This document shows, one piece after another, positions 1 to 64,000 of a stretch of DNA of 64,000 bases. The position numbers were made by a program, and so were the translations under genes. This DNA comes from Amoeboaphelidium protococcarum X5. Taxonomy: Eukaryota; Fungi; Aphelidiomycota. The DNA is taken from NCBI GenBank assembly GCA_023515725.1, contig JALDTO010000213.1:504280-568279 (forward strand), given 5' to 3'. Below the pieces are notes generated by a model. The model did not search any database and had not been told where the DNA came from. It was given only the letters and a program-made list of their open reading frames with translations. Position 1 is the stretch's first letter, and the number at the start of each line of letters is the position of its first letter.

Positions 1-2992
1 TAGATACGGAGTAAACATCACGTTTATACCACAACTCTTTCGGCACGGCGAGACGTTGCAATACTTCTGGAGCCGCGTAACAGATAGTGGCACCTTTCAC
101 ACTATTCCACTCCATGCCCGTCACTGCCTTTGAGCTATCAACAATTGTACACACACCAAAATCAGTCAAGCATAATCTCATCTTACCATCACGCATTTCA
201 ACCAAATAGTTGGCTGACTTTATATCATTATGCACGACAAAGGACTAGTGCAAAACATCAATACCAGCCACTGCATCATGACATATTTAAAGCACCATAT
301 CAAACGTGTAATCAGTAGCTATTTCTCCTTTAATAAGCCTCTACAATGCCCCAAGTTCAAAAAAGGGCATTATCAACACCTTGGATAGTCTGTCAAAAGC
401 AGCTAGATTAGCTACGTATTCGCTCTGCTAAAACTTCCACATAAGAGCCACCTCTTACATGAATACCTCATAGCTACTGTCTTGCATTGCAAATTTACCG
501 ACAAATGAACGAATACCACTTCTAGAAATCCAGTGACCGGTAGGCAGATAGAACACGTCAACAAGAGCGACTATACCCTGACTGCCTCTAGATAGTAATT
601 AATCGTTAATGCGACGGAAATTGATACCTTCCTTGAGTTCCATGAAAGCAGGAACTGCAATCTCCATTGTAGTATTCATCAATGTAGCCGCACTATAGAC
701 TGAAGGCACGGATGTGAGGTCAGACTATTAATGCGGCAGTTCACGAGTGGCGGAAGCCGCTGTAGATTAGGAGATTACACTTGTCGGGCGCTTTTAAGTT
801 AAACGTCTTTTGCGGCGATATCTACGAAGAAAATACCAGGCCACCAGTGATAAGCATATTACAAACGCAACAGATGCCAAGGATATGACAAGGGTCAAGT
901 TCAGAGCTTACGCTCCGGCTAGAGTGGCGTTACCACTTCCTGTAGTGTAGGTAATATCTTGATCGGAGAACATATTATTCCTAATACTTACAGCAGAGAA
1001 CTACGCATTAAAATTTGTAGTTCTTACGGTGGAAGTTCCAACTATTTCATACGACAAAGAGCTTAGAGACCTGACAAAAGTGACGACAGAAATAATACCA
1101 GTGGCAGTATTGCTGAGACTTTTGAGATCTCCAGATAACCCAGACGAAGTATCAGGTGAATTGATAGAGCTCACCGACCAAGTTGCAAAAGACTCTACGC
1201 CAGAAACAATCGAGCTCCACTGTGGATATGCCAAAGACATTGATTTACCAGAAGACAGCATATTAGTCGTAGTCATTGACATTATGGCAGTATCATCTGT
1301 TAAAGTGGCTTCAGTAGTAGTAATGAGGGTTTTCGTCGTTGTGATTGTGGTCGTCGTCGTTGTTGCACTTGTTGTTGTTGTGGTAGTAGTTGTGGTAGTA
1401 CTAGTACTAGTGGTCGTTGAAGTAGTACTTGTGGTCGTGGTAGTCGTGGTGACAGGGCAGGGGCCGATACGATTACCAGGCAGATATTTCAATATGAACG
1501 CTGCATTAGGATCAGTAAATATTCGTGTGACACAAGTCAAATTATTAGAGTCTCTAAATATCGCCGTGTCTGCACTTGAGAAAATACCAGATAGGAAGGT
1601 GGATCCGTTGGAATCGAAGCCAGATGCTAAAGCATTCATATCTGTATTTACAAACATGGGCATAATAGGAGATGGTTGAACTAATCCATTTGAATCAACA
1701 AAAACTACTGCTCTACCGATGCTTTTTACCATAGGAGAGACTGTGTAATTGGTCTGAGCAGAATCTCTAATTTACATTTTCCCACTGGTGGATCCTATGG
1801 TGAAGCTAAGTAAACCATCGGAATTCATCCATAATCCAGCGGGTGTATAGTACGGAGTACCCGCCAATGAGAATTAAACAAGCCATTGGTAAGCACCAGA
1901 CGCGGAAAATTTGGCCACAAATGATAGCAGAGAAGATGCGAGCATCAGCTAGGCTTACAATGTAAAGCCATCTTCTCCCAAGATATCCACCTGAGCACCC
2001 TCAGCTTCACATTTCACATACACATTAGAAGCTGGGTCAATTTCAACACCGTTAAGCTCGACAGAAAATTACACCGCGCGCATAAATATTGCCTTGGGTT
2101 TATTACCAAATTAATCGTAGATTATTATGAATGAACAATAATTTGAAGATGACATTGAATATGACTTGACAAACTGATCTGTAGAATTAAAAACTTAAAT
2201 ACCCTCATCACAGCGCACACCACCAGTCACTGCAACTATTCCATTAAAGTTACTAATAGTAACAGATGCCGCCAATATAGACATAAAGCTCACAGTCCTG
2301 CTTTTTGCTAGCCAGGCAACAGTACCATTAAGATTAATCTTGATAGCGTACATTAACATCGATGTGCCCGACCGAGTGATTGAAATATTATCAGAGCCAA
2401 CCATGCTAAAGGTCCCAGAGCCAGAGGAAACAGTTAACAAAATATCGCCAGACAAGGCAACCGATCCACCACCTAACATTTAAAATCCCTAACTTTCAGA
2501 TTTAGCGAGCCATAGAAATGTGCCATTATTGGACCAACTATTCACAAAGACATTACCATTAGGGGTGGTGTTGAAAGTACGCACAATGTCGCCAAATGAA
2601 TCATACACGTTCATTTGTTAAGTATACTTACCATACACAATAACGTGGCCATAGCTATCACCATTTATAAATTTCAAAGTAACATCGCCAGACATAGTGG
2701 CATACCACCACATGGTGCCGTTGGGAAAGAATTTGACGACAAATGCGCGATTGCCAGAGCCAGGAGGAGTGATTGTGGCCTACAAATCACCGTGAATGTC
2801 ATATACTCTGACACTTGGGTTAGATGTGTAGCCACCCATCAGTATGTTGCCAAGAGGATCAACAGCAGGATTCGCACTAGTCATAGAAGAAGCACCTATG
2901 CTAACTATGCGGTCAACATAGTAAGCGTTGACCTTCACCAACTGGAGGAGGCCAAACAAAGCACAACACATCAGCACCAACATTATTATCAT
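1..2992 (-). CDS. Receptor-like protein kinase (signal peptide, beta-propeller-like ectodomain, Thr-rich stalk, TM helix, non-RD kinase); 3' end runs off the window
   Basis: ORFs 2780-2992, 2195-2479 and 1001-1732 share one frame when TAR=Gln. Signal peptide MIIMLVLMCCALFGLLQLV; repeats like FVVKFFPNGTMWW and FVAKFSASGAYQW; poly-Thr; TM LVISLASVAFVICLSLVAWYFL then RRYRRKRR; kinase motifs HNDIKSAN, DFG, YAAPE. Confidence 0.85.
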
Positions 2993-3482
2993 GAATCTTG
3001 TTGGGAAAGTATGAACTTATTACAAAGCAGTAGCTAGGAAAAGTATGAATAATCAAAAAGGTGGAAATATCACTGCCCAGACCACATGCAAGCAATAATG
3101 TACAAAGAGTCTATTTTTAAAACGAGTTCGTGGTCATGACAAATCTTCTCCCCATCTATGCAGCAAGCAGTTACTACGCACGGAAGTCAAGCATACAATC
3201 ACATATATATATATATACATATATAGTTCCGAGCAGACGATTAAAAAGGATAAAGTTTATGTTAAAATTATCGCGTTTCGTCGTGTGGACTCCATTCTAT
3301 ACGCACTCAGACCGAGTTGTAACTGATTACTGCAGATGGAAGCGCGAGACCAATCCGCCATGTAGACAGCTTTGAACCATCGGATAGCCTATCAATATTT
3401 CATATTTTAAGTGGATGATAGCATTTAAAGTATATATTCGAATCGGAAGAATTTCCTTTTTCTACAATTTCAATGAAATCAA

Positions 3483-4793
3483 ATGAATCCTAGAGACCTC
3501 TCCACAGCGTGTCCTGGAGTGGATTTTACTTTACCATACAAGCACACTACCTCATTTTCTATAGGCGACTATGTAATAAAGTATTTATAGAGAACGTTCG
3601 ATATCATCAAGTCATCTCCGATTGTCGAGAACGAGGTCATTGTGGACTTTGTGAAGACTGGATTCAAGGACCATCGATTGCCTTACTCTAAAGAATTGCT
3701 GATTGAAAATCTTGGATGCTCTATTTTCGAAGCGGAAGACTTTGTCCTTGCTCAATCTGCATCTTTTGCGGTCACTTTCGAACCCCAAGAGTACAAGAGT
3801 TTGGGGTCGCTTGATTCAGTTCCTTTCGTAGTGGACGCTAACACTAATCTTCGCACAGGTGGCTATGGAATGGTCGAAAAGGTGTTTGAAGGCAACCAAT
3901 CTTTGGCGAGAAAGACCATCAGTGACAACCATGACCTGGAATAGATGATGATGGAATTTAAGCTTCTTCGATTGGCTACTGACACCGGAAATCCTCATCT
4001 TCTCCACTTTCGATGTGCTTATGAGCAGGAAAATCGCATATGCCTCGTGATGTTTCCCTGGTGTGATTGTGATTTAAGCGCGTTTCTACTGACCTCACAC
4101 GAAGTTCCATGGTGGACGGAACGCACACCGAATCAATAGCTTATTCTAATCACTGGTTGGATGGCCTGTTTGGCGTCAGGCCTGTCTGCTTTGCATAAAA
4201 AGAAAATCAAGCATCAAGATCTGAAGCCCGAAAACATACTGTTGGATGCCAATTTATTGCCGGTGATATCTGATTTCGGTCTTTCGAAGGCCTTTGACAA
4301 GAATTCAAAATCCGTCAAGGTTCAAGGCACTCGTGCGTATTTACCGCCAGAACAGCTCGATGGAATAGTTGGAAGAAGTGGTGATATCTTCTCTCTGGGT
4401 CTAGTCTTTGTGGAACTCGCTCTTCTATTTTTTGGCCAAGATAGTTTGAAATACGAGTTCACCAGCGGATTTTACATGGATATCACTAAAAGGTTAGACG
4501 ACTTCTTGATGGAGAAGTTCCCAATATTGAACAATTCTACCATGGATGAATGGAGAAATACATTTCAAAGTCTGATACGGATGATGTTGGATGTTGCGCC
4601 AGAAAATCGCCCCAAAGCATCGGAAGTTTGGGATAAAGTGAAAGAAATGGTTGAATCTCTCGGAGCAAAACCTCATTGTGAAGTCGTTTCGCCCGTGGGG
4701 TCAATTACATGCGAAGATGATGAACGGGAGGACAATATGGAACTTCATCTTAGAGAAAATAGGGCCAAACTTGTGGTTGAAGTATAGTTGTGA
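3483..4793 (+). CDS. Cytoplasmic Ser/Thr protein kinase (non-RD)
   Basis: ORFs at 3642, 3945 and 4161 join in one frame through TAG codons. Motifs GGYGMVEKV, ARKTI, HQDLKPEN, DFG, GTRAYLPPE, DIFSLG, RPKASE; ends TTG TGA. Confidence 0.88.
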
Positions 4794-5188
4794 TACAATA
4801 AGATTACGCGTCACATTCACACATATCTCATTTCCTAACAGGCAGTGTAATACTTCGTCAGATAGTTCAAGTCAATATCACACAGTTCGATTAGAGTGGA
4901 TATAGTCTCCAATCCCGAATAAATAGATCATTGGGTAATCTTCCATACAGTGAATCGAACTTGCGCGATGTATAAATGACACTGTTGCGCAATTGCAGTG
5001 TTAGTGATTTGCTTTAACTGTTGTAGAAAACTGAATGATTAAGCGACTAAATTGTAAATCCTACAGGTAATCTAATCGCGCATAGTGCTATGAAAAGTTA
5101 GTACTGTTATCATTAATAAACCATTAATTTTATTTGCAAGAGTCATTTCAATTAACAAGTAACTAAACATAATTTACGCATCTCCGTA

Positions 5189-8100
5189 TCACATCAATTC
5201 ATTCAAAAAAAGCACCATCTCAAAAGCATGAGGCCTGAAAGTAGGATCTTAAGCCCATGCAGCATCAATGATCTTTAGCAAGTTCTATGTGCGAGGCTCA
5301 TTGTAAAACTGATTGTCGCTAGGTGGACGCATACCTTACTTAACATTCACAGCCACGTCTTCCAGATGCCATTAAGACCATGCTTTGGTATGCGTCAGAA
5401 TTTCATTCATTACAATGGCGACAGAGTAAATGTCACGCTTAAACCATAACTCCATAGGCATAGTAATCTTGGCCAACACTTCTGGTGCTGCATATCGAAC
5501 AGTGGCACCATTTATGCTATTCCATGACAAACCAGACACTGCCTTTGAACTATCAACAATAGTACACACGCCAAAGTCAGTCAAACACAATCTCAGCTTA
5601 CCATCTCGCCATTCCATCAAGTAATTGGCAGACTTTATGTCATTATGAACCACAAAAGAGTTGTGCAATACATCATACCAGCAACTGCATCATGACATAA
5701 TTAGAGCACGACATCAAAAGTTAAATTGACAGACATTTCTCCATCAATCAGCCTTTGCAACGCCCCAAGTTCAAAAAATGGCATAATCAAAATCTTGGCC
5801 TGATGATCAAACGCTGCCAATCTAGCAACGTATACACTCTATTGAAACTTCCACAGAAGAGCCACCTCTTGCATAAACACCTCATAACTACTCTCTGGAG
5901 CCGAGAATTTCCCGACAAATGTACGCACGCCGCTGTTTACAATCCAATGTCCTTGTGGTACATTAAACATATCGACAAGAGCTACTATGCCTTGACTACC
6001 TTTAGATAATATTTTGTCATCTATTCGACGGAAATTGATACCTTCCTTCAACTCCATAAAGGCTGGGATAGCAATCTCCATTGCAGTATTCATAAACGTC
6101 GTTGCATTATAAGCCGACGGCATCGCAGTGATGTTGGTACCTTGATTCGGTACAAAATGCGTGACGGAGCTTATAACAGAAGAGTAGGTCGCATTCGTTG
6201 GACGCTAAGTAGACTTACTCTTATTTCGACGTAATCTGCGCAAGAAGAGCCACATTGCAATTATAAAGCAAATGGCAAATGACAATAGCACAGAAGACAC
6301 AAGTACACCAAGACTAACCGTTTATGCACCAGCTGTAGTACCGCTACCTACGCCCAAAGTAGACAAGATCCATCATTGGTAGTAAAAGTGAATAGCCCAT
6401 CGAGACCAACAGTAGAAAATTATATGAATGCCTATGCACTACTCACAATAGTTGTCCCACTAGAACCATAAGATGAAGTTTTCGTAGATAAAGCTACAAG
6501 TACGCTGGTTGAATCTTGATTTACCGAGAATGAAGTGCTTGTTGCATTAACTGAACCAAATCCCATGAATGAAGAGCTCACAGAGGTTGTAGACCATGAG
6601 CTTGCATTTGAAAGAGTTAAACTCGATGGTACAACGGACGCGGAGGACAGTAAACCGGTAGACATCGCATCACTAATAGTAGTTGTAGTGGTTAGAACTG
6701 CAGTTGTAGTAGTGGGCGTAGTCGTAGTTGTCGTAGCAGTCGTTGTAGTAGTCGTAGTGGTGGATGTCGTAGTTGTCGTGGTAGTTGTTCTTGTGGTCGT
6801 TGGGGTAGTAGTGGTGGAAGTAGTAGTAGTAGTAGTCGTCGTCGTTGTCGTAGTACTAGTTGTAGTAGTTGTAGTAGTGGTGGTAGTTGTCGTCGTTGAG
6901 AATGTGAGACCAGAGCTAGAGGTAGTAACAAATGTACTAAGACGAGTACCAGGCAGATATTTCAGCACAAACGCGGCCTACTAGCCGGTGAAGTTTCTTG
7001 CAACGCAAAACTAGTCATTGGAGTCTCCAAATAGCACCATGCCAGGATCAATAACAACGCCGGACATATATGTTGCATTAGAGGAGTTGAAACTAGTTGT
7101 TGTCAGCCCCATCCTACTGTTACTTTAAATGGGAATAATAGACGCAGGTAGCACTAAACCGTTCTAGTCAACAAGCACCGACGCTACTCCAGAGTTTAAT
7201 GTCAACGGAATGACGGAGTATAATGTCTAAGAGGAATCTATGATAGAGATATTGCCGCCGCTGGAACCAATGGCAAAACTCAGTAAACCAGCAGAGTTAA
7301 TCCATAACGTATTACGTCCGACGCCCAATTGGCTATAAAACTAGTTCAACCATTGATAAGTGCCTGTTGAGGAGAATTTAGCTACGAAATTCGATAGACT
7401 GAGTGAATAATTGCCTTATAATCCAGAGCCATCAACGTTTAAAATGCTTAAAGAACCTGCGACACCATTGCATTTCAAATACACGTTCGATGATGAGTCA
7501 AACGCGATTCCCGTTACATACATATTTTAGCCGCCGTTATGCATGAAAATGGTGTGAAGCATGTTTCCAGCAGAGTCATACACGATAACAAAAGAACATG
7601 CCTAATTAGGATACTGCATGGAATATGATTTAACAAGCTAGTCGGAGAAATCATAAACTTAAAGATTAGCATCACATGCTAGACCACCTGCGACAGCAAC
7701 TCTACCGTCAAAGCTACTGATATCAACAGCTCCAGATTCGAAGTTTTTCCAAGCACCATTTTAAACTTTAGAAACCCAAGCTACGTTTCCCTGGTTAGTT
7801 ATCTTAACTGCCCACATTGCGTAATAACTGCTTGGAGAAGTCCTAGAGATCTGGACATTGTTGAAGCCTGACATTATAAATGGGATGCAGGTACTCCTGA
7901 CGTTTATGACAATTTCACCAGTACTGCCCATTTGTGCATGATTTGCAAAACATTAGCCGTAGCATTTTGACTGAGCAGTCCATTGGAAAGCACCCGCACC
8001 GGAAAAGCTTAAAACAAATACATCACCTCCACCACCAGAAAAGGGCTGCAATGAATAAATATTGGCGCCCTATGTATTATATACACCCATTGTGTTATAA

Positions 8101-8451
8101 AATACACCCAAGCAAACTATACTACCATTAGAGTTGACGCCTAGGTAATTCATAAAAATTTAACGAGACATTGTAAGATACCACCACATAGTGCCATTGG
8201 GGAAGAATTTCACGATAAAGGCGCGATTAGCAAATTCAGGAGGAGTTATAGTAGCTTAAGCCTGGCCGTTTAAGATCATAGACCGTAATACTGGTGGCAG
8301 ATGTATACCCTCCTATAATTATATTACCTTGAGAATCAACCACGGAGTTGGCAATTGATAGTGATTAACCGCCGATGCTAAATATTCGATCAACATAATC
8401 CGATTTGACCACCAGGAGAAGGCCAAACAAAATACACCACAACATCATCAT
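5189..8451 (-). pseudogene. Paralogue of the receptor-like kinase at 1-2992 with three single-base frameshifts
   Basis: Same architecture and closely similar kinase domain. Frame changes near 8270 (+1), 6368 (-1) and 5675 (-1); the first and third were confirmed by comparison with the paralogue. Could be assembly error. Confidence 0.75.
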
Positions 8452-9059
8452 GCTGTTTCTTGACGGGGAAACTAATTTTACTTTTGAATAAAAGGAATTA
8501 ACGTAAATAGGAAGCCAGATAAGATAGCAACACCTTAACCAGACGGATACAACGCACAATTTACGGAGGCTATATTTAGAACGATCATGAGCAGCAGTAC
8601 TGTAAGATTTATATGCACATGCAGTTCAAACATACAGGCTCAATATCTAAAAAGTGAAGCATAATGATAAATTTTAAATACTACATTATACGCAAAGTTA
8701 GACTTAATTATTGAGCAAATTAGACGCTCGTGCAACTGGGTGGTTGATTGATACAAGGTAGCGCAAAACAATAGATTCAATCACACAACCATTAGCATTC
8801 TGCACGGTGGTTTGACATTTGAATGAAGGTTCTATTACGATGTTTTTCATTAAAAGATTGGAAGACTGTGTCTCATGATTTATATTTGACTTTAATTTAT
8901 TAACGTTCAACAAGACACTCGATAATCACCAAGGACTAATGGTGCAATGTACGCGTGCCAACAACCGATTACAGTAGGACAACGATTAAATTAGTCAACA
9001 GGGGCTTCTAACAACAAGAACATTACACCTTTGACTATAATAATGTATTTCACATCATG

Positions 9060-11420
9060 TCACTCTTCTCGAGGGATGCCTCCCACTTCTTTGCATTGAG
9101 TTATTTCCTTCAACCTAGAAACTTCATACACCAGAGCATGCTGACTGGCCATCTGTGCTTCATCTTGAAACAATTTGATCAATTATACTCGCGCCTTGGG
9201 CACAACATTGTTAGACTCCATGTAATGAAATAATCCACGCGCCAACTCTTCGACTGCAGAGACTCGTAGACTTTCAGACACCCGACTAGCAAGAGGCCAA
9301 ATCTGGATGTAAGTTCTCAAAACACGACGATTCTTAATAACTGATAAGGGTAGGCCTTCAAAGAACCAATATCTCGATGTGCTGCCTTTCGGTTACTTCA
9401 CAACAATGTTTGAGATGACGCGAGCCATAGCATTAAAAGCGCATTATGGAAGCCGTTATTTATCGTTCGAATTCAAATTGCACAAATGCACAATCTAGCT
9501 GATATTCTCAGGAAAGCCAACTTGTTTAGATATTCTTTCAACTTCAATGATCCAATGCTCTTAGAACTGATCACCTAGATGTAACGCAACAATCTAGTCC
9601 TAACTAAATTCACTACAGAAGACTTTCAGCTAATCGTAGCTCAAAACTTGACCGAGTTTCAACATTGCCACCTCAGAGTATAATGAATGTTCCAAAAATT
9701 CCTTGAAATAGAAGGCAAGGATTTTAAGGTCCATACTGTACACTTGGCAGTACTGTTCAATCATATGTACTGAGATTTTATCCAGCATTTACTAATTATA
9801 GCTAGGAAAGAAGTGATTGATCACATGAATATAAATGCATTCGCTCAGCTTAGATAGACTGTTAGCATCCAGTTTAAGGAAGACTGATGCAAATTCTAAC
9901 GCGCCACCCAAACTTTCCACTATCTCTTTTATTTCAGCGTGATAGGAACTGCATTAGAACAGTTTCAGACAATGCGCGCGACTAAATTGGACCAAAGCCA
10001 GCAGTATCAATCGCTATCTATGGTCGACCAGTACCTTTCTAAACCAGTAGAAAATTTTTGCAAATGGAAAGACGCCAGGATTACAAACAATCATCTAGCA
10101 ATTCAGCAGCTTAACTAAGACTTCTACCAAAGTCAAGACGGCGCGTTCTGACATTCTCTCTCCATCCCATTTGAGTTCGGAACATTACTTGGATGAAAGA
10201 ATAGCAACCAGCATATTGAAAGCTTCATCTACGCGACCCGTACTCAACTAGGAGAGGAAAATCTTCTAACATAAACGCGCACCGGAACCAGCAGACTTAT
10301 ATAATTTCATTAAAGATAGCACGATCCATCCAAAGTCAATACTGCGCACAACTTTGACAACTCCAATCTACTTCAGGACCCACTTGAACGACAATTTACG
10401 CCCCAGGAGTAGAGATAAATTACAATCAATAAGCATTTTACTTCGGTTGATTCTAAACAACTCGAGAGATGAGGACTACATATTAGTGCACTCATGATTT
10501 TTTATAATATTTATAACAAATGACTTTAAATAGGCCTCTAAATCAAGATTATAACTTAGGTATAATAGATCCAGTAGATTGAAGTACGCTAACAGAGCAC
10601 TAAAACTGGGGGCAATCTCCAGCCGACGCTCTAGTTACTCCCTGACATAATTGCAGCTCCCAATGCCAAAGTCGAGACACAGTAGAGACACGAAATCGAC
10701 AGGATCTTCATATATCTCTTCAGAGCTCTCCAATGTGCGAAAAAATTCCACTTCATATTCTTCATCAAAAACTACATCGCATTGTTAGTTTATGACTGAA
10801 ATCATGGCATCCAACCAGTATTGTCTCAAAGCATCGTGATAATATCCATAAAGAGAGACTCGAGGTGGCGTGTGTTATTACACTGGTGACATACCATAGC
10901 TCCGATACTATTGAAACATTGTGGTTATCAAATCCAACTGAGATGATGCCAGAACTTCTTCAGATTCAAACTTTATCTTCCATCTGAGTACGTTATAACC
11001 ATATGGCAATTCCTCATCATCGTCGTCATCAGAGTCAATCATTTCTCTTTAACAATCAGTTATACTGTAAAAGTGTTCCACAGCTAAGATCCATTCATTA
11101 AAAAGTGTGTCGTCCTCGAAATCTCGCGCATCATCTGCCATCAGGATCAACAACGCAGAATATTTCTTACTCGTTTCATGAAAGAAGTAAATGTAATCTT
11201 CTTTCGACTTCAACTGTAGGTAGGTATGCTCCTTAATGCGAGCCGCTGTCAACAGAGGACCATAATACTTAAAGTACGCGTCTCTAACCATGACCTTATG
11301 GTGTACGACGACATCCTGACAGTCTTTGCAGCTCAAACACAGTTGTAGTATATCAACAGGTCTTAAATATTCATATATTGAAGTAGTTGATAGTTGTAAC
11401 AACTAAATAAAGCCCGACAT
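9060..11420 (-). CDS. Hypothetical protein of about 786 aa with an F-box-like N-terminus
   Basis: Start ATG and terminal TGA are in frame; the N-terminal half was read and is open with TAR=Gln. IYEYLRPVDILQLCLSCK resembles an F-box. Confidence 0.6.
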
Positions 11421-11939
11421 TGCAAGATAAATGGGGATAGAGTACCGGTATTTACATACACCGACTTGACGACGTGGAGTTCTGTAGCGAAAGAGAGACG
11501 ATCGGATCGCGAAGACTCGCTGCTCTGTAACCTCTACCTCGTTGGGAAAATTGAGGGAGGCGCTGCTACTGTACGATCTCTGCAGTCAGAACTATTATTT
11601 TCTTGTTTGGTGTTATAAACATGCCGTGAAAGATAATGTTGCCCGCGAAATATTACATATAAAATCGGTGGACAGTTGAACAGTTTGTTGTTGTACTATT
11701 TATTCTATTTATACAGAAGTGGCCATCATTCATGCTAGTGTTGGGCAAGTTTAGGAGAAAGCCGGCTGAGCCAGTCGAGCCGATGCATTGGATACTGTTG
11801 TAGCATTTTCCCATTCTGATGTCGCTTATGCCTTGTTCCCCTGATACTATGAGGTATTCTTCTGTCAAATACTCCATCTAGCACTTCTTCTAATTTCAAA
11901 TATCCTGCCTTCTACAATAGGACGTACTCGCCAAAATCA

Positions 11940-12760
11940 TCATAATTCAGAGACTACCGTAGTAGTTCTCCCTGAGCCATACCAGTATTTGATTCTTTGA
12001 GAGAAATATAAATGGCTTCGGCTTTTTTCTCCACCTCTTCTACATATTCCCTTCAGACAAGTTCTAATCTAATAGCCACTCCTTTTAGTTTCTTGGTGAT
12101 TCCCTGATATTATCCTTCTCTGGCTTGGGGCATTCTGCCTTTGAGTGGCCCTCCTTACCACACACTTCCAGAACGCGTTATGCATAGTCACCTTTACTCC
12201 TATCTCCCCACCGAGATTTTCTATGGCCATCCTGTCACATCTTCAGATCTCTCTTCTTTACCAATATAATTAGCTCATTCGACCGGACAGTCTTCTTGTA
12301 CTTGGTAAACAGATACCAGCGTACCACACTCTTGATCTCCACCACTTCCCACCCGTTCTTATCACACTCTGTTCTCGTTGAATCCGTCCTTTCGTCCACT
12401 GCACCTGCTTCAAACGCTCCAGTGTAGAACACCTTTAATCCATTAGATAGCTCCTAGATATCTCCATATACTTATCTGAGAACATCCGCCGCTCGCTTAT
12501 CTTCTACTTCAACTAGCACGCCTAACTTTACCGGCTATATTGCGTGCACCTTCAACTTCTCTTTCCAGCTATCTTCATTACTTCGTCCACAGTTTAACTA
12601 ATGTCAGCAAGCTTTTCATTCTCAGCTATAATCCCTTTGATAGTAGTATTAACGTTTTAAATCTTATTGTATGCGATTGCTGCCGCGGTCCTTTTGCAGT
12701 TAAAATGTAAGTCTTCTTCTTCAGCTTCAGTTATCTCGTTATCTGTTCTCTTGCTCATGA
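11940..12760 (-). mobile_element. Degenerate gag-like / non-LTR retrotransposon ORF1 remnant
   Basis: Reads KLKVHAIQPVKLGVLVEVEDKRAADVLRQVYG...KM*QDG...EVCGKEGHSKAECP, a broken CCHC knuckle. In-frame TGA at 12235-12237 plus frameshifts. Confidence 0.45.
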
Positions 12761-13739
12761 TCTTCCTTTCAAATCTCTCTGTAATACTTTGTGGACAGTT
12801 TGTTCAGCTTTAAATTGCCATAGATATTACTTGGAGACGTTCCATCCCGGGGAGGACTTATTTGATGTTTCAATCTAACGCGCTACAATGGAAAAATTAT
12901 ACCAACCTTCTGATCTAGGTGTATTATATGGATTCTAGTACTTTATCGCGATATGTCTGCTAACTATTTGCGCTAGAGTATTTTGATTACTTATGAGAAG
13001 ACTTGGTTTATCAGGAGAGTATCTTGACGCTTACTATAGACAAACTGCCGAAAGTGGAGATCAGTTGGACTGTACTCAGATCTTAAAAGGAGGCCTTTGA
13101 CATTAATGGGAACGTTACTTGAATCTAATTATCACGCTATCAAAGGTATTGATGTATTTTACGCGTCTCCGTTTGGTGCTCCTACTAGAATTTAATAATA
13201 GAAAATGAGAAGGCGACGGGACACGACTTCCGCATTTAAAATCATCTGAATTCGAATTTGGGAGGTGTCTTTCTTCGGTAGAACGACGACTGAATCTGTT
13301 TTATTTGCTGGGCACCAATGTATCCAAGAGTGTGTTAGTTGGGTCACTGAGCACAGCAGTGAGGACACCAGAAGATTAGAAATCACAGCCCGGATGGGAA
13401 ACACAGCCTTGTTGAGCATACAAGCTCGGAGAGAAGACACAGCTTCTATTACTATTTTATTCACTCATAACACTTACTGGAAGTCATGTTAATCGGTCGT
13501 CTGAAGATAGAGGCGCGTCTCCTTGATCACTCCTTGATGGGCTCAACTCTAATAACCTTGGAGACATTTCACTCGTCGAACATTATCCATCTTGCCATTT
13601 GTGATTGAACCTAAATAATGACGTGACTGAGCAACTGCATTGATTAATGGCAATGACGTGATTGGAATCATGAATGGGGTATAAATCTAGTTCTATGAAG
13701 CACTCTCCTTTTCTCTTGGTGAGATCTAACTGACTTAGT

Positions 13740-14906
13740 ATGACCAACAAGATACCTGTTACAATCATCACTGGTTTCCTCGGAGCGGGCAAGACAACGC
13801 TGCTGAACCACATTTTGACAGAGCAACACGGTGTCAAGATTGCAGTCATTGAAAATGAGTTTGGTGAAGTTGGTATTGACGATGCATTGCTATCCAAACG
13901 TGGCGGAAAGTTTGATTCAGAAGAAGACATCATTGAACTGAACAATGGTTGTATTTGCTGCACGGTTCGTGGCGATTTGATTAAGATTTTGACTCGCCTG
14001 ATTAATAGCAACCAAAAGATGGATATGGTCATGATTGAAACCACTGGATTGGCTGATCCGGCTCCTGTTGCTCAGACATTCTTTGTCGATGACTTTATTG
14101 CTTAGAATTATTCATTGGACTCCATCCTCACTGTGGTTGATGCTAAGCACATCTTGCTCCATTTGGATGAAGTCAAGCCTGAGAATGTCGAGAACGAATC
14201 AGTTGAACAAGTCGCGTTTGCAGATGTTTTGCTGCTCAATAAAACTGATCTGGTCTCAGAGGACGAACTTGCTCTTGTTAAATCTAAGCTCGCATCTATT
14301 AACAAGACTGCAACGCTGATCGAATGTCAGCAATCTCGTGTTGATCCAAAGAAATTGCTTCACCTTGATGCCTTTTCCATCGAAAAGGTTCTAGAGATGG
14401 ATCCTCAGTTTCTGTCCGAGTCGGAACATCAGCACGATTTATCTGTAACTTCTGTGGGGCATACGTTTGATGTTGAACTTGATATCAATCTACTGGGCAA
14501 ATTTATCTCAATCTTGATGCGTGAAAAGGGAACGGACTTGTTCCGCTACAAGGGAATTTTCCCGATAAAGGGCAGGGAAGAACGTTATGCTTTCCAAGGT
14601 GTTCATATGCTGTTTGGTGGCGGCTTTACGACTCCTTGGGGCAGAGATAAGCGTGAGGGGCGTTTCATTTTCATCGGACGTAATTTGGATCGCAAGCAAC
14701 TGATTGATGGTCTGATGGCATGTCAAGCTCGTCCTCTCCGTTTCAAAGTTGGTCAAAAGGTACTGGCAAAGTTGAGTCAAGGTTACATGCCTGGAACAGT
14801 TTTGAAGCAATGGGACGAGGGAAATGCTTATCGCGTCAAAATTGATCATAATCAATAGGAAGTGTGGGCTAGCGAAGATACGGATGTTTACATCAAAGGT
14901 GCCTGA
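13740..14906 (+). CDS. COG0523/CobW (ZNG1-like) zinc metallochaperone GTPase with an extra C-terminal SH3/Tudor-like domain
   Basis: [42 protein letters not shown]; continues through two TAG codons to TGA. Confidence 0.92.
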
Positions 14907-15401
14907 TTGATAATATAAGTAAAACAACTTTCTCGGACGTTACTTCATCTTGCTACAATTAATAATTCTGTTCAGTGTCTCAAAAGATTATGCTCTTTTA
15001 TAGTACGGCGTTAATCTCTTTCGGCCTCAACAGCACATTCCAGGTTCTTTATGATGCTGTGAAAACCCCGTAAAATAAGATGTACGCGCAATAGAAGACT
15101 TGCTTGGCTGAATTTGCATGATTCAACGATCCTCACACATTGGTTGTATTATTTGCATGCCGAGCTTATGGTCCTCGTTAATGAAAATTAAATTTGCACT
15201 ATGTAAATTAATCTTCACGTCCTCTCACACTTGTAAATGTGCCGGTTAGGGAGTTTAATATTTCTCTTTGATAGTTTGAATTCACAAACTGCGATACACG
15301 GTTCATTTTCGTTCAGGCCTTAATGAGACATGAAACGCGACCGATCTCTTTTTCGATTTCAGCTCACACATTTCACTAAGCTTTAGAAAAAAATTGCAAA
15401 T

Positions 15402-16799
15402 ATGACACTTCAAGATCAGTCGGCATTGCTAGTTACGCATAAAGATGGCGTATCTGTTTACAAAAATCTTGGAAAATAGTTGCTTTAATAAAATCCTGTT
15501 GGCACGTATAAGCTACCGTAGTTTGGCAATAAGTCGACGTAATCTAGCGCCTCTGATCTACATGGCGTATGCTCAGTAGCTACGGGCAGCAGATTATTCA
15601 TCGCTGCCAATGACGCGCCATTGATATATCAGTACAATTATTCTAAAGGAAATCCGGTTGATAAGACTTATTATGCTCCTCCGTCATAGAAGTCTAACTC
15701 GATTGGTTTGATATCTGCAATGATATGCTCGTAAAATTTAAAAATTGATCAAAATTTACATGGAAATTCTCTCGTATCAGATTTGCTTATCGCCGGCACA
15801 ACCAATGGCTCGATTATTGTATGGAATATGCAGAGTGGTGTCATGCTAAAGAATGTGAAGGCTCATTTTGGGGCTGTGACTAGTTTGGCTCTTACTGGTC
15901 TTAATGGCGATATTCTAATCTCTTGCGGTGGACACAGTGATTCTGTTGTGCACTTGTGGAATTTACTTGCTGTTTATGATTCAATTCATTCTGATGGAAG
16001 TATGACCGGTGGCGATTCCTTTGATGGGCAACTCAGTATGCGCGAAAAATTCTATCCTGTATGTTCACTGAAAGACCATACCGCCAGAGTTAATTCAGTG
16101 TATGTTAGCATGCAACACGATCTGTTCGCCACCTGCTCTGATGATAACACTGTAAAGGTGTGGACCATTTCGCTATAGAATTAAGGCAATGAATAGTAAT
16201 CACAGAAATCCTCAATCAGTGCGCAATGCTTGCTAACAGTCGTATATCAAGAGCCAATTAAACGCGTAATTATAGATGCTGCGGAGTCTATGCTTTTCGC
16301 CGGATCGTTGTCTGGCTGTGTTAACGCGTTATCTTTGCTGCCGTAGAAAAGCGGCAAACCAGCGGCAACCGCTACATTGGATTAGAGTGTTTAACATTTC
16401 TCTGTAGATAGTGTTGCGGAATAGACTAGTAACTTTGTCTTGTCTAGTCATAAGACTGCTGTGTCAGGTATGGAGTTTTAATGCGCAAGACAGTTTGATT
16501 AGTCGCAGTTACTATTCACCTCTGATCTTGATGGCTATGTCAAAATTTGGGACACTGACAGTCGACAATTACTGCACACTATCAATTTCTTTGGCGTAAA
16601 TAAAATGGGTCCAGTTTATGGTATAGATTTTATATACAACTTGCCAAGTCTGTTTGTGAAGGCGCCTTAGATTGAGAATTAGAAGCAATTGCGTGTCTAC
16701 CGGGATATCTAGGTAAAATTAGCTTCAACAGTTGGATCTGATGAAAGTGGTCAATATCAGATGGTTCACGTAGAGAACAAATGCCAAATTTTGAACTGA
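15402..16799 (+). CDS. WD40 protein, WDR18/Ipi3-like (Rix1 complex)
   Basis: IAGTTNGSIIVWN, AHFGAVTSL, DSVVHLWNL, DHTARV, TCSDDNTVKVW, DGYVKIWD in one frame to TGA. Confidence 0.72.
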
Positions 16800-16947
16800 A
16801 TTTAAAATTTATATTATTTTATTGAAGTGACTTACTTTTCAAATCAATCAACTTTACAGCACTTTTGAAAGGCTTCGAACTCAACCAAGTTCTTGACGCG
16901 TCTTTCGGCCAATCACTGTTTCAGTTTGAATTGTATCGACTTTGAAA

Positions 16948-17884
16948 ATGAACCAATCTAAGCGTGCTGAATTGAAAGAGCCTACTGACGGTGCTCTAAT
17001 TACTCCCATTTTAATACTTCTTTGTATATGGAATCATAATAATAATACATATAAAGAAAGGAAAGAATCTACAGTCTATTTCAGGAGAACTTTCGCGTGT
17101 CTGCTGATGTGGCAATGACATTTGCAGAAGATATGGTGGAGGTGGTGATCCCAGAAGGACGCGACGAAAATGAACACCTCTTATGAATGGCCCGTGAGAT
17201 AGGCATATATGGAAATCATCTTCCTTCTAAATACGTGCCTGGTGCAGTAACATCAGATCTAAAAGCTTTCAAAATAGGAGAGTTATTTGGTGGTGCTCGT
17301 GGAGATCGCGCCGAGAAAATTATTCACGCGGTCCGATGCCAACAAGATTTGAAACAGATTGCGACCATTACTCAGCAAATGAAGGATAAATTTTAGTTAT
17401 CAAAAGTGATTTATCACGGCGTTGTAAATTCTGCGCTGGTCATCAAACAGGTTCCATATGGTTTCCAGTATCTGTCATCGTAATTTGAAAATCCTAATGA
17501 GCTTGGTGATGGAATATACTGCTCATATAGTCTGGAACATGTGTATTAGCATGTAAGTAAATATCAAAGTGGAGGATAGGCAATAATGATCTTTGACTGG
17601 TCCTAGGTAGATGACATGGAATATTATCACGTGTATGGGGCAGAGTGGAAATTGTTGGTCAAACAGCATATCTGCATTTTTAATGATCAGAAGCGGGCAG
17701 AGATTGGAGTTCCTCCACTATTGTTTGAAGAACATGATGTAGTTGAGGGACTGTAACTAGAAATTACAAAGCCATACAATCGTGTTCTGAACCGCTGAGT
17801 GGTGCTACTTCCCAAGTCGTGGTGTTAAGAAGACATGATAAGATACTACTGCCTCGACTGATAGGTGTGATATATCTAATATGA
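16948..17884 (+). pseudogene. Disrupted ADP-ribosyltransferase-fold (DUF3990-like) gene
   Basis: IYHG...ELGDGIYCSYSLEH...IMIFDW...EW...HDVVEG...SQVVV. In-frame TGA at 17184-17186, frameshift near 17757; 5' structure unresolved. Confidence 0.45.
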
Positions 17885-18754
17885 CCACGAATGATAAAAA
17901 CTGTGGGAATTAAATTAAGTTAGTGAGAATTGTTTACATAAAACCTTGATTTTTCATTTCTAACATCGAGTCACTGTTGAGTAAAGTTGAGTCGACGTGT
18001 TTCAATCAACCAACCACTCGCACTTCTCTTAGCAAAGAATTGTGTAAATATACTTGTAATATTAAAGACTTGCATTACTTTTTTAATCAATTTTACACGA
18101 GTTATTTAGTGTTATGAACTCGATACTTCTTGAGTCTACTTAGATTGACGCGCCTTGCCTTTTTATTAGCCTTGTAAATGAATTCAGATTAGCGAGGATA
18201 CTACTCTTAGGTAATAGTGGAATTATTTGCAGCAGATTACTCATTTACTAGCGAGCTTACATTATTGTCTATTCTTGCAGTTACTAGACTTCTTTTATAC
18301 AATGCAACACGATTTGTATGTAAAGTAGGCTCCATACTGGACAACTCAAACATGACAACTGAAGCAACGATTAAGGTTACAATTACAGCCAGAACTTAGC
18401 TCATTATTGCGCAAATGACGAATAGTTTTAAAAATTTAAAGTCTACTTGAATGGATAAATTGATATGAAAGATATTGAATGAGACCATGAAAGTCATGCT
18501 ATGCTGATAGAGAATTGTTATTGTTTCAACACAACAAAGTGGTGATTGAATAAATGCTCCGTCCGTTTGACTTGATTGGACGCGTTGCGCGTTCTGATTG
18601 TTTCGATCATTAAAATCAGCGATCATTGCTGATACTATTTGTGACATCTCTGATACCTTTTATAGAACGTCCTTCCCATTTTGCGATCTACTGTTATAAT
18701 TGCAATGCCAGTTTTATCTTCTTTCTAACATTAAGTAATCCATTTATAACGAAA

Positions 18755-19285
18755 ATGACAATCTTCAAGTATTTCATAGTATTATTGATATCCAGCGTGT
18801 CTGCATACTCGGTCAAATCTGAGTAAAGTCAGTACAAGCAAACCGTGTGTGCGTCACAGAAAGGCTACTGCACTTCCGTCTGTGGTGGTGAACAGAACAC
18901 GAAATTCAATGAGTGTAATGTGGCATCGATGAAATGGTCTTGTGAGTGTGTGAACAAGCAGATGGCCACTGTGTAGAATGCAGCCGACTCTTTATTCCCG
19001 GTGTAGACTTATCAGTGTTTCGGTGAGAAGAGTGAGTGCTATTCCAAGTGCAGAGATAATCCTGGATCATCGCCAAGTGTAGAGCTGTGCCAGTACAATG
19101 AATGTGATATCAAATTCACATGTGGATCTGCGAAAGGAGGTGAGAAGACTAGTTTTCGCGTGGCAGGTGGTGAAGCTAATAAGATGGACGATCAAAGCTC
19201 AGATGCACCTCATTAACCTGTTAACGTTTTGCAGATGAATTCAGTCTCCCTGGTTCTCTTTCTGTTATACGCGTCTCTTCTTTGA
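18755..19285 (+). CDS. Small secreted Cys-rich protein, probably GPI-anchored
   Basis: Signal peptide MTIFKYFIVLLISSVSA; regularly spaced Cys (CASQKGYCTSVC...NECN...WSCEC...YQC...C...C...CG) like fungal anchored wall proteins; hydrophobic C-terminus. Confidence 0.78.
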
Positions 19286-19393
19286 ATTCCTCTTAGCTCT
19301 ATTGAATGACTTTAGATTTCGATAAAATAAACCTTTTCTGAAGTGATACATCTCTTTTTCCAAATAATATTCGAATTTGTAAATTGATTTAGG

Positions 19394-20197
19394 ATGATAC
19401 AATAGAAAGCGAATACGCGACATTAGTCGAAAATTAATGGTGATAAACTGCACTAGAATGTAGCTACTAATAGTCAGATGTCAAAAGAGCTACACTTGTA
19501 AGAGAAGTAACGCGTTGTAGATGAAGTAAATGCATTGAGATAAATACTGAAATTGAATTAGAATCAACATCGAAGAACAGAGTACTACGGGAAATTGCAA
19601 CACGTATTACGTACAATATAAAGATGTGATGATAATGATCCCCTAGAATTAGTTGAGACCAAGAGAGTAGTGGAGAAGGCATTCGTGGCTATCAATAGGC
19701 ATTTACTCCATAGTGGCATATTTTTGCCTTTTGCAGTGCTTGTCAGTGGAATTTGTGCTCGGCTGTGGACTGAACTGAATGAGCACATGAAAGTGCTGCT
19801 GCATCAGTATTCTGAAATGGATGCATCCGTACAGTAACTGTTGATATAGGAAGTTTTTGGGTCTTGCGCGCCAACCCCTTCAGTAAATGCGAGTAATCGA
19901 TAAGATTCTCAGGTGGATCATTATTCAGAATCTCAAAGAATATAGAAAGTGGTAGAATTGCGCAAAGTGGATGATTTACTAACGCAAGAACGCGATTCTC
20001 GGAGTCAGTCTGTTGATTACAATAATGATAAACATTATTAGAAAGCCGAAGATGATATACAAACTCCATCGTTCTTTGACATTAAAGAAGTTAAACCGCC
20101 TCCCAAGAAGATCAAGTTGGATAAAACTGATGTAAAAGTATATAAATCGTCATCATCATCTGCGAATGAGATTGATGATATATTTGGCGATTTATGA
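19394..20197 (+). CDS. RMP1: RNase MRP subunit Rmp1/NEPRO-like protein
   Basis: LNQNQHRRTEYYGKLQHVLR, FLPFAVLVSGICARLW, C-terminal EIDDIFG. Absent from the ORF track because of many TAR codons. Confidence 0.68.
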
Positions 20198-20312
20198 GCC
20201 TTATCAGAACATTGTCGTGTTGTATACAGTACTATCTCCAATTTTAACACCAATCTTCTACGTTCATCTTCTCAATTGTTGTAATCGCGCTTGAAAAATC
20301 ATCAGAGTAACA

Positions 20313-22277
20313 ATGTATCGATTTGGATCCAGAATCGGTGTGAGGAGATTTAGTGCGTAGGCGCAGTAGGTTGTGGTATAGTCAAATGCTCCAAGGACTA
20401 GTCCTAATATATATCCTACTGATAAGATTCGCAATTTCGCCGTCATTGCCCATGTCGATCATGGGAAAACGAGTTTGATTGACTGTCTGCTGAAGGAGAG
20501 CAAGACCAACTTGAACACGGACGGTCAACGCGTCATGGATCATAATGCGCTGGAGAGAGAACGTGGTATCACGATTTTGTCCAAGGCTGCATCCATCTTC
20601 TGGAAAGACCATAAGCTCAATTTAGTAGATACTCCGGGCCATGCGGATTTTGGCGGTGAGGTGGAACGCGTCCTTTCCATGGTTGATGGTGTCGCACTGG
20701 TGGTGGATGCCACTGAAGGCCCGATGACGTAGACTAGATTTGTGCTGTAGAAGGCTTTATCGCGTGGGCTTAAGCCTCTGGTTGTCATTAATAAAGTGGA
20801 TAGACCGACGGCCAGATTGGCTCAGGTTGAAGATGAAATTCTGGATCTGTTTATTACATTGAATGCCTCTGATGATCAGTTGGATTATCCCACAGTATAT
20901 GCTAGTGCCAAGTAAGGCTGGGCAGTTAATCAGTTTGAATCTGTCGAAGCTTCAGCTGGCAAAGGGACTGGAGATTTGTTGGACTTGATTATTAAACATG
21001 TGCCAAGTCCAAAGTGCGATCAAGATTAGCCATTTAAGATGTTGGTTACACAATTGGAAAGTGATCCGTTCGTTGGCAAGTGTTATCTCGGGCGTATACA
21101 GTCTGGCATTATTGGAGTTAATGACAAGATCAAATCGTTAGATGATAATGGGAACGTTGCATCAGAGGGGCGCGTCATTAAAATGTTCACTCGATTTGGG
21201 TTAGATCGAGTGTCTGTCGAAGCTGCTGGTGCTGGTGATATTATTTCTATTGCCGGTATCGCTGGCTCGAGTGTAAATCATACACTCTGTAATCCTGATG
21301 TCAATGAAATCATCAAATCCGTTCCTATTGATCCACCTACTGTATCCATGACTTTTTCGGTCAATGATAGTCCACTGCAAGGTGAAGACGGATCCAAGTT
21401 GACGTCTTCAATGATCCGCGAAAGACTGCTGAAAGAGGCAGAGACCAATGTGGCAATGAAGATAATTGAGGCTGCGTCCAAAGACTCTTTTGAGGTTCGT
21501 GGCAGAGGAGAATTACATCTTGGTATTCTGATAGAGACGATGCGTAGAGAGGGGTATGAACTATCTGTCTCACCACCGAAAGTGATTTTGAAGAAGAATA
21601 AGAGCAAATAGCTGATGGAGCCTATGGAAGAGGCAGTTCTGGAGGTGCCTACTTCTATGTCCGGCTCGGTGATTTAAAAGTTGTAGAAGCGCAAAGGTGA
21701 AATGAAAGGCTACGTTGAACTTGGGGATCGCGTTAAATTGACCTTTGAGATTCCTTCGCGTGGCCTCCTTGGCTATTCCGCAGAGTTTAAGAATGAGACT
21801 AGTGGTCAGGGAGTTCTTAATCACATATTTACCGGGTATACGCCATTTAAAGGCTAGGTAGACAAGAGCAGAAGAGGCTCTCTGGTGGCAACTGCTTAAG
21901 GAACGGTGACTGTGGCGGCAGTTCAAGCTATCGAGGCTAGAGGTACTCTGTTTGTGAAGCCGGGAGATAAAGTCTACCAAGGCATGATTGTCGGTGAGTG
22001 CTCCAAGGACAATGACATGGAAGTTAATGTTACTAAAGCTCCCAAGTTGACCAATGTTCGCGCCGTGTCAAAAGATGAATTCGTAAAGTTGACTCCCCCG
22101 CGCGTCATGCCTCTTGAATAGATTCTGTCATACATTCAAGAAGATGAGATTATAGAAGTCACTCCGAAATCTATCCGAGTACGAAAGAAGATTCTGAATC
22201 CGGATCTAAGAAAGTCTAAGACTTATAAACAACCCCAGGATAATTTGGTTATAGATGAAGACGATGTGCTGGTTTGA
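20313..22277 (+). CDS. typA: Organellar (probably mitochondrial) TypA/BipA translational GTPase
   Basis: Arg-rich presequence, [54 protein letters not shown]. Confidence 0.92.
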
Positions 22278-22499
22278 ATTAGTGCTTTTGAATTGCAACG
22301 TGATCAGCATCCAGTTCAATAGATTTTCGTTTCCATAGCAACAAGCTTGATTGTGCTATTTTAGATATTCAGTGAGTGACCACTTCGGTATCCTCTTTTA
22401 GCACAATTCACATTTATTATTAGAAGGCGCACCAAAATAATATTTCTAATATCTTTACGTTGTTTACTACAAAATTGATAGAAAGTATAACGGAACAAG

Positions 22500-23240
22500 A
22501 TGGGTCGTCGTAAGATTGAGATAAAGCAAATTGAAAATGAACGAACTCGCCAGGTATGAATCTCTTTTCCATCACTTTGACTTTACCAGATTTAATATTA
22601 CTATGAATATTATATGTAGGTCACCTTCTCAAAGAGAAAATTTGGTCTGATGAAAAAGTGCTATGAACTGAGTGTACTGTGTGGATGTGATGTCGGGCTG
22701 ATGATGTTCGCTCCAAACAACAAGCTGTATCAGTTCGCCTCAAGCGACATGAACACAGTCTTGGCAAAGTACACGCAATTTCCAGCACCGCATGAGGCCA
22801 AGACTGGTATACAGCTGCAGCAAGCATTCGAGAGTGGCGAAGATGGCGAGTATGCTCCAATGACTGGATCATCGCGTGCAAGTGGATCAACACACTCTCC
22901 AAGTCGATCAGTGGTTGGGAATAACAATCAGATTGGAAGCGGTTTCTCGTTCAACAACTCTCAATTGTGGCCAATGCAGCACTCAGCATCACAGCCGTAT
23001 CAATAGAGCTACCACCAGACTATGTAGCCTTATGCAATGAGTATCAGCAGTCCGATTCGATCTGGGCCATTTGATCAAGGCGTTCCATTCCTAGGATACA
23101 ATGCCGGAATGGTGGATTACTCTTAGCCATTCCCCGCGTACTATCCAGCAATGCCACCTTAAGACCCGATGCAGTTCCATCACTAAAATTCCTAAAGTGA
23201 CGACGCGGCCAATAACAACAACAACAACAATAACAATTGA
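22500..23240 (+). CDS. MEF2/Rlm1-type MADS-box transcription factor; intron 22554-22619
   Basis: MGRRKIEIKQIENERTRQ / VTFSKRKFGLMKKCYELSVLC; GT-AG intron after codon 18. Confidence 0.9.
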
Positions 23241-23407
23241 TAAATTTTTGTTGAATATATACGAGATATTTTTGTTTCAATACTATTGCATTTGCTTTGT
23301 TATTTTCTACCATCATTTTGTTTTCTTCATCAAGGACCGTTTTGTAATTACCATAAAAGCGTGTTCTTGTTCAATAAAAATTATTTTTATACGTTAAACT
23401 CTTTGAA

Positions 23408-25441
<2,034 letters not shown>

Positions 25442-25632
25442 TGATTTATAAAAATCTGTTTAACTTTATTTATTTTGTACTTTTTTTAAAATGCTGCTCA
25501 ATTCATCTTTCTTTCAACTTCCATAATTATCAACCTGCCCACAACTCATTTTGTCAGTCAGTAATTTACCTTGACTTCATATAACCAAACACCAAACAAT
25601 AATCACTCCATAAACACCATACCACGTACGCT

Positions 25633-28600
25633 TCACTTGGCATCATTGCTGCCATTTACATTACTCTTCTACTTTGCAGAAGCAGCAGAACTTCCTTGAT
25701 AAGCAGGAGATGTTGCAGCATACTGAGGACTAGTAGGAGAATACTACGGACTAGTAGGTGAATATTGAGGACTTGTCGGCGAATACTGTGGACTAGTTGG
25801 CGAGTACTTGGGAGACGTTGGACTATAACTTGGACTAGTAGGACTATAACTCGGACTGGTCGGTGAATACTTTGGACTAGTTGGACTGTAACTCGGACTC
25901 GTCGGACTGTACGCAGGACTGGTAGGCGAATAGGATGGACTAGTGGGACTGTAAGCAGGACTAGTTGGTGAATATGATGGACTGGTTGGACTGTACGCAG
26001 GACTTGTGGGACTATAACTAGGACTAGTTGGTGAATAGCTAGGACTTGTCGGGGAGTAACTCGGGCTAGTAGGTGAGTAACTCGGACTAGTCGGACTGTA
26101 GCTCGGACTCGTGGGACTGTATCCAGGTGAAGTAGGACTATAACCAGGGGATGTTGGAGAATAAGATGGACTCGTAGGACTATAACCGGGACTTGTTGGA
26201 CTATAGCCAGGACTTGTTGGACTATACCCAGGACTAGTAGGACTATATCCGGGAGATGTCGGTGAATACTGAGGACTCTTTGGCACAAATGGACTTTAAG
26301 CACCAGCACCACCCATAAACGCCGGGCTAGCTGCAGAAGCACCAAGCGGCACCGGAGAGAATCCACCATTCATGTACGAGCCACCACTGATAATAGGAGA
26401 GAACATGGCATCACCAACACCACCACCGCCATTAGCAAAACCATTGGTACCGCTAGGATAGAAAGGTGTCTTCTCCGGATTAATGTAAGGTGTAAATGCA
26501 CCAGGAGTTGCAGAGCCATACTTATCACGAGCACGTATACCAGCTTTCATAGCCATAGCGTTCAAAGCCTTTTCATCCAACATCACCTTAAAGTTACCAG
26601 TGCCCAAAGGAGCAACTTGTCCCATAATAATATTCTCCGCCACACCTTGACACTGATCCAATTCTGCACACGCCGCAGCTTCCATCAGAATCTCCACAGT
26701 TTCTTCAAAGCTAGATCGAGCGAGAGCACTAGTCTCGGCACGATTGATTCCGTGTCTAGTGATGGCCATGAGTATTCCATGCTTTGTCATCACATCACAT
26801 AACATGGACAGGTGGCGATAGTTGACGTAAGAACCATCAAATTCAATGACATTTCTCAACTCTTTCAGCAGAGCAGCACGACCAGCCTCAATACCAAGAG
26901 TCTCTGTGATCTCAACAATATTATTGGAGTATGTACGACCGGCGTCCACATTATCAACAGTCATCACATTCTTCAAGTTAATACCATCAGTCTCTAACAC
27001 CCACTCACTAAACTGCTCATAATCGCCTTGATCATTCAGAGCCACATTCTTCTTCTCAACCATGAACACTCTATTAATTCCCTCAATACCACGCAATGGA
27101 ATCTGATTCAAAATGTGCGCCTCCAACTTTCTGAGGATTGTATCTTCCTCATCCAAAGCATCCTGGTCCACATCCTCCTCATTTCTCAAAATTCTAATTC
27201 TAATAACTGGCACAGGAGCGTTCTCATCCGAGGAGCAAATATCCAAATCATTCTAAAATTCCTCTTTCAATCTACTCACAATCAACTGCGGCTTAGTCTC
27301 CTTGTCCAGCATCATTCTGCGGTCCAAGACAATTCTGAGAACCCACGGCGAGTATCGACTAAAATCTTCATCGACCATCAGAGAGTAATAGGCCAATACT
27401 GTGTCTTCATCCTCCACGATTCTAGTATTCTCAATATCCGGATCATACCAAATCTCTGTTCTATCAGCCACCTTCCGTAAAGTGGTATACTCGATAGCCG
27501 CCTGCACTTCCTTGGCTTTCTATGGCAATTTGGCATAATCACCTTTAAGGTAGATGGTGGTAGATGGCGTCTTGTTATTCCTGGCAACATTTATGATTTC
27601 CTTCAATCGCGGCACACCAAGCGTGACATTCTTACTAGACACACCGGCGTAATGGAAAGTATTTAAAGTCATCTAAGTCGCAGGTTCACCGATAGATTAG
27701 GCAGCAATAGTGCCAACCATCTCATTGGGCGCCACCATAGACTAATGGAATTTGGATTCAATTTCACCCAATATCCAACTAAAAGCCGCCTTGGTCAGAT
27801 GGAACTCTTGAAGAATACGTTTGGTGGCCAGCACAGATCTCAGCAGAATTCTGAATAAGAGCGAAGCATTCTCTTTAAGCTCGGCGGTGCATTTGTCCTG
27901 AGTATTAATAATATTGATTTTGCTAGCGAGCTCTTGAACAGATCTGACGATATCTGCCGGCCTGAGATCGGATCTCTCATTCTTCTTCACTTTAAATATG
28001 CATTGAGCATTCCAAATCAGACGGCTAATGTTCACAGGAAGTGGCCACTAATTATCTCCCTTACGGAATATATGATCTCGCAGCAAGGCGCGGTCCCTAG
28101 ACAATTGTTCAAATTCTTCATCTAATAAAAGTTGAATTTCCGGAGTTTATACCATTTCCTACAGAATTTCTGGCTTCACCGTCTTTGGGGATAGTTGATA
28201 TTTTGAGTCAGAGACATCGATCTTGTACTTCATCTTAAATTTATCTTCATTAAGTCTTAAAGAGTCCAGAGTCTATCGCTCCATACTAGTTCCGTCCATT
28301 CCGTCCTCGCCATAGGCAAACTACAATACTTGACCAAGTGCGTTTCTAACCGAACAGTCATAACCAACAGAAACATCCTCGAGAGCTTTCACCAATCGCC
28401 TCTAGATATAACCGGTCTCGGCAGTCTTAACCGCTGTATCAATCAAACCTTCTCGACCGCCCATTGCATGAAAGAATAGCTCAGATGGAGTCAGTCCTCT
28501 GAGATAAGAATTCTCCACGAAACCACGACTTTCAGGACTTTGATCATCTTTGGTGAAATGCGGAAGTGTTCTGTACTTGAAGCCAAATGGGATTCTTCTA

Positions 28601-31022
28601 CCTTCAACATTCTGCTGACCGACACACGCAGTCATCTATGAGATATTAATAAAAGAGCCTTTACTACCAGCCACCACCATCTACTTGACATTGTTGGCAT
28701 CGTTTAGAGATTTTTAAGCACTAGCACCAGCGATATCACGGGCTCTGTTCAACTCTTAATTAACTCTACTCTCAAAAGACTCTTGTATTGTCATACCAGG
28801 AGATGGCTGAAGCACATTACGGTGAGCTTGGGAAATATATTCAGTCACCTTATTCTTTGCATTCGAAATAGTAGAGGCTACTACTTGCATAGTCTGAGCA
28901 TCTGCAATCGTGTCTCCAATTCCAATACTAAAACCATAACTAAACAGCCAATTATTCACAACTGCCTGACATCCATCAAAGAAGTTGCGAGCCTTTTCAG
29001 GTCCATGCTCTTTCCAAATAACGTGGATGAGAGAATTCTAAGATGTACCAACAGTCTTTTTACAAATGATACCGCACACCAGTTCACCGTCGTAGATAAC
29101 GACCTTGGTGTCACCAGGAGAAATGTCACTGGACTCATTATCTGGATGCTGCGAGTGATAACCAATCATGTTAGTACCTGGTGGAATGATGAGACTGAAA
29201 ATCTACTTTCCCGTCCAAAGCGGTACAGGCTTTATAATCGCAGGCTGCGGCAACTGACCATCCCAATCACGGACCCACATACACAGAGACATCACCATCT
29301 CTTTGGTGAGGAAACTATCGCGCTTGGTAAATTTACGCACACCACACAGCGTATCTTGCACGATACCCATAACAGGACGATTGGCCTATGGAGAGACAAT
29401 CTAGCGAGGCACCATACAAATTTCAGACAGCTCAGCCTTAGTCTCATATGACTGGGGAACATGAAGATTCATCTCATCACCATCAAAATCGGCATTATAC
29501 GGACTGGTGACTGAAAGATTCAACCTGAATGTTGAATACGGCATAACACGAACTCTATGACCCATCATACTCATCTTATGCAAAGATGGCTGTCTATTAA
29601 ACAGCACAATATCACCATCTCTAATGTGTCGCTCAACTTTATCACCCACATTCAGTTAGAGTTCAATCGCACCAGCTCTAGACAAATCAATTCTATCACC
29701 ATTCTATCGAATCACATATCTAGCACCGGGATGCTCATTCGGGCCATTATCGACAGCCTCCTGTAATTAATCCAGGTTAAACGGTGTCACAATCTCTGGG
29801 AATGTCAGAGTCTTGGCAATAGTGCGCGGAACTCCAACTTCGTCAAGAGATATATTAGGATCACCAGTGATGACAGTTCTGGCCGAGAAGTCGACTCTCT
29901 TACCCATAAGATTTCCTCTAAGTCGACCTTCTTTACCCTTGAGACGAGCTCGAATCGACTTGATAGGACGACCACTCTTCTAAGTTGCCTAAGGAATGCC
30001 AGATACATCATTATTCATATAGGTGACAACGTGATACTGAAGCAGAGCCTCATACTCGGCGATAATGTGAGCTGGACTGTCATCAACGTGATTCTTCAAG
30101 TTCTAATTGGCCTTAATAATATCAGCCAACTTATAAGTCAAATCATCCTCACCGCGACTGGCTCCATCAACCTGGATAGAAGGCCTCACAGGTGGAGGTG
30201 GCACTGGAAGCACAGAGATCAACATCCAATCTGGACGTGCCCACTCAGGATCAAGACCCAGCCTTCGACAGTCATCGTCAGATATACGCTTGAATATATT
30301 ATAAACTTTATGACCATTAAATATGTCCTTATTCGGCTCAGCGGAATCCTCAAACTGCTACTGCTACTTGAAAGTGGCCACAAACTTCAAGCCCTCCTTC
30401 TTGTACGTTGGCTGCACTGCGCCACATCCGGATCGTTTCTGCGACGATGAAGAAACGTTTTGTGAATCATCGCCCGTCGCCGCTTTCTGCCCGCTCGCCT
30501 CGATCACACTTCCCTCGCACATCTGCTTCCCTTTGCAGAGCTCCCACACGGCCCGGAGACGCTTGGACGGATCCTTGATGAACTGAGTCTGCAGAAATCG
30601 AGGACTGTCCTACACACATATAGATAGATAGATAGATAAAAGTGGATAGCGGTATTAGCGAAAACGGTAAAGGGGAACAGGCTTACAGTGTCCACTTTCA
30701 GCTTGGCACATGAATGACAGACGCACTCTAAAATCTTTTTGATTCTAGCCATAAATCCAATATGGAATACCGCTCTCTGCAATTCAACATGTCCAAAGTG
30801 GCCCACGCAATCGTTCATACTCTCCTGACAGGTCAGGCATTTCAAATTTCTATCAACAGTTCCCATACGAGGATCCAATAATCCACCAAGCTTTGGCCGC
30901 CCATTTTCATAAGTCTCTGGGAAATCGACTCGACAAACAGACCAAGCTTTGATCTCTTCTGGAGATAACAATCCAAACTGGAGTTGCTTCACTCTTCTCT
31001 GAGGAGCAGAAGATTTATCCAT
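25633..31022 (-). CDS. RPB1: RNA polymerase II largest subunit; intron 30610-30686
   Basis: [44 protein letters not shown], heptad CTD. Intron GTAAGC...GCTAAT...TAG. Confidence 0.98.
25702..26268 (-). repeat. RPB1 CTD: about 26 YSPTSPx heptads plus one degenerate (21-nt coding repeat)
   Basis: Counted from the translation; position 7 varies among G, S, A, K and Q. Confidence 0.95.
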
Positions 31023-31552
31023 GGTGTAAATTATGTGGGGTTCCCGAGATGAATGTATGAGAGGATAATTAATAAAAATGGAGAACTAAGCTAAGAAGGA
31101 AAAAAGGAATGAGAATTGAGAGAGAGAGAGAGAGTGGAATGAGTGGCCCGATCGTCTTTCCGATGGATGATGAAAACGGAAAAGTTCTTTCTTTCTCCAA
31201 TCTCTCTCTGCGAATCTTTCTCTGATCTGAGTTTGCAAGAATTTTTCCTCTTTACATGACCAAGTACGCTAAGGTTACTTAAGTCGAACTATGATGGCTT
31301 ATCAGTGTCTCTTTTATGAGCATCTTTAATTTGCTGACGTGAATTTCTGACAGTGTAGAGCTAGTTCTTAAACTGAATTGAGAGATGTCATGCACTTTGC
31401 CTCTTAGCTAATTGTGAAACGATAGAAGCCTCTTTAGCCGACTCTGTGATGGTGATCGTTTTTCGTCGTTTTATCTGTTCTTTGTTTCGCGATTGAGTTC
31501 CAGTTTCAGTTTTAATGTGACTTGTTTTATAACCGACACAGCCAATTCTAAA

Positions 31553-33178
31553 ATGATTTAAAGGTATCTTCATTTCCATTTTCTTCTTATTTTAAATCAC
31601 ATTTAAGACATCTTGCTGTGTAGTCCGATTAAAGTGAGCATTGTTGATGAGAGTATTGAAAGTTTGAATGGTTTGACTATATCTGAACTGCTGGATCTGT
31701 TTCCACTGGCGCCAACACATGACCCGGCAGAGACTGCCTAAAACATGTCTCCTAGTGATACATTGAAAGGACAGTTTTCTAGTCTGCTTAGAGGTGGGAA
31801 TAAGAATTAAAGCACTGCAACTTTGTAGAGGGATACTCGCAAGACTGGGGCCTTGGGTGGCGGAAACTTATCTAATCTGCAGATTAATTCTGCTGGTGGT
31901 AGTTCGATGCTGTCTCCCGTATCAAGGGGTAATCTAGTCAAATCTGTCTCCACTGTTGGATCTGCAGCTTTCGGTGGAAGTGCACTATCAGTTGATACTC
32001 GTTCAGACTCTGTTTAGTAAGAGGATTATCTCAACTATCAACTTCCCTCTGGACTTCCTGATAAGGACTACGTCGATCTTTTGAGACGAGCTCTGAAGAA
32101 TATCATAGCACCTAAAGATTTGGATTAATTGAACAAGTTTTTGGTTGCGCTTCCCCCGTCTAAATGTCTTGGATTTTAGAAGGCAGTTCAAGATTCCTTA
32201 TTGGAAAGGAGTGCATCTTCATCTCCGACTAAAGGACGTTCATCTTTTGCATCATTCACTGACAGTCTGAAAAGTCTACCTGCTGATGTTTAATTAAATA
32301 AATGTAATCTAGATTTTGGACTGAAGGGAAGAGCACTAAAGCTGGGTGCGTAATGCACAGATACCATTACTGTGAGTCTTGTACAAGGCAAGCAGTGTAA
32401 ACTCGCTGTAAAGATGCCGGACACTCACCCTGCAGTCTCTCTGAAAGTGGACTAGTAATCGGTCAAATTGAAGTCCAAAGAAAAGGTGGAATTCAAGTTT
32501 ACAATTGCCGTAAAGCGACCTATTATTGTGAGCGAAGTAATCTAGTTGGACGTTGAGGGAGGAAACAAGTGGTTCATTACTGTGAATATCACCTCTGAAT
32601 GGTCCAATTTCGGCGCATCATTATCGGACTCTAAAATGGAGAAGGTTGAGCATGGCATATTCTCTGATAGAAAGTACACTGTACCTAAAGCTCTCGCACA
32701 GTTGAGAAACTTATTGAAAGATTGTAATGGATTCACCACTGAGGAAATCTTTCGCAAATAGATTGATGAAGAAAAGATGATGGTTGCGCGTAGCCACTTT
32801 GATTAGCATTCGGCATTGAATGATTTGACCGCTGAGAGTGTCTCCAATTTGATCAAGATTTTTGTTCGTGAACTTCCAGAACGTCCCATTGATTTGGCAG
32901 TTGAGCAGGTATTGACTGGTAATACTACATAATTGCGTGATTAGCTCATGCAAGATAAATCGAAAGCTGATAAGTAGGTCTTGTTGTGGATAATCGATTT
33001 AATGTGTGAAGTGCTGAAGTCAAGTGACGCGAATCGGATGAGCAGCAAGAAGCTCGCCATCGTGATGGCTCCCAATCTCTTCCCGCTAAATGCTGGAGTG
33101 ACCAACGCAGAATACTTGCGCAAGTCAGCCGAACTGGTGACTTTTCTCTTTGACGAAAGATTCAAGACTTTAAATTGA
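31553..33178 (+). CDS. RhoGAP protein with a preceding beta-sandwich (ASH-like) region; possible in-frame intron 31564-31623
   Basis: GFTTEEIFRK, VSNLIKIFVRELPE, NRMSSKKLAIVMAPNLF; start codon less certain. Confidence 0.8.
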
Positions 33179-33324
33179 TTCAGTGTGAGGCTTACTGTGT
33201 ATTATTTATTAGTAATTGTTTATCTAGAGCGTGTTTGACAAGTAATAATACCATCTTCTCTTCCATTTTTGAATCGTAGTTGATACATCTCTCTTCTCAA
33301 CAAGAATACGAACGGAAGAATATA

Positions 33325-34321
33325 ATGCTTCTGGATTAGTTGGTTATATCGCCGTCAGGCATAGTGTTAGCCTAAAAACATTATGGGTCTAGGCAAGTTA
33401 TACAGTAGGTAAAATAGAATGATCATACAAGTCTCTAAATTATTTGAGAAAAAATTCTGCTTGTAGCCTCGAATGATGGGATCTTTATTGACTGCTCTTA
33501 TGGAACTGTGTCAGAATGCTACAACTTTACCCGTCACTTATATCGAATTTACTCAAGGTAAATTTCTTTCTAGATAATTTTGTGTCAATATAGAAGACTC
33601 CGTTAATGATCCAAGTTTTTTTGTAGTTGCTATTGCATTAGCAGTGAGCCCTTAGAGTGGAGTGATTTGTGCCACAGTGCACGACGTTCAAGATGGTGAA
33701 ACAATCTCACGGCTATGTGCATAACACGTCATAAATATGTTTGTAAATTAATTTTCAATCGCTGACATTAAATCTGCTGTTAATGTATCTCTGTTCAGTA
33801 CATTTGGCTAAAATATACAAGAAGAACTCGTGTCACAGATTACAACTTCCATTCTAGAACTCGGTAAGTGTTCAAATATGTTCCAGTTTCAAATAACATC
33901 GACAACGGGCGCGTGTAGTTTCAGAAGAAAAGGCGATTAACAGTGTCGCGCTGATTAATAAAGCAGAGGATAGTGTCATTTAATATGGTTCCGTCACAGA
34001 CGAGCTCACCATCAAGGCCAACTTTGATAACATCAACAGGAAATTGCTCGATGCTGGTAATACATTGAGTTTATCTATTTAATTAACCTGGAGCGGTAAC
34101 AAAAATAAATATTCGAATGTGTAGGACAAGCATGCGCGTTGACGAGTCCCATATTTACTGTGGAGACTTCGCTGGGCATTATTCAACTGCGTCAGTTGGA
34201 GAAGGGAAAATCAATAGTGTTCACATTACGTAAGAATACTGACACTGATGTTATATATGAACGCCTAACCAGAGCTGTCTAAATGCTGAAGCAAGCGCAG
34301 CAATTGTTCAAACACTGGTGA
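33325..34321 (+). CDS. Uncharacterised longin-like domain protein; introns 33409-33466, 33558-33626, 33864-33918, 34057-34124
   Basis: Four GT-AG introns give a phase-consistent ORF: VISPSGIVL...QPRMMGSLLTALMEL...LPVTYIEF...GVICATVHDVQDGE. Confidence 0.65.
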
Positions 34322-34441
34322 TCGTAAATAGCTGATGTCTATAAAATCGAATCTAAAGGTTACAATAAATCTCATTATACTAAATTATATAAAAATACAA
34401 TCACACACACAATCAATCACAAATTAAGACTAGTCAATCAA

Positions 34442-35497
34442 TCATTTCTGATCCATTAACAATTAAGAATACTGACCAGCTTCATACTTCTTCACAATAC
34501 CACAAGTACAATCTTTATGCTGATATAGTTTCTGCTTGAGACGGCCGAGTTCATCATTCAGAGATTGTATCGTCTGCCTCAACTGCTCATTCTCAGCCAT
34601 GGCAGCGTCGCATCGCTCCTCCAACTCATTGACCCACTACTTCTTCCGCTATCTGCATTTATACGCAGCCAATCGATTCCGCTCCAGAAATTCAGATCGT
34701 TTAGCTTCATCTGTGATAGCCTTGTTCCTCTTGCGCTTTTTAGTTTTCGGAGTCGCAGATAAAGATTAACTTGCGCGACCATCACCGTCAGCAGACTCAT
34801 TAGAGGATTGGGCGAATTATTCGGAATTCACTGATGAATGGCGAGTGTTATGACGCTAAGCATCCTGACTATAACTGCGTTCAGTATTGGAATCTTACAG
34901 AGATTAAGATCTAGTATTAGGCGCATTATTGTTCATACCTTCTTAAGGTTAGATATTTTATGCAGCAGCAGTGGCATTAGGAGGTGCAGGGTGATTCTGA
35001 GTAGGAATATGCTATTATAGCGATTATCCGGAAGAACCAGTCTCTTACTACTACTGCTACAACTATTGCGGATATTACTGTTAAGATGATTAATGACTAA
35101 TAGCTGCAGACTAATTAGGGGACAGTAATTATTAATTCTACTAGTGTTGTGGGTGGGCCACAGGTCCGCCAGACGACTAAGTGTAATTGAAACTCTACTC
35201 AAAAGGATTCACCTCGGCAGCAGCATATCGAGTGAGCAGTCCCGGTGTGAAATTGTATAGTCCATTCTCCATCATAAATCTACTAGGGGTCGGCATTGAA
35301 TCAACGGATGGATTCATATTCACTTGGTCTACACACATAGATCAGAATCACATCACTTTGAAGATTGTTTATATTATGCAAACGTCATTAAAATTCTTAC
35401 TCTAAAACTATCTATTCCTCGTATTAATGGTAGACTATTATTAAAGTTACTACTCTTAATTTTGCCGAGACTGATTCTATTACTATTAATTTATCAT
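34442..35497 (-). CDS. ATF2/Atf1-family bZIP transcription factor; intron 35329-35400
   Basis: KRSEFLERNRLAAYKCRQRKKQW (both Q are TAG), leucine zipper, HKDC, NPFEQSF; Q-rich first exon. Confidence 0.87.
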
Positions 35498-36183
35498 GCT
35501 GTTGTCTACCTAAGCAACAATTATAGAGAAGATCTCAAAGTGGATTATTACGCCAATCAAAGTAGCAAGCGATTAAGGAGTCGGTCGGTGAGCGTGGGTG
35601 TTGTTACTCTTTGACTTTTTTTAAGGGGCGAGAAGGAAAGAAACCAAATGACGATTTCGATCAGAATTGAAACGAAGGATTTACTATTGAGATTTAATTT
35701 CATTGATAATTTAAATGGTTTCTGGTGCTTTATTAATATTTGATATAAAAATCTGATTCTTAATTGCTGACTTGCTGATAGGCAAAAGTAGTTCAATTGT
35801 CTCCGTAAGTGAGAACCTTGGTAGCTGGTAGATAATCAAAATCAACTCTACCTTCTGTCATCGTACTGTGATAATCATAGCGAGCTTGCTTAATATCAAT
35901 TGAAAGAATACATAACAATCAATTTTTTAACGTAATTCAATGATATGTTCTGACAGCTTACTGTATGGTTCACTAAATTCGTGATTTGCCCAGTGTTTCT
36001 TTCGATGCGCGTTTTTATCATTTTTCACTGGGCGCGTACTTTAACAGAACTTGATCAATCACAACCTTAGCGAACCTTAGCGCGGATTAATCCACAGTTG
36101 AAATCTTTCTTACAGGTCAAATTCAGTATTATCCAATTTGGTGTTACTTGAAGAGAGTATATATAAATTGTTATAAAAGCAAA

Positions 36184-36431
36184 ATGTCACACGAAACAGT
36201 TTGGTTTAGCCGCCCACGTAAATATGGAAAAGGATCTCGCGAATGGTAAGCACATACATTTGGACTGATTTAGAATATGATGATATCTATATTTAATGAT
36301 TTTACTATTATTATTCGTGTAGCCGCATCTGCACTCACCGTGCTGGTCTCATTCGTAAATATGGACTTATGCTGTGCCGTCAGTGCTTCCGCGAGCGCTC
36401 AAATGATATTGGATTTGTGAAGTAGCGTTGA
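36184..36431 (+). CDS. RPS29: 40S ribosomal protein uS14/S29; intron 36246-36322
   Basis: [45 protein letters not shown]. Confidence 0.96.
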
Positions 36432-36619
36432 GTGTGCTGCCTGTTCACTGCTCCCTCTGCCTGCCTGTATGAGTGATTGAAAACTCAAGACACGTAAAAA
36501 AATAAAATTAGTTCTTATTCAATTTATTATCACCACCTTGGATTGCTCACAAAATTAATATAATGATTGCTTACCCTTTGCATGTGGAATACTTCACTAT
36601 TCAGAGCAGCATCGATCAA

Positions 36620-39600
36620 TCATATAGTCTTTGGATTAGCGCGACTGAGAGGAAATCCTGCGCTTAGCCAAGGCTTTGCAGGAGCAGTATACAGCGTCTG
36701 GAGTAACTGCTGCACATCTGCACTTTCTTCCTGATCATCCATACTTTTCACAATCTTGGCCTTGTACAGCTTTGGCAACACATTAAGGGCAATTCCTTTA
36801 TAATCAAAGACTCTTCTGTAGTTTTCACCAAGATGACGCGCCAGTTCTTCATAACGCTTAATCAGAACATCAGCCTTATCGGGCATGTTCAATGTACACA
36901 GAGCGCGCCTAAGGGACTCTACATTTAACCGATCATTGTCCACTTTCTCCATCAACTGTCGGATCTGCATCACCAGGTACTCTTCTTCATAAGCGCCACC
37001 TTCCTTACCGCTCACCTTCTTTCTCTCCTCCTTCTTGCGACTGGTGCACTTGGTCATCCTGGTGATGTTTGAGTGCACAGAAGACTTGGTACTGCGTCTA
37101 CTTGCAGTGTTCCAAGTGCCAGTCATAGTGGTGGCAATATCAGAGAATAAATCAATGTCTCCCACGTCATCAGCTAGTTCATCCATCATTTGCTCGTCCA
37201 TCAGTCTCAGTGTGTCCAGTTTCTGTTGACGAACCACTGATAATCTGGTCAGATGACGATCAAAGTTCAATCTGATCTCACCAAACTCTTCCTACTTTAG
37301 ACGGAAGGCAGATTATACACTGTTCATCACCTGAGTATCCATAATATCGTCCAGTTTATTTTATGCGCACAAAACCATGGCATCAAACCATTTATGCGCT
37401 GCCAAATACTACAGGACTGCACTCTTAGTGTCGGAGCAAAAATCGAGATACACCCTAGCAGCTTCATCGTGTCTATTTCTATCTTTCAATTCCTCGGCTA
37501 AATCATTTCCAATTTCTTATAGCATCTACGCGTCAACTTCAGCCTGTAGCAAATGAACCAACAGCTCTTGCCAGAGCAAGCCATCCTTGCAGCAATCGAC
37601 AAACCCATCAAGATCGCCTGCATTTTTATAAGCATCTGCCGCATCCTGATATTAGCGTTTAGATCGCAGATAATCTCCTTGCAATCCATACACTTATTAC
37701 AAAAGCTATTGAGTATCATCTTATGAAATCAACTACAAAGCCTCAACATATAAACTCTTTTTCTGAATGTATTCTAATAACTCCGAGTGGTGTTCTTCTC
37801 CTGCTGCAACCAAATGTTCCAAAGCTTTTAGATAACGCTTTAGATACAAATCGACTTTATACCATCTATACGGCGTGTCAAGAGCCTGCAATTCCTTTAA
37901 AAACTACAAATACTCTTTAGGATCTTTGTTGGACTATTCAGCCACCAGCACCGTGAGATCAAAATCATAGAGACCCAATGCGCAATCATACAGCTCGTTA
38001 ATGTTCACAAATAACGCCACGTACTTAATAGAGTCTTCAGCCAGTTACAATTGACCATTATGGACCATCTTTTGGATTTCAATAAGAGCACTGTCGATAT
38101 CAGGAGGATTCTGGACTACGAACGATGTGAGAATAACTTGGAAGAAATTCTCTGCATCCAGCTACTCAACCGCTGTTCTAATAAGAGCAGATACTGCATT
38201 AACTTTGTCCTCTGTGGATTGACCTTTTACAGTGATACTTGAACCCTTATCAGATAATGCACCACGATACAAAGTCTGAGTCACATCTTCATTCCTGAGA
38301 TTACTCAAAAATAGATTCAGATGCTCCACACTGTTCACCTGACTGACAAATTGATCGACATTCTCAACAAACTGATCAAAGTTGTAATCACACATTATGT
38401 TCATGTCGATCCTGTGCTTGCGACACTAAACAACAGCTTGTTAATACCTACTATGCAAAAGATCTTCTCTAATCTGAGACAATACAAGAGCACGAGGATA
38501 AACAGTTTCCAAGTTACCTCGTGGTAATTGCAATACAACTTCTATTCCAACAGGATTAATGGAAGCTATCAGTGCACCACGCTCCAAACGCCTAACATTC
38601 TCATCAAACGTTTATTTATCATGTTGACTCTCAGCAGTCCAGGCGCGCAAATCTTACTGCAAACTCACAAATTTCAAGTCATGGCTACTTGTCGTATACA
38701 AAAGATAATCTTTATGCATTGCCATAGAAGTGACGCCTTTCAGTATCTGTTCACCAATATATAACTAATTCTTTGAAGACAAACAAATCCACAATTAATC
38801 ATTGTGATTATTGTTCACAGTGTACGCAGATACAATCTGATCACACGGAAGATCAATTGACGCAGACGAACCATCGGAACTGACAATCAGATAATGCTCT
38901 GACTAAGATGCAGTATTCTAAACTCCCAGTAAAGCCTAACCAGTTCCCTGAAAATTAATCATTCTCACACTTTAAAATGACCATTCCTTGACTGTTTGAA
39001 TACCATCGACGTCACTAATTAAGCGCAATAGGATAACCTTAGTACCTTATGCTTGCTATATCAAGACGCAAAAATGACTCTCACTCAACTAAATAGCATC
39101 ATACACCACACCATCCATTTTAGATAACGAGTACACATTCTAAAGTGCAGGCATAGAACGACCCATAGCACTGTAAACACGCAGTTGATTATCCACTGTC
39201 AAAACTGTAAATTAATTTTCCACTTCAGAATTGCTGAATCTAACAGATTATATCTAAGATTCTAAAGCGATCTAGTGCAGTGACATTGGTGGTGGAACGT
39301 TTGCAAATTTCAACGGCGTGTAGTGCAAAGTAGTTCCATCGACAACCAGGACTGGCATTGGATTCTTAATTGATATATACGCGTTGGTGCAAATCTAGCT
39401 CTAAATCTTGATCATTGAAAGACCGTCACTCACAGAAGAGTACATTGCAGAACCATTCAGCTCACTCAACCACGAGAAAGAGGTAATATCAACATGTTCA
39501 CCAGATAGAATCAACTTTCGCTGCCACTGATAATTCGCACACGTCCACAACTCTACGTAGCCATACTATCCACATTTAGACACTTGACGTATAGCAAGAA

Positions 39601-40576
39601 TAGATGAATCCGGACTCCAACATAGTTCATCAACGTGAAACTCCATTCCGTCTAGAAGCGTAATACCACATAGTCTACCAGGCGCAATCAAACTGAATTC
39701 TCTATGCAGCAGACCGTTACGTTCAAACAGCAAAACGCGTCCATCATCACTAGCCGCAGCAATTTGCGATCCACTAGGCTTCCAATCTATGGCGTGAGTC
39801 AACCTACCAGCATTACGCTCACTCGACGCTTACAGATCTCCATTGCGATTGAAAACGCGAAAAATACGCTTCCTTTACTGATCACTTTTACTATCCTCAT
39901 TATTAACACTACTACTAGTAGCAATTTAGATAATAGAAGAAATTAGGAAAAACTCTCCATCTTGTCTCCAGCTGATAGTAGTCTGTTTACTATCATTTCC
40001 AGCCAGACCATCAAAATTTTGTTACTTTTACTACAGCGCAGCCTACTTGTTTTTAAACTGAGTCTGAGCACTACCCCATCCGACATTAACGAATTAGCCA
40101 CTAGCATCTTGATCACTAAAATCACATAATAATGCATCAGATAGAAGCTCATAATTAGAATTGAATAGCATCATAGATTCAGATAACGTGGTGATTACCA
40201 GATTGTCTTGTGTCGGACTCCACTTGGCACAAGATATGCCATCATCAACCACACCAACCTGCTCAAGACCACAGTCGCCATTTTCATCTTACTGCAGCAG
40301 GACTTGGATTAGTTCACCAGTAGTAAAAGCCAAGAAAATAGCGTCAGAATCCATGATGTACTCCATACAGATTAGAGACGCGTTATCATCTGCCAACTAG
40401 ACACTTGCGATTACACGCCCACCAGATCCGCTAACACCCAGTTGCAGGATATCAATGGATTCGTCACAAGCCACGGCAATATAAAACGACAATTCAGCAT
40501 AAACTGCACATATCACCTATTTACTGTCTGTACTTAAATGCTACAGCTCTTAGATATTCAGATTGTTAAGAGCCAT
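36620..40576 (-). CDS. ELP1: Elongator complex subunit 1 (Elp1/Iki3)
   Basis: WKPSGSQIA, FERNGLLHREF, QLPRGNLETVYPRALVL, HLNLFLSNL, KDPKEYL, KKEERKKVSGKEGGAYEEEYL. Start, internal ORFs and stop share one frame, about 1318 aa. Confidence 0.93.
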
Positions 40577-40702
40577 TTTCTTCAAAATTTTCTCACTCTA
40601 ATCAATTTGCTAAAGAATAAGAGAAGAATTTACACGCGACGCTTTCTGTCTTCATACGAAGAACGTACTGTAGCATAATAGGAGCGAACGAGTAAAGCAG
40701 TG

Positions 40703-41158
40703 ATGGATCAATAATAAAGTGCGTAGAATACAAGAGGTGGTCGCGGAAGAGGCGGATATAGAGGGAGACCATACAACAGAGGCGGCAGAGGAGGGAGTAA
40801 TAGTGGTGGCGGTAGACCATAGGCTCCTGGACACAAAATTGATGCCAGCTCGGCCAAAATCTCTGCCCCCACCGAGAAGAAGAATGCACTGGACTTTAAG
40901 AGGTATTTGGGAAGACGAGTGTTGGTCAAATGTCAGGGTGATATCGATATTGAAGGCGTACTAGTAGGGTTCGATTCTCTGGTTAATATTGCACTGAGCG
41001 AGGCATAGTGGCGGTTATCGGATGATTCTACTCGCGCACTGGGCAGTGTGGTATGTAGAAATGTTCTGCTCGTTCTGCCTCTCGACAACTACCAGCAGAT
41101 TGAGAATCCATTCTTGGAATCAGAAGAAGGAGATCTCTCAGGCGACATGGAGGAATGA
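40703..41158 (+). CDS. LSM7: Sm-like protein Lsm7 with an RGG-rich N-terminus
   Basis: KKNALDFKRYLGRRVLVK...EGVLVGFDSLVNIAL...TRALGSVVCR...QQIENPF. Confidence 0.82.
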
Positions 41159-41467
41159 TAAACTATTATTAGTCACCGTGATAATAAGTATGTACTAAAT
41201 TTTTGCAATATAGTAGTTGTATATGCATAGAAGACTTGATGATTTTGTTAAGCTTTTGATTGATCGCGTGCCTGCCTGACAACAGCAACAACTTTGAACG
41301 CCACCTCATAAATCATGGAAGATCAAACATGTCTAAATTTGTACTTGCTCATATCACACATCATCCTCATCTCTTTCACTTTCTTTTTCACAGAGTTTAG
41401 ATACATCACTAGTTACTCAAATCTTTTAAAGAATAATTACTCAGTGTCTACAACAAGGAAATTGAAA

Positions 41468-41707
41468 ATGTCCAAGCAATTAAAGAGTAGTGGAAACAGA
41501 CCAGTTGATTATGACGGATCAGCACCTAATGTGCCTACCAAGACTTAGGAAAACACTGAGACTCCAGCTTTTGCTCAAGTCAAGTTGCGCTCTGGTAGCA
41601 GACCAGTTGACTACGATGGATCTGCACCTAACATCCAGCCAAAGAACTCTGCTTCTGGTAATGACGCTAAGTAGTATGATGTCAAGCTGAAGAAGGTTGG
41701 GCAGTGA
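41468..41707 (+). CDS. 79-aa internally repeated microprotein
   Basis: RPVDYDGSAPN occurs twice with synonymous codon differences; VKLR and VKLKKV motifs; AAAATG start context; TGA stop. Confidence 0.7.
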
Positions 41708-42446
41708 TTGATAGTGGCTTTTACTGTAGCTGAAGTGTGAACGTTTTGAATTGAAATTTAGGCTTATAATGCAACTTGGCTAATTTTTTAAAGTTAAATA
41801 TTACTTTTCCACCTGTATACATTCTAAACAACAAAAAAATTTAAATCACATTCTCCATTATTCACTCTATAAAGCATATCAGCTCTGTAAATTGATCTGA
41901 AACGACTTTTGACTTTAGAAATATCGGGAAATCAGCAGACTTACCGAAACTGGACTTCAAGTGAAACATTGATAAAGCTGGTATAAATCTCTCAGTGCTT
42001 CATAAGAATTAAGACATTAGACCTTAAAGTCAGTAAATCTATAATAGCTATTAGGAATTATCGCGTCTGAGTATGAGTATGTAACCAGCTGACATGAAGG
42101 CAGACTGTACAAACAACAAACGAATATTCACTCCAGTTTTCAGAAGCAGAAGAACCAGTGTGATTGGAGCAAACGCGAAATGAGCTTTGATTGATGGATG
42201 ACTCGCCCCTATTCCATCACACACGTTGGTCATAATTTTTCATTTTCTCACCACCATCGCTCAAAAGTGAAAAAAAATTTGCTTTAACAATTTATACTTT
42301 GGTCACTTTACCGCTTGAGGATTTTGTTTCTGTTTCTGAGCACACCCGACTGACTGGCATTGTTTTCCTCTACATTTGGATAGTGCCTCACTGATTATTA
42401 ATTGATTAAATATCTGCTGTTTATATTGTGTTAGTGCATGCTTTAA

Positions 42447-44018
42447 ATGGATATCGAAGACTCGTAGTAGAATAATATTGTAGGTGGTAAGCGTCCCAAT
42501 TTCTTTGGATATGTGCCTCTTGATCAGCAAGAGTCCTCAGAGGTGCTCAATAATGCTGATGCTAAACTGAACACTAATACGAAGTTTAACGTATCTAGAA
42601 AAGTTGTGTTTCTCCTTATAAATACTATAGTGTTGGCTGTGCTTTTATCAGTTGATATATTTGGGGAGGGGTCAAAGAATAGATGCTTTGCTGTGCTGAT
42701 TTTTGCGTCCTTGATGTGGGCCAGTGAAGCTTTGCCATTGTATGTCACGTCAATGTGTGTACCGTTTCTCCTTGTTGTGCTCAGAGTGCCTGTTAAGTAA
42801 GTGCTGGAGTCAGATCAGTAAGGATGGATAACTGTGGCCATGACTGCTAATGAAGCTGCGAAATTCGTATTTAGCAAGATGTGGGCCCCGGTGATTATGC
42901 TCTTGCTCGGAGGTTTTACTATTGCGTCTGCCATGTCCAAGTATGGTCTGGCCAAGCGCTTGGCTGTATTTATTCTGAGTAGAGCTGGCACAAAGAGCTG
43001 GGCCGTATTGCTGGCCATTATGTTTGTCTCCTGGTTCATGAGCATGTGGATTTCCAACGTGGCTGCTCCAGTTTTGTGTTTCTCCATTATGGAGCCTGTG
43101 CTGAAGTCTCTGGATTCTGGTAATACCTTTGCCATCAGCCTGGTGATGGGTATAGCCCTCAGTGCCAATATCGGAGGATTGACAACGCCTATTAGTAGTC
43201 CGCAGAATGCTATCGCTCTCTACTACATGGATCCTCCCGTGTCTTGGTTTAAATGGCTCTGTGTGTCCATTCCAATATCGTTATTGTCTCTGTTCACGTG
43301 CTGGTCCATGTTGCTATTGACATATCAGCCTCATAAGTCCACACCATTGGTTGAGCCGATCAATTCTGCGATGGAGCCACTTACGAAGAAGCATTACTTT
43401 ATACTTGGTGTTTCTTTGAGTACTATTGCCCTGTGGTGTCTGGAAAGTACTTTGAATGCGTATATTGGAAACAGTGGTGTGATTGCAATCATTCCTATGG
43501 TGCTCTTTTTCGGCTCTGGAATTTTGAATTAGCACGATTTCAATACATTTCTGTGGTCTGTCATTATGCTGGCCATGGGTGGCATGTCTCTGGGAAGTGT
43601 GGTGGAGAACACCAGCCTGCTCAAGGTTATTGGCACGTCCATCTCTGAGACCATGGTTGATCACGACTTGCTTGTGGTATTGATTGCCTTTTCAGCGTTC
43701 GTGCTTGTGGTGGCCACATTCATCTCACATACGGTGAGTGCTCTGATTCTTCTGCCTCTTGTGTAGGCAGTTGGTAAGACTCTACCTGGTGATCATGCTA
43801 ATCTACTGGTCTTTGGCTGTGCTATTATGTGCAGCGGTGCCATGGGATTGCCCATCTCTGGTTTCCCTAACATCACCGCCATATCGATTGAGAGTGTCGG
43901 TGGCCGGCCGTTCGTAAAGACTAAAGACTTCCTCAAGGTTGGTATCCCTATAAGTGTGATTGTTCTCCTCATAACTGTCACTGTTGGCTATGGCATCATG
44001 CTTGGGCTTGGTCTTTGA
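42447..44018 (+). CDS. Pho87/Pho90/Pho91-like (SLC13/DASS) phosphate transporter without an SPX domain
   Basis: WASEALPLYVTS, MLLLGGFTIA, SMWISNVAAP, ANIGGLTTPISSPQN, TFISHTV, MGLPISGFPN. Alternative in-frame ATG at 42438. Confidence 0.9.
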
Positions 44019-44189
44019 GATTAGTTGGTTGGAGTCTCTTATTATTATTTATAGTTGTTATTGTTGTTACTACTTTCGCCGTAAAGTGGTGATTGTTAAA
44101 ATGAGATTGAGCCAGTGTTTGCCAGAGAATAGATGTGTCGTGTCCCTATTAAAATTTCTTTTTTACAATATTTTTATTCATCAGGATTA

Positions 44190-45950
44190 GGTTCATTTAT
44201 TAAATTGGATCCAAACCGATAATTTGGTAATTTATACAGCCAGTTCATTGTGCACTAAAGCATATCGTCTTCTTCATCAAAATTCAGCCTAGCGGTGACT
44301 TTTAGGAAGTGGGCCTTGAAATCAAACGGATTCCATTGCTCATTTGCGTAATCTCCTATTAGTGGTCTTCAGACTAAACATATACTTCAGAGCAGAGTGA
44401 TCTGTACGTAACTCAAACCATCGAGATAGACATGTAGCGACTATAGAGCCCAATAAAAGCAATTAACCTAGTTTTAGTTGTATGCATTAAGATGCATAGC
44501 AATCGTCTACTCGAGAGAGAGAGGGGAAGGATTATTATCCTAGCATTTCTACTCCTGATATTAATTGACTATAGTAGATTCTTCACAGTATTTGATATGG
44601 ACCTCTGAAGCTTATATTTCAGCTCACCAGAGAAATCCCCGGTGGCTAAACGGCAATGGAAATCCGCTTTATCATCTTTTGGGAAACTCAGGGAACCAAT
44701 ATGAGGGACTTCCGGTAACATTAGCAGTATATGCAGACATTAGTCTCTGTCAGATTTATGATCAAACATCCACATGGAGCTGCTGCGCCTCATGCCGCAA
44801 TATTCCCACGCTAAGGTTAGAAGTGAAACGGACTCAGATAAGGTCAAGCATGAGAATCTTTTCATGATAAGAAATATAGTAACTTACATCATCCACTTTT
44901 CTTATCATTTCTTAACAGTCTCAAAAGCTCGTCAGATTAAGGTGATTGTAACGCTACCTTCAACTCATTTGTGCACATATTAGCATCAGCAGGGTGCTAA
45001 TTTAGATACACTTTAATTTGATGAAAACCTTTTTGCAACAGTATATTACCCAGACAGAACAATAAGACCACAAGACAGAAGCATCACAGTGGAGGAAGTG
45101 CAGCGATGCGTTTCAGTAGGATCATCAAATTCGAGGACAAATGATTAGTGGCGGCAATTTCATAATCCTGCCAGACCTCCTAATAAAGACATTAAAAATC
45201 TCCTCCCCTTCCGAATTATATCTTCTCAGCCACCCCGACAATTTCTTCATGAATATTTACAAATCTCGACGAGATTGGAGATCTATTAAGGCGTCGAAAA
45301 CCTTGCACAAACTCCTTGAAGAAACAGCTTAATACATGGATATCCAACTAAGGACATTACTTCTCAACGGCCCGCTACGTTTAACCGTGCAAAAAGTCCA
45401 TCACGTGATGATATATCATGGTGCTTCCAAAAAAATCTTAGGTAGTGATTATCTAATATCGTCTACTTCAGCAAATTCAGCTCTTTATCCGTGCCTGCAA
45501 ATATACTGTCCAAATTATCTTTAGCGGTGATAGTAAGGTATAAGGTATGAACTTTCAGCCACAACTTTGGTACATTAAAAGCGCAATTTCATGGTCATGC
45601 TGTGAGCTATACAACTTCTAATTGGATGTTGTCCATAATTCCGGCTCCTGAAATGAAAAACTTGCGGTCCTTGTTTTAAACAAGAACCTAGTTCAGCAAT
45701 AGACACCCAGTAGTCACCAGGCTTCAAAGGCACCTTCAATCACGAAACGCTCTCTCAGTCTCCAATTATGACAAGGCTCAACAAGGATAGACTAAGCATA
45801 TCATACGCAATTCAACAGATTAACTTCCAGAGCTCATCAAAATGTACTTGCATAGCCATGCTGCAAAAGTTAACGAGCAGCATCGCCTTAATCAGACTTT
45901 CACCGAATATAATTTCTACTAGAATCGAAAGGGAAAGAAGAGATTTTACA
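44190..45950 (-). pseudogene. Probable decayed protein-coding gene of unknown family
   Basis: Protein-like segments interrupted by TGA and frame changes, including a 7-nt tandem duplication near 45533-45548. Confidence 0.3.
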
Positions 45951-46159
45951 TGCGAGCACGTTTAAAAAGGATCGCGCCTGACTGTGGCTTTGGCATTTTT
46001 TGATTCATTCATTCACTCACTCACTAAAACGCGTCGAGAGTTAAACGAAAAAGGCGTGCGACGTTCTTTCTTTCTTCAGTTCTTGTTTCCAATTCACACT
46101 CATTAACTGTACTCACTCTCACTTAATTAATTATTTATAACGCATTTCTCCTTATTATA

Positions 46160-48742
46160 ATGATTGTGCGTCCAGTTTCTACCACTTTGCTGTATGGATA
46201 CAGAACGACGTTATATTAGAAGTAATTATCATCAAGATGGTAGTAGCAGAGGAGGACTTTTATAACACCGCGGAACTTTCTGGCCCTGTCCAAGTTTGCC
46301 TCTCGCTCTATACTGGGTGCTGCAGGTGCAACTGTTGCCACCGTGTCCTATTACAGTGATAAGCTGTCCACTTGGGGTAATGATAGACTTCAGTCTCTGG
46401 GTGATTATATCAAAGGTATTCAGATACCTCAGAGTGGAATGTTTAAAGATTTGGATTTGAGCGGTTTATTTCCATAATCGCGCTCAGACAGGAGTATCGG
46501 TGGTGAATAGGCGCAATAAGCCTCCCTAAAGACTGGTAATCATATTTTGTATGCACTTTCTGATTCGTATTTAGATGATAATACTAATAATAGTGTATAA
46601 TTTTCTTCAGATGAGTCTTCTAGTGCTGGGAACCGCGACAGAGGAGATGATGAAGATTAGAGGATTGGAATAGCATAACAAGGGGGATTTCTAATGCTGA
46701 CCAGGCGATTGTTAGAGGTAAAGAATATATTGGTCTCTGTGGATCATGTTGATAGATTTCAATTGCCGTCTATAGTAGTTATTGGCTCATAGAGTTCTGG
46801 TAAGAGTTCGCTGCTTGAGGCGATTGTTGGCAATGAGTTCCTTCCCAAAGGTGTCAATATGGTGACTCGCCGTCCTATTGAGATCACTCTAATCAATACT
46901 TCACCGTCTCCTTCTATCTCTAATGGTAGTGATAATTCGACCAATCTTAAATCGAATTCTAACGGTGGAGGGGAAGAATATGCCGAATTTCCACGATAAG
47001 GTCTGAAGCGTATTACTGACTTCAAGAGAGTGCAGAGTATAATCGCTGATCTTAATATGTCAGTTCCGGAGTAGGATTGTGTATCTGATGATCCAATTGA
47101 TCTGCGCATATACTCCCCAAATGTGCCTGATCTTACACTGATAGATTTGCCTGGGTATATCGCTGTGAATAACAGGAATCAGCCTGATGAATTAAAGTAG
47201 AAAATCGTAGATTTGTGTAGAAAGTACTTGAAGGAGCCCAACATTATCCTCGCCGTGTCAGCCAGTGATGTAGACTTGGCCAATAGTGAAGCGTTGAATG
47301 AGAGTCGTAAAGTGGATCCAGATGGTGAAAGGACTATAGGTGTTCTGACTAAAATAGATCTTATTGAGCCGCAGAAATTGGTGAATCTTATCCAGAATCA
47401 AGATTATCTTTTGAATTTAGGCTATTATGGCGTAATGTGCAAGAAGATTCATTCTTCGGTGGAGTCATAGTGGTTGAAATCTAATCGCTCATAGTTGAAT
47501 AAGGTGACCTCTCAGGTGGGAATTGAATTACTGAGGAGAAAGCTGATCGGCACGCTGGAGCAGAGTATGGCCAAGTCACTCGGCAGTGTAATGAGTAATG
47601 TTGGTCATGAATTGGAGGAGGCTTCTTATAATTTCAAGGTGTAGTATGATGATAGATAGTTATCTCCTGAGGCGTATACTACTGAGGTGATTGATAAATT
47701 TAAGTCGTCATTCCGGAAGATTATGAATGATTATGGTCGATCTCAAATACGGCTAGAAATCATGCAAGTATTGGATTAGAAATTGGTCGATATACTGCAG
47801 TAGTAGTATTATCAAGACGCTTAAGGATTATCTGGTGGAAAATATGATGGTGATAATGACCGTAGCTTATACAATAAGCATAGTTTGGATAGAGCGCACA
47901 GCAATCTGAGTAAGAGCAAGATTGGCAAAGATTCTACTCAGTGTGTTGTAGATAAGATTTTGACTTAACTGGACTCTGTCATTGCCACAGAGCCTTTTAT
48001 CTATCATTAGGATGCTGTTAATGATATAAAGGATATGATCTAGAATGTGATCAAGAGTAAATTCCATACCTCGGTGGAGCAGGTGGAGAACACTATTAAG
48101 CCGTACAAGTATGAGACTGACTACACAGAATCTGAGTGGGATGAAGGTTTGAGGCGATCTATCGCGGCTTTGGAACTGAAATTGTAGTCTGTCAGAGCTG
48201 ATTTGATAAAAATTAAGAATGCCGTTGGTGGTAGAGTTTTGAAATCGGCCATGTAGCAGGTGACGTCTGATGGCACCGATAATGGTAAAGAGTCTCCGTC
48301 AACTGGCAAACCATCTTCAATATCCCCAAAATTGAGACAAATAGCAATGGAAGCTCTATCATTGTAAAAGTAGATTAATCAAGTTGAGGGTAGATTGTAT
48401 CAACTCCGCTCTGGATGGTTTGTTCCATCTCAATGTGCTGGGTTTAGTGCAGTTAAAGATTCGCATCTAAAGATACAATGTCCCGAGCCGTATTTGTTCA
48501 TGATCGCTGATAAGATGGCTCAGACTGCTACAATGTTCATCTGGGTGGAGTTGTTGAATGAGCTTCTCTATCAAGTGCCTCGTGAGATTGACTCCAAATT
48601 ATATTACTCCAAGAGTCGCGATGAGATTCAAGAGTTTGCTAATGAGAATCCTCAAGTCAGGAAGCACTTGATGCTCTAACGCAAGAAGGAGCTGCTCCAA
48701 ACGGCTATGGACAAGTTGATATAGATAAATCAGTCAAGATGA
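46160..48742 (+). CDS. MGM1: Mitochondrial dynamin-like fusion GTPase Mgm1
   Basis: Presequence, [16 protein letters not shown] (Q is TAG), [39 protein letters not shown]. Confidence 0.93.
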
Positions 48743-48964
48743 AAATGCCGAGAGTTTTAAAGCCGATGGGAATATATATATAGAATAGTCATGCCTATAT
48801 CTTCTAGATTTTTTAAACACTGTTTAGACTATATGTTTTACACTCAGATATGAAATCAAAGATCGTTATTAGCATTGTGCTATCAGCCTTATATACAAAT
48901 GTGAGATATTCAGCTCTAGATCCGGCAATACATTATCAAGATACATTGAGGGGTGCTGTGCTAC

Positions 48965-49086
48965 GTCGCCAAGACCCCAATCCACTGAGGTCGAATCTCG
49001 CAGGACCAATCCGCGTACCGCCAAGATGGTCACAAACGAGTGATTGGCTATCGGGCAATTTAAGATCACTCAGACAATCTTGGCCT
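48965..49086 (+). promoter_or_regulatory. Conserved upstream module of VWD gene A (CCAAT boxes and GCCAAG sites)
   Basis: CCAATC at 48977 and 49006, GATTGG at 49042; matches the region upstream of gene B. Confidence 0.55.
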
Positions 49087-49196
49087 TGTACTTTTTACAA
49101 CTGATTTTCTCTTCCTCTCTCCACAAATAATTTATAATAATTTTCTCTGTCTTATTGTCTGTCTGTCTTTATAGATCCATCTGGATAACAACAATA

Positions 49197-51224
49197 ATGC
49201 TTTTCGCGTCCTTAATCTGTATCGCTTCCGTTTTGGTCAATGCCTAAAAGGTCAAATTTGGCGATGAGCAGACGAAATTTGACGGTACTATTGGTGGTCT
49301 TGGTCAGATCATCCCTGTGTCTCTGGACAAGGCTCCTGATACTGACAACTTTGAGGTGCAGTTTGGTAGTGAAGATGTTACTATAGCTCAGTGTAAGCTG
49401 GTGTTCACGCGTTAAAATTGGAATAAGCCGCAGAATCTGCACATTTCTGCTCCCGAGAAGATGGCTGCGTAGGGCACACTGGTCTATACTACTCCCTGCG
49501 GCAAGCCTCAAAATGTTTCGCTGAAGGTTGTTAATGGTAAAAATGATGCAGCTACTTGTAGTGTCACTGGTGATCCTCACGTACTATCTTTCGATGGTGC
49601 AAAGTATGTCTTCACCATTCCGAAAAATCTGCTGGATACTCCTAGCGACACTGTGTACTACATGAGAAGTCCGTATCTTACTGTGTAAGGTCAACAGGGC
49701 GACTGTGGTATGGCTGCTACTTGTACCAAGTCTTTGGGTATTCGGTTTTTGGACTAGTTCATCCTGGTCACCACCTCTTACTCTCAAGGGAAGGCTACGA
49801 CTACTTACACCCCCTATGGCAACAAGGACAGAATTACAGCTACTGTCAAGGATAATCAGCTGCTGTTCAACATCAATGGTGTGGCTATGATTTCTGTCAA
49901 GTGGGGTGCCATTAACAACATTGCTTATCTGAACAATTTCATTACGTTGAATTCTGCTTTTGAAAAGACCATTTCTGGTATGTGTGGTAACTTCAACAAG
50001 GATGGTAAGGATTGTATGTCTATTGAGCAGTGTGGCGCGTTGGTTCCTCCAGCTGAGAGAATCACCAACTGTGCTGCTGGTCGTTGTCCATAGGCCATTG
50101 TCCTGCAGAAGTGTAAACTACCAACTCAGTCTGCATCTTGCGCTGTTACCACCACCACCACTAAGGTACCGACTACTACCACTGTTCCTGTCAGTGCTGC
50201 TACCGTTGAGTCCACAACTACCACTACCCAAAAGGCTACTACCACCACGTCTCTGATTGTGAAGACCAGCACTACCACTGTACCGGTCAGTGCTGCTACT
50301 GTAGAATCCACCTCCACCACCGCACCTTTGGTGTCGACTCAGAAGACTTCCACTTCCGTTATTGGCACTGTTGTAACTACTACATCTGGTGCTGTAAATC
50401 CTCCGGCTTACCAATCCTCTCCTGTCGTAAGTGGCACAGCCGTCGTAAGCTCATCCCCTGCAGTGGGATCAACTTCTACCGTAGTCAATCCGCCAGCTTA
50501 CAAGTCTTCTCCTGTCGTAAGTGGCACAGCTATAGTCAGTTCATCTCCTGCAGTGAGATCAACTTCTACTGTGGTCAATCCACCAGCTTACTTATCCTCA
50601 CCTCCTGCTGGCGGTAATACCCCTGCTTACTAGACTCCGTCTGCATCAAAGACTTAAGTCGTATCATCTACTCTCGTTGTTAGCAGCGTATCTACCGTTG
50701 TAGGAATCAGTACTGAGACTCCAACCCATAGCGTGCCACCAAGTGCTCCAACTCCTATACCTCCGCCACCTCCTATGCCTGTCCCAACCCCAAATTTGGA
50801 TAATGCACCATGTCAAGCTCTGTTGGACGTCAAGGTATCTTGTAAGCTTGATGTCAAAATCTTCTTTGAATGGTGTTTGGATGCCACAAATCCTCTCTAG
50901 GCCTCTATGTATGTCAAAGCTTATGGCGAAAGTATGCACAGTATCTGTGAGACTCAAAAGGCTGTGACCGTAGTGCCTGTGGATGAGGTCCGCAATTATG
51001 CTACTTGTGAGTAGAAGATCATTGAGAATCCAAAAGCAGTCGAGGTGGCAAAGGATGCTGGTATCAACTACGGCAACTTCACCCCTATCAAGGATGTGAA
51101 GAAGTGTATCGCTGATATTAATCTGTCAGATATCTAGGATGCTATAATGGGTAGTGGCGCGTCTAACGTGGCAATCAGCGCGTTGTTCGCTGCCATCCCT
51201 GCTTTAATGCTGATGATGTTGTGA
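49197..51224 (+). CDS. GPI-anchored VWD-domain mucin-like surface protein A
   Basis: Signal peptide; LVFTRQNWNKPQ Ig/Calx-like motif; VWD motifs CSVTGDPHVLSFDG and GMCGNFN; Thr/Ser/Pro stalk; Cys domain; hydrophobic tail. Confidence 0.85.
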
Positions 51225-52132
51225 TGAAATATGATGATAAATTATAAAATGAAGCCTCAAGAATATATAAATTTAATGCATGCAGTTCTTTTAAGTTTTG
51301 ATTTGCCAGTGCGGTGATATTAAGAAGAACTACCATGTGAGCTTTTTAATGAATGGTGGGTACTTGATTAAAAAGATATTACAGAATGGTATCTTAACTG
51401 AAGTGTTTAAGAACTTAACTGTGTCTCAATTGCACTCTATACATTGTCAATACCTATTTTTCTATGAAACATAACATGCTTGTTCAGCGAATTTTCACTC
51501 TAAATAACTCTGCTATTTTTTTATATGTGCTCGTCTATAACGTGGTGTCAGCTCTTCTAAGATGCTCATGCCACTCTTTCAAAGTCATTGCGCAGAATTG
51601 TTCATCAATCGAACTGGAAATTCGCGTTTAATTGCTCTTCAAGCACAGTCCTTGCTAAGTGAAACGCGCTGCTGTTAGTGGAGATCATGCTGAACAATAA
51701 GGGACCATTTAGAAGCCCATCTTTATACTGAAAGAATTTTTCGTGAAAGAACTGAAATACTTGGGTGAAGTAAAGAGGTTCTGAAAACTGTGTCTTCCAT
51801 CTAGAACTGCATGCCAACTAAGATTGTGTGCTGGTAGTACTACGAAGCTCTCAACTTCTATTCTCATACACAGCTTATAAACGCGTTCGAATATAAGTGT
51901 CGAATAAGATAGTAGTAATATCAAACAGATAAATGAAATAAGTTAATAAGAACATTAATCAATCAAAAATCAACATAGCATTGGTCCGCGCCATCTTTAA
52001 ACGCTTGTTTTGGAGCGTGTCGCAGCTTTACTTTCATCGTTACCAAATTCATATCTACCACAGGCGGAGGTGATTGAGCTGTACTATCGTTAACATTTAC
52101 TATGATTTTTAGTTGCAATATATTGTTACACT

Positions 52133-52272
52133 GGGATTGGTATGCAACTTTGCCAAGATCCAATCAATTGAAATCGGATCTCACTTTAACCAATCCGCGT
52201 ATTGCCAAGATGGCCACAAACGGGGGATTGGCTATCGAGCAATATAATCCACTCTGCAAAACGATCTTGGCC
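52133..52272 (+). promoter_or_regulatory. Conserved upstream module of VWD gene B
   Basis: CCAATC at 52160 and 52190, GATTGG at 52226; GCCAAG at 52152 and 52204; CTTGGC near 52266. Confidence 0.55.
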
Positions 52273-52384
52273 AACTACTTATTTAATGTTTATTTTTACT
52301 CACCCTCCTGCTTCTTCTTCTCAAATAATTTCTCTCTATCAAATTCTCTGACTTTATAGATCCACTTAGTAAATAGCTATAACA

Positions 52385-54409
52385 ATGCTTCTCGCGTCCT
52401 TAATCTGCATTGCCTCCGTCTTGGTCAATGCTTAGCAGGTGAAATTTGGTGATCAGTTTACTTAATTTGATGGCACCATGAGCAGTCTAGGTCAGACTGT
52501 GCCTGTGTCTCTGGACAAGGCTCCTGATACTGATGACTTTGAGGTGGTCTTTGGTAGTAATGAGATCACCATTGCACAATGCAAGCTGGTGTTCACGCGT
52601 CAGAATTGGAACAAGCCTCAGAATCTGCAAATCTCTGCTCCTGGAAAAATGGTCTAGAATGCCAAGCTGGTGTACACCACTCCCTGCAGTAAGCCTTAGG
52701 AGGTAGCCTTGAAGGTTGTAAACGGTATTGATCGCGCAGCTTCTTGTAGTGTCACTGGTGATCCTCACGTCCTGACGTTTGATGGTGTCAACTACAGTTT
52801 CACAATCCCGAAAAATTTGCTGGATACTCCTGCTGACGCGGTTTACTACGTCAAAAGTCCATATTTGACTGTACAAGGTCAATAAGGTGATTGTGGCATG
52901 GCTCTTACCTGTACTAAATCGCTGGGTATCCGTTTTCTGGATTAGTTCATCCTTGTTACCACGTTTTTCTCTGGTGGAAAGGTTACGACTACCTATACTC
53001 CGTACGGTAATAAGGACAGAATCACTGCTACTGTTTAGGATAATCAACTGCTGTTTAACATCAACGGTGTGGCAATGATTTCTGTCTAGTGGGGTGCGGT
53101 TAACAACATTGCCTACCTGAATAACTTTATCACGCTGAACTCTGCGTTTGAAAAGTCTGTCTCTGGTATGTGTGGTAATTATAACAAGGACCGCATGGAT
53201 TGTCAGTCTGTCGATCAATGTAGCGCGGTGGTTCCCCCATCTGAGAGAATTATGAACTGTGCTGCCGGTCGTTGTCCTCAGGCTTAGACGCTGGAACAGT
53301 GCCAAGTGCCATCTCAGCCTGCATCCTGCGCTTTTACCTCCACCACTACTACTACCACCAAGGGGACAACTACTACTACCACCACCACCACCAAGGTACC
53401 GACTACTACCACTGTTCCTGTCAGTGCTGCTACTATTGAGTCCACCACTACTACCAGTAAGCTTACTACCACCACGTCTCTGATTGTGAAGACCAGCACT
53501 ACCACCGTTCCTGTCAGTGCTGCTACTGTTAAATCGACATCCACCACTACCACTACCAAAATTAATGGTTCACTGGGATCTACTACTACTACCGCACCTT
53601 TGGTGTCGACTCAGAAGACTTCCACTTCCGTCATTGGCACTTCTGTAACTACTACATCTGGTGCTGTAAATCCTCCGGCTTACCAATCCTCTCCTGTCGT
53701 AAGTGGCACAGCCGTCGTAAGCTCATCCCCTGCAGTGGGATCAACTTCTACCGTAGTCAATCCGCCAGCTTACTAATCCTCACCTCCTGCTGGCGGTAAT
53801 ACTCCTGCTTACTAGACTCCGTCTGCATCTAAGACTTAAGTCGTATCATCTACTCTCGTTGTTAACAGCGTATCCTCAGTTGGGTCAGGCGTATCTACCG
53901 TTGCAGGAGTCAGCACTGAGACTCCAACCCATAGCGTGCCACCAAGTGCTCCAACTCCAGTACCTGCGCCTCCTCCAACCTTGAACAATGCCCCATGTCA
54001 AGCTCTGTTGGACATCAAGTTGTCTTGTAAGCTGGAAGTAAAGATCTTCTTTGAATGGTGTTTGGATGCTACAAATCCTCTTCAGGCTTCTATGTATGTC
54101 AAGGCTTACAGTCAAAGTATGCACAGTATCTGTGACACTCAGAAGGCTGTTGTTGGAGTTCCTGCAGATGATGCTCGCGAGTACGCTACTTGTGAGTAGA
54201 AGGTCACTGAGAATCCGAAAGCTGTTGAGGTGGCAAAGGATGCTGGTATCAATTATGGCAATTTCACTCCTATCAAGGATGTAAAGAAGTGTATCGCTGA
54301 TATTAATCTGTCAGATATCTAGGATGCTATAATGGGTAATGGTGCGTCTACTGTGGCTATCAGCGCGTTGTTCGCTGCGATCCCTGCTCTGATGTTGATG
54401 ATGTTGTGA
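52385..54409 (+). CDS. GPI-anchored VWD-domain mucin-like surface protein B (tandem paralogue of A)
   Basis: Colinear with gene A; CSVTGDPHVLTFDG, GMCGNYN; one frame to TGA. Confidence 0.85.
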
Positions 54410-55162
54410 TGACGATGAAATGTTGATTTGTTCAAAGTTTTAAAGTGAATGTAATACAGAAATATATATATGTGAACTTAATACATTCTTTTGCTTACTT
54501 TCAAGATGAATTTATGTTGTCCATATTGTGGTATCAATCAAACGGTCAATAAATAGAAATTTACTGGAAATGAGAGCCGTTCATTGGGACAAGTAGCTAA
54601 AGACTCGGAGCCTTGAAGTTTATTGGGATATCAATGCTCAAAGTTGTTCAAAGAGTATAGTATTGTTGACAATATCAGGTTGTCTTAGGCGTGACGTTGG
54701 CCGATAATTATTTACTAAATAAATTATCATACTGAATAGCTAAAGTGTTGTTTGAGAGCAAGGGGCGTTAGTGAGACGCGTGAAATTCTCTCTTCTCGCT
54801 TGAAACAACTTTGCCGCACTCGCCTCTAATCAGCAAACAAACAAATGCAGTTTCACATGAGTCATCACACTATCATTTAGTACTGTATTATTATATATTG
54901 TTCTCTCTCTCTACGTATCTTCCAGAAGCACGCGATATCGGGTATAGAATTCCGGCAGTGGTTCTCATTGGGTGTGTATATTGAATATCCTCGAGGCCAA
55001 TCCGCAAGGTCACATTTCAACTCTGGACACTTGGGATTGGTTGATCGCCATATTAATGTTTACCGAATAAAAGGTGAAACTTGCCTATTTCCGCTCTTTT
55101 CTTTCTGAATAAATATTTCTTATCTTCTGATATTACTATTATCTGATATTCTCAAACTGAAA

Positions 55163-56137
55163 ATGCGTGTCGCTGCCCTTATCTGTGTTGCTGCTACCCT
55201 GGCTTCTGCTCAAAGAGTCCTATTTGGGGAGAAGAAGGCCAAATTTGATGGTGCTCTGCAAAGCGTCGGCCTGGTTGTCCCGGTTACTCTGAGCAAGGCT
55301 CCTGATACAGAAACTTTTGTCGTCAATGTATCCAGCGATGATCTTACCTTTGCCAACTGCTCTCTGACCTTTACTCCTCAAAACTTTGACTAGCCTTAGG
55401 AGTTGGTCATCACTAGTCCTGGTAAAGACTTTGCAAAGTCCTCCTTGAAGTATACTACTCCTTGTGCCAAGCCTAAGAATGAGGTACTGAAATTTGCTAA
55501 GCCTGGAAATAGTGGCAAGACTGCTACGTGTTCTATTGATGTAGGTAGTCCTCGCGTGACAACCTTTGATGGAGTCGCCTATTAGTTTACAATTCCTAGA
55601 AATCTGCTTGACACTCCTTCAGATACCGTCTACTACTTCAAGAGTCCGTTCTTGTAGATTTAAGGCTAGTAAGGAGATTGCGGCGTGTCTTTAACGTGCA
55701 CTAAGTCAATAAGCGTAAAATTTTTGGACTAGTTTCTTACGATTGTACCTTGGCTTAATAGTCCTTTGTCGCTGTCCAAGTTTGGTACTGATGGCCGTCT
55801 AGTCATTGAAATGACCCCTGATAGTACTGGTGCAGTAATTAAGGCCAAAGATTTTGCCGTCATCACATTGTCCAGTTCTTCGGAGAATAATGTTGCGTAT
55901 CTGACCTTCAAGATTGATCTGGCTGCTGATTTTGCTTCCACTACCTCTGGCATGTGCGGTAATTTCAATGGAGATAGCGCTGACTGTCAGAGTGTTCTTG
56001 ACTGCGGGGCCATTGTTCCTCCAAGCGAAAGAATTCTTTTTTGCTTAGCTGGCAGATGTCCTCAGACTACACCTCTGCAGCAATGCCCTTTGACGCCTCC
56101 ATCAACTGACTGCGGCAAGAAGAACAACAACAAGTGA
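55163..56137 (+). CDS. Secreted short VWD protein C (no stalk, no GPI signal)
   Basis: Signal peptide MRVAALICVAATLASA, CSIDVGSPRVTTFDG, GMCGNFNGD; ends KKNNNK TGA. Confidence 0.85.
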
Positions 56138-56225
56138 GTTATTTTATCACCACACATCCAAATTGAATGAAGACGTGATGAAAAGGAAATAAATTAAATA
56201 TCAATGCAGACTTTTACCTTTTTTT

Positions 56226-57020
56226 TCAATTGTGTTATAGTCTTGGTCCATTAGGATCTTACGCGTAGCCCAAAGCCTTCTGCAACTTTCGTCGACGAAG
56301 CAAACCAGGCTTCTTAGGTAGCATCAATCTACCCGGTTTCCAGCAGTTATACAAGAATTTTGGTAGACGAGTCATCTTCTTCGGCAAAGCATCTTTCAAA
56401 CTTCCAGTATCTGGCTCAAGAGAGAAATCTAAAATCTACTTTTCATTGCCAGCAACGAGCTCTTACAGAAAAATCTTCAAATTTCCCACGGTCCAGCGAT
56501 CGTCGCAAAGATACGCGAGTAAATGAAGGGCACCATGCTGGCAATTATTGCGCAGCGTCCCATAGTCTAAATACTTCTCATACTCTTGTATAAAGTAGTT
56601 GATGTCCTCTCTTGACTTGCTGCTATCACACTTGGCGTAAGTCTCAGTTCTCCACTATCGATTAGCAGGAGTTACTGACCAACCAAGCAAGACATAGTTG
56701 TAATCAATCACAAATTCGTTTGATGACTGAGATTACTATAATTGCGGCTCACCTTCAGCGGTAGATTAATCATTTTCAAAATGCACTGCAACAGCAGGAT
56801 GGAACAAAGGAATTCCTACGTATCTCATAGTACCCAGACATGGTCGACACGCGAGGGATCCGACGCTCATCATCCACTCTGATGTTCTGCCTTCCTTCCA
56901 CGCTTATTTTCCCTCCTCAAACGTCTCACGCGCCGTCATCTTGTATGAGATCAGCTCCACAAGGATCGCATAGCTTAAAGTTGGGTATAAACACGTGAGG
57001 ATTAAATAATACACCAGCAT
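56226..57020 (-). CDS. Secreted permuted papain-like (PPPDE/LRAT-like) protein
   Basis: Signal peptide MLVYYLILTCLYPTLSYA; His in LFHPAVAV precedes Cys in YGTLRNNCQH. An upstream in-frame ATG exists at 57179. Confidence 0.65.
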
Positions 57021-57555
57021 TTTCAAGTTAATCGATATTTCAGAGATTATGAACAGGGTGAAAAAATCTTCATAAAAGGCTCTACACAATCGGCAACGTG
57101 AGGTGTGCATCGTTAATTGTAACTGCGCCACTTCCTCAAACTACTTCGTTGCGCGATTTGAAGGAGTAAATTGCTCCATGATCTATTTAAATTTTGCCGA
57201 ACAATTCGGATAAATAAACTTTAAAATCTTGGACGAACAATGTCACGTCTTTGAATCAATGACGCAGACGTGACTTATTTGAGAGATTGAGAAGTGGCAT
57301 GGTAGAACGCTATGATTGTAACTAGTTCTTCAGCCAATACTATATTATGAATTTGGCCCGTAAGACAAAAGGCGTATAAAAACTATCTCACCAAGATGAA
57401 TTTCATCTTAAAAGTAAACTGCTTTTGGTCGCGTTAATTTTACCAGGACGCACCATTGAAAATAAGCGCTAAATTCTGTATACAAAAAGCAAGCGTCAAT
57501 ACAACATATAAAGATCAAGAGTCAGATTTAATATATATTTCCCACATGATCATGG

Positions 57556-57994
57556 TCATTTCAAATGATGAAAGTACTTTTCCGGAGCCTACACGAATAA
57601 TATTCCACACATGTAAGACATAATAAGATAAACACTCAGAACTTACACATTTGTGGACGCAGTGCATTAGATCGAAAAACTCCTACAACCAAGATAGATC
57701 ACATAATTCGTAATCAACAATGCTAAAAATTATAATAATCATTACCTCAACGCAATCCTCTTCTGAATCTGGATTGGAGTTGACTCGCTCTGTGCAAACG
57801 TCAAATTTCTACTTGATAGGCGCACACTCTTTAGTCTCCATGCATTCACGTTCAATATCCTCCTTGACGTCATGTGGGCCATCGTCCTCATCATCATCCT
57901 CCTCCTCAGCAACTGCAGCAGCGGCATCTTCAGCCACTGAAGGAACTAAATAATAAACTCTTTCCTGATCCTCTTTCTAACTCTAAGCGCTCAT
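57556..57994 (-). CDS. QCR6: Cytochrome bc1 hinge subunit Qcr6; introns 57683-57745 and 57589-57646
   Basis: Acidic N-terminus, DVKEDIERECMETKECAPIKQKFDVCTERV...EEDCVE/EFFDLMHCVHKC/APEKYFHHLK. Confidence 0.9.
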
Positions 57995-58242
57995 GGTATC
58001 CGATAAGATAATCTATCACTACAGAACTGTATTACTAAAAGGCGAGAGAAAAGCAATGTAGCGAAAGTGATTCTGAAAAAATCTTTTACCAGCGAGCTTT
58101 ATTAGCGAGGAAAACTTCTTTGTTCGAGTAAAAGCGATCGCTTTTTTCTCTTTTCGCGTTCTTATCACTAGTTACTCTTTAAAGCACAGTATCACAGCAT
58201 TATATTACATACTTTGCATACTTTGCTTTAGTAGTGAGAAAT

Positions 58243-61200
58243 ATGAAGGAATTGGTAGTGGATAATCAAAAGAAGAGAGTGAAAACTATTGAATTTGGTA
58301 TTCTGAATGCGAATGAGGTTTAGGCATAGTCGGAGTTGGAGATTTATAATCGCGATTTTTACAATCCAGTCAATAGAACGCCTGCGCGTGGTGGTATCTT
58401 GGATCCAAAGATGGGCGTGTCTGGCAAAGACGCCACTTGTGAGACGTGTGGTCTGAAGCTTGCAGAGTGTGCTGGTCATTGGGGATTTATCCGCCTTGCT
58501 TTACCAGTGTTCCACGCTGGATTCTTCAAGGCAACTCAGTAAATTCTGCAGCAAATCTGTAAAAATTGCTCTAAAGTATTGTTGGAGGTGGATGATAGAC
58601 GCGCTTACTTGAGAAAGTTGAGGAATCCCAGCTTGGATAACCCTCAGAAAATGGCCATCATTAAAGCGATAACCAGCGCGTGTAAGAAGGTACACACCTG
58701 TCCGTACTGTGGAGATTTGAATGGTACGGTGAAGAAGGCTGGCGTTTTGCGCCTGGTGCATGAAAAGTACAAATCAAAGTCCAAGTCTGCTGAGTTTGAG
58801 CTGGCAAAGAATTAATTTTATCAAAAGTTTAATAAGCTATGCCAGGAATCTCCAGAGTTTAAGGCGCATCTGCAGAAAGCGTAGGACGATCTCACTCCGC
58901 TCAAGGTGTTTGATCTATTCACCCGTATCTCCTCAGAGGATTGTGAACTCCTTGGTCTGAATGTGGACAGCGGTCGGCCAGAAACTTTTCTATGGACCAC
59001 CATTCCTGTGCCTCCAGTCTGTATTCGTCCCTCTGTTGCAATGGACAAGGGTGACGCGGGTAGTAATGAAGATGATATCACTGTGAAGTTGGCTGAAGCG
59101 ATTATGCTTAACTAGATGATATTGAAGTCCCTGCAGGATGGTGATACTAGTCTACGCGTATCTGAGGATTGGGAGTTATTGCAGCTTACCCTTGCTCAGT
59201 TGGTCAATTCTGAGCTGCCTAATCTTGCCAATGCAACACAGACTACAAAGTGGATCAGGGGTGTCTGTCAGCGTCTGAAAGGTAAGCAGGGTAGATTTAG
59301 AGGTAATCTAAGTGGTAAACGTGTGGATTTCTCAGCCAGAACTGTGATCAGTCCGGATCCGAATCTGCGCATTGATCAGGTTGCTGTGCCTGATTTGGTG
59401 GCTAAAACTCTTACATATACTGAGGTTGTTACCGAGTTTAATATCTAAAGACTGAGATAGTGCGTAATCAATGGGCCTGATAAGCATCCTGGTGCCAATT
59501 TCATGTAATAGTAAGGTAAACCGAAGCGATTCTTGAAATTTGTGGTTGATCGCTCACAGTTGGCCAGGGAGTTGAAGATTGGAGATGAAGTGGAACGGCA
59601 TTTGATGGATGGCGATGTGGTGCTGTTCAATCGGTAGCCATCTTTACACAAGCTGAGTATCATGTCATTCTATGCCATTGTCAAACCATGGAAGACCTTC
59701 CGCTTCAATGAGTGTGTATGTACCCCCTTCAACGCGGACTTTGACGGCGATGAAATGAATTTGCATGTACCATAGACGGAGGAGGCTAAAGCTGAGGCTG
59801 TTGTTCTTATGGGATCGAAGAATAATCTCGTCACACCTCGTAATGGGTAGCCTCTTATTGCCGCCACGCAAGATTTTATTACTGGAGCTTATTTGATTAC
59901 TAAGAAGGATTCGTTTTATACCAAGGAGGAATTTGTTTAAATCTGCTGCTCCATGTTTGATGCTAATGAACGTATAGATCTTCCTGATCCGGTGATATTG
60001 AAGCCTCAAGTGTTATATACGGGGAAATAGGTGTTCAATATTCTGATGCGTCCCAATAAATAAAGCCAAGTATTTATAAATTTGGAGTGTAAGAATAAGT
60101 CATTCGTTAAGAATCCAGATATTCCTGTATACAAGTGCCCGAATGATGGCTGGGTTGCTGTGCATAATAGTGAAGTCCTATCTGGTGTCATTGACAAGAG
60201 TATAGTTGGTGATGGTAACAAAGACTCGATTCTGTATGTGGCCCTGAAAGATTATGGACCCGAAGTTGCAGGATTTTTTATGAATCGACTGGCAAAGTTG
60301 TGTGCTCGATTCATGCAGAACCGGGGCTTCTCCATCGGACTGGAGGACGTGGCGCCTGGCGAACGTCTGTGGCAGAGGCGTGATGAGGTGATCAAGGCTG
60401 GCTATCAGGAATGTGATGGCTACATTGAGCAATATAAACAAGGCACTCTGCAGTGTCAGGCTGGTTGTAATGAAGATCAGACTCTGGAGGCATAAATGTC
60501 TGGTAAGTTGAGTAAGATTCGTGATGATCTTGGTTAGATCTGTCTATAAGAGCTGAACAAGCACAATTCTCCCCTAATTATGGCTGTGTGTGGTTCTAAA
60601 GGTTCCAAAATTAATGTGTGTCAAATGACAGCATGTGTCGGACAGCAGATTATCAATGGTAGTAGAATAGCTGATGGTTTCGATGAACGTACTCTGCCAC
60701 ACTTTAAACGTCGTTCCAGAGACCCGGCGTCAAAGGGATTTGTGAAGAACTCCTTCTATACCGGAATGTCTCCTACAGAATTCTTCTTCCACGCAGCATC
60801 TGGACGTGAAGGTTTGGTGGATACTTCTGTGAAGAGTGTCACTGGAGACACGGCGTTGGTTATCATTGAAGATGGAAAGTCGAAGCGTGTCCTCATTGGA
60901 GATTGGATTGATTCTTTGATGTCCGTGAATGGCAATCATGTTACTCTGTAGTAGGAGTATGATACAGAGTTGTTAAGAATCGGTAATGATGCCGCGGTTA
61001 GAAATGAAGTGTACATTCCAACCACTAATTCCGATGGATATGTATCGTGGGCTCAAGTCACTGCTGTGACGCGTCACGATCCTGGTGAAGTTCTGTATGA
61101 AGTCAAGACTAGAGGTGGTCGTTCTGTGACAGTTGTTGAATCAAAGTCTCTATTGATATATGACAAGATCACTAGAAAGTTTGAAGAGAAGCTGACTTCA

Positions 61201-63717
61201 TAGATTGTCATTGGAGATCAAATGCCAGTGACTATGTAGTTGGCTGAGCCTGCTGTCACTGTTCAGTATGTTGATATGCATGATTATCTACCTGAAGATG
61301 TTTATGCTAATGGTTTGGATGAGTGTGGGCGCCTTCCTAACTAATTTCAATTGGATTATGAGAATGGAGTGTTTGTTGGACTTTATGTGGCTTAAGGTAA
61401 CTATGATATCTAGTCTGGACGGATCAGCATCTCTAGTAATGACAAAAATGTGCAGAATTTTGTTGAAAGTTGGTTTGATAAGCTGAACATACCTTGGGAG
61501 CATACAACCGTAAAGAGTCCTAAGGGCGGAGTACGCTAATCTATCAGTGGCTGTTCGATGCTTTTCGCCTGGTTTATGAAGAAGTTAATTGGATCTGATT
61601 ATGGTTAAAAGTTTGTGCCTGATGTTGCTTTTTCTGCCCCAATGGAATTTGTTATCGGCCTTCTCAATGGCTACTTTACTGAAAATGGATCAGTTTGTGA
61701 GTACATTATTGATTCCGGTGCTGCATCTCTGCGTCTCTCTGAAGGTATTGCGATGCTATGTAGTCGCTTGGGTGCGTTTGGAAGTATTCAAGTCGATGAT
61801 AGTGAGTCCAATGAGTTTGATAATGTTCTCGCTTAACATCGCGTTGTATTTTGTGCACAATGGGCTCAGGTGCTGAAAGATAATCTTTCTATGCCAATTC
61901 CTGAAAAAGATAGGTAATTGAAGTCAATGCAGTGTTCTCTTCAACATCGCAATTACACTTTTCAGAATGATGTTGTGTTGGATGAGATTGTGGAGATTGT
62001 CAAAATGCCTGCTCAGCCTGGTATGAAAGTGTACGATCTGACTGTGCCATCTACTCTGAATTTCGGCTTGGCTAATGGTTTGCATGTATTTGACACGGCC
62101 GAGACTGGTTACATGCAGCGTAGACTGATGAAAGCATTGGAAGATTTATCCGTGAGCTATGACTATAGTGTGAGAAGTAGTGTCGGATCAATGATACAGT
62201 TTGAGTATGGAAATGATAAACTGGACCCCACGTCAATGGAAGGTAATGATGTGCCTGTGGATTTTAATAAGAATTTTCTGGCTTGTATGAATCTGCATAG
62301 AGCGCAAGATGATGATCTGCTTCTATTACCAGATTAAGTATGTGACTTGGTTAAGCAATTGGTCATGGATGGAGAGTTTCTATAGCATTGCCCTTAGCAG
62401 TATGGCGACAGTGTAGTTGCTTTTGTACAAGATAAAGTGGCTCCTAAGGCATCGACTCCTGGCTTTAAAGTCACGCAAAAGATATTGGAAAACTTTGTCA
62501 ACGTTTGCCGGCGAAAGTATTACAAGTCCAAGATTGAACCTGGATCTGCTGTGGGGGCTCTTGCGGCGCAATCTATTGGTGAGCCAGGTACGTAGATGAC
62601 TTTGAAAACTTTTCACTTTGCCGGTGTCGCGTCTATGAGCATCACCTTAGGTGTGCCGCGTATTAAGGAGATTATCAATGCCTCGAAGCTCATCAAGACT
62701 CCGATCATCACGGCTAAACTTGTTAAGGATGATAATCAGACTGTGGCTAGAATTGTCAAGGGAAGAATTGAGGCGACCAAGTTGGGTCAAGTTGTTGAGT
62801 ACGTGTAGGAAGTGATATCTGGGTCTGCTTGTTATTTAGACCTGAAGGTTGACTGGGAAGCTATACGCCAGTTGCAACTCGAGATTGATGAGAGTTCAAT
62901 ATGTACAGCTATAGCTAAGGCTCCAAAGCTTAAAGTTGGTGCATCAGATATCTAAATGTCAAAGAAGAATCAGGCCATCCGAATCCTGGTGCATGATGCC
63001 AAGAAGGCTGACTCGGCATTCTATGAACTGTAGAGAGTAAAGAGATTGATTACTGATGTTATCATATGCGGAATCCCGACTGTGAATAGAGCTGTGATCA
63101 ATGAACAGCAGGGCAAGAGCGGTCATTATGAACTTTTAGCTGAAGGTTATGGTTTGCGATAGGTGATGACCACCGATGGTGTCGTTGGACTAGAGTCGAC
63201 TAGTAATCACATTGCTGAAGTTGAGTCGGTGCTGGGTATTGAAGCTGCCAGATAATCCATCATCGACTAGATTCAGTATACTATGAGTAGTCACGGTATG
63301 ACAATTGATTCTAGGCATGTGATGATTCTGGCTGATATCATGACATTCAAGGGTGAAGTATTGGGCATAACGCGATTCGGAATTGCCAAGATGAAAGACA
63401 GTGTTCTCATGTTGGCCTCATTTGAGAAGACCACTGATCACCTCTTTGACGCGTCCACCTACTCTAAAGTTGACCACATTGAGGGAGTATCTGAGCGTAT
63501 TATCATGGGTGTGCACATGAATGTCGGTACTGGAGCGTTCAAGATTCTTCAATAAGTTGACTTGTCCGAAGATAAGAACTGTGGCAGTGATTAAGGTTCT
63601 TCGGCATTATAGAAGAAATCTTATCCATTAAAAGATCAAAAGTAGCAGTTATTATATCAAAGACCTTTGCTGTTTGATGTGCCCGAGTATCATCCATCCA
63701 TCTTTGCACAAGGTTGA
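58243..63717 (+). CDS. RPC1: RNA polymerase III largest subunit, intein-containing precursor
   Basis: MKELV start, [85 protein letters not shown]. Confidence 0.97.
60835..62094 (+). mobile_element. 420-aa intein with a degenerate LAGLIDADG homing endonuclease, inserted in the RPC1 bridge helix
   Basis: Interrupts [10 protein letters not shown]|TAETGY. Starts SVTGDT; block F KVYDLTV; ends [12 protein letters not shown]; +1 residue Thr. Internal motifs [39 protein letters not shown]. Confidence 0.93.
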
Positions 63718-63816
63718 TTTAAATAAAAAATTGAGTATTTAAAAATGACTATTATCAAGAATATGATTGGTACTATATAGAGATCTTAATAATATACTCT
63801 TAACAAAAATCAAATA

Positions 63817-64000
63817 TCAAGTTTCTCTTAAATAACGAAGCACAGATGGCGATGCAGGTAGATAATCAATATAACGAGGTGAAAGTTGAATCCAGGCATC
63901 TGCTTGAGCACCTCCAATAGTGACGATACCTCTATCAACTGCTAGTGCAACATATTCTTTGAATGATGAACACCCAGCCTAAGTATAGCAGTCACATTTC
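63817..64000 (-). CDS. 3' end of a gene with a LOTUS/OST-HTH-like C-terminal motif (as in fungal NYN-domain proteins)
   Basis: YTQAGCSSFKEYVALAVDRGIVTIGGAQADAWIQLSP ending at TGA. Confidence 0.5.

Follow-up and report, generated by a model that had tools for sequence, protein, structure and literature searches.

Sequence evidence for an immobile intein of a giant-virus family, probably still splicing, in the bridge helix of an aphelid RNA polymerase III largest subunit

What interrupts the bridge helix of the RNA polymerase III (Pol III) largest subunit, RPC1, in Amoeboaphelidium protococcarum, and does the interrupted gene still yield a polymerase? In the 64,000-nt stretch of DNA analysed here (the window), the RPC1 gene carries an in-frame insert of 1260 nt, or 420 codons, which divides the motif DTSVK|TAETGY. 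The preliminary description had read this insert as an atypical intein at 60835-62094 that splits the bridge-helix motif, and its coordinates and residues are exact on translation. The region was translated with genetic code 6, in which TAA and TAG encode Gln. We considered a ciliate as the source and rejected it, since the organism is an aphelid. The gene, its parts and the comparator site are as follows.

58243..63717, + strand: RPC1 gene (RNA polymerase III largest subunit), 1824 codons followed by a TGA stop, intronless
58243..60834, + strand: N-extein, 864 residues
60835..62094, + strand: putative intein, 420 residues, Ser1 to Asp420 (RPC1 residues 865-1284)
62095..63714, + strand: C-extein, 540 residues, beginning with Thr+1
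28408..28440, - strand: comparator, the homologous site without insert in the window's RPB1 gene

The reading frame of RPC1 contains 45 in-frame TAA/TAG codons, each read as Gln, has neither a frameshift nor an internal TGA, and keeps all polymerase motifs. Pfam Rpb1 domains 4 and 5 are detected in the gene, and RNA_pol_Rpb1_5 is split at the insert, with profile positions 1-25 before it and 24-66 after it. The earlier assignment of the host to the nuclear Pol III largest subunit is borne out by a PDB search with an extein piece, in which yeast RPC1 (5fj8_A) scores 5e-44 and the best RPB1 chain 7e-8; on its sequence, the host gene is a true Pol III subunit. As had also been described, the motif is uninterrupted in RPB1. 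By a string match of the joined 30+30 nt RPC1 flanks, this empty RPB1 site is identical to the RPC1 site at 45/60 nt. The trigger-loop site GEPGTQMTLKTFH in the RPC1 C-extein is uninterrupted as well. A tRNA scan of the window found none.

TGA codons are absent from the insert frame (0/420), whereas the two remaining forward frames have 14 and 34 of them. Searched against 1.8 billion library proteins, an 82-residue stretch of the insert reaches E=2e-32 and has 254 matches at E<=1e-10. Both the open frame and the homology score are far beyond chance. In contrast, single-sequence searches of the PDB with pieces of the window insert gave CDC21 and DnaB inteins only at E ~1, and the block B piece had no match. 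Since these searches are weak, we used family profiles for the structure matches. The preliminary description had suggested a check by Hint-domain models and structure prediction, and its outcome favours a Hint fold. The AF2 model of the family mini-intein P0013 (173 residues) has a pLDDT of 94.8 and a TM score of 0.83 to the TFIIB mini-intein 5o9i, and the intein model of the nearest relative, P0003, has a pLDDT of 94.1 and matches PI-PkoII, TliVMA and PI-PfuI. These two models are confidently predicted Hint or Hint-plus-LAGLIDADG folds, a result that describes relatives with 44-61% identity to the window intein rather than the window sequence. Judged by this identity, together with weak Pfam Intein_splicing matches in the correct order, the window insert qualifies as a Hint member. 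The sequence data support the interpretation that the insert is an intein and that it lies within the bridge helix of nuclear RPC1.

A canonical class 1 intein uses a block B His (B:10), a block F His (F:13) and a terminal Asn (G:7) preceded by a His (G:6). Inteins of classes 2 and 3 begin with Ala1 and have no nucleophile at position 1; class 3 inteins also have a block F Cys and a WCT triad. The corresponding segments of the insert are located as follows.

60835..60873, + strand: block A, with Ser1 as the putative nucleophile (AGT, 60835-60837)
61069..61083, + strand: motif T79-R80-H81-D82-P83
61126..61158, + strand: block B, with Val101 at B:7 and Lys104 at B:10 (AAG, 61144-61146)
61966..62064, + strand: block F region, with Asp401 at F:4 and Leu408 at F:13, normally His
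62065..62094, + strand: block G, with penultimate Phe419 and terminal Asp420 (GAC, 62092-62094)

The insert starts with Ser1 and ends with Phe-Asp before the Thr at +1 of the C-extein, and it has neither the penultimate His nor the terminal Asn, as the first reading of the sequence had stated. Nucleophiles are present on both sides, at intein position 1 and at +1. The canonical class 1 set is departed from at B:10 (Lys104), at F:13 (Leu408) and at G:6-G:7 (Phe419-Asp420). Neither class 2 nor class 3 fits, with Ser1 in place and Asp rather than Cys at F:4. The loss of the block B His, also described before, is located more closely by aligning the family profile to solved inteins. V-E-S-K (residues 101-104) falls on the T-x-x-H that the TFIIB inteins and PI-PkoII have there, which puts Lys104 at the position of the block B His.

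To which inteins does the insert belong? All relatives that we found are viral or metagenomic. The family comprises 1,898 clusters at E<=1e-10, and IMG/VR yields 493 stretches confirmed by tblastn, many of which are GVMAG giant-virus genomes. In a collection of bacterial and archaeal genomes, a scan returned 10 loci, each of them in a MAG with a bacterial label, and no archaeal isolate with the family intein. The giant-virus RPB1 inteins (for example P0003, P0016 and those on the IMG/VR GVMAG contigs) occupy the same site, DTAxK|TxxTGY, as the aphelid copy, and share with it Ser1, Lys at B:10, the terminal Asp, Thr+1 and the LAGLIDADG architecture. Identity to these same-site inteins is 33-44% across all 420 residues; 44% is reached by the nearest relative, and the splicing domain is 61% identical to that of P0003. 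The family hosts are RPB1-like, with just 30-45% identity to the RPB1 of the window and with Rpb1 domains 6 and 7; one of them sits within a giant-virus-like gene neighbourhood. None of the 117 hosts compared is clearly RPC1-like, and 4/117 score marginally better against RPC1. The window copy agrees with the family in insertion site, full-length homology and invariant residues, and differs in its host, which is a cellular Pol III subunit rather than a viral RPB1.

The preliminary description had called the element atypical for these residues. The residues are indeed there, but they are no peculiarity of this element; they are a near-invariant signature of the family. Ser1 is found in 224/224 members and the terminal Asp in 223/224, with a penultimate His in 1/224; Thr+1 is near-invariant alongside Ser1, Lys B:10 and the terminal Asp. 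Among 117 members, B:10 is K in 95 (81%), Q in 9, H in 8 and E in 2, F:4 is Asp in all 117, and F:13 is Leu in 85. Thr6 in block A is invariant across the family, as are T, R and H of the T79-R80-H81-D82-P83 motif in the 117. Because these residues are near-invariant, the aphelid copy has them as traits inherited with the family. The penultimate position differs, being Phe in the aphelid copy and mostly Arg or Val in the giant-virus family. Across the splicing columns conserved at >=90%, the window copy keeps 44/46 (95.7%), close to the family mean of 96.1%. The viral kinship, the dead homing endonuclease, the occurrence of VTRHD in canonical relatives and the absent F:13 His are observations beyond those of the preliminary description.

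By sequence profile and fold, the closest solved structures are the TFIIB mini-inteins (5o9i, 5o9j) and PI-PkoII (2cw7). The TFIIB mini-inteins/PI-PkoII set scores 2e-20 and 4e-19 with profile A1, and PI-PkoII scores 6e-28 with profile A2. With the family they have in common the R-H motif and, in block F, YDLTVP. In block B, however, they have canonical T-x-x-H, whereas the giant-virus-type family has T/V-E-S-K. We considered whether VTRHD substitutes for the absent block B His and rejected this idea. Its counterparts are SRH in the TFIIB inteins and IRHD in PI-PkoII, and since these canonical relatives also keep the block B His, the motif is improbable as a substitute specific to the family. 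Among curated models, the family is matched best by the A'' intein of archaeal RNA polymerase (NCBIfam NF011491 / PRK14898), with 1.5e-41 for the P0003 intein (model positions 76-395) and 1.4e-5 for the 82-residue window piece. InBase lists the Mja rPol A'' intein (PMC1635734). Its host, like that of the aphelid intein, is a largest-subunit homologue, but the insertion site, in A'', is different and probably corresponds to the trigger loop, to judge from viral second-site inteins.

How could such an intein splice? Single deviations of this kind have precedents. A 2014 review describes the block B His as the most conserved intein residue, with only two inteins known to lack it (PMC4031507). The Tko CDC21-1 intein is functional without this His, and in it a Lys activates the N-terminal junction (PMC4031507); that residue, Lys58, lies outside the conserved motifs, whereas the aphelid Lys104 is at B:10 itself. 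Inteins ending in Asp, Gln or Glu are known, and it is presumed that their last residue cyclises at step 3; non-His penultimate residues occur in ~5% of inteins (PMC4031507). The Asp/Gln/Glu-terminated inteins are isolated cases, but Asp is fixed in the giant-virus-type family, which in combination with it has lost His at B:10, F:13 and G:6. Unusual chemistry is plausible; since the residues are a family signature, the question of chemistry concerns the family rather than a single copy.

We propose a class 1 pathway with oxygen nucleophiles. Ser1 would undergo an N-to-O acyl shift, aided by Lys104 at B:10 and Asp401 at F:4, and the ester would then pass to Thr+1. Release of the intein may come from cyclisation of Asp420 to an anhydride, where an Asn would ordinarily give a succinimide, and an O-to-N shift would complete the peptide bond. 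Alignment and precedent suggest these catalytic roles for Lys104 and Asp420.

An active LAGLIDADG endonuclease has two LAGLIDADG helices, each with a catalytic Asp or Glu at its end. The following features bear on the endonuclease of the window copy.

61320..61321, + strand: deletion site, at which ~65-68 residues are missing relative to relatives of ~480 residues
61369..61398, + strand: LAGLIDADG motif 1, catalytic acid replaced by Gln187 (TAA, 61393-61395)
61657..61689, + strand: LAGLIDADG motif 2, catalytic Asp replaced by Asn284 (AAT, 61684-61686)

In the relatives, the deleted residues form a helical sub-domain before the first LAGLIDADG helix. With Q187, N284 and the ~65-residue deletion, the window copy lacks the features of an active enzyme, and it keeps 68.6% of the conserved endonuclease columns, compared with a family minimum of 80%. 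The splicing domain, on the other hand, is conserved as in the viral members, so far as the sequence tells, and decay is confined to the endonuclease. Since its homing endonuclease has decayed, the element would now be immobile.

Taken together, we consider it likely that RPC1 of A. protococcarum contains a fixed, immobile intein of the giant-virus family, probably acquired from a giant virus, which still splices. It would be translated within the RPC1 precursor and then excise itself, restoring the bridge helix. Given an intact host gene, splicing is very probably obligatory for the intein. The most likely origin is ectopic homing that brought the intein from a virus to the conserved, paralogous site in RPC1, followed by decay of the endonuclease, which left the element immobile; it would persist since losing it imprecisely would ruin a gene that is essential. 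The direction from virus to host is suggested by one line of evidence, the imbalance in abundance. The intein tree gives no resolution around the window sequence, whose terminal branch is of ordinary length (0.55, median 0.45). Codon usage and GC3 of the intein are host-like, with GC3 at the 15th percentile; as GC3 is no outlier, there is no signal of recent foreign origin. Among its 23 Gln codons, 11 are TAA or TAG. Such in-frame codons show that the intein has evolved under this genetic code, yet they give no date for its acquisition, because a virus of this host would use the same code.

Other readings of the locus have to be weighed. The intein might no longer splice, the RPC1 copy being dead or redundant and an intein-free RPC1 elsewhere serving Pol III. 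Four canonical catalytic residues are missing, the endonuclease is clearly decaying, and at least three A. protococcarum assemblies exist, all of which speak for this reading. Nevertheless, a family that resides in essential viral genes normally lacks these residues, decay spares the splicing columns, and a frame of 1824 codons with intact polymerase motifs is hard to reconcile with a dead copy; we regard this explanation as improbable. A recent, still mobile intein with an active endonuclease would explain why the two LAGLIDADG helices are kept, along with most of the endonuclease core. But both catalytic acids are replaced and a conserved sub-domain is lost, the codon usage matches the host down to the TAA/TAG Gln codons, the closest relative found is just 44% identical, and RPB1 in this window has no insert at its similar site, which makes mobility very improbable.

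Excision from RNA as an intron deserves mention, as spliceosomal introns exist in this genome (one, GTAAGC...TAG, lies in RPB1 near 30.6 kb). The insert, however, has the ends AGT...GAC rather than GT...AG, its frame is open and in phase with the host, and the intein homology runs from the first to the last residue; an intron is scarcely credible. We give as little credence to an assembly chimera or contaminating giant-virus DNA. Giant-virus contigs do contaminate other genome bins, and the exclusively viral or metagenomic relatives fit this idea, but the insert lies in phase inside RPC1-specific exteins on an 846-kb contig and has the genetic code, codon usage and GC3 of the host. The preferred reading is that of a fixed intein that still splices.

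Among the members of the family that we found, only the aphelid RPC1 copy is cellular. A search with a 133-residue junction query, whose length window covered fragments rather than full-length proteins, revealed the same intein in no other RPC1; of the best 120 of 235 fragments, 113 were uninterrupted and none had an intein. In the literature, we found no report of an RPC1 intein and no paper describing this intein. It had been stated that eukaryotic RNA polymerase inteins are mostly in second-largest subunits. This holds for RPA2, RPB2 and RPC2 (PMC1635734), but largest-subunit nuclear inteins are already known in Anaeramoeba RPA1 and RPB1 (PMC10710043). All these inteins sit in conserved, buried sites, like the aphelid one, although in other subunits or sites than aphelid RPC1.

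A family of ~1,900 clusters in essential genes that dispenses with the block B, block F and penultimate His and with the terminal Asn offers a natural and diverse test bed for junction activation without histidines. The aphelid copy would add a cellular host in which the existence of Pol III requires working splicing, and protein engineering could profit from a compact all-oxygen intein that has neither Cys nor His. Allelic inteins common to giant-virus RPB1 and a nuclear paralogue bear on the movement of inteins between viruses and eukaryotes. More tentatively, the inteins with Ser1, Lys at B:10, Asp at G:7 and Thr+1 might form a separate mechanistic class, with all-oxygen esters, no canonical His and an Asp anhydride, combined with direct virus-to-host transfer between paralogous subunits. 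We hold this somewhat doubtful; if true, the aphelid copy would record such a transfer between paralogous polymerase subunits.

Throughout the window, which comes from the aphelid Amoeboaphelidium protococcarum (Fungi incertae sedis), TAA and TAG are Gln codons and TGA is the only stop. Open reading frames exist there only when TAA and TAG count as sense, and both coincide with Gln at conserved polymerase positions, for example in GEPGTQMTL. Read in this way, positions 58243-63717 form a single unbroken gene of 1824 codons. A 143-residue extein piece matches RPC1 of yeast at 5e-44 and of human at 3e-32, against 7e-8 for the best RPB1 chain. This much stronger match to RPC1 indicates that the gene encodes the largest subunit of Pol III.

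Window intein and RPB1 gene
60835-62094, forward strand: window intein, RPC1 residues 865-1284, between two extein motifs
25636-31022, reverse strand: RPB1 gene, with one GTAAGC...TAG intron near 30.6 kb

Translation of both junctions shows that the coordinates of the insert in the preliminary description were exact, and Pfam Rpb1 domain 5 is broken precisely at the insert (profile positions 1-25 before, 24-66 after). TGA is absent from the frame of the insert but occurs 14 and 34 times in the two alternative forward frames. The uninterrupted motif reported for RPB1 of the same window is confirmed: its bridge-helix site is empty, though its flanks agree with those of the RPC1 site at 45 of 60 nucleotides. 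This RPB1 has a long canonical YSPTSPS C-terminal repeat domain. Stop-free pieces of the insert, split at TAA/TAG, were searched singly, and the exteins likewise separately. The Hint-domain profile search proposed at the outset gave weak Intein_splicing matches to the pieces in the correct order (profile positions 34-79 and 112-151), plus LAGLIDADG_3.

When an 82-residue piece (60955-61200) was compared with 1.84 billion representative proteins, 425 matched at E<=1e-3, 254 of them reaching E<=1e-10 and the best 2e-32. Translated with code 6, the intein shows 33-44% identity over all 420 residues, from first to last, to inserts in large RNA-polymerase subunits. Nearly all of them share one junction, running from SVTG/W[DE]T to GLANGL[HQ]V[RV]D after DTA[VI]K and before T[AS]xxGY. 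A search seeded with the intein of P0003, the nearest relative found, reached 1,898 clusters at E<=1e-10, and an IMG/VR scan yielded 493 confirmed stretches, many within GVMAG giant-virus genomes. The host proteins are RPB1-like, with 30-45% identity to the window RPB1 and with Rpb1 domains 6 and 7 present; 113 of 117 score higher against RPB1 than RPC1, the remaining four are marginal, and none of the 117 scored is clearly RPC1-like. One host lies on a 40-kb soil contig beside PCNA, eIF4E, intein-bearing RFC and DUF5760 genes, a typical giant-virus neighbourhood. Within the GTDB genomes of bacteria and archaea, the family turns up only at the loci L082-L091. These lie on MAG contigs labelled Patescibacteria, Bacteroidota, Planctomycetota, Legionellales and others, probably giant-virus contigs that were binned wrongly.

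Many viral RPB1 gene calls (L001 and many of P0001-P0150) begin at Rpb1 domain 3, with the intein at about residue 330-360, suggesting an upstream split or interruption of the gene in these viruses. Many family hosts carry two or three inteins. A second site lies in the trigger loop, where the intein follows GEPxTQ[LM]TLN, begins SV.W.T and ends in D before TFH, the termini likewise being Ser, Asp and Thr.

Trigger-loop inteins in viral RPB1 proteins
P0039:719-1237
P0055:1133-1660
P0107:678-1062

The atypical residues on which the preliminary description dwelt are indeed present in the window intein, but they are not peculiar to it, since they are near-invariant across the family. With junctions set by extein motifs alone, against alignment bias, the first intein residue is Ser in 224/224 members and the last is Asp in 223/224. 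The residue before it is most often Arg (143), followed by Val (49) and Tyr (18); His and Phe each occur once. The sole Asn-terminated same-site intein, P0167:842-1326, ends ...GTGQVVEN before TAETGY and may represent a reversion or a separate lineage. In a 117-member alignment, Lys occupies the block B position 95 times, Gln 9 times, His 8 times and Glu twice, and B:7 is Thr (71), Ala (22) or Val (19). F:4 is Asp in 117/117, and F:13 is Leu in 85/117.

For the assignment of block B we relied on a profile from 25 family mini-inteins, which matches TFIIB mini-inteins (5o9i) at 2e-20 and PI-PkoII (2cw7) at 4e-19 among solved inteins. This profile places the family V-T-E-S-K-S opposite V-T-G-S-H-S and I-T-S-G-H-S of TFIIB and PI-PkoII. 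The family-invariant T-R-H-D-P aligns on S-R-H and I-R-H-D of the same canonical inteins, so we rejected the His of T-R-H-D as a family-specific substitute.

Structure prediction, also proposed at the outset, was run on two relatives and provided confident Hint-type models for both. The model of the mini-intein P0013:351-523 (173 residues, 25-sequence alignment) has a pLDDT of 94.8, and its best structural matches are TFIIB (TM 0.83), then RadA, CDC21-1, VMA and KlbA, with hedgehog lower. The P0003 intein (485 residues, pLDDT 94.1) matches the bifunctional inteins PI-PkoII, TliVMA, PI-PfuI and PI-SceI. A profile of 32 full-length members likewise finds PI-PkoII (6e-28) and the TliVMA endonuclease (4e-15). 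The best curated family match is NF011491, the intein-containing archaeal RNA polymerase A'' (P0003, 1.5e-41; window piece, 1.4e-5).

Conserved columns were defined as those shared by >=90% of the ~480-residue relatives. Of these, the window intein keeps 44/46 in the splicing domain, or 95.7% against a family mean of 96.1% and a minimum of 86%, but only 68.6% in the endonuclease part, where the family minimum is 80%. The first LAGLIDADG motif has Gln187 (TAA) in place of the Glu or Asp of relatives, and the second has Asn284 in place of the Asp of >90% of them. The ~65 residues missing from the window intein correspond to a helical sub-domain located ahead of the first LAGLIDADG helix. Judged from sequence, this conserved splicing domain beside a decaying endonuclease would be expected of a fixed, immobile intein still required to splice. 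Its terminal branch in the splicing-domain tree is ordinary (0.55 versus a median of 0.45). TAA or TAG accounts for 11 of its 23 Gln codons, its relative codon usage tracks that of the exteins (r=0.87), and its GC3 of 0.37 is at the 15th percentile of host windows.

The residues are consistent with a class 1 route that employs oxygen nucleophiles (Ser1 and Thr+1) and in which the terminal Asp would cyclise. A review presumes this route for inteins whose last residue is Asp, Gln or Glu, puts functional inteins without a penultimate His at ~5%, and names Tko CDC21-1, one of the two inteins it knew to lack the block B His, as using a Lys (PMC4031507). In the literature searched, we found no description of the combination of residues seen in the window intein, which is fixed across a huge family.

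Inteins are known from RNA polymerases of giant viruses such as Bodo saltans virus (PMC5871332), and nuclear inteins in largest-subunit genes from Anaeramoeba (PMC10710043). Among the best 120 RPC1 fragments of other organisms, none has an intein at the RPC1 site, which is unbroken in 113. Viral copies number in the thousands against a single cellular one, which is most simply read as ectopic homing, probably in the direction from a giant-virus RPB1 to the conserved paralogous site of RPC1. The flanking extein residues at the junctions resemble RPC1 and thus give no sign of co-conversion. The splicing-domain tree does not settle the place of the window intein within the viral diversity.

Upstream of the RPC1 gene, three tandem paralogues have alike signal-peptide-like N-termini (ML.ASLICIASVLVNAQ...), and their products may be secreted or GPI-anchored surface proteins.

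Tandem paralogues
49197-51221, forward strand: first paralogue
52385-54406, forward strand: second paralogue
55163-56134, forward strand: third paralogue

The first two also have a common hydrophobic C-terminus (...ISALFAAIPALMLMML).
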